Source of the DNA: Polynucleobacter sp. 86C-FISCH
GTDB taxonomy: Bacteria; Pseudomonadota; Gammaproteobacteria; Burkholderiales; Burkholderiaceae
DNA: 32,000 nt
Direction: 5' to 3'
Assembly: GCF_018882415.1 (NCBI RefSeq)
Contig: NZ_JACVOL010000001.1
Coordinates: 875,531-907,530 of the forward strand
In this document: in pieces, positions 1-32,000 of the stretch
Layout of the letters: each line of letters opens with the position of its first letter
Numbering within the stretch: position 1 is the stretch's first letter
Notes under the pieces: generated by a model
The model's database searches: none
Told to the model about the DNA's origin: nothing
Seen by the model: only the letters and a program-made list of their open reading frames with translations
Made by a program: the position numbers and the translations under genes

Positions 1-913
1 CCAAAAGCTTGGAGGCTTCATTAACGGATTTAGCAACATCGCTTGCCAAACCTTCGGCAAAAAATTCTTTTGGCAAACCAACACGCAAACCTTCTAGTGG
101 TTTTGCTGAATTGTTGTTTCCCTCTTTCCAATTTTGATTGAGGTAACGGCCGTAATCTTCTCCAGAGTCTGCTAAAGAAGTGGAGTCACGCGGATCATGC
201 GAAGACATTGCTGAAAGCAGCAAAGCGCAATCTTCTGCGGTCTTGCCCATCGGGCCCGCTTGATCGAGTGAAGATGCGTAGGCGATCATGCCGTAACGAG
301 ATACGCGCCCATAACTTGGCTTAATTCCGGTTAGGCCACAGAAGGCGGCTGGCTGACGAATGGAGCCGCCAGTATCGGTGCCGGTAGCAATCGGCGCCAA
401 GCCAGCAGCAACCGCTGCAGCAGAGCCGCCAGATGAGCCGCCGGCTACGTGTGCGGCATTCCAAGGATTTAAAACCGGTCCAAAGGCAGAGTTTTCGTTG
501 GAGGAGCCCATCGCGAACTCATCCATATTGGTCTTGCCCAAGCAAACCATGCCAGCGCCATGGGGATTGTTTTCGTCTGGGATTCCCAGATTAGCAACTA
601 CCGTGGCATCAAAGGGACTCTGATATCCAGCCAAGATTTTGGATGCTGCGGTCGACTTCCAGCCACGCGTTACGAAGACATCTTTGTGGGCAACAGGGAT
701 GCCGGTTAACTTGCCAGCTTTGCCAGATGAAATTAGCTGATCTGCTTTATTTGCTTGCTCTAAGCTTAAGTGAGCATTCACATCAAGGTAAGCATTCCAC
801 TGTTTTCCAGCCTCAATACGGTCCAAAAAGTACTGGGTTAGCTCAGTGCTGGAGACCTCTTTTGCAGCCAGTGCTTTTGCCATTAAGGCAATCGGGGTGT
901 TGTGCCAACTCAT
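1..913 (-). CDS. gatA: Glu-tRNA(Gln)/Asp-tRNA(Asn) amidotransferase subunit A, 3'-truncated by the window edge
   Basis: The minus-strand frame is open from the window edge up to the ATG at 913-911. My translation reads [36 protein letters not shown]...[19 protein letters not shown]...[36 protein letters not shown], which carries the amidase signature. An ATGA overlap joins it to the gatC stop. It is missing from the ORF track because it runs off the window. Confidence 0.9.
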
Positions 914-1203
914 TCGATCACCTTTGGCACCAAGAAGTAGCCATCCTGCTGTGCAGGGGCTGATTGCATGTTTTCAGCGCGGTGGTCTGACTCAGTAACC
1001 TGGTCAGCACGCATAGGCTGAGCCAAATCACGTAAAAAGAGGATTGGATGAGCCAAAGGCTCAAGACCAGTTGTGTCAACTGCTTGCATTTCCTCAACCA
1101 AGGAAAAAATAGCCTGCAATTGAGGCAAAACTGCCTCGGCTTCTGCCTGATTTAACTCAAGCCTAGAAAGGTGCGCAATGCGCTGGACATCATCAAGTTT
1201 CAT
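910..1203 (-). CDS. gatC: Glu-tRNA(Gln) amidotransferase subunit C
   Basis: The 97-aa ORF reads [17 protein letters not shown]...DQVTES...[16 protein letters not shown], typical of GatC. It sits immediately upstream of gatA and is translationally coupled to it. Confidence 0.9.
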
Positions 1204-1240
1204 GGGGCGCTAGAGTATCATTCCTATATATTTTCATTAA

Positions 1241-2308
<1,068 letters not shown>

Positions 2309-2332
2309 GCGACATACACGTCGATCAGGGAA

Positions 2333-3259
2333 TTGCAACATAGCGCTCCACCACTTTTCAGACAGGGCATTCCGGCCTTACTTAAACTGATTGTCTGTCT
2401 GTCGATCAGCATCGCTTTGATGCTGATCGATTTTCGTTTCAAAGCACTCGATCCCATCCGCAACAACGTCAATTGGATTTTGCGTCCACTTGAATATGTG
2501 ATGATGATGCCGCGCAATGCGCTCGAAGCAACATCAGAATATTTCACAACAAGATCAACTCTTGATCAAGAAAACCAAGTCATGAAAGTTCGCCAAGCAG
2601 AACTTTCTCTACTGGCAAATCAATCTGAATTCTTGATGGTGGAAAACCAAAACCTGCGCGAGCTAATGGCTTTGCAAAAACAGGTTCCATTCAAAACATT
2701 GCCGGTCGAAATTCTATTTAATCCTCCTAATCCGATTTCTCAGCGCATTGTGATCAATCGCGGCAGTAATGATGGTCTGAAGCTTGGCAACCCCATCGCC
2801 AATGATTCTGGCATTTTGGGCCAGGTAGTCCGCCTCTATGAACGCTCTGCAGAGGTTTCCTTGCTGGAAGACCGCGATTTTGCGGTTCCAGTACAGGTGG
2901 CACGGAATGGCCTTCGTGCAGCGGTCTTTGGCGCTGGGCGCGGCAATCCCCTAGAACTTCGATATTTACCTGTAGCCAGTGATTTAGAAGTCGGCGATAT
3001 TTTGCTGACCTCAGGGATTGACGGTGTTTATCCCCCGGGTTTTGCAGTGGCTGTCATTAGCAAAATTGAGCGCAATGTTGACAAGAATTCATCCAACGTT
3101 TTTTGTGTACCAGTTGCAGCAGTCAATCGCTATCGTCAAGCACTCGCGCTTTTATATGATCCGCAATTTGATGCTAAAGCACCAACAAATAATAAGTCAG
3201 CCACTGGTGTAACCAATACACCGGGACGTCGACAAACTCGTGCGCGGGGAATGCAATGA
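2333..3259 (+). CDS. mreC: Rod-shape determining protein MreC
   Basis: A TTG start at 2333 is preceded by AGGGA. The N-terminus reads SAPPLFRQG and is followed by a TM helix, a coiled-coil stretch and a C-terminal beta-rich domain. It lies between mreB and mreD. Confidence 0.88.
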   Translation: MQHSAPPLFRQGIPALLKLIVCLSISIALMLIDFRFKALDPIRNNVNWILRPLEYVMMMPRNALEATSEYFTTRSTLDQENQVMKVRQAELSLLANQSEFLMVENQNLRELMALQKQVPFKTLPVEILFNPPNPISQRIVINRGSNDGLKLGNPIANDSGILGQVVRLYERSAEVSLLEDRDFAVPVQVARNGLRAAVFGAGRGNPLELRYLPVASDLEVGDILLTSGIDGVYPPGFAVAVISKIERNVDKNSSNVFCVPVAAVNRYRQALALLYDPQFDAKAPTNNKSATGVTNTPGRRQTRARGMQ

Positions 3260-3780
3260 TTGATTTCCAAAGCGGCTACATTCTGCGCCCGGTAAATCCG
3301 GTCTTTATTTACTTCAGCTTATTTTGTGCGCTGCTATTAAATCTGCTGCCGATTGGTAATTATGGTTGGGTGCCAGATTGGTTAATTCTGTGCATCGTGT
3401 TTTGGAATATTCATCAGCATCGCTATGTGAGCGTGATCACCGCCTTCATTCTGGGCTTGATGATGGATGTTCACAACTCCGATCTACTTGGCTTGCATGC
3501 CTTTAGTTACTCGCTTGTTGCTTACGTTGCCATCTCCTGGCACAGGCGCATCGTGGCTCTCACCGTGCTTTCACAAGCACTGCATCTACTCCCGATTTTC
3601 TTATTGGTATCACTCTTTCCCGTGCTGGCACATTGGTTGCTAAGCGGCGAACTTTATTGGTGGGCTCTCACAGGTGCTATTCAAGCGCTGATAGAGGCAA
3701 TGCTCTGGCCAATAGCGACGCGCATCCTACTTGCGCCACAGCGTCGTCCTATAGATGTTGATCACAATCGACCTCTCTAA
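3256..3780 (+). CDS. mreD: Rod-shape determining protein MreD
   Basis: A 174-aa polytopic membrane protein with a 4-nt ATGA overlap onto the mreC stop. Its operon position is canonical. Confidence 0.85.
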   Translation: MIDFQSGYILRPVNPVFIYFSLFCALLLNLLPIGNYGWVPDWLILCIVFWNIHQHRYVSVITAFILGLMMDVHNSDLLGLHAFSYSLVAYVAISWHRRIVALTVLSQALHLLPIFLLVSLFPVLAHWLLSGELYWWALTGAIQALIEAMLWPIATRILLAPQRRPIDVDHNRPL

Positions 3781-3788
3781 GAAACAAG

Positions 3789-5696
3789 ATGGTTTCTTTT
3801 AAAAAGCCTGACCTAGACTCATTTCAAGAGCGCATTCATATTGCGACTCTGTTTGTCACCGTTTGTTTTTTTCTGCTCGTCACTCGTCTTGTATGGCTAC
3901 AACTAGTCAGCCATGGAAAATATGCTCTATTGGCAGAAAGCAATCGTATTGCTCTCGTTCCTGCTCCTGCAAACCGAGGCCTACTAATTGACCGCAATGG
4001 CATTGTGATCGGCAGGAATTATTCCGCCCTCACCCTGGATGTGAATGCTGAAGAGGTAAAAGGCAACGTAGACCAACTGATTAGCGATCTTTCCGAAATT
4101 ATTGATATTTCACCCAGAGATAAGCGTAATTTCAAGCGATCCCTCGAAGATTCACGGAATATGGGCACTTTTCCCCTGCGTTCTATGCTCAACGAGACTG
4201 AAACTGCCCGTTTTATGGCAAATCGCTACCGTTTTCCTGGGGTAGAAATCCGGGCTAGGAGCTTCCGGGAGTACCCATACAACGAATTAGCCTCCCATTT
4301 AATTGGCTATATTGGCCGCGTTTCGCAGAAAGATAAGGAGCGCATGCAGGCCGAAATCGAGGGCGCCAAGGCTGATGATCCAGACGCTTTACAGGCATCT
4401 TTCTTGCCGGGTATTCAGTACGTTGGAAAGATTGGTTTAGAGCAAAGCTATGAAACTGTTTTGCGTGGAGTGCCTGGATACGACCAAGTAGAAATTACTG
4501 CCGGCGGAAAACCCGTGCGCACACTTTCTAGCTCACCTTCAGTTCCCGGAAAGAATGTGGTTCTTTCGGTTGATATCAAACTGCAATATTTGGTTGAGCA
4601 GCTTTATGGAAATTTCCGTGGCGCGTTTGTCGCGATTGAACCCGAGACTGGAGATGTCTTGGCATTTGTTTCTAAGCCCAACTTCAATCCAAATGACTTT
4701 GTTGAGGGCATTGATTCAGTAACGTGGAAAGAGCTAAACGACTCGCCTCAAAAGCCGCTCTATAACCGTCCGCTGAAAGGCATCTACCCACCAGGTTCAA
4801 CTTATAAACCTTTCATGGCACTAGCGGCACTAGAAAATAAAAAGCGCACGCCATCCCAATCCATCTCCGATCCTGGTTACTTTGACTTTGGTAATCACAC
4901 TTTCCGTGATGACAAAAAAGGTGGCCATGGCATTGTGGATATGCAAAAGTCGATTGTTGAATCTTGCGACACCTATTACTACTTGCTTGCCCGCGATATG
5001 GGCGTCAACATGATGCATGACTTTATGAAGCCACTTGGCTTTGGCCAAATTACTGGTATTGATTTGCAAGGTGAAGCAAGAGGCGTTCTACCATCTACTG
5101 AGTGGAAGAAAAATACTTTCAAAAAACCAGAGCAGCAAAAATGGTACGAAGGTGAAACCATTTCTCTCGGCATCGGACAGGGCTATAACGCGTTTACTAT
5201 TTTGCAGTTAGCTCATGCCATGGCGAACGTGGCTAATAACGGCATTGTGATGAAGCCACACTTAGTGAAAGCAATTGAAGATCCATTCACGAGAAACAGA
5301 GTGCTCACAACGCCCAAAGAAAGTTATCGCATCGATCTCAATGCAGAAAATATTGAAGTCATTAAGAAAGCGATGCTTGAGGTAAACATTTCAGGCACCT
5401 CTGCCGCTGCATTTAAAGGCACCGGATATCAAGTTGGTGGAAAAACAGGAACTGCACAAGTCTTTAGTTTGAATTCCAAAGAATATAAACATAGTGCTAC
5501 TGCAGAATTCTTACGTGACCATGCTCTATACATAGCATTTGCTCCCGTAGACAAGCCAACTATCGTAATTGCGATGGTTGTGGAGAATGCCGGCTTCGGT
5601 GCACAGCATGCAGCGCCGATTGCACGCAAGGCGTTGGACTTTTACATTGAGGGCAAGTGGCCTAAGGAGATTCCTGAATGGAAAAGAGCCCCTTAA
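3789..5696 (+). CDS. mrdA: Penicillin-binding protein 2 (elongasome transpeptidase)
   Basis: A 635-aa ORF with an N-terminal TM anchor. It has the active-site SxxK motif (GSTYKPF) and the KTGT motif (GGKTGTAQ), and is followed by rodA. Confidence 0.95.
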   Translation: MVSFKKPDLDSFQERIHIATLFVTVCFFLLVTRLVWLQLVSHGKYALLAESNRIALVPAPANRGLLIDRNGIVIGRNYSALTLDVNAEEVKGNVDQLISDLSEIIDISPRDKRNFKRSLEDSRNMGTFPLRSMLNETETARFMANRYRFPGVEIRARSFREYPYNELASHLIGYIGRVSQKDKERMQAEIEGAKADDPDALQASFLPGIQYVGKIGLEQSYETVLRGVPGYDQVEITAGGKPVRTLSSSPSVPGKNVVLSVDIKLQYLVEQLYGNFRGAFVAIEPETGDVLAFVSKPNFNPNDFVEGIDSVTWKELNDSPQKPLYNRPLKGIYPPGSTYKPFMALAALENKKRTPSQSISDPGYFDFGNHTFRDDKKGGHGIVDMQKSIVESCDTYYYLLARDMGVNMMHDFMKPLGFGQITGIDLQGEARGVLPSTEWKKNTFKKPEQQKWYEGETISLGIGQGYNAFTILQLAHAMANVANNGIVMKPHLVKAIEDPFTRNRVLTTPKESYRIDLNAENIEVIKKAMLEVNISGTSAAAFKGTGYQVGGKTGTAQVFSLNSKEYKHSATAEFLRDHALYIAFAPVDKPTIVIAMVVENAGFGAQHAAPIARKALDFYIEGKWPKEIPEWKRAP

Positions 5697-6829
5697 CTAA
5701 AGTTCAAGGATTTTTCTTTAGCATCTTTGCTGGATTAGACCGCCAGCTAGGCCTTATTCTGCTTGGCTTAGCGGCTATTGGCTTTTTTACTTTTTTATCA
5801 GCAAGTCAAAATACTCCCGTACAAATTGCAGAAGAGTTGCGCAATCTTGCGCTCTCCTTTGTGGTGATGTGGATCGTTTCACGCATACCGCCAAAATGGT
5901 TAGAGATGGGTGCAGTTTGGATTTATGGGTTTGGTGTTGCTCTTTTAATTGCAGTAGCTGCATTTGGATTAATCAAAAAAGGTGCGCGTCGCTGGCTCAA
6001 TATTGGAGTTGTGATTCAACCATCTGAAATTATGAAAATTGCAATGCCACTCATGCTTGCTTGGTATTTTCAAAGGCGCGAGGGCATTCAAAAAAACTGG
6101 GACTATGCAGTTGCCGCCATTATTTTAGCGATCCCTGTTTTTTTAATTGCACGTCAGCCCGATCTAGGAACCGCTCTCTTGGTTTTTGCTGCGGGACTTT
6201 ACGTCATTATTTTGGCGGGCCTGCCCTGGAAATGGATTTTGCCTTTTGTTGCTCTAGGCGTTATTGGCATTCTGCTAATTATTATTTTCGGCAGCACCAT
6301 CTGCGCACATGATGTAGTTTGGCCGCTTGTACATAATTATCAAAAGCATCGTGTTTGCACTTTGCTAGATCCAACTAGCGATCCATTAGGCAAAGGCTTT
6401 CACACCATTCAATCCATGATTGCGATTGGCTCAGGTGGATTCTTTGGTAAGGGTTGGTTTCAGGGAACTCAGGCACATTTGGAATTCATTCCAGAAAAAC
6501 ATACCGACTTTGTGTTTGCCGTTTTCTCCGAAGAGTTTGGCCTATTAGGCAACCTAGTATTGCTTGCACTTTTCTTCGCTCTGATTAAAAGAGGACTCGC
6601 CATCTCTGCAAGTGCACCCAATTTATTTACAAGACTTCTGGGCGCTGCTGTAACTTTGATCTTCTTTACCTATGCGTTTGTGAATATCGGCATGGTGAGC
6701 GGTCTATTGCCAGTTGTTGGGGTACCGTTACCATTTATTAGCTACGGTGGTACTGCGCTCGTTACCTTAGGATTTGGTGCGGGCATATTGATGAGCATTC
6801 ATCGCCATCGCCGCTTAGTGCAAAGCTAA
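5678..6829 (+). CDS. rodA: SEDS-family peptidoglycan polymerase RodA
   Basis: A 383-aa polytopic protein with the motifs QPSEIMKIA, HTDFVFAV and PLPFISYGGTAL. It overlaps the mrdA 3' end by 19 nt. Confidence 0.95.
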   Translation: MEKSPLTKVQGFFFSIFAGLDRQLGLILLGLAAIGFFTFLSASQNTPVQIAEELRNLALSFVVMWIVSRIPPKWLEMGAVWIYGFGVALLIAVAAFGLIKKGARRWLNIGVVIQPSEIMKIAMPLMLAWYFQRREGIQKNWDYAVAAIILAIPVFLIARQPDLGTALLVFAAGLYVIILAGLPWKWILPFVALGVIGILLIIIFGSTICAHDVVWPLVHNYQKHRVCTLLDPTSDPLGKGFHTIQSMIAIGSGGFFGKGWFQGTQAHLEFIPEKHTDFVFAVFSEEFGLLGNLVLLALFFALIKRGLAISASAPNLFTRLLGAAVTLIFFTYAFVNIGMVSGLLPVVGVPLPFISYGGTALVTLGFGAGILMSIHRHRRLVQS

Positions 6830-6867
6830 ATACAAATTGTTTTAAAAGTCCGCAATTCTTGAGGAAA

Positions 6868-6897
6868 TAAAAAAGCCCGGCATGCCGGGCTTTTTTA
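6868..6897. terminator. Bidirectional rho-independent terminator between rodA and the HU gene
   Basis: A perfect 16-nt GC-rich palindrome GCCCGGCATGCCGGGC (6875-6890) is flanked by an A-run on the left and a T-run on the right. Confidence 0.85.
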
Positions 6898-6912
6898 TCA
6901 ACAAAGAAAGAA

Positions 6913-7197
6913 TTACTTCTTACGCTTGTTAACAGAATCTTTAAATGCTTTACCAGCAGAAAACTTAACAGTTTTTGCAGCAGCGATTTTGAGTGGCTCG
7001 CCAGTTTTTGGGTTGCGACCCATACGTGCAGCACGCTTGCCAGAAGCAAAAGTACCAAAGCCGATCAGTTGTACTGAGTCACCTTTAGTAACAGCTTTGA
7101 TGATTGTGTCGATTGCAGAATTCAATGCGAATTCAGCTTTGGCTTTAGAAATCTCCGCGTCGTCAGCAATCGCTGCGATTAGTTCGGCTTTGTTCAA
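6913..7197 (-). CDS. hupB: Nucleoid-associated DNA-binding protein HU
   Basis: The sequence [11 protein letters not shown]...[43 protein letters not shown] is a classic HU/IHF fold. I place the start at the TTG at 7197 because TAAGGAG lies about 7 nt upstream. The longer 106-aa ORF in the track adds a non-homologous N-terminus. Confidence 0.9.
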
Positions 7198-7310
7198 GTG
7201 AAGCTCCTTATAGATATTGATGTCAGCGCACATTACGCTTACATGATTTTAACCACAAAAAATTACAAAAATAAAGTTGCGTTACAGCAATTTTTTAATA
7301 CGACTACAAA

Positions 7311-7676
7311 CTACTCATCCAAAACTACGATATCAGAAACAAAATACTCCGTATCGCCAAAACAGGTTGTCGGCAAACCGATGTGTTGCTCATACTTTAG
7401 GGCAACCTTTTTTCCTAAATTAGCATTTATTTTTTGCGCCACAGCATCTTCACGCACCGTAAAGAGGAATTTTTCTGACATAGTGCCTGGCATAGAAACC
7501 ATAGCCAACTCACCTTCCCAGGTTTTGCATACATAGCCGCGATTAGAGAATTTCTGCACATATCCAGCGCGCTCACCGCTTCCGTAGCTCCAAGTGAGCA
7601 TCCCCCATGTATAGGCCGAAATACCCACTAACCCAATTAAAACAAGGCTTAAGAGCCACTTTATAAAGCTATTCAT
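7311..7676 (-). CDS. Conserved membrane-anchored hypothetical protein
   Basis: A 121-aa ORF with one N-terminal TM helix (WLLSLVLIGLVGISAYTW) and a soluble beta-rich domain. I do not recognise a family. Confidence 0.6.
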   Translation of the reverse strand: MNSFIKWLLSLVLIGLVGISAYTWGMLTWSYGSGERAGYVQKFSNRGYVCKTWEGELAMVSMPGTMSEKFLFTVREDAVAQKINANLGKKVALKYEQHIGLPTTCFGDTEYFVSDIVVLDE

Positions 7677-7827
7677 CAGAATTTCCTTGGTAAATCACCA
7701 CATAAACCCTAAGCGGGTACTTATATCTTCTATAGGAAGTATATGAGCATCTAGATGCGAGAAATAGTCTATTTGAGGCCAGCATCCAAATTAAAATATC
7801 CATTACTACCTTAAATAGACAAAACAT

Positions 7828-8730
7828 ATGGAAATCCGCCACGTCATCTTTTTTATTTTTGTAGCGTCAGCTATTTATGTCTATTTCAGGGGAAAGGTGC
7901 GTTTTGGCGTAGTAAGGTCTCTTACGGACTACCAGGTGCTTCTAGCGCCGGTAAATACCCTGCTGTATCTCTTTTCAAAAGTGAAGGCCAGCGCCTTTAT
8001 TCCAGTTAGCCAATTTCCTGAGATGAAGCCCATTCAAGAAAACTGGGAAACCATTCGCCAGGAAGCGCTTTCTCTGCAGGAAGGTGGGTCAATTGCAGCG
8101 GCTACCGGTTATAACGACATTGGGTTTAATTCATTCTTTCGCACCGGCTGGAAGCGTTTTCACCTTTGCTGGTACGGAAAAGAGGTGCCGTCGGCCCAAG
8201 CTAAATGCCCGAAAACAGTCGCCCTACTGAAATCAATCCCCTCCGTCAAAGCGGCCATGTTCGCGTCGCTACCACCTGGAGCAACTTTGGTGCGGCACCG
8301 AGACCCCTATGCAGGCTCCTTGCGCTATCACATTGGCTTATCTACACCGAACAACCCCAAGTGCTTTATTGATGTTGATGGCGAACGCTATTACTGGAAA
8401 GATGGTGAAGCGGTGATGTTTGATGAAACCTACATTCACTTTGCCGCCAATGAAACCGATCAGCAGAGGATCATTTTGTTTTGCGATGTTGAGCGACCTG
8501 TTTACACCAAAGTTGTTGAATTATTCAATCGCTGGTTTGGGCGATACGTAATGAGTGCAGCCTCCTCTCAAAACGTAGAAGGTGAAAAAGTTGGGTTTGT
8601 TAATGTTCTATTTACCTATTTTTACCAACTTCGCGCGCAAGCCAAAAAGCTAAAAGCAAAACATCGCACTGTTTATTACGTAGGCAAGTGGGTGCTCATT
8701 CTGGGAATTTTGTGGGCTATTTTTTGGTAG
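7828..8730 (+). CDS. lpxO: Aspartyl/asparaginyl beta-hydroxylase family dioxygenase, LpxO-like lipid A hydroxylase
   Basis: A 300-aa ORF with N- and C-terminal TM helices. The motifs GWKRF, HRDPYAGSLRYHIGLSTPN and MFDETYIHFAANET closely match my memory of Salmonella LpxO. Confidence 0.8.
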   Translation: MEIRHVIFFIFVASAIYVYFRGKVRFGVVRSLTDYQVLLAPVNTLLYLFSKVKASAFIPVSQFPEMKPIQENWETIRQEALSLQEGGSIAAATGYNDIGFNSFFRTGWKRFHLCWYGKEVPSAQAKCPKTVALLKSIPSVKAAMFASLPPGATLVRHRDPYAGSLRYHIGLSTPNNPKCFIDVDGERYYWKDGEAVMFDETYIHFAANETDQQRIILFCDVERPVYTKVVELFNRWFGRYVMSAASSQNVEGEKVGFVNVLFTYFYQLRAQAKKLKAKHRTVYYVGKWVLILGILWAIFW

Positions 8731-8744
8731 GCTGAAACATGGTC

Positions 8745-9044
8745 TTAGGGACTCAACAGCTGAGCAATTTGCTCTGGACTAATGGGCCCCCAAATTTCCA
8801 CTCTTTTCTTGCGGCTATTTTGACCAGAAACAAATTGAATTTGCTTCTGAGGCACTCTTAATTGCTTAGAAAGCCAGGCCAATAGAAGTTCATTTGCCTT
8901 GTTTTCAAGGGCAGGCGCCTGTAGAGAAATTTTTAAACAGCCATCATGCAGACCAACTACCTTGGTTTGTTTTGCGCCTGGCTGGCAGTGCAAATTTAGG
9001 ATGATTCCAGTGGGGGTTTGTTTTAACCAAATAGGTGTCATCAA
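8745..9044 (-). CDS. yggU: DUF167/YggU (UPF0235) family protein
   Basis: A 99-aa ORF with the pattern ...GAKQTKVVGLHDGCLKISLQAPALENKANELLLAWLSKQLRVPQKQIQFVSGQNSRKKRVEI, typical of the YggU family. Confidence 0.8.
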   Translation of the reverse strand: MMTPIWLKQTPTGIILNLHCQPGAKQTKVVGLHDGCLKISLQAPALENKANELLLAWLSKQLRVPQKQIQFVSGQNSRKKRVEIWGPISPEQIAQLLSP

Positions 9045-9063
9045 AGTACTTTAAACTGAAACC

Positions 9064-9735
9064 ATGACGATGAAGAATTCCCAAGCTTTAGAGCAACTAT
9101 TTTCAAACAATCGCGCCTGGGCCGAAAGTATGGTGGCTAAGGATGCCAACTTCTTTAAGCGCCTGGTTTCTCAACAAGCTCCGGAGTATCTTTGGATTGG
9201 CTGCTCTGATAGTCGAGTGCCGGCAAATGACATTGTCAATTTATTGCCCGGTGAATTATTTGTTCATCGAAATGTTGCAAACGTAGTTGTCCATACTGAT
9301 TTGAATTGTTTATCGGTTATTCAATTTGCCATCGACTTACTTAAGGTAAAGCACATACTGGTGGTAGGTCATTACGGCTGCTCTGGTGTACATGCAGCAT
9401 TAACTGATAAGCGCGTTGGTCTTGCCGATAACTGGTTACGGCACGTTAAAGATGTGCATCAAAAACATGAGCGCTATCTGGGTGACATGATCCCAACTCC
9501 AAAACGTCAAGATCGATTATGCGAGCTCAACGTCATTGAGCAAGTAGTGAACGTTTGCGAAACTACTATCGTGCAAGATGCATGGGCGCGTGGACAAGAT
9601 CTAACGGTTCATGGTTGGGCTTATCGACTTGAGACTGGCCTTGTTAATGATTTAGGTATGTCAAGCAGCTCTATCGAAGAAATGACTGAGCGTTATGCAA
9701 AGTCAGTAAAGCGTTACGAACTAGCGCAAAATTAA
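9064..9735 (+). CDS. can: Beta-class carbonic anhydrase
   Basis: A 223-aa ORF with the zinc ligand motifs CSDSRVP and GHYGCSGV. Similarity to E. coli Can runs along its length (ELFVHRNVANVV, TDLNCLSV, LCELNVIEQV). Confidence 0.93.
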   Translation: MTMKNSQALEQLFSNNRAWAESMVAKDANFFKRLVSQQAPEYLWIGCSDSRVPANDIVNLLPGELFVHRNVANVVVHTDLNCLSVIQFAIDLLKVKHILVVGHYGCSGVHAALTDKRVGLADNWLRHVKDVHQKHERYLGDMIPTPKRQDRLCELNVIEQVVNVCETTIVQDAWARGQDLTVHGWAYRLETGLVNDLGMSSSSIEEMTERYAKSVKRYELAQN

Positions 9736-9736
9736 T

Positions 9737-10636
9737 TTGCTCAAATCTTTTTCTAACCATGTAGTCGTTGCACTACTCAAGCTTCTTGCGCTGCTACCTT
9801 ATAGATTATTAGTTGCCATTGGTTATGGGCTTGGCTTTATAGCCGCTCGCATTCCCGGCGATAGAAATCGGGTTGTAAAAACCAATCTGCGACTATGCTT
9901 TCCGAAACTAAGCTCAGCTGAAATTGATAGCTTAAGCAAACAACATTGGCGCTTACTCGGCCGTAGTCTTATAGAAAAAAGCATTATTTGGTGCGGTAGC
10001 TCAAAACAATTGAGCAATATGATCGAAGTGAAATCGGCCGTAGATCTTTCCAGCAAAAAACCTCGCATCTTAGTGAATATGCACTTCACCGGAATTGAAG
10101 GTAGCATTATTTTGAGTGCGCTTAGCAAAGAAAAGCACTGGCCACGTACTTCCGGATTTTTTCAGAGAATGAAGAATCCATTTTTTAATAAAAAAATTGT
10201 GGAATGGCGCAATCGTTTTGGCGGCAACTCTATTGATCGGCAGGGAAATGTTAAAGCCATCATTCGAGAAATTCGTAACGGTGACTTCATCATCATTGCG
10301 CCGGATATTGATTTAGGTCTCAAAGATTCTGAGTTCGTACCATTTTTTGGCATTCAAACTAATACGATCACCACGATTTCTCGCTTAGCCAAAATTACTG
10401 GCGCCGACGTGTGTCTAATGACAACCACCTTGAAAGCAGATGAATCTGGATATCTATGTGAAATTGGAAAACCATTAGAGAATTTTCCCGGGGAAGATCC
10501 AAAATCAGATACTGCCCGCCTTAACCAATACTTTGAAGATGAAATTCGACTGCGCCCAGCGGAATACTATTGGGTTCACAAGCGCTTCAAAAACCGCCCC
10601 GACAACAGTCCAAGCCCCTATAACCCTTCTATCTAG
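9737..10636 (+). CDS. lpxL: Lipid A biosynthesis lauroyl/myristoyl acyltransferase (LpxL/HtrB family)
   Basis: A 299-aa ORF with an N-terminal TM helix, the HX4E catalytic motif (NMHFTGIEG) and a C-terminal PAEYYWVHKRFK. The start is a TTG one nt after the can stop. Confidence 0.8.
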   Translation: MLKSFSNHVVVALLKLLALLPYRLLVAIGYGLGFIAARIPGDRNRVVKTNLRLCFPKLSSAEIDSLSKQHWRLLGRSLIEKSIIWCGSSKQLSNMIEVKSAVDLSSKKPRILVNMHFTGIEGSIILSALSKEKHWPRTSGFFQRMKNPFFNKKIVEWRNRFGGNSIDRQGNVKAIIREIRNGDFIIIAPDIDLGLKDSEFVPFFGIQTNTITTISRLAKITGADVCLMTTTLKADESGYLCEIGKPLENFPGEDPKSDTARLNQYFEDEIRLRPAEYYWVHKRFKNRPDNSPSPYNPSI

Positions 10637-10661
10637 AGGCCTTTTGTCCTATCATTAAGGG

Positions 10662-11414
10662 ATGACTGAACGTATTGGGCTATTTGCCGACCTCCACAGT
10701 AATTTAGAGGCTTTTGATGCTTGTATGGCTCGCGCCGAAGGGCTTGGGGTAACCCGGATGGTTTTCTTGGGCGACCTAGTGGGCTATAACGCAGACCCTG
10801 TCGCGCTCGTTGATCGCATTGCCGATCTCGTAGACAACAAAAAAGCGATTGCCATTCTCGGCAATCATGATGAAGCTGTATTTAAGGACAGCCGCAGTCA
10901 AATGAACTCCAGCGCAAATGCTGCTATTGAATGGACTAAGTCTCAGCTTAATTCTGGCCATGTAGAGTTTCTTAAAAATCTTCCGCTCATGGTTCAAGAA
11001 GATCAGATTTGTTTTGTCCACGCCTCCGCACATAATCCTGCTGACTGGAATTACATTACCGATAGCATGAGCGCTTGGCGCTGCGTACAAAACTCTGGGA
11101 AAAATTACACCTTTGTTGGTCATGCGCACGAACAAGCTTTGTTTTATCAAAGCGCCGTTGGCAAACTCATACGTTTTGCGCCGCATCCTGGCGATGAAAT
11201 TCCAGTGCTGCACCATCGTCAGTGGGTTGGGGTTGTGGGCTCACTCGGTCAACCCAGAGATGGCAATCCAGAGGCATGCTTTGCAGTTTTTGAACCCGAA
11301 TCTGAAATGCTCACCTTTCATCGCACCCCCTACGATCACTTTACTGCTGCCGACAAAGTGCGTCGCGCTGGACTGCCAGAAGATTTGGCTAATCGCCTCA
11401 TTACAGGCAAGTAA
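10662..11414 (+). CDS. Calcineurin-like metallophosphoesterase (putative protein phosphatase)
   Basis: A 250-aa ORF with the metallophosphoesterase motif series DLHSN, GDLVGYNADP, GNHD and GHAH. It ends 5 nt before the kinase gene. Confidence 0.85.
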   Translation: MTERIGLFADLHSNLEAFDACMARAEGLGVTRMVFLGDLVGYNADPVALVDRIADLVDNKKAIAILGNHDEAVFKDSRSQMNSSANAAIEWTKSQLNSGHVEFLKNLPLMVQEDQICFVHASAHNPADWNYITDSMSAWRCVQNSGKNYTFVGHAHEQALFYQSAVGKLIRFAPHPGDEIPVLHHRQWVGVVGSLGQPRDGNPEACFAVFEPESEMLTFHRTPYDHFTAADKVRRAGLPEDLANRLITGK

Positions 11415-11419
11415 ATCTC

Positions 11420-12838
11420 ATGGCAATTAATACTGACATTGAAGCAGTAGACGATATATTTCAAGAAGGCAAAGTAGTTGATGGATTTACTCTGGGCAAA
11501 GAGGTTCATCGCGGCGGAATGGCCAGCCTTTTTTCAGCAACTAAAGAAGGTGTTGATGTACCCATTCTGCTAAAGATTCCGCGCGTTGGTAGAGACCAGC
11601 CGGTTGAGAGCTTGATCGGCTTTGAAACCGAACTGACCATTCTGCGTTCGCTTAAAAGCCCCTATGTTCCTAAATATTTGGGCTCCGGCAATATGGCCAC
11701 ACGCCCTTATATCGCAATGGAGAGGGTTGAGGGACGACCCCTCGAGGACTACATCAAAGAAGGTAAAGTTTTTACAATCGATGAAGTTGTTCGTATCGGA
11801 GCGGATCTTGCGCAAGCGGTTCAATCACTTCATTCTCAGGATGCAATACATCTAGACATCAAGCCTGAAAATATTTTGGTTGATGATAAGGGGAAACTAA
11901 CCCTCATAGATTTTGGCTTATCGCATCATGCTCGCTATCCAGATTTGCTTGCAGAAGAAATGCGTAAAGGCGTTGGATCCGCGCCTTATATCTCTCCTGA
12001 GCAAGTAGCCGGAATTCGTTCGGATTCGCGTAGCGATATTTTTTCTATTGGCGCAATCATGTATGAATTGCTGACTGGCGAACTGCCATTTGGTAATCCG
12101 CAATCGATGAGCGGCCTACGCAGACGAATGTGGGCTGAACCGTTTCCGCCACGCGCAATTCGTAGAGAGATTCCGCGCTGGCTTCAAGAGGTAGTGTTGA
12201 GATGCCTAGAGCCTCGCGCAGCCGATCGCTACCAGAGCGCTGCTCGCTTACGACAAGTATTGCGTGACCCCGAGGGCGTAACACTTACCGAACGGGCAGA
12301 TCGCGTTGAGCCGCCTAGTTTTTGGCAAAACCTCAAGGGCATGTTCAAAGCCGCCGGCTATGAACCCTCTCCCAGTCCGCGCCCCAGTATGGGCAACTTT
12401 GATGCGCCTCTGATGATTGCTGCGATAGATACACGCCAATCAGACGAAGACTTAAGAGAGCGCATGCAAATTACCGCAAAAAACTTACTGCATGCCTATC
12501 CCGAAAGTCGATTAGTTTGCTTGAGCACCATTAGTAGCACCCCCACATTTGAGGGCAACCAAGAAAATGAAACCGCCAGCGGAATTGTGCGCGGCCATTT
12601 AGTGCAACTCATGGATTGGGCCAAACCACTGAAGCTACCGCCAGAGAGAATCTCTTATCACGTGCTAGAAGCTCTTGATCCCGCCTCACGGATTGTTGAG
12701 TTTGCTAAAGATAATGATGCATCGCTCATTCTGATTGGCGCATCACATAAGCTACCCAACAAGGTAACGCCTTGGAGAACCTCGATGACCAAGATTGTCG
12801 AAGAGGCTCCCTGCAGCGTTCATATTGTCAGAACTTAA
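11420..12838 (+). CDS. Hanks-type Ser/Thr protein kinase fused to a C-terminal universal stress protein (USP) domain
   Basis: The kinase motifs are LLKIP (catalytic Lys), HLDIKPENILV, DFGLS and APYISPEQ. The C-terminal ~150 aa read (LMIAAIDTRQSDEDL...ASLILIGASHK...APCSVHIVRT) and look like a USP alpha/beta domain. Confidence 0.88.
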   Translation: MAINTDIEAVDDIFQEGKVVDGFTLGKEVHRGGMASLFSATKEGVDVPILLKIPRVGRDQPVESLIGFETELTILRSLKSPYVPKYLGSGNMATRPYIAMERVEGRPLEDYIKEGKVFTIDEVVRIGADLAQAVQSLHSQDAIHLDIKPENILVDDKGKLTLIDFGLSHHARYPDLLAEEMRKGVGSAPYISPEQVAGIRSDSRSDIFSIGAIMYELLTGELPFGNPQSMSGLRRRMWAEPFPPRAIRREIPRWLQEVVLRCLEPRAADRYQSAARLRQVLRDPEGVTLTERADRVEPPSFWQNLKGMFKAAGYEPSPSPRPSMGNFDAPLMIAAIDTRQSDEDLRERMQITAKNLLHAYPESRLVCLSTISSTPTFEGNQENETASGIVRGHLVQLMDWAKPLKLPPERISYHVLEALDPASRIVEFAKDNDASLILIGASHKLPNKVTPWRTSMTKIVEEAPCSVHIVRT

Positions 12839-12888
12839 GATGATTTGTATTGCCTCCCCGTAGGCAGTAATTGACGGATAATGCAGGC

Positions 12889-13626
12889 ATGGAAGAAAAA
12901 GTACGCGTCTCAAAATTACTCTCCGAGCTAGGTCTATGCTCACGTCGTGAAGCAGACTCATATATTGAACAAGGTCTAGTAACGGTAGATGGGGAAGTGG
13001 TTAATGAGTTAGGGGTTCGCGCTTTTCGCCATCAAAAAATTGAGTTGCAATCTGGTGCAAAGGCACAACAAGCCTCTCGCATCACCGTGATTTTAAATAA
13101 GCCTGTTGGATATATCTCTCATTACGACGATGAACAGGAATATCAACCCGCAGCCTCTTTAATCACTCCCGAAAATTACTTTGCTAGTCCGCTAGACAAG
13201 GGTAGAAGTCCGCGCTTCAATACAAAGGGGCTAGCGCCTGCCGGAAGATTGGATATTGACTCTACTGGCATGCTGGTTTTGACTCAAGATGGCCGCATTG
13301 CCAAATTATTGATCGGTGAAAATAGCCCGATCGAAAAAGAATATTTAGTGCGTGTTGAGGGCCTTCTTTCTTTCGAAGATTTAGACCGCCTAAGACATGG
13401 CCTCTCGCTAGATGGCGTAGAGCTCAAGCCAGCACAAGTAAGTTGGCAAAACGAAGATCAGCTTCGCTTTGTTTTGCGCGAAGGTCGTAAACGCCAAATT
13501 CGTAGGATGTGTGAGATGGTAGGTCTTAAGGTGTTAGGCCTTAAGCGCGTCAGAATGGGTCGTATCTCGTTAGGCCCCCTACCTCCAGGCCAATGGCGCT
13601 ACGTAAGGCCTGAAGAGCAATTCTAA
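12889..13626 (+). CDS. RsuA/RluB/RluF-family rRNA pseudouridine synthase with N-terminal S4 domain
   Basis: It has an S4 domain (RVSKLLSELGLCSRREADSYIEQGLVTVDG) and the catalytic motif GRLDIDSTGMLVLTQDG. I prefer the ATG at 12889. The track ORF opens at an in-frame TTG at 12871. Confidence 0.88.
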   Translation: MEEKVRVSKLLSELGLCSRREADSYIEQGLVTVDGEVVNELGVRAFRHQKIELQSGAKAQQASRITVILNKPVGYISHYDDEQEYQPAASLITPENYFASPLDKGRSPRFNTKGLAPAGRLDIDSTGMLVLTQDGRIAKLLIGENSPIEKEYLVRVEGLLSFEDLDRLRHGLSLDGVELKPAQVSWQNEDQLRFVLREGRKRQIRRMCEMVGLKVLGLKRVRMGRISLGPLPPGQWRYVRPEEQF

Positions 13627-13662
13627 AGCCCCGCGCCCGCTTATAATTGCGACCAAACTTAG

Positions 13663-15312
13663 ATTAACTGGCGCAAAATTACCATCGAAACCTCCACCAC
13701 CAGCACGCCAGGCGCAGAAGTACTTAGACGCCGCAGCTTTGCCATCATCTCTCACCCAGATGCGGGTAAAACTACGCTTACTGAAAAATTGCTGCTCTAT
13801 GCGGGTGCCATTCAAATTGCTGGCAGCGTTAAAGCCCGTAAAGCAAGTCGACATGCAACCTCCGACTGGATGGAGATTGAAAAGCAACGGGGTATTTCCG
13901 TAGCAAGTTCTGTGATGCAGATGGAATATCGTGATTGCATCATTAACTTGTTAGATACTCCAGGTCACCAAGATTTCTCAGAAGACACTTACCGAGTATT
14001 AACTGCAGTTGACTCTGCTCTCATGGTGATTGATGCCGCTAATGGCGTTGAATCACAAACATTACGCTTGCTGGAAGTATGCCGCGCACGCAATACGCCT
14101 ATTGTCACCTTCATCAACAAGATGGACCGTGAGGTAAAACCACCAATGGAACTCATGGACGAGATCGAAACTGCTCTCGGCATTGAAGTGGTTCCATTTA
14201 CTTGGCCAGTTGGCATGGGTAAATCTTTTGCTGGTGTGATTGACATTGCCAATATGCGGATGCGCATGTTCAAAGCGGGCGAAGATCGCGTTACCGAAGA
14301 CTCCCATGCGGTGGTTGATGTGAATGATCCGGCCCTTAAAGAGCGCCTAGGTGCTGATCTAGAGAATGCTTTGGCTGAAGTCGCGCTTATTAAAGAAGCG
14401 ATGCCTGCATTTGATTTGGAAGCCTTTTTGGCAGGGCGTCAGTCTCCAGTCTTCTTTGGATCCGCAATCAATAACTTCGGCGTGCGCGAGATTCTGAACA
14501 CACTAGTTGAATTAGCGCCTTCGCCAGGTTCACGCAAAGCATTGCAGCGCGAAGTGAGTCCCGCAGAAAACAAATTCTCAGCAGTGGTCTTTAAGATTCA
14601 GGCCAACATGGATCCGGCACATCGCGACCGAGTGGCATTTTTAAGAATCTGCTCTGGTCATTTTCAGCGCGGCATGAAGCTCAAGATATGTCGTAATGGC
14701 AAAGAGGTGCGTACCAATAATGCGCTTTCCTTCTTGTCACAACGACGCGATATTTTGGATGAAGCTTTTCCTGGCGACATTATTGGCTTACCTAATCATG
14801 GCTTGCTTCGTCTTGGTGACACATTAACCGAAGGCGAACAGCTTCAGTTCACCGGCCTGCCATTTTTTGCGCCTGAAATTTTCCGCATGGTTGAGTCTGC
14901 AGATCCACTGCGTTCAAAACAATTGCGAACTGGACTGATGCAATTAGGCGAAGAAGGTGCTATTCAAGTCTTTAGACCAATGGCCGGTGGCACGATGCTG
15001 CTGGGTGCATTTGGCCAGCTCCAGTTTGAAGTGGTTAGTCACCGACTCCAAACTGAATATGGCGCATAGGTGCGTCTATTACCAGCTCGCTACAGCCTGG
15101 CGCGGTGGGTAAGCTCAGACGACCCTGTTGCGCTAAAGAAATTTACCCAAGAAAACATTCATCGTATGGCCGAAGATGTTGTAGGTGCATCCGTTTTCCT
15201 GGCATCGCATAAATCGGAATTAGACGTTGCTCAACAACGCTGGGAATCAATTCAATTCCACGCACTGAGAGAGCATGCCGGTCTAATTTATCAATCAGAT
15301 TTAGCAGGCTAA
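13663..15312 (+). pseudogene. prfC: Peptide chain release factor 3 (prfC), interrupted by an in-frame TAG at 15067-15069 and lacking a canonical start codon upstream of its P-loop
   Basis: The frame is open from 13663. It encodes ...[43 protein letters not shown]... (G1 motif at about 13741-13776), DTPGHQDF and NKMD. After the TAG the same frame continues with conserved RF3 C-terminal sequence (VRLLPARYSLARWV...FHALREH) to 15312. It may be a pseudogene, a sequencing error or a readthrough gene. Confidence 0.85.
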
Positions 15313-15334
15313 ACCAGTCAACCGCTTCAATAAA

Positions 15335-15580
15335 TTAACGCGGCGCCTTGCAATCAAACACAGCAACCAACTGAGTATCACTGCTTCTGAATGAAGCCGT
15401 CTTGCCGTATTGGGCACAATACGCATTTGCCTTTTTTGTTAACTGCTCAATCGATTCTCCGCTACTATTTAAGAAAGTAACGTGATTGGAGTCAGAAGCA
15501 TCGGTACACACCGCGGCACAAGCGCTCAATATAAATATGCAGCTTACGCCAACGATGAAATTTTTTAGTAATGTGTTCAT
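15335..15580 (-). CDS. Small putative lipoprotein
   Basis: An 81-aa ORF with a signal peptide and a lipobox-like ILSAC. Its ATG directly abuts the stop of the upstream DUF2798 gene. Confidence 0.6.
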   Translation of the reverse strand: MNTLLKNFIVGVSCIFILSACAAVCTDASDSNHVTFLNSSGESIEQLTKKANAYCAQYGKTASFRSSDTQLVAVFDCKAPR

Positions 15581-15811
15581 TTAGAGTTCGCTCAGCTTTT
15601 GTAGAATCTTTCCAGTAATTTTGCTGGCAGCTGGTCTATAAATCAAAATACAGACAATCGCTACCGGATAGGCCACCACCCAAACCTCAAGCCATAGCCA
15701 AAAGAAATTTTCTGCTGGGCCAACTCGCACAAAAGTAGTGGCAAGCGTAATGCTCAGAGACATTAAGAAGCCCATTACAAGGGCGAAAACTAAACTGGGT
15801 AAATTCATCAT
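15581..15811 (-). CDS. DUF2798-like two-TM membrane protein
   Basis: A 76-aa ORF with two TM helices. The pattern LMSLSITLATTFVRVG...FFWLWLEVWVVAYPVA matches my recollection of DUF2798. Confidence 0.65.
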   Translation of the reverse strand: MMNLPSLVFALVMGFLMSLSITLATTFVRVGPAENFFWLWLEVWVVAYPVAIVCILIYRPAASKITGKILQKLSEL

Positions 15812-15936
15812 GGATACATCATAGCTTCTGCAGGTGTTAACTGTTATTCTGGACTGTGATCACTATTGTGCGCCCTAGATAGGGGAATCTCTGAAGCAAG
15901 CCTTGAGATTCATCATTCCATTACTCTAGGAAATTT

Positions 15937-16119
15937 ATGGCTGTAGGCCAAAATCAAAGAACCAGAAAAAACGACTCTATGCTTACCAAAACTGGTAAAG
16001 CGCGCTTAGGGCCCCTTAACTCAACACAGCTTACTAAGTTATTAGAAACAAGCACAAAACCAAAAGAGAAAAGCAAAATATTGCGAGCTCTTAGCAAACA
16101 TAAAGTTGTAGTTGCGTAA
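15937..16119 (+). CDS. Small basic hypothetical protein (60 aa)
   Basis: AGGAAA lies upstream of the ATG and the product is Lys/Arg-rich. A strong terminator immediately follows, so this looks like a discrete transcription unit. Confidence 0.5.
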   Translation: MAVGQNQRTRKNDSMLTKTGKARLGPLNSTQLTKLLETSTKPKEKSKILRALSKHKVVVA

Positions 16120-16121
16120 TT

Positions 16122-16149
16122 AAAAAGCCCCGCTAATCGGGGCTTTTTA
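16122..16149. terminator. Bidirectional rho-independent terminator
   Basis: The hairpin AGCCCCG-CTAAT-CGGGGCT is flanked by an A-run and a T-run. It sits between convergent genes. Confidence 0.85.
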
Positions 16150-16185
16150 ATTTCATCATCATCTAAAAATTAAACGCAAAATTCA

Positions 16186-17064
16186 TTACGCCCTTCTCAC
16201 CAACATCCTCTTTCCCAGTATGACTGTAGAGACCACCAAAACTGCAAAGATTAAATTCATGACTGTGAGCGAATCTCCAAGCAAAATACTGGCTGCCACT
16301 AAAGTACAAAACGGTTGAATTAGCTGCACTTGGCTGACCCTTGCAATGCCGCCAATTGCAAGACCTTCATACCAAAAGAAGAACCCAAGAAACATGGGAA
16401 ATAGGCTGAGATAAACAAAGCTGGTCCAAGCCACTGTGCCTGCGTATATATATTCTGGGTTATATGTCAGCCATGTCATCACCAGATTTAGCGGCAATGA
16501 AATTACCAATGCCCATGAAATTACTGCGCGTGGGTTCATCTTTCTTGATAACTCGCCGCCCTCTACATAGCCAATGCATGCACTGATGCCACCCAAGACT
16601 AACAGTCCATCAATATAGGTAAAGCTTCCCGAACTCTTGAGCAAGACATATAAAACAACCAAGCCAGCCCCCAACAGAGACACCAGCCAAAAACCCAATG
16701 AGGGTCTCTCCTTAAAACGCAGAACCCCAATCACCGTTGTAGCAAGCGGCATCATTCCTAAAATAACGGCGCCATGAGAGGAGGAGCCTTGGGTCATTGC
16801 AACAGTAGTAAATATGGGAAATCCAAATACAACTCCTAAAGCTATTACTACAAACTTTACAAAATCGACCTTGGAAGGCATTTCCTCTTTTTTATAGGAA
16901 AGATAGGCGAGCGCGACGAGCCCTGCCAAACTCGCCCTACCAAAGGCTATGAAATAAGGGTTGAAGCTTAAAACTGCAATTTTGCTAACTGGCAGCGTTA
17001 AGCTAAAAATCAGAATGCCAATAAAGCCAATCAACATTCCTTTGGTTTCTTTGTTCACCATCAC
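16186..17064 (-). CDS. DMT superfamily (EamA-like) transporter
   Basis: A 292-aa ORF with about 10 TM helices and the two-repeat EamA architecture. Confidence 0.85.
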   Translation of the reverse strand: MMVNKETKGMLIGFIGILIFSLTLPVSKIAVLSFNPYFIAFGRASLAGLVALAYLSYKKEEMPSKVDFVKFVVIALGVVFGFPIFTTVAMTQGSSSHGAVILGMMPLATTVIGVLRFKERPSLGFWLVSLLGAGLVVLYVLLKSSGSFTYIDGLLVLGGISACIGYVEGGELSRKMNPRAVISWALVISLPLNLVMTWLTYNPEYIYAGTVAWTSFVYLSLFPMFLGFFFWYEGLAIGGIARVSQVQLIQPFCTLVAASILLGDSLTVMNLIFAVLVVSTVILGKRMLVRRA

Positions 17065-17135
17065 CCTTTTTCTTGTATTGAATTAATTGTATTAACAATC
17101 GACCGCAGGTGGGCTGTAATATTCAACTACTGCCT

Positions 17136-17639
17136 ATGAAATTCAACGCCCGTATACAAGCTATTTATCTTGCGAACTCCGCTGGAGTAAAGATGCAATC
17201 TGCTCACTCCGCCAAACTCAATGCCGGCATGGGTATTGAAGGAGACCGCTATGCCATGGGTACTGGCGCATATTCTGCAACGGAGCCTGCTAAGGTACGC
17301 CACATCAGCTTAATTAGCCTATCAGGCATTGAAACAGCAAATGAGTGGCTAAAAGCTGGCGATGAGCCCACTTTTGATGCTGCAGAAACACGCCGAAATA
17401 TCGCACTTGAGGACATCACTGCAGCTGAGCTCAATAACCTAGTTGGAAAGCGATTTCAGTTGGGGAGCATTCAAATGCTGGGTACTGAACTTTGCACTCC
17501 GTGCGAAAGACCCGCTCAACTACTCAGCAGACCAAGCTTCATGGATGCATTTGAAGGACGCGGAGGGATTCGTGCTGAGGTTTTGAGCTCTGGAATCTTA
17601 ACTATAGGTGATCAGCTATCCACAGAGAAAGAAAAATGA
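17136..17639 (+). CDS. MOSC domain-containing protein
   Basis: It carries GIEGDRY and a C-terminal conserved Cys region (TELCTPCERP). I prefer the ATG at 17136 (MKFNARIQ...) over the GTG at 17109. Confidence 0.8.
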   Translation: MKFNARIQAIYLANSAGVKMQSAHSAKLNAGMGIEGDRYAMGTGAYSATEPAKVRHISLISLSGIETANEWLKAGDEPTFDAAETRRNIALEDITAAELNNLVGKRFQLGSIQMLGTELCTPCERPAQLLSRPSFMDAFEGRGGIRAEVLSSGILTIGDQLSTEKEK

Positions 17640-18034
17640 TTGAATACCGCGACAACGCTACTGTTACTGCTGAGCAAGCGATAGATCTTTACAAACGCTC
17701 AACTCTTGGAGAGCGTCGCCCCATTCACAACGTACAAACCTTTGAGGCCATGCTCAAAAATGCCAACCTTACAGTTACCGCATGGGATGGCGAAACTTTA
17801 GTAGGCATTTCTAGGTCCTTAACTGACTTTGCTTACGTGGCATACCTTGCAGACTTAGCGGTGGATCAAGAATATCAACGCTCAGGAATTGGCAAGCAAT
17901 TGATTGAAGAAACCAAATCTCGACTTGGCCCTGAATGCATGATTGTTCTGTTAGCTGCACCCAAGGCAAACGAATACTACGAGCACATTGGCTTTGAACA
18001 TAATCCGCGCGCCTGGACTCTAAAAAACAATTAA
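17636..18034 (+). CDS. GNAT family N-acetyltransferase
   Basis: A 132-aa ORF with the acetyl-CoA binding motif QEYQRSGIGKQLIEE. It has a 4-nt overlap with the MOSC gene. Confidence 0.85.
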   Translation: MIEYRDNATVTAEQAIDLYKRSTLGERRPIHNVQTFEAMLKNANLTVTAWDGETLVGISRSLTDFAYVAYLADLAVDQEYQRSGIGKQLIEETKSRLGPECMIVLLAAPKANEYYEHIGFEHNPRAWTLKNN

Positions 18035-18051
18035 GTCTTTATCATTGCGGC

Positions 18052-18696
18052 ATGACCATTACTCGATTTTGTTTAGTTCGCCACGGCGAGACAGACTGGA
18101 ATGCCGAGCGCCGCCTTCAAGGCCATACAGATATAGATCTGAATGCTCGGGGCTTGGCGCAAGCTGAGCAAATGGCACGCGCCATCAAAAGAATTAATCT
18201 TGCATTTGATGTTTTATATACAAGCGATCTCCAGCGGGCCGCCAAGACTGCAAAAGCAATTGAAGAGTTATTTGCTACATCCGCCGTTGCCAACGCAGGG
18301 CTTAGGGAGCGACACCTTGGAGCGCTACAGGGGCTTACTACCGATGAAGCGCCTCAGCTTGAACCGGAACTTTGGAGATCTCACCTGAGCAGAAATGTTA
18401 CTGAGGAACTGCGCGGCGGAGAAAGCATTCAGCAATTTGCAGATCGCATCAACACTACTCTCGAGAAAATCCGCGAACAATATCTTGGAAAAACAGTTTT
18501 ATTAGTAAGCCATGGCGGCGCATTAGACATGATGTACAGAATTGCAAGTAATCAAGCCTTAGATGCTGAAAAAGCTGTTGCCGTACCTAATGCCTCTCTC
18601 AACTGGATCAGCCATGATGGGTATTCATGGAAAGTAGATGGCTGGGCCGATACTAGCCATCTAGAAAATTTAGCACTAGACAATTTAGATCTATAA
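18052..18696 (+). CDS. Histidine phosphatase (phosphoglycerate mutase) family protein
   Basis: The RHGETDWN motif is followed by RLQGHTD, and SHGG lies further on. The ORF is 214 aa. Confidence 0.88.
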   Translation: MTITRFCLVRHGETDWNAERRLQGHTDIDLNARGLAQAEQMARAIKRINLAFDVLYTSDLQRAAKTAKAIEELFATSAVANAGLRERHLGALQGLTTDEAPQLEPELWRSHLSRNVTEELRGGESIQQFADRINTTLEKIREQYLGKTVLLVSHGGALDMMYRIASNQALDAEKAVAVPNASLNWISHDGYSWKVDGWADTSHLENLALDNLDL

Positions 18697-18723
18697 AGAC
18701 TAAAAAATCTGGTCCTTTTAATT

Positions 18724-18749
18724 AATAAGCCACCCTGGGGTGGCTTATT
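18724..18749. terminator. Bidirectional terminator hairpin
   Basis: AATAAGCCACCC-TG-GGGTGGCTTATT is a 12-bp inverted repeat between convergent genes. Confidence 0.75.
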
Positions 18750-18759
18750 AATTTTGCGC

Positions 18760-18951
18760 TTACTTGGCGTGCTGTAATTTATTTTGATCTGATACACAAA
18801 AATCAACGATTACATCTGCAAAGCTTAAGTAACGAGAATTGCTTTTTCTGAAGCGATCGATTTCTGCAGCCAGTGGCGAAGCAACGCCTTTAAAGCCAGC
18901 ATCTTCGTAGCCAGGGTGATATGGAGCCTCTTCAACAAATTTGTTTGTCAT
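18760..18951 (-). CDS. Orphan 63-aa protein downstream of the glycine riboswitch
   Basis: It is the only ORF between the riboswitch and the terminator at 18724-18749. The sequence TAAGGTAAATGT precedes the ATG. I recognise no family. Confidence 0.55.
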   Translation of the reverse strand: MTNKFVEEAPYHPGYEDAGFKGVASPLAAEIDRFRKSNSRYLSFADVIVDFCVSDQNKLQHAK

Positions 18952-19124
18952 ACATTTACCTTAATAAGTTAGCGCCCAAAAATAAAAATTGATTTTGGGA
19001 AATATCGATGATTTAAATACCGCATTTGCGGCACAAAATAATTGGCGAACTATTCGATCAGAATGTGCATAGAGACTCTCCCAAAGCGGACCATCGCTCA
19101 CGGACTATTGCCGCGCTGACGGAT

Positions 19125-19316
19125 GCCGCTCCCCCTGTCCTTGATACCTGAGAGATTCACCCTAAGCGTAGCTTAGGGCTTGCTCCTTCGGTGCACCATA
19201 AAAATGGTGGCTCTCCAGACGGCTATTTAGGATAAGCAGTACCTTCCTGGTGGATACCTGAGCGTTCATGGGAGTTTGCGCCTTCGGTGGAGGGAGACCC
19301 CTCACTCTCCTGCTTA
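19125..19316 (-). promoter_or_regulatory. Tandem glycine riboswitch (two aptamers)
   Basis: These are minus-strand reads. Aptamer 1 is AAGCAG-GAGAG...CACCGAAGGCGCAA...CTCAGGTATCC...GGTACTGCTT, with P1 formed by AAGCAG/CTGCTT. Aptamer 2 is CTGGAGAG-CCACC..GGTG-CACCGAAGGAGCAA-GCCCTAAGC..GCTTAGGGT-GAATCTCTCAGGTATCAAGGACAG. Both match the conserved cores of the glycine riboswitch family (Rfam RF00504, from memory). Confidence 0.85.
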
Positions 19317-19321
19317 TGAAA

Positions 19322-19348
19322 ATTATAACCGAATGATAGTTTTATCAA
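19322..19348 (-). promoter_or_regulatory. Putative sigma70 promoter for the riboswitch transcript
   Basis: On the minus strand a perfect TATAAT (19327-19322) lies a few nt upstream of riboswitch P1. TTGATA (19348-19343) lies about 15 nt further upstream. Confidence 0.5.
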
Positions 19349-19372
19349 ACTAGTGATTTGTACCAATACGCA

Positions 19373-19783
19373 CTAAAAAGACATCGCCAGAACCCAGACC
19401 CAGAGAGCCCAACCCAGGTTGAGTGCCGCCAAAGTAATGAGTGTCCCGAAAGTAAATTTCATCCCTAAAACACGACTACTAAAATTGGGCGGCGGCTCAT
19501 TAATGCCTTTGGCATGAATTAAGCGCCCAATGATTAAAGCGATGCCGGGAAGAATAACGAGCCACCAAGGGGCGCCATTTAACTCAAGACAAGCAATCAA
19601 AATGAGTCCAATTGGCACATACTCAGCAAAGTTACCTTGAGCACGAATAGCTCTTTCTAGATCGTCATATCCTCCGCTTCCTAGACCAACCTTATTTTTT
19701 CTTCTAAGTCCAATTACTGCAAAAGAAAGCTTTACGAAAATAATAGTCAAGATTGCGGCAATAATTGAAGTCATCAGCAACAT
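19373..19783 (-). CDS. MAPEG family membrane protein
   Basis: A 136-aa ORF with 3-4 TM helices. The RAQGNFAEYVP motif is typical of MAPEG/YecN-like proteins. Confidence 0.8.
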   Translation of the reverse strand: MLLMTSIIAAILTIIFVKLSFAVIGLRRKNKVGLGSGGYDDLERAIRAQGNFAEYVPIGLILIACLELNGAPWWLVILPGIALIIGRLIHAKGINEPPPNFSSRVLGMKFTFGTLITLAALNLGWALWVWVLAMSF

Positions 19784-19793
19784 GCATTTCTCC

Positions 19794-20477
19794 TTAAATA
19801 ACTTCTAAAACTTTGCTTAAAGAAATTCCTTCATAGTTTGGTTTTTCACCAATCTCTTCAAATGGATGGCCAAGGCGATTGACCCAAAACACATCAAATC
19901 CATACCATTTCGCTGCTAGCGCATCCCAGGCATTGCTTGAGACAAACAAGGTCTCTTCTTTCTTTACTGGAAAAGCTTTTAATAAAAGTTCGTAGGCCTG
20001 TGGCGCTGTTTTAAACAATCGCACATCCTCTATCGTGACAACCTTATCCAGGTATGGCGCTAGGCCATTACTTTCGACCACTGTTGCCAACATCTCTCTA
20101 CTACCGTTAGACAAAATTGCGGTGGAAATTCCCATATCCTTAATCGTTTTAAGAACGCTTAAGCTGTCGTTAAAGCCAGTGAGCTTGGCATACTGATCCA
20201 TGAGTTGCTTCTCATATTCTGCTGTGAGATTTAGTTCCATGCGCTTACAAACATAGCGAAGCGAACGAATTGTTAATTCCCAGAATGGCAGATAGTGTTT
20301 GCTTCCACCCGGATTAGGATCGCTCATCGTAACTAGGCTGGTATATTCAATTTGACGATCGCGCCACATTAAAGCAAAAGCCTCTCCATGGCCCGGAAAT
20401 AACTCTTCCGCCAACTGGCCCATCGAATACACATCAAATAATGTTCCATAGGCATCAAAGGCTATGAGCTTATACAT
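19794..20477 (-). CDS. Haloacid dehalogenase type II (HAD superfamily)
   Basis: The N-terminal nucleophile motif is FDAYGTLFDV. The LSNGS and SSNAWD motifs follow. The ORF is 227 aa. Confidence 0.88.
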   Translation of the reverse strand: MYKLIAFDAYGTLFDVYSMGQLAEELFPGHGEAFALMWRDRQIEYTSLVTMSDPNPGGSKHYLPFWELTIRSLRYVCKRMELNLTAEYEKQLMDQYAKLTGFNDSLSVLKTIKDMGISTAILSNGSREMLATVVESNGLAPYLDKVVTIEDVRLFKTAPQAYELLLKAFPVKKEETLFVSSNAWDALAAKWYGFDVFWVNRLGHPFEEIGEKPNYEGISLSKVLEVI

Positions 20478-20542
20478 GCTGTCTCCTACTTTTTATTGTG
20501 CGTTTCTATTGTCGCTTAAAAGCCATCTTCAAATATCTCGGG

Positions 20543-20570
20543 CAAAAGAAAAACCACCCGAAGGTGGTTG
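20543..20570 (-). terminator. Rho-independent terminator of the peroxiredoxin gene
   Basis: On the minus strand the hairpin AACCACC-TTCG-GGTGGTT is followed by TTTTTCTTTT. Confidence 0.8.
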
Positions 20571-20620
20571 TACAACTACATGCAGCTTATGGGCAACCAA
20601 TCAAGGCCAATGATGGCGCC

Positions 20621-21175
20621 CTAATGACTCTTCAAATAGTCAATTACCCACGCCGGATCACTATCACTTGGGAAAATAGGATAGTGAACCGCTTCGATTA
20701 CGCCATTATTCGCAATGAGTGTGACTCGTTTTAATAAAGTCATTCCGGCCGCAACAAAAGTTGGCATATTCAATGCCTTCTGAAATTGATGGTTCACATC
20801 ACTAACCACCGGGAATGGGAGATGAAGTCTGTCAGCCATCTCTTTTTGATATTCGGTAGTTTGAACACTCAAACCTACAACCTCGGCGCCCAATGCTTGA
20901 AGTTCTTGATAGTGATCTCTAAATGAACAACTCTGAGGGGTGCAGCCTCTTGCCCCAGGAATTTGATCCCAACCATCAGGCAAAGCAACATTAGGTTGCC
21001 CCGTCATTGGATAACAGTAAATAACTAGCTTGCCTTTGATATCGCCAAAATTTACGGACTTACCATTGGTGGCATGTAAAGAAACATTGGGCAGCCTCAT
21101 TCCCTTCAAATGGTTGGTTGAGCCATCATCTTGAGGAATAGGTAGATCTGTAGGAAGCTGATTTAGGTTTGTCAT
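20621..21175 (-). CDS. Peroxiredoxin (AhpC/TSA-Bcp-like thiol peroxidase)
   Basis: A 184-aa ORF with a redoxin fold and the active-site region [15 protein letters not shown]. Confidence 0.85.
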
Positions 21176-21220
21176 ATTTAAATACTATACAAAACAAAAG
21201 CCCCACATAGGACGAGGGCA

Positions 21221-21246
21221 AAATAAAAAACCACCCGGAGGTGGTT
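21221..21246 (-). terminator. Rho-independent terminator immediately 3' of the tRNA-Phe fragment
   Basis: On the minus strand the hairpin AACCACC-TCCG-GGTGGTT is followed by TTTTTTATTTT. It begins 12 nt after the CCA end of the tRNA fragment. Confidence 0.8.
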
Positions 21247-21257
21247 TTAGTATTTCT

Positions 21258-21302
21258 TGGTGGCCCGGGGCGGAATCGAACCACCGACACAAGGATTTTC
21301 AA
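21258..21302 (-). other. 3' half of tRNA-Phe(GAA): displaced att-site remnant, not an intact tRNA
   Basis: The minus strand reads TTGAAAA-TCCTT-GTGTC-GGTGG-TTCGATT-CCGCC-CCGGGCC-A-CCA. That is the anticodon loop with GAA, the 3' anticodon stem, the variable loop, the T-arm, the 3' acceptor strand, the discriminator and CCA. The required 5' acceptor strand GGCCCGG and a D-arm are absent from the next ~60 nt. Confidence 0.75.
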
Positions 21303-21700
21303 ATATCCTCCGATAGACCGCTTCGTCTATGAAATCAATTGGTTACGCCACCCCAGACATTTCGTGCGCAAAATTTACATAATGCGTCGGTCAAAATTTC
21401 GAGCGTAATCAGAAAGTTACGATAGCGTGCATAAACTGTGCACAAGCTCAAAACATTTATGTGTCAGTCAAAAATTAGTTCGGCCCCTACTCGTAGCGCC
21501 GAACTTTGGATCGAATCTCAGCAGTGCCACCAAGCTTTTTTCGAAATCCTGCGGAAGCCACACGCCACAGCTACGTGTCATGTCGTTTTAAACGACAATT
21601 CATTTTTGCTATGTCCGTCAGCCATGCAATTTGTCAACCAGCATTTAATTATTTCAACTTGAATACCCCATCTAAATGGCGGTTTTGACGTGATAGGTGA

Positions 21701-21964
21701 TTAGTCGCCATTTTTTGCTGAAAGGTAAGCTCGCCTTGCCATCACCTTATCGTCATCGGTAACCTGTGATTTAGCTTCAATATCTGAAGCATAGTAATTT
21801 TTTGCCAATTTACCGATCTTACTTTTCTGGGCTTGCTCCAATTTATCTTGAATAGTAGGTTGAGCTGGGGATTGCTCTTGTTTACTAATTAGAAATTGAT
21901 TAATTAGTTGCAACAATTCAACCCTTTCTTGGTCACTAATCATTTCTGCCACCAACATAAGCAA
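21701..21964 (-). CDS. Hypothetical small protein (87 aa)
   Basis: The ORF is co-oriented with and downstream of the 145-aa ORF. It looks helical and acidic/basic mixed. I recognise no family. Confidence 0.45.
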   Translation of the reverse strand: MLMLVAEMISDQERVELLQLINQFLISKQEQSPAQPTIQDKLEQAQKSKIGKLAKNYYASDIEAKSQVTDDDKVMARRAYLSAKNGD

Positions 21965-22040
21965 CTCCTTTTCTTATATTTAGCTGGCTCATAAAAATGG
22001 GGCGCCTAAGCACCCCATCCATTTGTCGCTATAAACGACT

Positions 22041-22478
22041 TTACTTACCAAATCCCGCACGTACAGCTCCGCTGGCTTGCTCAATCTGTGCATCAAGCTC
22101 TCCAGCTTCAACAGCACTCTTAATAATCTCTAATGTTTTAATCAATTCTTCACCTGAGGCAACTTCAACTGCTGTTTTACCTTTTGCTAACTCGATTAAT
22201 TTGGCACCATAGCGCACGTTTAAGCACACTTTTCCATCCGCCGAAACAAACCACCACTGTCGCACACGCTTTTCTAATTCAATCGATTTTCTAGATCCAT
22301 CAACATCTTTTACTGTTCTAAATCTTTTTACAGTAAAAGTCCCGCCCTCCTTGTGCGCCTTTGCTAACTGAATCTGCTCCCAGACTTTGGTGGATAACTT
22401 ATTTCTTCGTTGCAAGATTGGTGGAATAGCTGTTGGTTTTTTGGCATTCACAAGTTTTAATCCATTTAATGTGCTCAT
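22041..22478 (-). CDS. Hypothetical island protein (145 aa from the preferred start)
   Basis: An ATG at 22478 (MSTLNGLKLVNAKK...) sits 6 nt downstream of a strong AGGAGA. The track ORF extends 10 codons further upstream without an RBS. I cannot name a family. Confidence 0.6.
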   Translation of the reverse strand: MSTLNGLKLVNAKKPTAIPPILQRRNKLSTKVWEQIQLAKAHKEGGTFTVKRFRTVKDVDGSRKSIELEKRVRQWWFVSADGKVCLNVRYGAKLIELAKGKTAVEVASGEELIKTLEIIKSAVEAGELDAQIEQASGAVRAGFGK

Positions 22479-23205
22479 TTCATTTCTCCTATTAGTTAAT
22501 GGGCACACTTAAGTTAATGTCAGTTTTCCAAGAAGAGCAACCGAAATCATGTCAAATCTAATATTTCAACTCAGCTTCTTAATCCTTTTATTTGGTTTAG
22601 CTAAATATCTATGACTAATAAAGCAGAGGAAAGCTTTATTCGTCAACAATTACTACTGAAATGAGAAGTGGCACTCAGTTGTTATGTCACCCTAAACCTA
22701 GTCAACCGTGTTCGTAGGGATGGAAATTCTGAGCAGTAGCAGAGACTTGTTATCACCATCCTTTACAGGACGCCATTAGCATTGCTAGCTAATTGATACG
22801 AGAATATTTGTACAGCATAAAGTCAGTAGCTTTTAAAGCTACAGTGACACGAGAAAGCCCTGCTTACACAGCAACTTTCAAACAAGACAAAGGTAGCCAC
22901 TTATGCTTTTGTCATTGTTGCGTTTTAAAGCCGCACATAAAAGGAGAAAGCGAAACCGCCCTTACCCAATGTGGTTGTGCCCTAAGTGGTGTAGTAAAAG
23001 AACTCAGCAAAAGTCTACTTCTACACTGTGCCCGTTGCTTAAGGCTCAGTGTAGGTTGAATCTAGCAAATGCCCAACAGCAATACTCAGTAGTCTTAAGA
23101 AAAAAAGTGTGATGAGCGATAAGCGAAGAACGAGCGAACCAGTTCGCTCTAATACATTTATTAATGTCATAATTAATCTCGTTCTCTATATGAAACAGGA
23201 AATAT

Positions 23206-23595
23206 ATGCCGAAGAAAATCAATCCAAATTCACCAGATAACTTACTAGGCAAGTGGTTTGAGTCTATCGACATATACGAGATCGATAATGACTTAATGGG
23301 TACCTCAAAAGAATACATATTAGCAAGAGGTGCACTTTCACATCTTCTCAATTTTGCAGACCAAAATAATAAATTGATGCAAATGTATAACTGGCTTCTC
23401 TCCAATGAAGGCTCTGATTTTTTAGAAAATCACTCCAGAGCAAGTCAATTTGTCTATTTCGAATTGAAAGATCTTTCTTACGCTATAAACTGGGAAAACT
23501 ATATCTCATCAAATGATGTTGATAGCATTCTGGCTCTCAAGGAATGGATAGAGTTTTATCAATGCCCTCTTCCTTCTTATTTGACGCTCAAATAA
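23206..23595 (+). CDS. Hypothetical protein (129 aa) in a very AT-rich segment
   Basis: GGAAATATATG gives a possible weak RBS. The ORF is followed by a long AT-rich hairpin at 23709-23742. I recognise no family. Confidence 0.45.
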   Translation: MPKKINPNSPDNLLGKWFESIDIYEIDNDLMGTSKEYILARGALSHLLNFADQNNKLMQMYNWLLSNEGSDFLENHSRASQFVYFELKDLSYAINWENYISSNDVDSILALKEWIEFYQCPLPSYLTLK

Positions 23596-23708
23596 ACCCA
23601 ATACGCTTAAATTTTTCATTTCAAATACGCGTATATGCAATGTTAATAAATAATTGCTTGTAGGGCTTCTAGCAAAGTCTTGGAATTTTTCTGAATTTAA
23701 TCCCATTA

Positions 23709-23742
23709 AAAATGTAATAGAACTGCTGTTCTATTACATTTT
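23709..23742. repeat. 15-bp perfect inverted repeat (hairpin/operator) carrying the TATTACATTT motif
   Basis: The repeat is AAAATGTAATAGAAC-TGCT-GTTCTATTACATTTT. A third copy of TATTACATTT lies at 23835-23844, just upstream of the recombinase RBS. Confidence 0.7.
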
Positions 23743-23855
23743 CTAGCTAACCACTTGATATTAATAAGGAAATACTGAAGGCATATTTCGGTTGCTCAAA
23801 CCAAACCAAAGAAAACATACTGTAGACGCTTATTTATTACATTTAGGAGCTACTT

Positions 23856-24422
23856 ATGTCACAAGCAAAAATCTTAAACCCCGTTGAACTACGCCGCGTG
23901 CTTGATCACGTATCCACACGCAAGCATTCTGCTCGTAATCGTTGCGCCCTGCTACTTACCCACTATGCAGGAATGCGTGTTGGCGAGGTGTCTAGTTTGC
24001 GAATTAGCGACGTTTTGAACGACAGCGGCACAATTAAAGAAGAAATACGTCTCATGCCAGACCAAACTAAGGGGAAACACGCTCGCACCGTTTATATCAA
24101 TGCCCGCATGCAAAAAGAGCTGGCTCAGTACATCAAAAGCTTGAAAATTAGAGATATAGAGAAACCTCTGTTCTACACACAAAAGAGGGATGGCTTTTCA
24201 GCAAACACTTTGACTCAGTATTTTTTCTTTCTCTACAGAAGGGCGGGTGTTGATGGGGCAAGTAGCCATAGTGGACGCCGTAGCTTTTTAACGGGGCTAG
24301 CTAATAAGGGTACGGCCATACATATTTTGAAAAGCCTAGCAGGTCACAGAAACATCGCAACTACTGCTTCGTACCTATACTCCAGCCCAACCCAACTAAA
24401 AGCGGCCGTAGAACTTATTTAG
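23856..24422 (+). CDS. Small tyrosine recombinase, catalytic domain only (FimB/FimE-like size and layout)
   Basis: A 188-aa ORF with the catalytic residues in order: R (GMRVGEV), K (TKGKH), HxxR (HSGRRSF), H (GHRNIATT) and Y (ASYLY). An AGGAG RBS precedes the start. There is no N-terminal arm-binding or SAM-like domain. Confidence 0.85.
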   Translation: MSQAKILNPVELRRVLDHVSTRKHSARNRCALLLTHYAGMRVGEVSSLRISDVLNDSGTIKEEIRLMPDQTKGKHARTVYINARMQKELAQYIKSLKIRDIEKPLFYTQKRDGFSANTLTQYFFFLYRRAGVDGASSHSGRRSFLTGLANKGTAIHILKSLAGHRNIATTASYLYSSPTQLKAAVELI

Positions 24423-25305
24423 AAGCCTTCTTTGCTGATTGCGACTTTTTATATCGTTGATATATTTCTTCGTAGTTAAAGTCAGGCAAGTCAATTGGCG
24501 TAGAGCATGGGAAATTGCCCCTCGCCGCATGCTCTACAGTTCGCTTAGCCTTTAGTAAGAATCTACTGGTCAATATTTGCATGTTGATTCTTTGATCAGT
24601 AGTTTTTGAGGTTACCTTTACCGCCTTGGCATCTAGTCCCTCCATATTGGCTGGGCTCACGTTTGCAATTACACCTAATCGCCATAGCTCTAAATTAGGA
24701 TTGGCAGCCTTGTTTCTCAATAAATGAATCATGGTGAATAGGGGCGCAGATCTCAATCTTTTTGCCGCTAACGATTTTTTAGCTTTCTGCGCCTTTACCG
24801 GTACAGACACCCCTGCTTGATCAATTAACTTAGTTACTTGACTCAATACATATCGCTTATTCATCCCCAGCGGCACTGAAAGGATTAGCGATGGGACTTC
24901 ACCCTCCTGCATCCGGGACGTTTTAAAGTAATGATCTAAAGCACGATGAAAGGCAGAATCAACCTTCTCCCCTTTTTCAACATTGGCAATAAGTCTGACT
25001 TTGGGCTTTTCAAAATCAGTTCCGTAGATATAAATGCCGCGCTCTTTCCACCACTCATTAAATGTAATAGTAGAAAGATCTCCAAATTCTTCGTAGGTGG
25101 ATAGAACTTGATCAAAGTCTTTTGGCAAAGACTTTTTCTCCGCCCTGCTTAACCCTTCGTTATTGGCCTTTCTAGCCAGCTCGTATGTTGGGCTTAACTT
25201 CATAAATTCCAACATCAGCATTACGTAGCCCTTAATTCCAACCGTAGACCACTCTTTCATGGCCTTTGTAGGCAATAAGTTGGCTGATTTTTTCTTAATA
25301 GGCAC
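24415..25305 (-). CDS. Hypothetical protein (296 aa), divergent from the 255-aa/AAA+ pair
   Basis: It has a GTG start at 25305. Both termini are Lys-rich and the central part looks globular. Its 3' end overlaps the recombinase 3' end by 8 nt. I recognise no family. Confidence 0.6.
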   Translation of the reverse strand: MPIKKKSANLLPTKAMKEWSTVGIKGYVMLMLEFMKLSPTYELARKANNEGLSRAEKKSLPKDFDQVLSTYEEFGDLSTITFNEWWKERGIYIYGTDFEKPKVRLIANVEKGEKVDSAFHRALDHYFKTSRMQEGEVPSLILSVPLGMNKRYVLSQVTKLIDQAGVSVPVKAQKAKKSLAAKRLRSAPLFTMIHLLRNKAANPNLELWRLGVIANVSPANMEGLDAKAVKVTSKTTDQRINMQILTSRFLLKAKRTVEHAARGNFPCSTPIDLPDFNYEEIYQRYKKSQSAKKASK

Positions 25306-25307
25306 AC

Positions 25308-25368
25308 AAAGATATTAACACTTAAGAGTGACTATTAACAGTCATTTTTTTAAAGTGTCAATATCTTT
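25308..25368. promoter_or_regulatory. Nested palindromes in the divergent promoter region (putative operator)
   Basis: The outer 16-bp inverted repeat is AAAGATATTAACACTT (25308-25323) and AAGTGTCAATATCTTT (25353-25368), with one mismatch. It encloses an inner repeat TGACT-ATTAAC-AGTCA, and ATTAACA occurs twice. Confidence 0.6.
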
Positions 25369-25445
25369 ACAGTGAATACATGGCAAGTGAGAACAAATTA
25401 ATTCACAAACCATACTTTTAAACACACATAGAAAGGTAGTAAATC

Positions 25446-26213
25446 ATGAACACATTAGTTAACGAAGTAACAGTAGCAAACAACGTCGTTTCAAACGACA
25501 CAGCAACCATCAACTTTGATGCAAGTAAGCCATTACTTAACTTAGAGGCTAAACGCATCTATTGGGAGCAAGGAGCATATCGCACCAGCAACCAAGAGTT
25601 GTATGGAATTCTTGCCGAATGTCTTGGGTATGCATCAATCACCTTAAGTACGAAACAAGCGAGGGCGAGAGCTGAAGCATTAGAAGAGTTCTTTAAGACT
25701 CGCGGGTATAAACATAGCGCAGATATGCCTCTTGTTACTCGCGTTGTTAAGGCTGTATTTGGTAACGTTGATAGACGACGTATTAGCACCTATTCCTTAG
25801 TCCTGCGACAAGCAGTTAAAGAGGGCGTTACAGCACTTGATCTGCCAACATGGATTGAAGATAAAGGTGGCGTTCAAGAAATCAAACTTGGTCATAGCGC
25901 AACCTATGTAAGCCCAAAAGCAAAAGCTCAAATTGGCAAACAATACTTTGATGGAAAAGTAATCCTTGGCAATGCCAAATCTGAATTGCTATCACATGTA
26001 GCTGATGCCGAGTTTATGGGCACATCTTGTGTGTTGCTAGCAGAGCAGATGGCCGATGGCAGTTTTGATATTAAAGCTGTTGTTCGCTCTACTTCAGTTG
26101 TGAATGCGGCTTACGTGGCTCTTTATGGTCACCAAAACAAAGTTATGGAAGCTGCCAAAAAAGAAGTTGAAGCGGCTAATGATGCTGTCGGCAATATTGC
26201 TAAACAAGCTTAA
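25446..26213 (+). CDS. Hypothetical protein (255 aa), upstream partner of the AAA+ ATPase
   Basis: GAAAGGTAGTAAATC precedes the ATG. The protein looks mostly helical. It lies 50 nt upstream of the ATPase gene on the same strand. I recognise no family. Confidence 0.65.
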   Translation: MNTLVNEVTVANNVVSNDTATINFDASKPLLNLEAKRIYWEQGAYRTSNQELYGILAECLGYASITLSTKQARARAEALEEFFKTRGYKHSADMPLVTRVVKAVFGNVDRRRISTYSLVLRQAVKEGVTALDLPTWIEDKGGVQEIKLGHSATYVSPKAKAQIGKQYFDGKVILGNAKSELLSHVADAEFMGTSCVLLAEQMADGSFDIKAVVRSTSVVNAAYVALYGHQNKVMEAAKKEVEAANDAVGNIAKQA

Positions 26214-26263
26214 TCAATTAACGGGAATGTTATGAGCATTCCCCATTCAGAAAGGATATAAAA

Positions 26264-26944
26264 ATGTTAATCAAACAAGGGGGTGTTTATGAACCGCAAA
26301 CTCTTAATGACATTATTTTCGGTAACCCCGAAAGTAAATTGCGAATTTATGACATTGTCACAGGTGCCGAGCCATTACCTTCAAGCGGCAAATCAGCCAT
26401 TCTTCTCTATGGAGTCTATGGCACAGGCAAAACAACCATGGCAAAAATGCTGCCTGACGCACTCGAAAAAGGTAAAACAGGTTTAGAAGTAAACATGCCT
26501 GCTGACTTTATTGGTTGCCAACAAGGACTTAATGGTCCGCAAGTGATGGATTTAATTGGAAAGATAACATCAACTAATTCATTCAACACTAGTGGACTTC
26601 ACTACATCATTATTGATGAAGTGGATAACTTAACTAAGCAGGCGCAAGCTAGCCTTAAATCCGCACTTAACTGTCAAAGATGCATATTTGTTTTAACCAC
26701 AAACAATATTTCATTACTTGACAGGGGCATGCTTGATAGATGTGTCTTGGTAGAAATGAATGCGGCTAATGATGCCCAGCTATTACCGATAGCTCATCAA
26801 TTATTAAAAGATATTGGGGTTGATATTTCTGATGCTGAATTATTGCCAACAATTAGGGCGGCCAATGGTTCGCTTAGGAATATTTCTCACAATGTACGAC
26901 GGTTAATACAACGTCAAAACATACCTTCTAACATCATCTTTTAA
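26264..26944 (+). CDS. Clamp-loader (RFC small subunit/DnaX/gp44)-like AAA+ ATPase lacking the C-terminal collar
   Basis: It has Walker A (GVYGTGKTT), Walker B (IIIDEVDNL), sensor-1 (VLTTNN), an SRC-like arginine-finger motif (MLDRCVLVEM) and a sensor-2-like motif (ANGSLRN). It opens with the clamp-loader-style YEPQTLNDIIF. The ORF is only 226 aa. Confidence 0.8.
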   Translation: MLIKQGGVYEPQTLNDIIFGNPESKLRIYDIVTGAEPLPSSGKSAILLYGVYGTGKTTMAKMLPDALEKGKTGLEVNMPADFIGCQQGLNGPQVMDLIGKITSTNSFNTSGLHYIIIDEVDNLTKQAQASLKSALNCQRCIFVLTTNNISLLDRGMLDRCVLVEMNAANDAQLLPIAHQLLKDIGVDISDAELLPTIRAANGSLRNISHNVRRLIQRQNIPSNIIF

Positions 26945-26951
26945 CAAGAGT

Positions 26952-28226
26952 CTATGCCAATTGCTCTGCCGCCATAGTAGGAGTTAGTTTGGAATAGTGC
27001 CGCTCAATCATCGCGGCACTATTTCCCATTTGCTTAGCCAGCGTGTGAATATCAGTCTTATTCTCCAGTAGCTCTAAAGTCGCATATGTATGACGCAATG
27101 AATACAAAGTACGCATTTGCCCATCTTGACTCTTACCCAATCCACTATCACGCATGAGTTTCTTAAATGTCCCATCTATACGCAAAGGCTGATGTCCGTC
27201 TGCCATTACAAATATCTTTTGCGGGGCACGAGATTCAAATAATCTATCAAATGGAATGTCATATACGGCTTTTTGACGACTATGTAATCGTCTAAGAACA
27301 TCAATAGCCCTATGTTTAGCAATTAACCAACGCCCACCAGTTTTGCCATCCACCCATATACGCAAGTACTTCTTGCCATCATTTGTGTGCCACTCAATGT
27401 TATTCCAACAGATATTAAGTGCCTCAGTGCCATGCCGCATTCCAGTCAATAACAGCATCTCTACGTAATCTCGCACTAATGGACGAATCTCACGCTCAAT
27501 CTCTAGACGACCTTCTTTAGCCCACCTCTCCATATAGTCAAATAACTTGGTAATCTCTTCGCGGCTAAATGCTGGGCGAGTTTTGCCCTTGTGCCCTCGG
27601 GAAGTTAACTTAGGGATTGCCACACGCTCACTAATCCACCCCTTATTAACAGCCGTCTGCTGTAACTTTGTCCAAGCACTAGAAAAGTTCATTAGGGTGC
27701 TGGCTTTGGGCACTAGTCGCATTTGTCTGTTTCGCCAAATCTCAAACTCATGAACGTCTGTGTAGGTTATTTCTTCTAGTCGCTTATCCTGAAAGTAAGG
27801 CAAGAAGTATTTCTCAATACAAGTGATGTAACTTAGGTAAACCACCTTACCAATGCCTTCATCCAAATCACGTCGCATTTCGTACAGAGTGGTGTGCGCT
27901 ATTTCTGCGAACGTAGGAGCTTTTTGCGCAAGCCCCAAACGCTGGCGAAATCTGGCTTCATCGTATAAGTCACAGGCCACTCTGACAGCATGCTCAATTG
28001 AAGCTTGCTTAGTTGAAACACGCTCCCATGTGCCGTTTTGTCGTTTAAAACGACATTGCCAGAGAGGGCTATTTGGTCTACGGAAGATAACAACCTCACC
28101 ATCACGCAGATAAAGCTCTGCGGGCTCTGCGTATTTAAGTTGGCTAAGTGTTGTGGGTTGGTGATGCTGAGGTGGTGAGGGTATAACTTCTAGATTTATA
28201 AGTTTAGTTACTACGCCCTTAGGCAT
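26952..28226 (-). CDS. Tyrosine-type site-specific integrase
   Basis: A 424-aa ORF with an N-terminal arm/core-binding region and a C-terminal catalytic domain (LLLTGMRHGTEAL, YSLRHTYATLELL, IERHYSKL). Confidence 0.9.
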   Translation of the reverse strand: MPKGVVTKLINLEVIPSPPQHHQPTTLSQLKYAEPAELYLRDGEVVIFRRPNSPLWQCRFKRQNGTWERVSTKQASIEHAVRVACDLYDEARFRQRLGLAQKAPTFAEIAHTTLYEMRRDLDEGIGKVVYLSYITCIEKYFLPYFQDKRLEEITYTDVHEFEIWRNRQMRLVPKASTLMNFSSAWTKLQQTAVNKGWISERVAIPKLTSRGHKGKTRPAFSREEITKLFDYMERWAKEGRLEIEREIRPLVRDYVEMLLLTGMRHGTEALNICWNNIEWHTNDGKKYLRIWVDGKTGGRWLIAKHRAIDVLRRLHSRQKAVYDIPFDRLFESRAPQKIFVMADGHQPLRIDGTFKKLMRDSGLGKSQDGQMRTLYSLRHTYATLELLENKTDIHTLAKQMGNSAAMIERHYSKLTPTMAAEQLA

Positions 28227-28229
28227 GGA

Positions 28230-28262
28230 CTTGCTGTAAAAATTTTGAACTCATACAGCAAG
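28230..28262. repeat. 9-bp stem hairpin between the helicase stop and the integrase start
   Basis: The hairpin is CTTGCTGTA-N15-TACAGCAAG. On the minus-strand RNA its 3' arm ends 3 nt before the integrase ATG. On the plus strand it is followed by TTTATTTT. Confidence 0.5.
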
Positions 28263-28302
28263 TTTATTTTCAGAGATTAGGATTGGGCAACCTACGATAA
28301 GG

Positions 28303-31300
28303 CTATTTATTCAGGGAGATGTATGCTCCATTGCGCTGAAACAATTTACCCACCTCCCTGTCTAATACCTTTTGAATAACGATTTTTAAATCGGGTCCGC
28401 ATCTCTGGAAACCAAACAATCTAGATACTTGCTGTACAAGTTCAGCATCTTCTATTTGTACACTACTTTTAACTAAATGCTCTAACGCAACAGCTATCTC
28501 AGCAGGAGGAATGTATTCAGCCTTTTCAAGATTCTTATTAACAACAGATGATCTATTCCGCACAACTTTGTTAACCTCTCCAGCAACAGACCAAAAGCCA
28601 CCTTCATTTGTAAGTCCATTTGCTAGCCTTAAGCCCTCAACCGTAGCCGCAACAATCCTTGCTCCAGCCTTCTCTAAGTCAAATGCCTTGGCAACCCTTC
28701 TTGCCACTTCATCTTGATGAATTGGAGCCTCAATCTCAACAATCTTTTTGACTAGCTTTGACCTCTCATAAACAGAAACTTCGTGGGGAGCCTTGTTTCT
28801 TGAGAAAAATTTCTCATTAGATTCAACATAAGGAACGACTACATCTCTTGGCTCATCCACAATTGCTTGGGGCTCAAAAATATCGACGCTTGGCTCAACC
28901 ACCTCTGGGTTAACTTCTTCTATCTCGCTAGGGTTCTGTAGAGAAGCCAAATAGTCCAATAATTTTGCTTCTTGGTCTTGGCGCCTATGGAACCAATCAG
29001 TGCTCCATATTCTGTAAATCTTCCAGCCACGACTCTCTAAAATCTCTTGTCTAAGTCTATCTCTATCCCGCGCAGATCTAGAAGAGTGATAAGTTGCGCC
29101 ATCACACTCAATACCGCAATAAAACTTGTTTTCATTGCTTGGATCAATTACCCCTATGTCGATAAAGAATCCTGCCATACCAACTTGAGGCTGAACTTTA
29201 TATCCATGTTTAGCAAGAAACATAGCAACGGATTCTTCAAAATCACTATCAAACCCTTTTTTAGTATTGATAGGAACATCAAAGTATCCTTTTTCAGCAA
29301 ACTGAAGAAATTCTTTAAATGCGTTAACACCCAATTTCCCAGGAGCAGACTTAACATCTTCTGCCGTTATGGAAGAAAAGACGGTACACCTTTCCTTGGC
29401 GCGAGAAATTAATACATTCAGCCTTCTTTCTCCACCTTCTGCCGCTAAGGGCCCGAAGGTCTGAGTTAAGCGGCCATCCTCGCTTCTTCCATAACCAACA
29501 GAAATGAAGATTACATCTCTCTCGTCGCCCTGAATAGACTCTAGATTTTTAACAAAGAAGTGTTCATTTTTCGCATCAGAGAAAAATGCTTCTGTATCAG
29601 GATTTTTTCTTCTGTGCTCATCAACCAAATCACGAATAGCATCCCGTTGCGTTACCGAAAATGCCGCAACACCCAAAGATTTATTTGGATTAGCCTTAGC
29701 AAACGCAATTACTTCTTTGGCTATTAACTCAGCCTCCAAAAGATTTCTACCGCCATCAGAACCACCTCTTTTATAACCATTCTGCGGAGACTTAATAAAA
29801 GAAACTCCTAAGCCATCAGCATAGTTACTTCTTAATACAGAAGGTGGAAGCAGAAGCTTATCGTCATAAAAATTTCTATTGGATACAGCAATTAAACCGG
29901 GATGTTGACTTCGGTAATGCCATCTGAGCATCGCATTATTTTGAAATACTCCATCACACAACCCTAAAATACTTTCAACATCACTAAAGAAATAAGCGCC
30001 ATCATCATCAAGCATCTCTTCTTGATCTACATCATCAGTGAGTCTATTAAAGAAATTTGTAGGCGGGAGTTGCTTGGCATCACCCACAACTACAACCTGT
30101 TTAGCTCTCGCAATTGCTCCCAAAGCATCTTCCGGCTTAACCTGACTGGCCTCGTCAATTAATATCAAATCAAATGTCATTGACCCTGGAGCCACAAACT
30201 GGGCTATTGACATAGGGCTCATCAAAAATACAGGCTTAAGCTCATGAATGGCTCGCCCTGCCTTGGAAAGCAGTTTCCTTACAGGGAAATTATTTCTCTT
30301 TTTGGACATTTCTTGACGAATAATTGCCATCTCGCCATTAGTTCCCCGAGGACAATTTTTTGAATAATTGCCTAAAACTTCCTTGGCTGCTATTTTCAAT
30401 CTGTCTTTATCTGACTTGCGGAACTTGTCCAATTCACGATCTAATTTAAACGCATCAATATCTGACAAATAAGTGTCAGAAATAACCATAGCCTGCCATA
30501 TCTTTTCTAGGATTGAAACGCGAATTACAGCTTCAATATGATCAGCCTGAATTTGACCCTTAAATATTTTGTCGTGACACTCCGACCCAATCTCATCAAA
30601 TAAATTACTTAGATGGTTGCGAACTGTCGGCCATTCGTTAAATCTATCTAAATTTTCACTCCACTGCTTTACTTGTTTATCTAAATCCAAATATGGCAAT
30701 GGTTTTAAAAACTCAATGTTTATTTTTGCTGACTGACAAGAAGTTGTTAACTTGTCCTCAAACTCTTTATTTGCTTTTTTAAGATCGTCAACCAAATCCC
30801 AAGCACTTTGTTTGCCAACTAAATTTTTAGCAATGCGCAATCTAATGCCATCTAGACCAGCAAATATCAAATGCCAGTTAGCAACTTTCAATAAAAGCTC
30901 ATAATCACTTTGCTCTTGCTTCCAAAGCTCTTCTAATGCGCTCACCAACTTAACATCAGCGACCTTAATATCTTCTCTATTCTTTTTAAGTGTCAGCGCC
31001 TCATCCAAAAGAGCGAGCCGATTTTTAAACCCTTTAGGTAAATCGCTTTTTAATAAACCCTTTAGGCTTGCTATTGAGCTTCTATATACACCATTAAATA
31101 TTGAAAAAATTGAACCGCCACTACCCGCTAGCTTCACCCTTAATTCACCTATCGGGTAAGACTCCCATCCATCAATGAACTTCTCTTCAACAGTCTTTTT
31201 AGCTTTTTGATATCCCTCAATTTTCAAAGCCAACTCAGATAATTGGCTCGCATTTTCTTTAATCTTTTCTGAAAGAAGTATTTCGTATGAAACCGCAGGC

Positions 31301-32000
31301 GCATCTTTGATTGTTGCTGTTATTTCAAACAACCAATTCAAATCTTCTAATGTAAATTTTTCAACATCACTCAATTCCAACTGAATGGCAGCAATCACTC
31401 CATTGAATAGCGTTTGAGCTGAATTATTTAATAAACTTAATTTCTCAAATTCACCTTCCAATCTCTCGATATCCATTGGGGTTAATGAATTAGATGTAGA
31501 CATTCGCCAAGGATGATTTTCAGGAATGCCTGATTTTTTTAATCGCTCACTTAAATCACTTAAACGATTAGTTAAATCATCCAGCTTATCTTTTGTGTAG
31601 CCTATGGCATTTGGAATTTCAAAGAAGAAAACATTTAATCCCAAACGATGAAGTTTAGAAATTTCACCAAGTACCTCATAAGGAGTGAACCCCCAAGGCT
31701 CTTTACGATCATTTACTCGTTTGGCATGATTATTCAGAAAATTTTGACTTTCTGTTAATGCCTCAAACGCTTTGCCTGAAACTTGTAATTGATCAGGCAA
31801 CTCAACTGAATCTCTTATTTGCTTGAGAACGCCACTCTTTGTCGCCTTCCTACTATGTAGCTCAAGGCAGGTAACGCCCAAACCAACTTTCGCCAATCTT
31901 TCGTGTACAACATTAAGTGCTGCCATTTTTTCGGCAATAAACAGAACCTTCTTGCCTTGCGCCACTGCGGCCGCAATGATATTGGTGATTGTTTGAGATT
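28303..32000 (-). CDS. Giant SF1 (Upf1/Dna2-like, AAA_11/AAA_12) helicase fused to a DUF559/Vsr-like endonuclease fold and a DUF3320-like C-terminus; N-terminus off-window
   Basis: The frame stays open past the GTG at 31965 to the window edge (...SQTITNIIAAAVAQGKKVLFIAEKMAALNVV, the tail of a GKSQTI-type P-loop). Helicase motifs present are LILIDEASQV, VVGDAKQLPPT, WHYRSQHP, IQGDERDVIF and GGERRLNVLISRAKE. The nuclease-fold block is FFIDIGV...CGIECDGATYHSSRSARDRDRLRQEILESRGWKIYRIWSTDWF. Confidence 0.88.
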   Translation of the reverse strand, partial: SQTITNIIAAAVAQGKKVLFIAEKMAALNVVHERLAKVGLGVTCLELHSRKATKSGVLKQIRDSVELPDQLQVSGKAFEALTESQNFLNNHAKRVNDRKEPWGFTPYEVLGEISKLHRLGLNVFFFEIPNAIGYTKDKLDDLTNRLSDLSERLKKSGIPENHPWRMSTSNSLTPMDIERLEGEFEKLSLLNNSAQTLFNGVIAAIQLELSDVEKFTLEDLNWLFEITATIKDAPAVSYEILLSEKIKENASQLSELALKIEGYQKAKKTVEEKFIDGWESYPIGELRVKLAGSGGSIFSIFNGVYRSSIASLKGLLKSDLPKGFKNRLALLDEALTLKKNREDIKVADVKLVSALEELWKQEQSDYELLLKVANWHLIFAGLDGIRLRIAKNLVGKQSAWDLVDDLKKANKEFEDKLTTSCQSAKINIEFLKPLPYLDLDKQVKQWSENLDRFNEWPTVRNHLSNLFDEIGSECHDKIFKGQIQADHIEAVIRVSILEKIWQAMVISDTYLSDIDAFKLDRELDKFRKSDKDRLKIAAKEVLGNYSKNCPRGTNGEMAIIRQEMSKKRNNFPVRKLLSKAGRAIHELKPVFLMSPMSIAQFVAPGSMTFDLILIDEASQVKPEDALGAIARAKQVVVVGDAKQLPPTNFFNRLTDDVDQEEMLDDDGAYFFSDVESILGLCDGVFQNNAMLRWHYRSQHPGLIAVSNRNFYDDKLLLPPSVLRSNYADGLGVSFIKSPQNGYKRGGSDGGRNLLEAELIAKEVIAFAKANPNKSLGVAAFSVTQRDAIRDLVDEHRRKNPDTEAFFSDAKNEHFFVKNLESIQGDERDVIFISVGYGRSEDGRLTQTFGPLAAEGGERRLNVLISRAKERCTVFSSITAEDVKSAPGKLGVNAFKEFLQFAEKGYFDVPINTKKGFDSDFEESVAMFLAKHGYKVQPQVGMAGFFIDIGVIDPSNENKFYCGIECDGATYHSSRSARDRDRLRQEILESRGWKIYRIWSTDWFHRRQDQEAKLLDYLASLQNPSEIEEVNPEVVEPSVDIFEPQAIVDEPRDVVVPYVESNEKFFSRNKAPHEVSVYERSKLVKKIVEIEAPIHQDEVARRVAKAFDLEKAGARIVAATVEGLRLANGLTNEGGFWSVAGEVNKVVRNRSSVVNKNLEKAEYIPPAEIAVALEHLVKSSVQIEDAELVQQVSRLFGFQRCGPDLKIVIQKVLDREVGKLFQRNGAYISLNK

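Follow-up and report, generated by a model that had tools for sequence, protein, structure and literature searches.

What a clamp-loader-like ATPase contributes to a mobile element, when its gene lies beside that of a protein assignable to no family, is the question raised by a two-gene module of Polynucleobacter sp. 86C-FISCH. The DNA analysed, hereafter the window, comprised 32,000 nt of assembly GCF_018882415.1 (NZ_JACVOL010000001.1:875,531-907,530, forward strand), and all positions given are window positions. The module consisted of a 255-aa partner protein (p255; 25446..26213, + strand), recognised as an ORF, and a 226-aa AAA+ ATPase of the clamp-loader clade with domains I+II only (26264..26944, + strand), identified by its ORF, motifs, and fold. 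It was followed by a convergent gene for the large tyrosine integrase of the island (Int424, 424 aa; 26952..28226, - strand), and this layout and the ORF coordinates agreed with those of an earlier note on this DNA. In fresh water, Polynucleobacter and its relatives rank with the most abundant bacteria, and the differences between their strains are largely due to genomic islands; we know of no description so far of the mobility machinery of those islands.

Island setting and distribution

The displaced 3' half of a tRNA-Phe(GAA) gene was located at the left end of the island (21258..21300, - strand) by alignment to the intact tRNA-Phe of locus L012, with a terminator hairpin beyond it (~21225-21250); the right end of the island was beyond the window. 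The same fragment was directly repeated at both island ends in the related loci L009 and L010, and an intact tRNA adjoined the integrase in L012-L014. Int424 was matched by the PHROG 1 integrase profile (2.5e-31). A tyrosine integrase and end repeats of a tRNA 3' fragment together mark a tRNA-integrating island, and their presence here or in the related loci upholds the integrative-element setting claimed in the earlier note. The tRNA-like tail at the left end was also considered as a tmRNA; it gave no Rfam or ARAGORN match and was aligned to tRNA-Phe. The islands with this module, in Polynucleobacter and relatives, use tRNA-Phe as their insertion site, and their cargo included Mrr, a type I restriction-modification (R-M) system, the toxin HipA, a porin, and ProA/PDC-S37, and 437 relatives were confirmed in a single metagenome scan. 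The stop codons of Int424 and the ATPase are 7 nt apart in the window, as had been noted, but this proximity is not conserved, because Int424 orthologues were found 0-9 kb downstream of the ATPase gene or upstream of it, beside DUF6641 and in the other orientation.

The ATPase is a clamp-loader motor without a collar

The ATPase had been credited with the full RFC/DnaX-type motif set, and every motif was present: GTGKT (residues 53-57) and IIIDEVD (115-121) for Walker A and B, TTN (145-147) for sensor 1, DRC (158-160) for the SRC-type finger, and GSLRN (202-206) for sensor 2, with its arginine in the helical lid. Walker A/B, sensor 1, R159-C160, and R205 were invariant across 21 homologues with identities down to 40% (alignment A3). 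These motifs and an N-terminal adenine-binding YxP box are shared with clamp-loader small subunits (archaeal/eukaryotic RFC-S, gamma/tau, delta', and T4 gp44; 2chg and 1njg), and RFC, DnaX, and gp44 were the best matches of the protein. The supporting profiles were PHROG 168 'clamp loader' (1e-21, profile positions 15-214 of 314), the NCBIfam RFC small subunit (3e-12), and human RFC5 from the PDB (8e-9), on which residues 9-207 of the ATPase were aligned to residues 8-198 of 320. An AlphaFold model was obtained with a pLDDT of 80, and its top 50 Foldseek matches in the PDB were all clamp-loader subunits.

The claim that the protein ends before the collar domain was likewise sustained. Besides the alignment to RFC5 ending at residue 198 of 320, the TM-score on the target was 0.43-0.51 against full-length subunits and rose to 0.60-0.67 against the domain I+II constructs 1njg and 2chg, and the C-terminus was reached only 20 residues beyond sensor 2. 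The short length is a family trait, since the best 120 of 1229 homologues measured 219-254 aa. On the evidence of sequence and predicted structure, the ATPase is domains I+II of a clamp loader (RFC, gamma, gp44) with all catalytic motifs and without the collar, in other words an active-looking clamp-loader-type AAA+ module that has kept the trans-acting arginine finger and lost the collar. The collar is what keeps clamp-loader subunits together in the ring (PMC3331839), and without this domain III the protein has no built-in pentamer. It differs from clamp loaders also in a family-specific invariant motif, QQGxNG, and in its location on a mobile island rather than in a replication gene cluster. 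No clamp or other clamp-loader subunit gene (delta-like and gp62-like genes included) was found near it among 28 of the larger ORFs of the window scanned with Pfam, and this bears out the absence of such genes reported in the earlier note. The clamp of the host may be the one on which the ATPase acts.

Families of defined function did not accommodate the ATPase. Curated models scored far under their cut-offs (RFC, 46 bits against 303; RuvB, TIGR00635, 20 against 299), and RuvB_N of Pfam gave an E value of 0.004. Membership in RuvB or RarA (MgsA) was indicated neither by a family-level match nor by a C-terminal winged-helix or tetramerisation domain. The IstB_IS21, DnaC, and TniB models of Pfam and NCBIfam did not match, a PHROG 'DNA transposition protein' was matched faintly (E 0.004 over 50 residues), and matches in PADLOC-DB 2.0 were generic to P-loop proteins, e.g., TRIP13 (1e-6 over 87 residues). 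No relatives of the module were detected among 72,556 plasmids and none in 50,697 phage records, in which the ATPase matches were full-length clamp loaders of 22-30% identity. The earlier note would have been refuted had the ATPase clustered with a known family such as replication loaders, RuvB, or IstB, and these searches did not refute it. The name 'RarA' appeared only as an automatic JGI label. The C-terminal NIIF of the ATPase was examined as a beta-clamp-binding motif and ruled out, as the tail is not conserved beyond the closest lineage.

The partner protein and the gene pair

The earlier description of p255 as an orphan of no recognisable family held in its second part: no family was found in Pfam, NCBIfam, PHROG, or the defence models of PADLOC-DB 2.0. 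The word orphan does not apply, since 719 homologues were retrieved and about 950 clusters were formed at 50% identity. Conserved motifs (alignments A1 and A2) comprised W-E, TSNxxLY, VFGxxDRRRxSxY, GGV(Q/E)EI, and a C-terminal AAND. The AlphaFold model (pLDDT 74.6) consisted chiefly of helices, a long one at the C-terminus among them, and contained a small beta unit. Foldseek returned no match to this fold in the PDB (best E 0.89) or in BFVD (best E 0.068), nor was a sequence relative found in either. Neither in sequence nor in fold was p255 like any clamp-loader subunit. All that PDB profile searches of p255 gave was a 50-residue pyruvate-kinase stretch, which was judged spurious because it disappeared with a broader profile.

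The ATPase gene was directly 3' of the p255 gene in 85 of the 85 related loci that extended far enough in a gene-neighbourhood survey, at identities down to about 28% and with a median gap of 58 nt. The p255 gene is thus kept as the neighbour of the ATPase gene. Together with the family searches, this survey supports the proposal of the earlier note that the pair fits no described replication, partition, or defence module. The two genes form one co-transcribed unit. The gap between the two genes contained a GC-rich stem-loop (GGGAATGTT-ATG-AGCATTCCC; 26223..26243, + strand). All of the 81 distinct related loci compared had a hairpin at this place, built from 65 different arm sequences and with a median z of -3.3 compared to -0.5 in coding controls; it was accompanied by a T-run in 21 of the 81. 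At a conserved hairpin after the p255 stop, the transcript would be attenuated or stabilised, so that p255 is probably the more abundant partner.

A 17-nt palindrome, CGTCGTTTCAAACGACA, was located within p255 codons 13-18 (VVSND; 25484..25500, no strand), with further copies at 21581-21597 and 28039-28055. The three copies in the window (0.04 expected) were all in the island, and none was found in the 21 kb of core genome in the window. In 12 loci, the p255 gene carried the 13-nt core of the palindrome in its 5' part; in 7, the core followed directly on the ATPase stop, and one more copy spanned the stop codon. The palindrome was also found beside att repeats. Other loci often had it at the ends of cargo genes, and it may simply be common throughout these genomes or islands. 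Such copies, one of them within the adaptor's own gene as parS is in spo0J, together with the probable excess of p255, would suit a ParABS-like system of partition or compaction, in which p255 would occupy the scattered palindromes as a putative centromere- or nucleoid-binding protein, with the ATPase as its motor or loader. We regard this as very improbable. The idea that p255 is a ParB, suggested by its DRRR motif and the palindromes, was rejected: its family profile was aligned by hhalign with a Spo0J/ParB sequence at a probability of 0.15%, and the ParB/Srx N-terminal fold with its GERRxRA box was not recognised in p255, for which neither a Pfam ParBc match nor any Foldseek match was obtained. 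The ATPase is not ParA-, ParM-, or TubZ-like, and no circular contig, which would be a sign of a long-lived extrachromosomal state, was present among the fetched loci.

Control region

The earlier note had placed the pair behind a palindromic operator. The inverted repeat is real, with 16-nt arms at 25308-25323 and 25353-25368 that are complementary at 15 of 16 positions and 29 nt apart, and its role as an operator is a candidate one. The repeat (25308..25368, no strand) was situated in the 140-nt divergent region between p255 and p296, a 296-aa protein encoded on the opposite strand (24415..25305, - strand), and no match to a sigma-70 consensus was found at the repeat upstream of p255. This control region was identical at 154 of 155 positions in P. 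yangtzensis (AP026974), a cultured species whose block is nearly the same as that of the window, and other lineages carried different inverted repeats at the equivalent place, e.g., CCATCGCAGCAAC-12-GTTGxxGCGATGG. At the corresponding position, 52 of 63 loci encoded a p296 homologue, with identities of 16-37%. Pfam and PDB searches assigned p296 to no family and gave one weak match to a transcriptional-regulator-like domain; p296 is a candidate regulator of the p255-ATPase pair.

A conserved block with a minimal recombinase

The pair was part of a conserved block of ~5 kb that also contained Int188, p296, DUF6641, and the Polynucleobacter-1 RNA, and the cargo flanking this block varied. Homology ended sharply at 21597 and 26944. 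With respect to two integrase lineages, which share 44% identity, the block was found in either orientation. The pair belongs to the life-cycle backbone that is conserved in a large family of islands targeting tRNA genes, and it is not variable cargo; with its neighbours, it makes up the invariant core of one very large, undescribed island family in which the genes other than the recombinases have no known function. The DUF6641 protein (22041..22508, - strand; Pfam 1.5e-15, PHROG 31551) was encoded in most loci, and a literature search yielded nothing on DUF6641 and nothing on islands with clamp-loader-like ATPases. Int188 (23856..24422, + strand) is a tyrosine recombinase of the catalytic domain only (Pfam Phage_integrase, 6e-25, residues 7-176 of 188) and was encoded upstream of the pair in 49 of the 49 loci with enough sequence. 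A perfect palindrome ~147 nt upstream of its gene (23709..23742, no strand), of the form 15-4-15 (readable as 13-8-13), may serve as a recombinase core site or as an operator; a palindrome was found at the same position in more than 12 other lineages, with a lineage-specific sequence.

Like this family, Polynucleobacter 'additive' islands, tycheposons, and PICI-like elements have a tyrosine integrase and end repeats of a displaced tRNA 3' fragment; they also accrete in tandem and carry a mixture of defence or metabolic genes. The backbone (Int188, p296, p255, the ATPase, DUF6641, and the Polynucleobacter-1 RNA) is unrelated to described hallmark genes, by which tycheposons are defined, including a lineage-specific integrase (bioRxiv 10.1101/2020.12.28.424599). 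None of the tycheposon or PICI hallmark domains (primase, helicase or polymerase, excisionase, packaging) was present in the backbone, and neither was a capsid or terminase gene. A comparison with the Gamma-Mobile-Trio (GmtY, GmtZ, and GmtX) gave a sole match, that of Int188 to GmtY, at 21.5 bits against a cut-off of 340.

These recombinases bring a second explanation into consideration, namely that the pair is a recombination accessory, with p255 as a putative binder of DNA sites and the ATPase remodelling or activating the synapse of a tyrosine recombinase (Int188 and/or Int424). The pair would then control direction or target, by analogy with FtsK for XerCD and with MuB, TnsC, IstB, and TniB for DDE transposases; common to the module and these helpers is a small ATPase that is inherited strictly along with the recombinase of a mobile element. 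A recombinase of the Int188 type, which has no core-binding or DNA-clamping domain of its own, would be well served by an ATP-dependent switch. The constant presence of Int188 upstream, the two orientations and sharp borders of the block, the positions of the 17-nt palindrome in the p255 5' end, after the ATPase stop, and beside att repeats, and the absence of the module from plasmids and phages all argue for this explanation. Against it, the ATPase is of another lineage than MuB, TnsC, or IstB, Int188 and Int424 are both tyrosine recombinases, a selector resembling TniQ or TnsD was not found, and the palindrome at cargo gene ends may be a general feature. Further, we know of no tyrosine recombinase that needs or uses an AAA+ partner. 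On balance we consider an accessory role less likely than not.

A more far-reaching version, which we think improbable, is that the ~5-kb block as a whole (DUF6641, the Polynucleobacter-1 RNA, p129, Int188 with its palindromic site, p296, p255, and the ATPase) is a self-contained, previously unrecognised recombination machine. The ATPase would be a split clamp-loader-like enzyme for which p255 serves as detachable collar and DNA selector, and the two would assemble or activate the minimal tyrosine recombinase, possibly assisted by the structured RNA; the 17-nt palindromes would be the sites, and the block or cargo would be moved between islands.

A role in anti-phage defence or interference was judged to be just as poorly favoured. 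As a decoy or minimal clamp-loader-like ATPase with p255 as a sensor, the pair would, on infection, poison or hijack a clamp or clamp loader belonging to the phage or to the host. The defence cargo of the islands (ProA/PDC-S37, R-M, Mrr, and HipA) and the identity of the nearest phage relatives of the ATPase, which are phage clamp loaders, are in line with this. However, the pair is universal, syntenic backbone and not swappable cargo, it is linked to recombinases and not to defence genes, no PADLOC model matches it, and no effector domain (nuclease, TIR, or transmembrane segment) was found.

A possible role in replication or maintenance of the excised island

The reading that we prefer, although tentatively and with less than even confidence, is that the pair is an adaptor and loader module for the replication or maintenance of the excised island. 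In this mechanism, p255 would supply what the ATPase is without, i.e., oligomerisation and putative DNA or target recognition, and a regulator acting on the inverted repeat common to the operon and the divergent p296 gene would switch the operon. The two proteins would correspond to an initiator or adaptor and an AAA+ loader, with a position and logic like those of lambda O-P or of initiator and DnaC-like pairs. After excision, they would recruit or load a part of the host replisome (the beta clamp or helicase) onto the circular island and so allow it to be copied or maintained, and Int188 and its palindrome might then resolve multimers.

This preference is founded on the strict pairing, the conserved hairpin, the invariant catalytic motifs, the clamp-loader I+II fold, and the backbone status of the pair, and on the fact that the backbone has otherwise no recognisable candidate replication gene. 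Tycheposon- and PICI-type islands have, moreover, been described as carrying a small replication module next to the integrase (bioRxiv 10.1101/2020.12.28.424599), and the divergent, fast-evolving p296 with its lineage-specific inverted repeats resembles a repressor/early-operon switch. With lambda O-P and O-like plus DnaC/IstB-like pairs (lambdoid phages, PICI/tycheposon), the module shares two co-oriented genes, adaptor then ATPase, downstream of a divergent regulatory region and beside an integrase on a tRNA-integrating element. It differs from them in that the ATPase belongs to the clamp-loader clade and not to the DnaC/IstB clade, that no recognisable origin, primase, or helicase was found, and that it is not common to phages or plasmids.

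Several results count against a replication role. The backbone contained no primase, helicase, or known initiator fold, and neither iterons nor a DnaA-box cluster were found, with DnaA boxes not enriched (12 versus 7.9±2.7 expected); the lack of circular contigs points the same way. Known helicase loaders are of the DnaC/IstB clade, not the clamp-loader clade. For a replication module, absence from all of the plasmid and phage records searched is odd, and the strict link to Int188 suits a recombination role at least as well. A recombination-accessory role is nearly as likely as replication or maintenance. The module presents a clamp-loader motor that has neither its collar nor any encoded clamp and has a new protein as its partner, and finding what the ATPase loads or remodels would widen the known range of the clamp-loader AAA+ clade.

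The block also provides a genomic context for the Polynucleobacter-1 RNA (22663..22800, + strand), an orphan Rfam motif without an assigned role since 2010. It was detected with RF01718 at 90.4 bits, compared to a gathering score of 37, and at the same position in L001 and L007-L010.

Conservation of the gene pair

The two genes lie on the forward strand of the window at 25446-26213 (p255, a 255-aa ORF) and 26264-26944 (the ATPase, a 226-aa AAA+ ORF), and the latter converges with a 424-aa tyrosine integrase (Int424; 26952-28226, reverse strand), the stops being 7 nt apart, all as described in the earlier note. Pairing was surveyed in the window, 14 genome or assembly loci, and 80 loci that metagenomes contributed from a distant p255 branch; 85 non-redundant loci extended at least 500 nt past p255 and were counted. 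A same-strand ATPase homologue was located 3' of p255 in all 85, with a median gap of 58 nt, and the pairing persists to approximately 28% identity in p255 and 40% in the ATPase. The 255-aa gene is therefore a conserved neighbour of the ATPase, a point that the earlier note had proposed to check.

A GC-rich hairpin starting about 8 nt past the p255 stop was present between the two genes in 81/81 distinct loci, with 65 different arm sequences and a median z of -3.3 versus -0.5 in coding controls; a T-run followed it in 21 of these loci. Because the structure is conserved despite the sequence change, it suggests an attenuator or mRNA-end stabiliser that would make p255 more abundant than the ATPase. 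The p255 gene of a Rubrivivax MAG is interrupted by about 1.5 kb of inserted DNA with a 502-aa ORF (L012 8402-9910), probably an insertion sequence.

The ATPase and its partner

Judged by its sequence, the ATPase groups with clamp-loader small subunits. It matched PHROG 168 'clamp loader' at 1e-21 (profile positions 15-214 of 314), the NCBIfam RFC small subunit (3e-12) and DnaX N-terminus (1e-11) models, both far under the curated cut-offs, and human RFC5 in the PDB (8e-9; residues 9-207 on 8-198 of 320). When its AlphaFold model (pLDDT 80, pTM 0.74) was used with Foldseek, the best 50 matches were all clamp-loader subunits (E. coli gamma, yeast and human RFC, archaeal RFC), with TM on target of 0.43-0.51 for full-length chains versus 0.60-0.67 for 1njg and 2chg, constructs truncated to domain I+II. 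Walker A, Walker B, sensor 1 (TTN), R159-C160 of the SRC-type motif, and the sensor 2 arginine were invariant in 21 homologues (down to 40% identity), across which a family-specific QQGxNG motif was likewise conserved. Since homologues are 219-254 aa long among the best 120 of 1229, the collar-less architecture, taken with the motif and fold data, characterises the family and does not reflect truncation.

In genuine clamp loaders, the pentamer is held together by a collar built from the C-terminal domains (PMC3331839). The ATPase is an intact clamp-loader-type motor that retains a trans-acting arginine finger but has no collar, and hence no built-in means of oligomerising. Although it resembles a clamp-loader subunit, it was not assigned as a clamp loader because two defining features, the collar and the cognate clamp or partner subunits, are lacking; no sliding-clamp or clamp-loader genes were detected when Pfam was run on 28 of the larger window ORFs. 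RuvB, RarA, DnaC, IstB, a PADLOC system, and a GMT island were each rejected as identities by membership tests.

The p255 protein had no family in Pfam, NCBIfam, PHROG, or PADLOC and no PDB match in sequence-profile searches, its predicted model (pLDDT 74.6) gave no fold match in PDB or BFVD, and Pfam domains were also not found in distant members. The term 'orphan' used in the earlier note gives way to a large family: there are 719 close homologues, and at 50% identity an exhaustive profile search gave 950 clusters when E ≤ 1e-3 and 563 when E ≤ 1e-10, almost all 250-300 aa long. Conserved features are W-E, TSNxxLY, VFGxxDRRRxSxY, GGV(Q/E)EI, a small beta unit, a long C-terminal helix, and an AAND motif. 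The arginine box was suspected to be ParB-like, tested, and ruled out. We propose that p255 would be an abundant adaptor supplying oligomerisation and DNA or target recognition, with the ATPase as the catalytic subunit of the pair.

The conserved backbone and its possible role

The pair belongs to a larger conserved block and is part of the island's invariant backbone. Int188, a tyrosine recombinase consisting of the catalytic domain alone (23856..24422, forward strand), was upstream of the pair in 49/49 loci. The divergent gene next to p255 encodes p296 (296 aa), whose family is fast-evolving (16-37% identity), has no known domain, and was found in 52/63 loci by single-sequence search. Farther upstream lies a DUF6641 gene, and between it (reverse strand) and p129/Int188 (forward strand) is a Polynucleobacter-1 RNA (RF01718) at 22663-22800 on the forward strand (90 bits). 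This RNA occupies the equivalent place in five other loci (L001 6397-6534, L007 527-662, L008 7058-7196, L009 7690-7825, and L010 7308-7443); the orphan Rfam motif is a fixed part of the island backbone and thereby gains a mobile-element context.

The inverted repeat that the earlier note placed upstream of the pair is present in the 140-nt divergent p296/p255 control region, which is 154/155 identical in P. yangtzensis; other lineages have different inverted repeats at this position. A perfect palindrome of the 13-8-13 type, AAAATGTAATAGAAC-TGCT-GTTCTATTACATTTT, is found at 23709-23742, which places it about 147 nt upstream of Int188, and a half-site recurs at 23828-23852. Palindromes of differing, lineage-specific sequence stand at an equivalent distance in over 12 further lineages, in keeping with an operator or a recombinase core site that co-evolves. 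A variable slot separates Int188 from the p296-family gene (L013 5560-9008, L014 3789-6965, L004 7753-8094); it is a second cargo site within the backbone, filled by an R-M pair, a 787-aa protein, or a small ORF depending on the island and empty in the window.

The favoured, though tentative, reading is an initiator/adaptor and loader module that would let the excised circle be replicated or maintained, with Int188 and its palindrome resolving multimers of that circle. The gene layout resembles that of early operons in temperate elements, and no other candidate replication gene is present in the backbone. However, origin-like repeats, a DnaA-box cluster, and, among the fetched loci, circular contigs were not found, the AAA+ clade is wrong for a helicase loader, and the module is not common to plasmids or phages: it was absent from PLSDB plasmids, p255 was absent from IMG/VR, and the only ATPase matches in phage and viral collections were 22-30% identical clamp loaders, mostly full-length.

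A role as a recombination accessory, which we consider somewhat less likely, would better explain the strict link to a recombinase without a DNA-clamping domain, and also the 17-nt palindrome TGTCGTTTNAAACGACA. Three copies of the latter (21581-21597, 25484-25500, and 28039-28055) occur in the island part of the window versus 0.04 expected, with none in the 21 kb of core genome, and many sites are present in L001, L004, L007, and L009-L011. In related loci it lies in coding sequence (p255 'VVSND', Int424 'CRFKR'), in the 5' part of p255 genes, directly past the ATPase stop, at cargo gene ends, and beside att repeats. Both a defence module, which seems improbable, and a partition-like system, which seems very improbable, rank below the replication or maintenance and recombination-accessory readings.

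The island and its surroundings

The window contains the left part of a tRNA-Phe-inserted island, because 21258-21300 (reverse strand) is the 3' half of tRNA-Phe(GAA) with a terminator hairpin behind it, the same fragment is directly repeated at both island ends in L009 and L010, and intact tRNAs adjoin the large integrase in L012-L014. The element is of a known general kind, tRNA-integrating genomic islands, with a backbone that is undescribed. A second tRNA-like T-arm/acceptor fragment (TGGATCGAATCTCAGCAGTGCCACCA; 21507-21534, forward strand) lies in opposite orientation about 200 nt inside the left end, possibly left over from another attachment site.

The window and P. yangtzensis share DNA homology from 21597 up to precisely the ATPase stop (26944), and the block acts as a module that can be exchanged. 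In P. yangtzensis, the same backbone is carried in a 13.5-kb island between direct repeats of about 160 nt (L001 1792-1951 and 15281-15440) that include the 5' half of a CAT-anticodon tRNA-like sequence, with an integrase of another lineage (44% identity) across the block. The 7-nt proximity of the integrase emphasised in the earlier note is incidental and local; elsewhere 0-9 kb of cargo separates it from the ATPase, or the 44%-identical integrase flanks the block at its far side, in opposite relative orientation. With corrections on this point, on the size of the p255 family, and on the extent of the unit, which exceeds two genes and takes in Int188, p296, DUF6641, and the Polynucleobacter-1 RNA, the observation and its cautious interpretation are upheld.

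Adjoining the integrase is cargo for a large ProA / PDC-S37 (Hhe-like) helicase-nuclease anti-phage protein (28303-32000, reverse strand; NCBIfam ProA 980 bits, model positions 689-1903), cut by the window end. Among the cargo of other loci are Mrr, type I R-M, HipA, a porin, TonB, and binding proteins, and the slot behind Int188 can be occupied by an R-M pair. The carriers identified to date are Polynucleobacter, other Burkholderiaceae, Rubrivivax, and Methylotenera.

To the left of the island, 21 kb of ordinary chromosome carries mreBCD, PBP2, rodA, prfC, a glycine riboswitch (19125-19228, reverse strand), and a redoxin gene. The prfC gene (release factor 3; 13789-15312, forward strand) has an in-frame TAG at 15067-15069, past which the normal RF3 C-terminus continues; possible explanations are a nonsense mutation, an error in sequencing, and a recoding site.

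Follow-up and report, generated by a model that had tools for sequence, protein, structure and literature searches.

Hhe, described by Gao et al. (2020), is a single-gene system that confers defence against the phages lambda, T3, T7 and PhiV-1. Mutation of its nuclease-site glutamate abolishes defence, its triggers have been mapped to T7 DNA-metabolism genes, the toxicity of one phage gene is confined to cells carrying hhe, and phage anti-hhe genes exist. Also catalogued are the NCBIfam equivalog NF058533 ('anti-phage protein ProA') and the PADLOC single-gene system PDC-S37 (model PDLC05009), whose anti-phage or anti-MGE role has candidate status. A search of the accessible literature library found no published test of PDC-S37 and no paper on ProA, its source publication included.

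We analysed a window of 32,000 nt from Polynucleobacter sp. 86C-FISCH, one end of which carries most of a helicase-nuclease gene. The encoded fragment matches PDC-S37 with E=0 and 1244.7 bits (profile positions 322-1533 of 1550), and a 93%-identical full-length protein, P0001, does so with 1621.5 bits (positions 5-1540 of 1550). Judged by these profiles, the gene is an end-to-end match to PDC-S37 and a new member of a type already catalogued. An earlier, sequence-only reading of the window had credited the DUF4011/DUF3320 family with no demonstrated function; this is outdated, as Hhe has been validated experimentally and ProA, a sister clade, is an NCBIfam equivalog. In our best explanation, which we regard as probable, the 1231 codons in the window specify the C-terminal part of a single polypeptide of ~1580 aa with the order DUF4011/SF1B helicase/MTES_1575/DUF3320, a PDC-S37 protein that is interchangeable defence cargo of a genomic island and acts alone.

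Domain architecture of the helicase-nuclease

The gene and its parts were located as follows.

28303..32000, minus strand: 3′ 3.7 kb of the helicase-nuclease gene, from the ORF and its translation; the 5′ end lies off the window
31840..31998, minus strand: start of RecA-like domain 1 as far as it is visible, following on from a Walker A outside the window; invariant columns S349-S397 of the homologue alignment
31906-31947, minus strand: motif Ia, VLFIAEKMAALNVV, within the first part of RecA-like domain 1
30229..31839, minus strand: all-alpha-helical insertion of ~540 aa within RecA1, residues ~54-590 (AlphaFold model)
29284..30228, minus strand: remainder of the SF1B helicase core (Pfam AAA_11 and AAA_12, invariant columns, fold matches)
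30142-30168, minus strand: motif II, DEAS (LILIDEASQ), helicase core
30058-30096, minus strand: motif III, GDxKQLPPT, helicase core
29866-29931, minus strand: motifs IV/IVa, helicase core
29506-29532, minus strand: motif V, helicase core
29392-29433, minus strand: motif VI, helicase core
28951..29241, minus strand: Vsr-like PD-(D/E)xK nuclease domain, Pfam MTES_1575 (Pfam, conserved residues, fold)
28849-28923, minus strand: low-confidence linker preceding the winged helices (model)
28312..28773, minus strand: two tandem winged-helix domains, the DUF3320 region (Pfam, model secondary structure, Foldseek)

The ORF of more than 1230 aa that had been noticed, with its N-terminus beyond the window, is real: 1231 in-frame codons run uninterrupted on the minus strand from the window edge to a TAG at 28303-28305. 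In full-length relatives the equivalent stretch is roughly residues 349-1579, and identity to full-length proteins of 1579 aa is 93-94%. On this comparison ~348 residues at the N-terminus, with DUF4011 and the Walker A loop among them, would fall outside the window if the gene is complete; that it can be truncated is shown by one sister island, L104. Helicase motifs Ia, II, III, IV, V and VI are present and lie on invariant columns of the homologue alignment. The first residue in the window is the S of GPPGTGKS, and motif I (Walker A), which is present in the 93-94% identical relatives, would therefore sit just outside. The statement that all SF1B/Upf1-type motifs are carried by this ORF was thus overstated for motif I, although it holds for Ia and II-VI.

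Both Pfam AAA_12 and AAA_11 are matched by the in-window protein, and a phmmer search of PDB sequences returned Upf1, IGHMBP2 and Dna2. Foldseek matched the helicase core to IGHMBP2, Dna2, senataxin, Aquarius and nsp13 with E-values of 5e-8 to 1e-5 and a probability of 1.0. The resemblance of the two modelled RecA domains to those of Upf1, IGHMBP2 or Dna2 confirms, at the level of predicted structure, an SF1B Upf1-like helicase. From the family only, ATP-dependent translocation in the 5′→3′ direction would be expected, and what can be supposed of its substrate, be it DNA or RNA, of its polarity and of its trigger likewise comes from family knowledge. The insert, which had been estimated at about 500 aa of helix before motif II, comprises ~540 aa between motif Ia and motif II and is built of helices only in a confident model (AlphaFold pLDDT mostly 85-95). 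No structural relative of the insert was recognisable with Foldseek, the matches of which were confined to the helicase core.

For the nuclease, Pfam MTES_1575 aligns to residues 920-1016 with an E-value of 2e-35 and 121 bits, against a gathering score of 38.2. The conserved blocks are FFIDIGV, IECDG, RDRDR and GWKIYRIWSTDW, and across 55 homologues no variation is seen at E85, C86, D87, G88, R98, R100, D101, W113, R117, W119, S120, D122 and W123. Foldseek retrieved 3hrl and the catalytic domain of I-Bth0305I at target-normalised TM scores of 0.75-0.81 and rmsd values of 2.7-3.2 Å, with modest E-values (2e-3 to 5e-3). The domain had been described as DUF559/Vsr-like. Its Vsr-like character stands, but DUF559 (PF04480) scores 19.7 bits, below the Pfam cut-off of 20.6, and MTES_1575 is the better filing.

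An HMM search also bore out the DUF3320 assignment (residues 1081-1116, E 2e-14). DUF3320 has been identified as a wHTH (Anantharaman 2013), and Foldseek relates the winged-helix domains to WH2-WH4 of SelB and to cullin WHB domains. What had been taken for a long helical tail is not simply helical: a disordered linker comes first, and two winged-helix domains complete it. Overall, HMMs and predicted folds agree with the architecture first proposed, an SF1B Upf1-like helicase joined to a Vsr-like nuclease and DUF3320.

The tRNA-Phe island and its cargo slot

Downstream of the helicase-nuclease gene lie the features below.

28227..28302, minus strand: 76-nt spacer from helicase stop to integrase start (sequence)
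28230-28262, minus strand: inverted repeat CTTGCTGTA/TACAGCAAG, in the proximal ~55 nt of the spacer (integrase unit)
26952..28226, minus strand: tyrosine recombinase of 424 aa, the island integrase (Pfam Phage_integrase E 1e-5, just below GA)
28039..28055, no strand assigned: 17-bp palindrome TGTCGTTTWAAACGACA inside the integrase 5′ coding region (encodes CRFKR)
25446..26944, plus strand: 255-aa protein of unknown function and 226-aa AAA+ (clamp-loader-like) ATPase, convergent with the integrase (Pfam, NCBIfam)
25484..25500, no strand assigned: imperfect palindrome copy (1 mismatch), towards the 5′ end of the 255-aa ORF
23856..24422, plus strand: small tyrosine recombinase of 188 aa, backbone, in all sister islands (Pfam Phage_integrase E 6e-25)
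22663..22800, plus strand: Polynucleobacter-1 RNA, RF01718 (Rfam 90.4 bits)
22041..22508, minus strand: gene for a DUF6641 protein, backbone, conserved in sister islands (Pfam)
21581..21597, no strand assigned: perfect palindrome copy near the distal island end, in the orientation opposite to the integrase copy
21258..21302, minus strand: 45-nt 3′ fragment of tRNA-Phe, running from the anticodon loop to CCA; distal att repeat, where island and chromosome meet (from sister islands)
21221-21249: hairpin-plus-T-run, after the tRNA-Phe 3′ fragment

The tRNA-Phe fragment lies 7 kb from the helicase-nuclease gene. To its left are housekeeping genes (mreBCD, PBP2, rodA and others); their GC content is 0.41-0.51, and beyond 21.3 kb, on the right, it drops to about 0.37-0.44. 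The integrase and this break in composition or synteny fit a tRNA-integrated island. ARAGORN and Rfam found no tRNA gene in the window. The 45-nt fragment is read as the distal att repeat because sister islands that start with an intact tRNA-Phe carry the repeat at their far end with 98-100% identity; L104 and L106 have both the intact gene and an exact repeat, whereas the window holds the distal 45-nt copy only. The claim of a tRNA-Phe island is supported by the sister islands; the window itself has no intact tRNA.

Sequence comparison places the island in a widespread freshwater (Polynucleobacter-type) family of tRNA-Phe islands with a variable cargo slot. The pair formed by the 255-aa protein and the AAA+ ATPase is kept beside the integrase in L089 and L104-L109, and the integrase itself, which shows RHTY...RHY motifs in translation, has 3078 homologues and is always found within the same backbone. 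An orphan Polynucleobacter-1 RNA is a further part of the backbone and occurs also in L104, L105, L107 and L108. This slot is bounded by tRNA-Phe on one side and the integrase on the other, and the helicase-nuclease gene fills it immediately upstream of the latter; in sister islands the same slot holds a Type III RM system, a Type I RM system, HsdS, or a remnant of the helicase-nuclease gene. Compared with L089, the helicase is 91% identical but the backbone proteins only 46-69%, a disparity that points to recent exchange of the cassette.

The 17-bp palindrome is perfectly conserved and punctuates the islands of this family, where it also marks off the helicase cassette on its 5′ side; the number of copies expected by chance is 0. 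The integrase-internal position is occupied in L087, L104, L105 and L106, and equivalents of the copy in the 255-aa ORF are found in L089, L104 and L105.

The distance of 76 nt to a same-strand tyrosine integrase was given correctly in the sequence-only reading: the integrase ATG is at 28226 and the gap is exact. Because no terminator is predicted on the minus strand of this gap, read-through from the helicase gene into the integrase may occur. One could then suppose that the helicase serves the island and is coupled to the integrase, either by processing its DNA at excision or replication or by excluding competing elements from the tRNA-Phe site. Their adjacency does recur in L006, L087 and L088, and in L089 with a 1.5-kb insert, and L104 retains only the last 380 codons of the helicase-nuclease gene at the same spacing. 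Other islands with the same backbone, however, lack the gene entirely and have RM genes instead, and relatives of 85%, 72%, 65% and 56% identity reside in unrelated islands, where the integrase is a different one or there is none close by. Moreover, conservation of the ~55 nt that precede the integrase ATG does not depend on which cargo gene lies upstream, and the adjacency therefore reflects the slot rather than a dedicated operon. We consider such an island-serving role very unlikely, and the co-transcription that had been proposed is unsupported as a functional unit.

Genomic neighbours and proposed mode of action

Partner genes had been suspected just beyond position 32000, and the protein would on that account be one component of a multi-gene system, with McrBC, for example, as its partner. 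In L006 and L091, whose copies are 93% and 91% identical, the genes next upstream are indeed McrB and McrC. Other copies of 91-94% identity have a gene for a DUF4379 protein or a methyltransferase in that place, so that upstream neighbours differ among copies of 90-94% identity. In L006 and L091 the palindromic boundary site separates McrBC from the helicase, and the two have diverged unequally between these loci (75% versus 86% nucleotide identity). McrBC is a complete system by itself. No neighbour is conserved among relatives of 56-94% identity, and the 80 distant loci revealed no conserved partner gene, the largest neighbour cluster not exceeding 13 of the 80. As the neighbours of these close copies differ and none recurs in the 80 loci, a multi-gene system with partners past the window edge is highly improbable. 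The ideas of island cargo and of nucleic-acid surveillance are supported by the PDC-S37 match and by the slot, which sister islands fill with RM genes.

The same neighbourhoods bear on whether the protein could be a housekeeping helicase-nuclease for genome maintenance, acting on stalled forks, R-loops or recombination intermediates in the manner of Dna2 or senataxin and present on the island by chance. Its nearest solved folds are Dna2, senataxin, IGHMBP2 and Upf1, and the family extends across many bacterial phyla and into methanogenic archaea. Close relatives adjoin defence and mobile-element genes (McrBC, Mrr-helicase, a TIR protein, AbiEii, toxin-antitoxin pairs and a Schlafen-like helicase), but the genes next to the family members in the 80 distant loci are for the most part of ordinary kinds, metabolic or repair. 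Against the defence reading, members in some lineages resemble genes that are conserved species-wide and lie outside any defence setting: that of P. aeruginosa is a core gene flanking a hotspot, and that of Ralstonia keeps a constant place on the megaplasmid, with diguanylate cyclase genes on both sides. In the present clade the gene is clearly accessory, being present, absent or truncated in syntenic islands and replaced there by RM systems; nucleotide homology between copies ends at the borders of the gene itself; and the relative Hhe, transplanted alone, gives phage defence. A housekeeping function is accordingly judged unlikely.

For the preferred reading, that of a single-protein island defence system, we propose the following mode of action. 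The Upf1-like motor would load on single-stranded or branched nucleic acid from an invading phage or plasmid and translocate 5′→3′ with ATP, while its positioning or gating on DNA might fall to the large helical insert together with the winged-helix tail. The covalently attached Vsr-like nuclease would nick or cleave DNA delivered to it, and the invader would thereby be kept from replicating, perhaps with some cost to the host. The helicase-nuclease would act alone, the adjacent integrase marking the site of cargo insertion and having no share in its function.

Comparison with known systems

PDC-S37 and the window gene have in common that they are single genes with no conserved partner, and at the sequence level we find no difference between them. 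Membership in ProA or Hhe was rejected, since the fragment and full-length P0001 both miss the two curated equivalog cut-offs; the two families are relatives of the protein and, in our best explanation, its sister clades. ProA is the strongest NCBIfam match (1010.6 bits for the fragment and 1305.5 for P0001, below the cut-off of 1500), and a Yersinia protein of 1854 aa, P0085, passes with 1645 bits. Pfam finds the same domain order in P0001 and P0085, namely DUF4011, a split SF1B helicase with insert, MTES_1575 and DUF3320, of which the window has all that follows Walker A, but in passing proteins such as P0085 the helical insert is ~250 aa longer and motif II lies near residue 1210 rather than 955. 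Hhe (NCBIfam NF042953, PADLOC PDLC02194) is likewise a DUF4011 single-gene helicase with a Vsr-type nuclease, and its C-terminal helicase half and nuclease are homologous to the window protein (E 5e-166). The alignment is nevertheless limited to a part of the fragment, residues ~450-1045, the length of Hhe proteins is about 1800-1900 aa, and the NF042953 scores (750 bits for the fragment, 967 for P0001) cover partial stretches only and fall far below the cut-off of 2000.

The MTES_1575-type proteins of Anantharaman et al. (2013) share an SF1 helicase, a novel Vsr-fold REase and two C-terminal wHTH domains (DUF3320); the MTES_1575 protein has additional transglutaminase and HEPN domains, neither of which Pfam detected in the window protein or P0001. 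Dna2, Upf1, IGHMBP2 and senataxin have the helicase fold and motifs in common with our protein, and Dna2 also fuses a PD-(D/E)xK nuclease to its motor. The nuclease of Dna2 is, however, N-terminal and of another PD-(D/E)xK family, whereas that of the window protein is C-terminal and Vsr-like, and none of the four has a counterpart of the ~540-aa helical insert in RecA1.

At the level of the island, the short repeated site at cassette edges recalls integron cassette arrays. This assignment was tried and rejected: TIGR02249 is not matched by the 424-aa integrase and is matched weakly by the 188-aa recombinase (40.7 versus 265 bits), and no attC was found. The island has instead an atypical 424-aa integrase family and a simple 17-bp palindrome. 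The island also resembles tRNA-integrated defence islands with a cargo hotspot, for example the P4-like satellites, with which it shares an integrase at a tRNA gene, a conserved backbone and a slot filled by varied defence systems.

Reading frame, motifs and predicted structure

On the minus strand, a frame entering from the window edge is open for 1231 codons to a TAG at 28303-28305, as expected from the earlier description of one ORF of more than 1230 aa that runs off the window towards its N-terminus. The in-window start, SQTITNIIAAAVAQGKK, aligns from position 349 of 1579-aa homologues, and in these proteins GPPGTGK immediately precedes that position. The Walker A loop and the entire DUF4011 N-terminal domain (residues 42-206 by Pfam in P0001, a full-length relative) must therefore lie beyond position 32000, with about 348 residues outside the window. 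Helicase motifs Ia, II, III, IV, V and VI are present, and two alignments, one of 24 and one of 55 homologues, show invariant columns at these motifs. The claim that all SF1B/Upf1-type motifs are carried thus holds for Ia and II-VI, but the P-loop (Walker A) is off-window. Pfam matches are to MTES_1575 (E 2e-35), DUF3320 (E 2e-14), AAA_12 and AAA_11, and the DUF559 score is slightly under the Pfam threshold.

A PDB sequence search returned no solved structure of a close relative, the nearest chains being IGHMBP2, Upf1, Dna2 and Sen1. AlphaFold models were examined for residues 1-905 (mean pLDDT 83) and 880-1231 (mean pLDDT 85), in in-window numbering. By Foldseek, the pair of RecA-like domains resembles IGHMBP2, Dna2, senataxin, Aquarius, nsp13 and ZNFX1 (E 5e-8 to 2e-4). 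An insertion at about residues 54-590 is confidently predicted to be purely alpha-helical, in agreement with the helical insert of about 500 aa noted before, and has no structural relative by Foldseek. The C-terminal model comprises a Vsr-like alpha/beta nuclease (best matches 3hrl and the I-Bth0305I catalytic domain, TM 0.75-0.81), a disordered linker, and two winged-helix domains that match SelB WH2-4 and cullin WHB. The modelled nuclease and winged helices agree with earlier work that defined the MTES_1575 Vsr-type REase and noted DUF3320 as wHTH domains (Anantharaman et al., 2013). The sequence-only reading had named the nuclease block DUF559/Vsr-like, of which the Vsr-like part stands through MTES_1575 but DUF559 does not reach its threshold; the proposed long helical tail is matched by DUF3320 but is modelled as linker and winged helices. 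With these amendments, that reading of the architecture is largely correct.

A tRNA-Phe island with a variable cargo slot

Features of the window, with the corresponding positions in other fetched loci

21221-21249: hairpin and T-run after the tRNA-Phe fragment
21258-21302 (-): 3′ 45 nt of tRNA-Phe, GAA anticodon loop to CCA, found by sequence reading and alignment to tRNA-Phe genes
21303-28226: island backbone; also in L104-L109, L089 and partly L007
22663-22800 (+): Polynucleobacter-1 RNA (RF01718); also L104 12904-13041, L105 15939-16075, L107 9552-9692, L108 754-894
23856-24422 (+): small tyrosine recombinase, 188 aa
26952-28226 (-): tyrosine integrase, 424 aa
28303-32000 (-): helicase-nuclease gene, 5′ end off-window

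To the left of 21.2 kb the window carries housekeeping genes (mreB, mreC, PBP2, rodA, lipid A acyltransferase, prfC and others), and to the right GC content falls. No intact tRNA gene was found in the 32-kb window by ARAGORN or Rfam, and a low-threshold Rfam scan also misses the tRNA fragment. Two sister islands fetched through integrase homologues, L104 and L106, open with an intact tRNA-Phe and close with a second copy of its 3′ part, which repeats it exactly and has the sequence of window positions 21254-21302. The redoxin gene flanking the tRNA-Phe repeat of the window also follows L104. Taken with the housekeeping and GC boundary at 21.2 kb, these ends indicate that the window holds the distal ~10.7 kb of such an island. 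The placement of the helicase inside a tRNA-Phe island is thereby supported, although the window itself contains only the 3′ 45 nt of the tRNA. The helicase gene points away from a tRNA-Phe that, to judge from the sister islands, is expected past position 32000. Degenerate extra tRNA-Phe 3′ ends occur on both sides of L104 (113-137, 801-825, 3432-3456, 14667-14691 and 15346-15370), with similar copies in the sister islands L105 and L106, which suggests repeated or tandem integrations at the tRNA-Phe site.

Two observations concern the housekeeping part. The prfC (release factor 3) frame at 13663-15312 (+) has an in-frame TAG at 15067-15069, straight after which the homologous frame resumes, and its open frame has no ATG, GTG or TTG upstream of a conserved 12-residue block; a pseudogene, a sequencing error or a non-canonical start could account for the anomaly. 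A glycine riboswitch aptamer (59 bits) lies at 19125-19228 (-), and the minus strand shortly after it lacks any ORF of 100 aa or more.

The integrase protein of the window had no identical entry on record, and a 34-nt string from the end of the window was matched exactly in none of the metagenome contigs searched. Homologues of the 424-aa integrase number 3078 at E<=1e-10, many of them 60-92% identical, and one conserved backbone surrounds the integrase in six further loci. It consists of the integrase and, convergent with it, an AAA+ (clamp-loader-like) ATPase together with a ~255-aa protein; further members are an ORF of about 245-296 aa, a small tyrosine recombinase of 188-192 aa and a DUF6641 protein. 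Polynucleobacter-1 RNA is present in the backbone of four of five distinct loci. This orphan RNA is usually near the DUF6641 gene, and it lies just upstream of the integrase in L107 and L108. Freshwater metagenomes contain this backbone in great abundance. About 115 nt upstream of the gene for the small recombinase, two perfectly matched 15-bp arms separated by 4 nt form an inverted repeat (AAAATGTAATAGAAC/GTTCTATTACATTTT, 23709-23742).

The cargo directly upstream of the integrase varies among islands.

Cargo directly upstream of the integrase

Window and the close helicase carriers L006, L087 and L088: helicase-nuclease
Close carrier L089: three small ORFs, then helicase
L104, 6343-7482: helicase-nuclease remnant, last 380 codons (nuclease and winged-helix tail), 96% identical
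L105: Type III Mod-Res pair
L106: orphan HsdS
L107: IS, HsdMSR and Mrr-like gene

In L104 the cargo gene has been truncated naturally, and its remnant keeps the same 76-nt distance to the integrase. In the comparison of the window with L089, the helicase is 91% identical, whereas the integrase (46%), the AAA+ ATPase (69%) and the 255-aa protein (59%) are far less so, and the cassette must therefore have moved more recently than the backbone diverged. Among the contextual arguments for a defence role, none is stronger than this exchange with restriction systems in the cargo slot. We regard this sister-island comparison as clean natural evidence that the family is interchangeable with restriction-modification in a defined slot, and it supports the assignment to PDC-S37, a PADLOC single-gene phage-defence candidate.

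The stop codon of the helicase is indeed 76 nt from the ATG of the same-strand integrase (28226). A sequence scan predicted neither a minus-strand terminator-like site nor a sigma-70 promoter in this gap, and read-through transcription from helicase to integrase is possible. The integrase-proximal ~55 nt, which hold a 9-bp inverted repeat ending 3 nt before the integrase ATG, are kept whether the upstream gene is the helicase, its remnant or HsdS, and are partly kept after the Type III Res gene. Because this stretch is conserved whatever the cargo, it is part of the integrase unit, and the proposal that the helicase is co-transcribed with the integrase is not supported in the sense of a functional unit. 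On these alignments, the adjacency is best explained by the cargo insertion site, the link between the two genes being positional.

A 17-bp palindrome at cassette edges

Copies of the palindrome TGTCGTTTWAAACGACA in the window

21581-21597: perfect copy
25484-25500: copy with one mismatch
28039-28055: perfect copy
22024-22040 and 24008-24024: weaker copies

The palindrome, 17 bp long and perfectly conserved, came to notice as a 19-bp inverted pair (21580-21598 and 28038-28056) reported by a repeat finder, and it recurs in L006, L087-L091 and L104-L106. No copies are expected by chance. Among the fetched loci, perfect copies are confined to the helicase carriers closest to the window and to L104-L106. 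These three sister islands have 7-9 copies each in 13-18 kb, most of them 0-25 nt past stop codons; some copies sit within coding sequence, towards the 5′ ends of the integrase and 255-aa genes. Single copies occur in four IMG/VR viral contigs. Islands with an integrase of only 75% identity have no copy of the palindrome, nor do the 80 distant loci. That the pair at 21580 and 28038 arose as a chance repeat or from a duplicated piece of a gene was rejected, since the sequences on either side are unrelated and perfect copies of the site turn up in many loci. A genome-wide REP element is likewise not supported, as the 21 kb of adjacent chromosome in the window and the chromosomal flanks of sister islands hold no copy.

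Copies of the helicase-nuclease that are 85-94% identical in protein share DNA homology with the window only in the gene itself, and their surroundings differ, as do those of more distant relatives.

Neighbours of helicase-nuclease homologues

L006, L091: McrB and McrC upstream
L087, L088: DUF4379 zinc-finger protein and DUF6994
L089: methyltransferase and rhodanese
L001-L005, a different island: P4-type integrase, AlpA, Imm_superinfect, Schlafen-like helicase, AbiEii
Relatives of 72%, 65% and 56% identity: toxin-antitoxin pairs, AbiEii, PLD-SNF2 helicase, Mrr-ResIII protein; also NucS_C/DUF8426 proteins, CAP12/PCTIR TIR protein, integrases, transposases

A group I intron match (RF00028, 56.6 bits) was seen at 1225-1449 of L007, a Polynucleobacter MAG contig with a 66%-identical helicase homologue.

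The palindrome lies about 81 nt before the helicase ATG in L006, L087, L089 and L091, and in degenerate form in L001 and L003. Pairwise homology of the helicase cassettes from four upstream contexts starts 0-6 nt from its first base, and since the DNA to the left is unrelated, the palindrome marks the cassette edge. It may serve in recombination, act as the operator of an island protein, or be a REP-like element specific to the islands; as a recombination site, it could serve one of the two island recombinases for crossover or binding. That the helicase-nuclease gene is one exchangeable cassette in an undescribed cassette-shuffling arrangement of palindrome-punctuated tRNA-Phe islands is an idea that we consider rather unlikely. 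A classical integron was rejected on the NCBIfam integrase profile and on the repeat being the 17-bp palindrome. If the palindrome is a recombinase site, the islands would exhibit integron-like swapping of defence genes with neither an integron integrase nor attC.

Family breadth, proposed action and relation to known systems

A protein search gave 1308 homologues at E<=1e-20, mostly of about 1570-1630 aa and sharing the architecture of the window protein. Scanning one genome per species confirmed at least 594 loci, which range from Proteobacteria to methanogens and include representatives of Planctomycetota, Chloroflexota, Acidobacteriota, Bacteroidota and Methanobrevibacter. Large plasmids and chromids often carry family members, and several distant copies are within about 0.5 kb of tRNA genes. 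Phage genomes are nearly free of the family, and a phage origin was rejected on finding just three weak matches in 50,697 phage records.

Neighbour families were built by clustering every ORF up to 10 kb from each of 80 loci. The top neighbour family occurs in 13 of the 80, in scattered positions and orientations, and a conserved partner gene was rejected; the suggestion that partner genes may lie just past position 32000 finds no counterpart in these distant loci. With no recurring neighbour family, the protein works without a dedicated partner, and the helicase-nuclease acts alone. Immediate neighbours in the 80 loci are mixed, with a few defence-type matches and many ordinary genes. Two cases caution against a universal defence role: the Pseudomonas aeruginosa DUF4011 gene is a core gene flanking a defence hotspot, and in Ralstonia the position of the homologue on the megaplasmid is fixed, amid genes for diguanylate cyclases.

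Apart from the unseen P-loop, the SF1B motor is intact, as are the Vsr-like nuclease signature and the tandem winged helices, and the gene's occurrence is solitary. SF1B enzymes of the Upf1, Dna2 and RecD2 type move with 5′→3′ polarity. The protein would translocate 5′→3′, driven by ATP, on single-stranded or branched DNA arising from invader replication, and would bring the nuclease that it carries in cis to such DNA, which could end in selective degradation or in abortive infection; DNA binding or gating could fall to the winged-helix tail and helical insert. A literature search found no published mechanism for the family, which is a reasonable biochemical target. The window gene brings no new principle: the helicase-nuclease family to which it adds a case is very widespread and is on record as a defence candidate. 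The island backbone and palindrome are the least explained parts, and the backbone, with its two recombinases, AAA+ pair, orphan Polynucleobacter-1 RNA and cassette-edge palindrome, may merit more attention than the helicase.

The PADLOC search that the sequence-only reading had proposed matched the PDC-S37 model to the window fragment with E=0 and 1245 bits (profile 322-1533 of 1550), and to P0001, which is 93% identical, with 1621 bits (profile 5-1540). The top NCBIfam match is the equivalog 'anti-phage protein ProA', for which both the fragment (1010 bits) and P0001 (1305 bits) are below the cut-off of 1500. A literature search found no source publication for ProA or PDC-S37. A Yersinia protein of 1854 aa clears the ProA cut-off (1645 bits) and shares its domain order with the window family, but its helical insert is ~250 aa longer. 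Hhe, a single-gene defence against lambda, T3, T7 and PhiV-1 that is lost in a nuclease-site mutant, has candidate triggers concentrated among the DNA-metabolism genes of T7; a Bas63 gene shows toxicity only when the cells carry hhe, and phages carry anti-hhe genes. It is a more distant relative (750 bits for the fragment and 967 for P0001 against a cut-off of 2000), and its alignment to the window protein is restricted to the C-terminal helicase half and the nuclease. The helicase-nuclease belongs to a family that was already catalogued and that has validated relatives.
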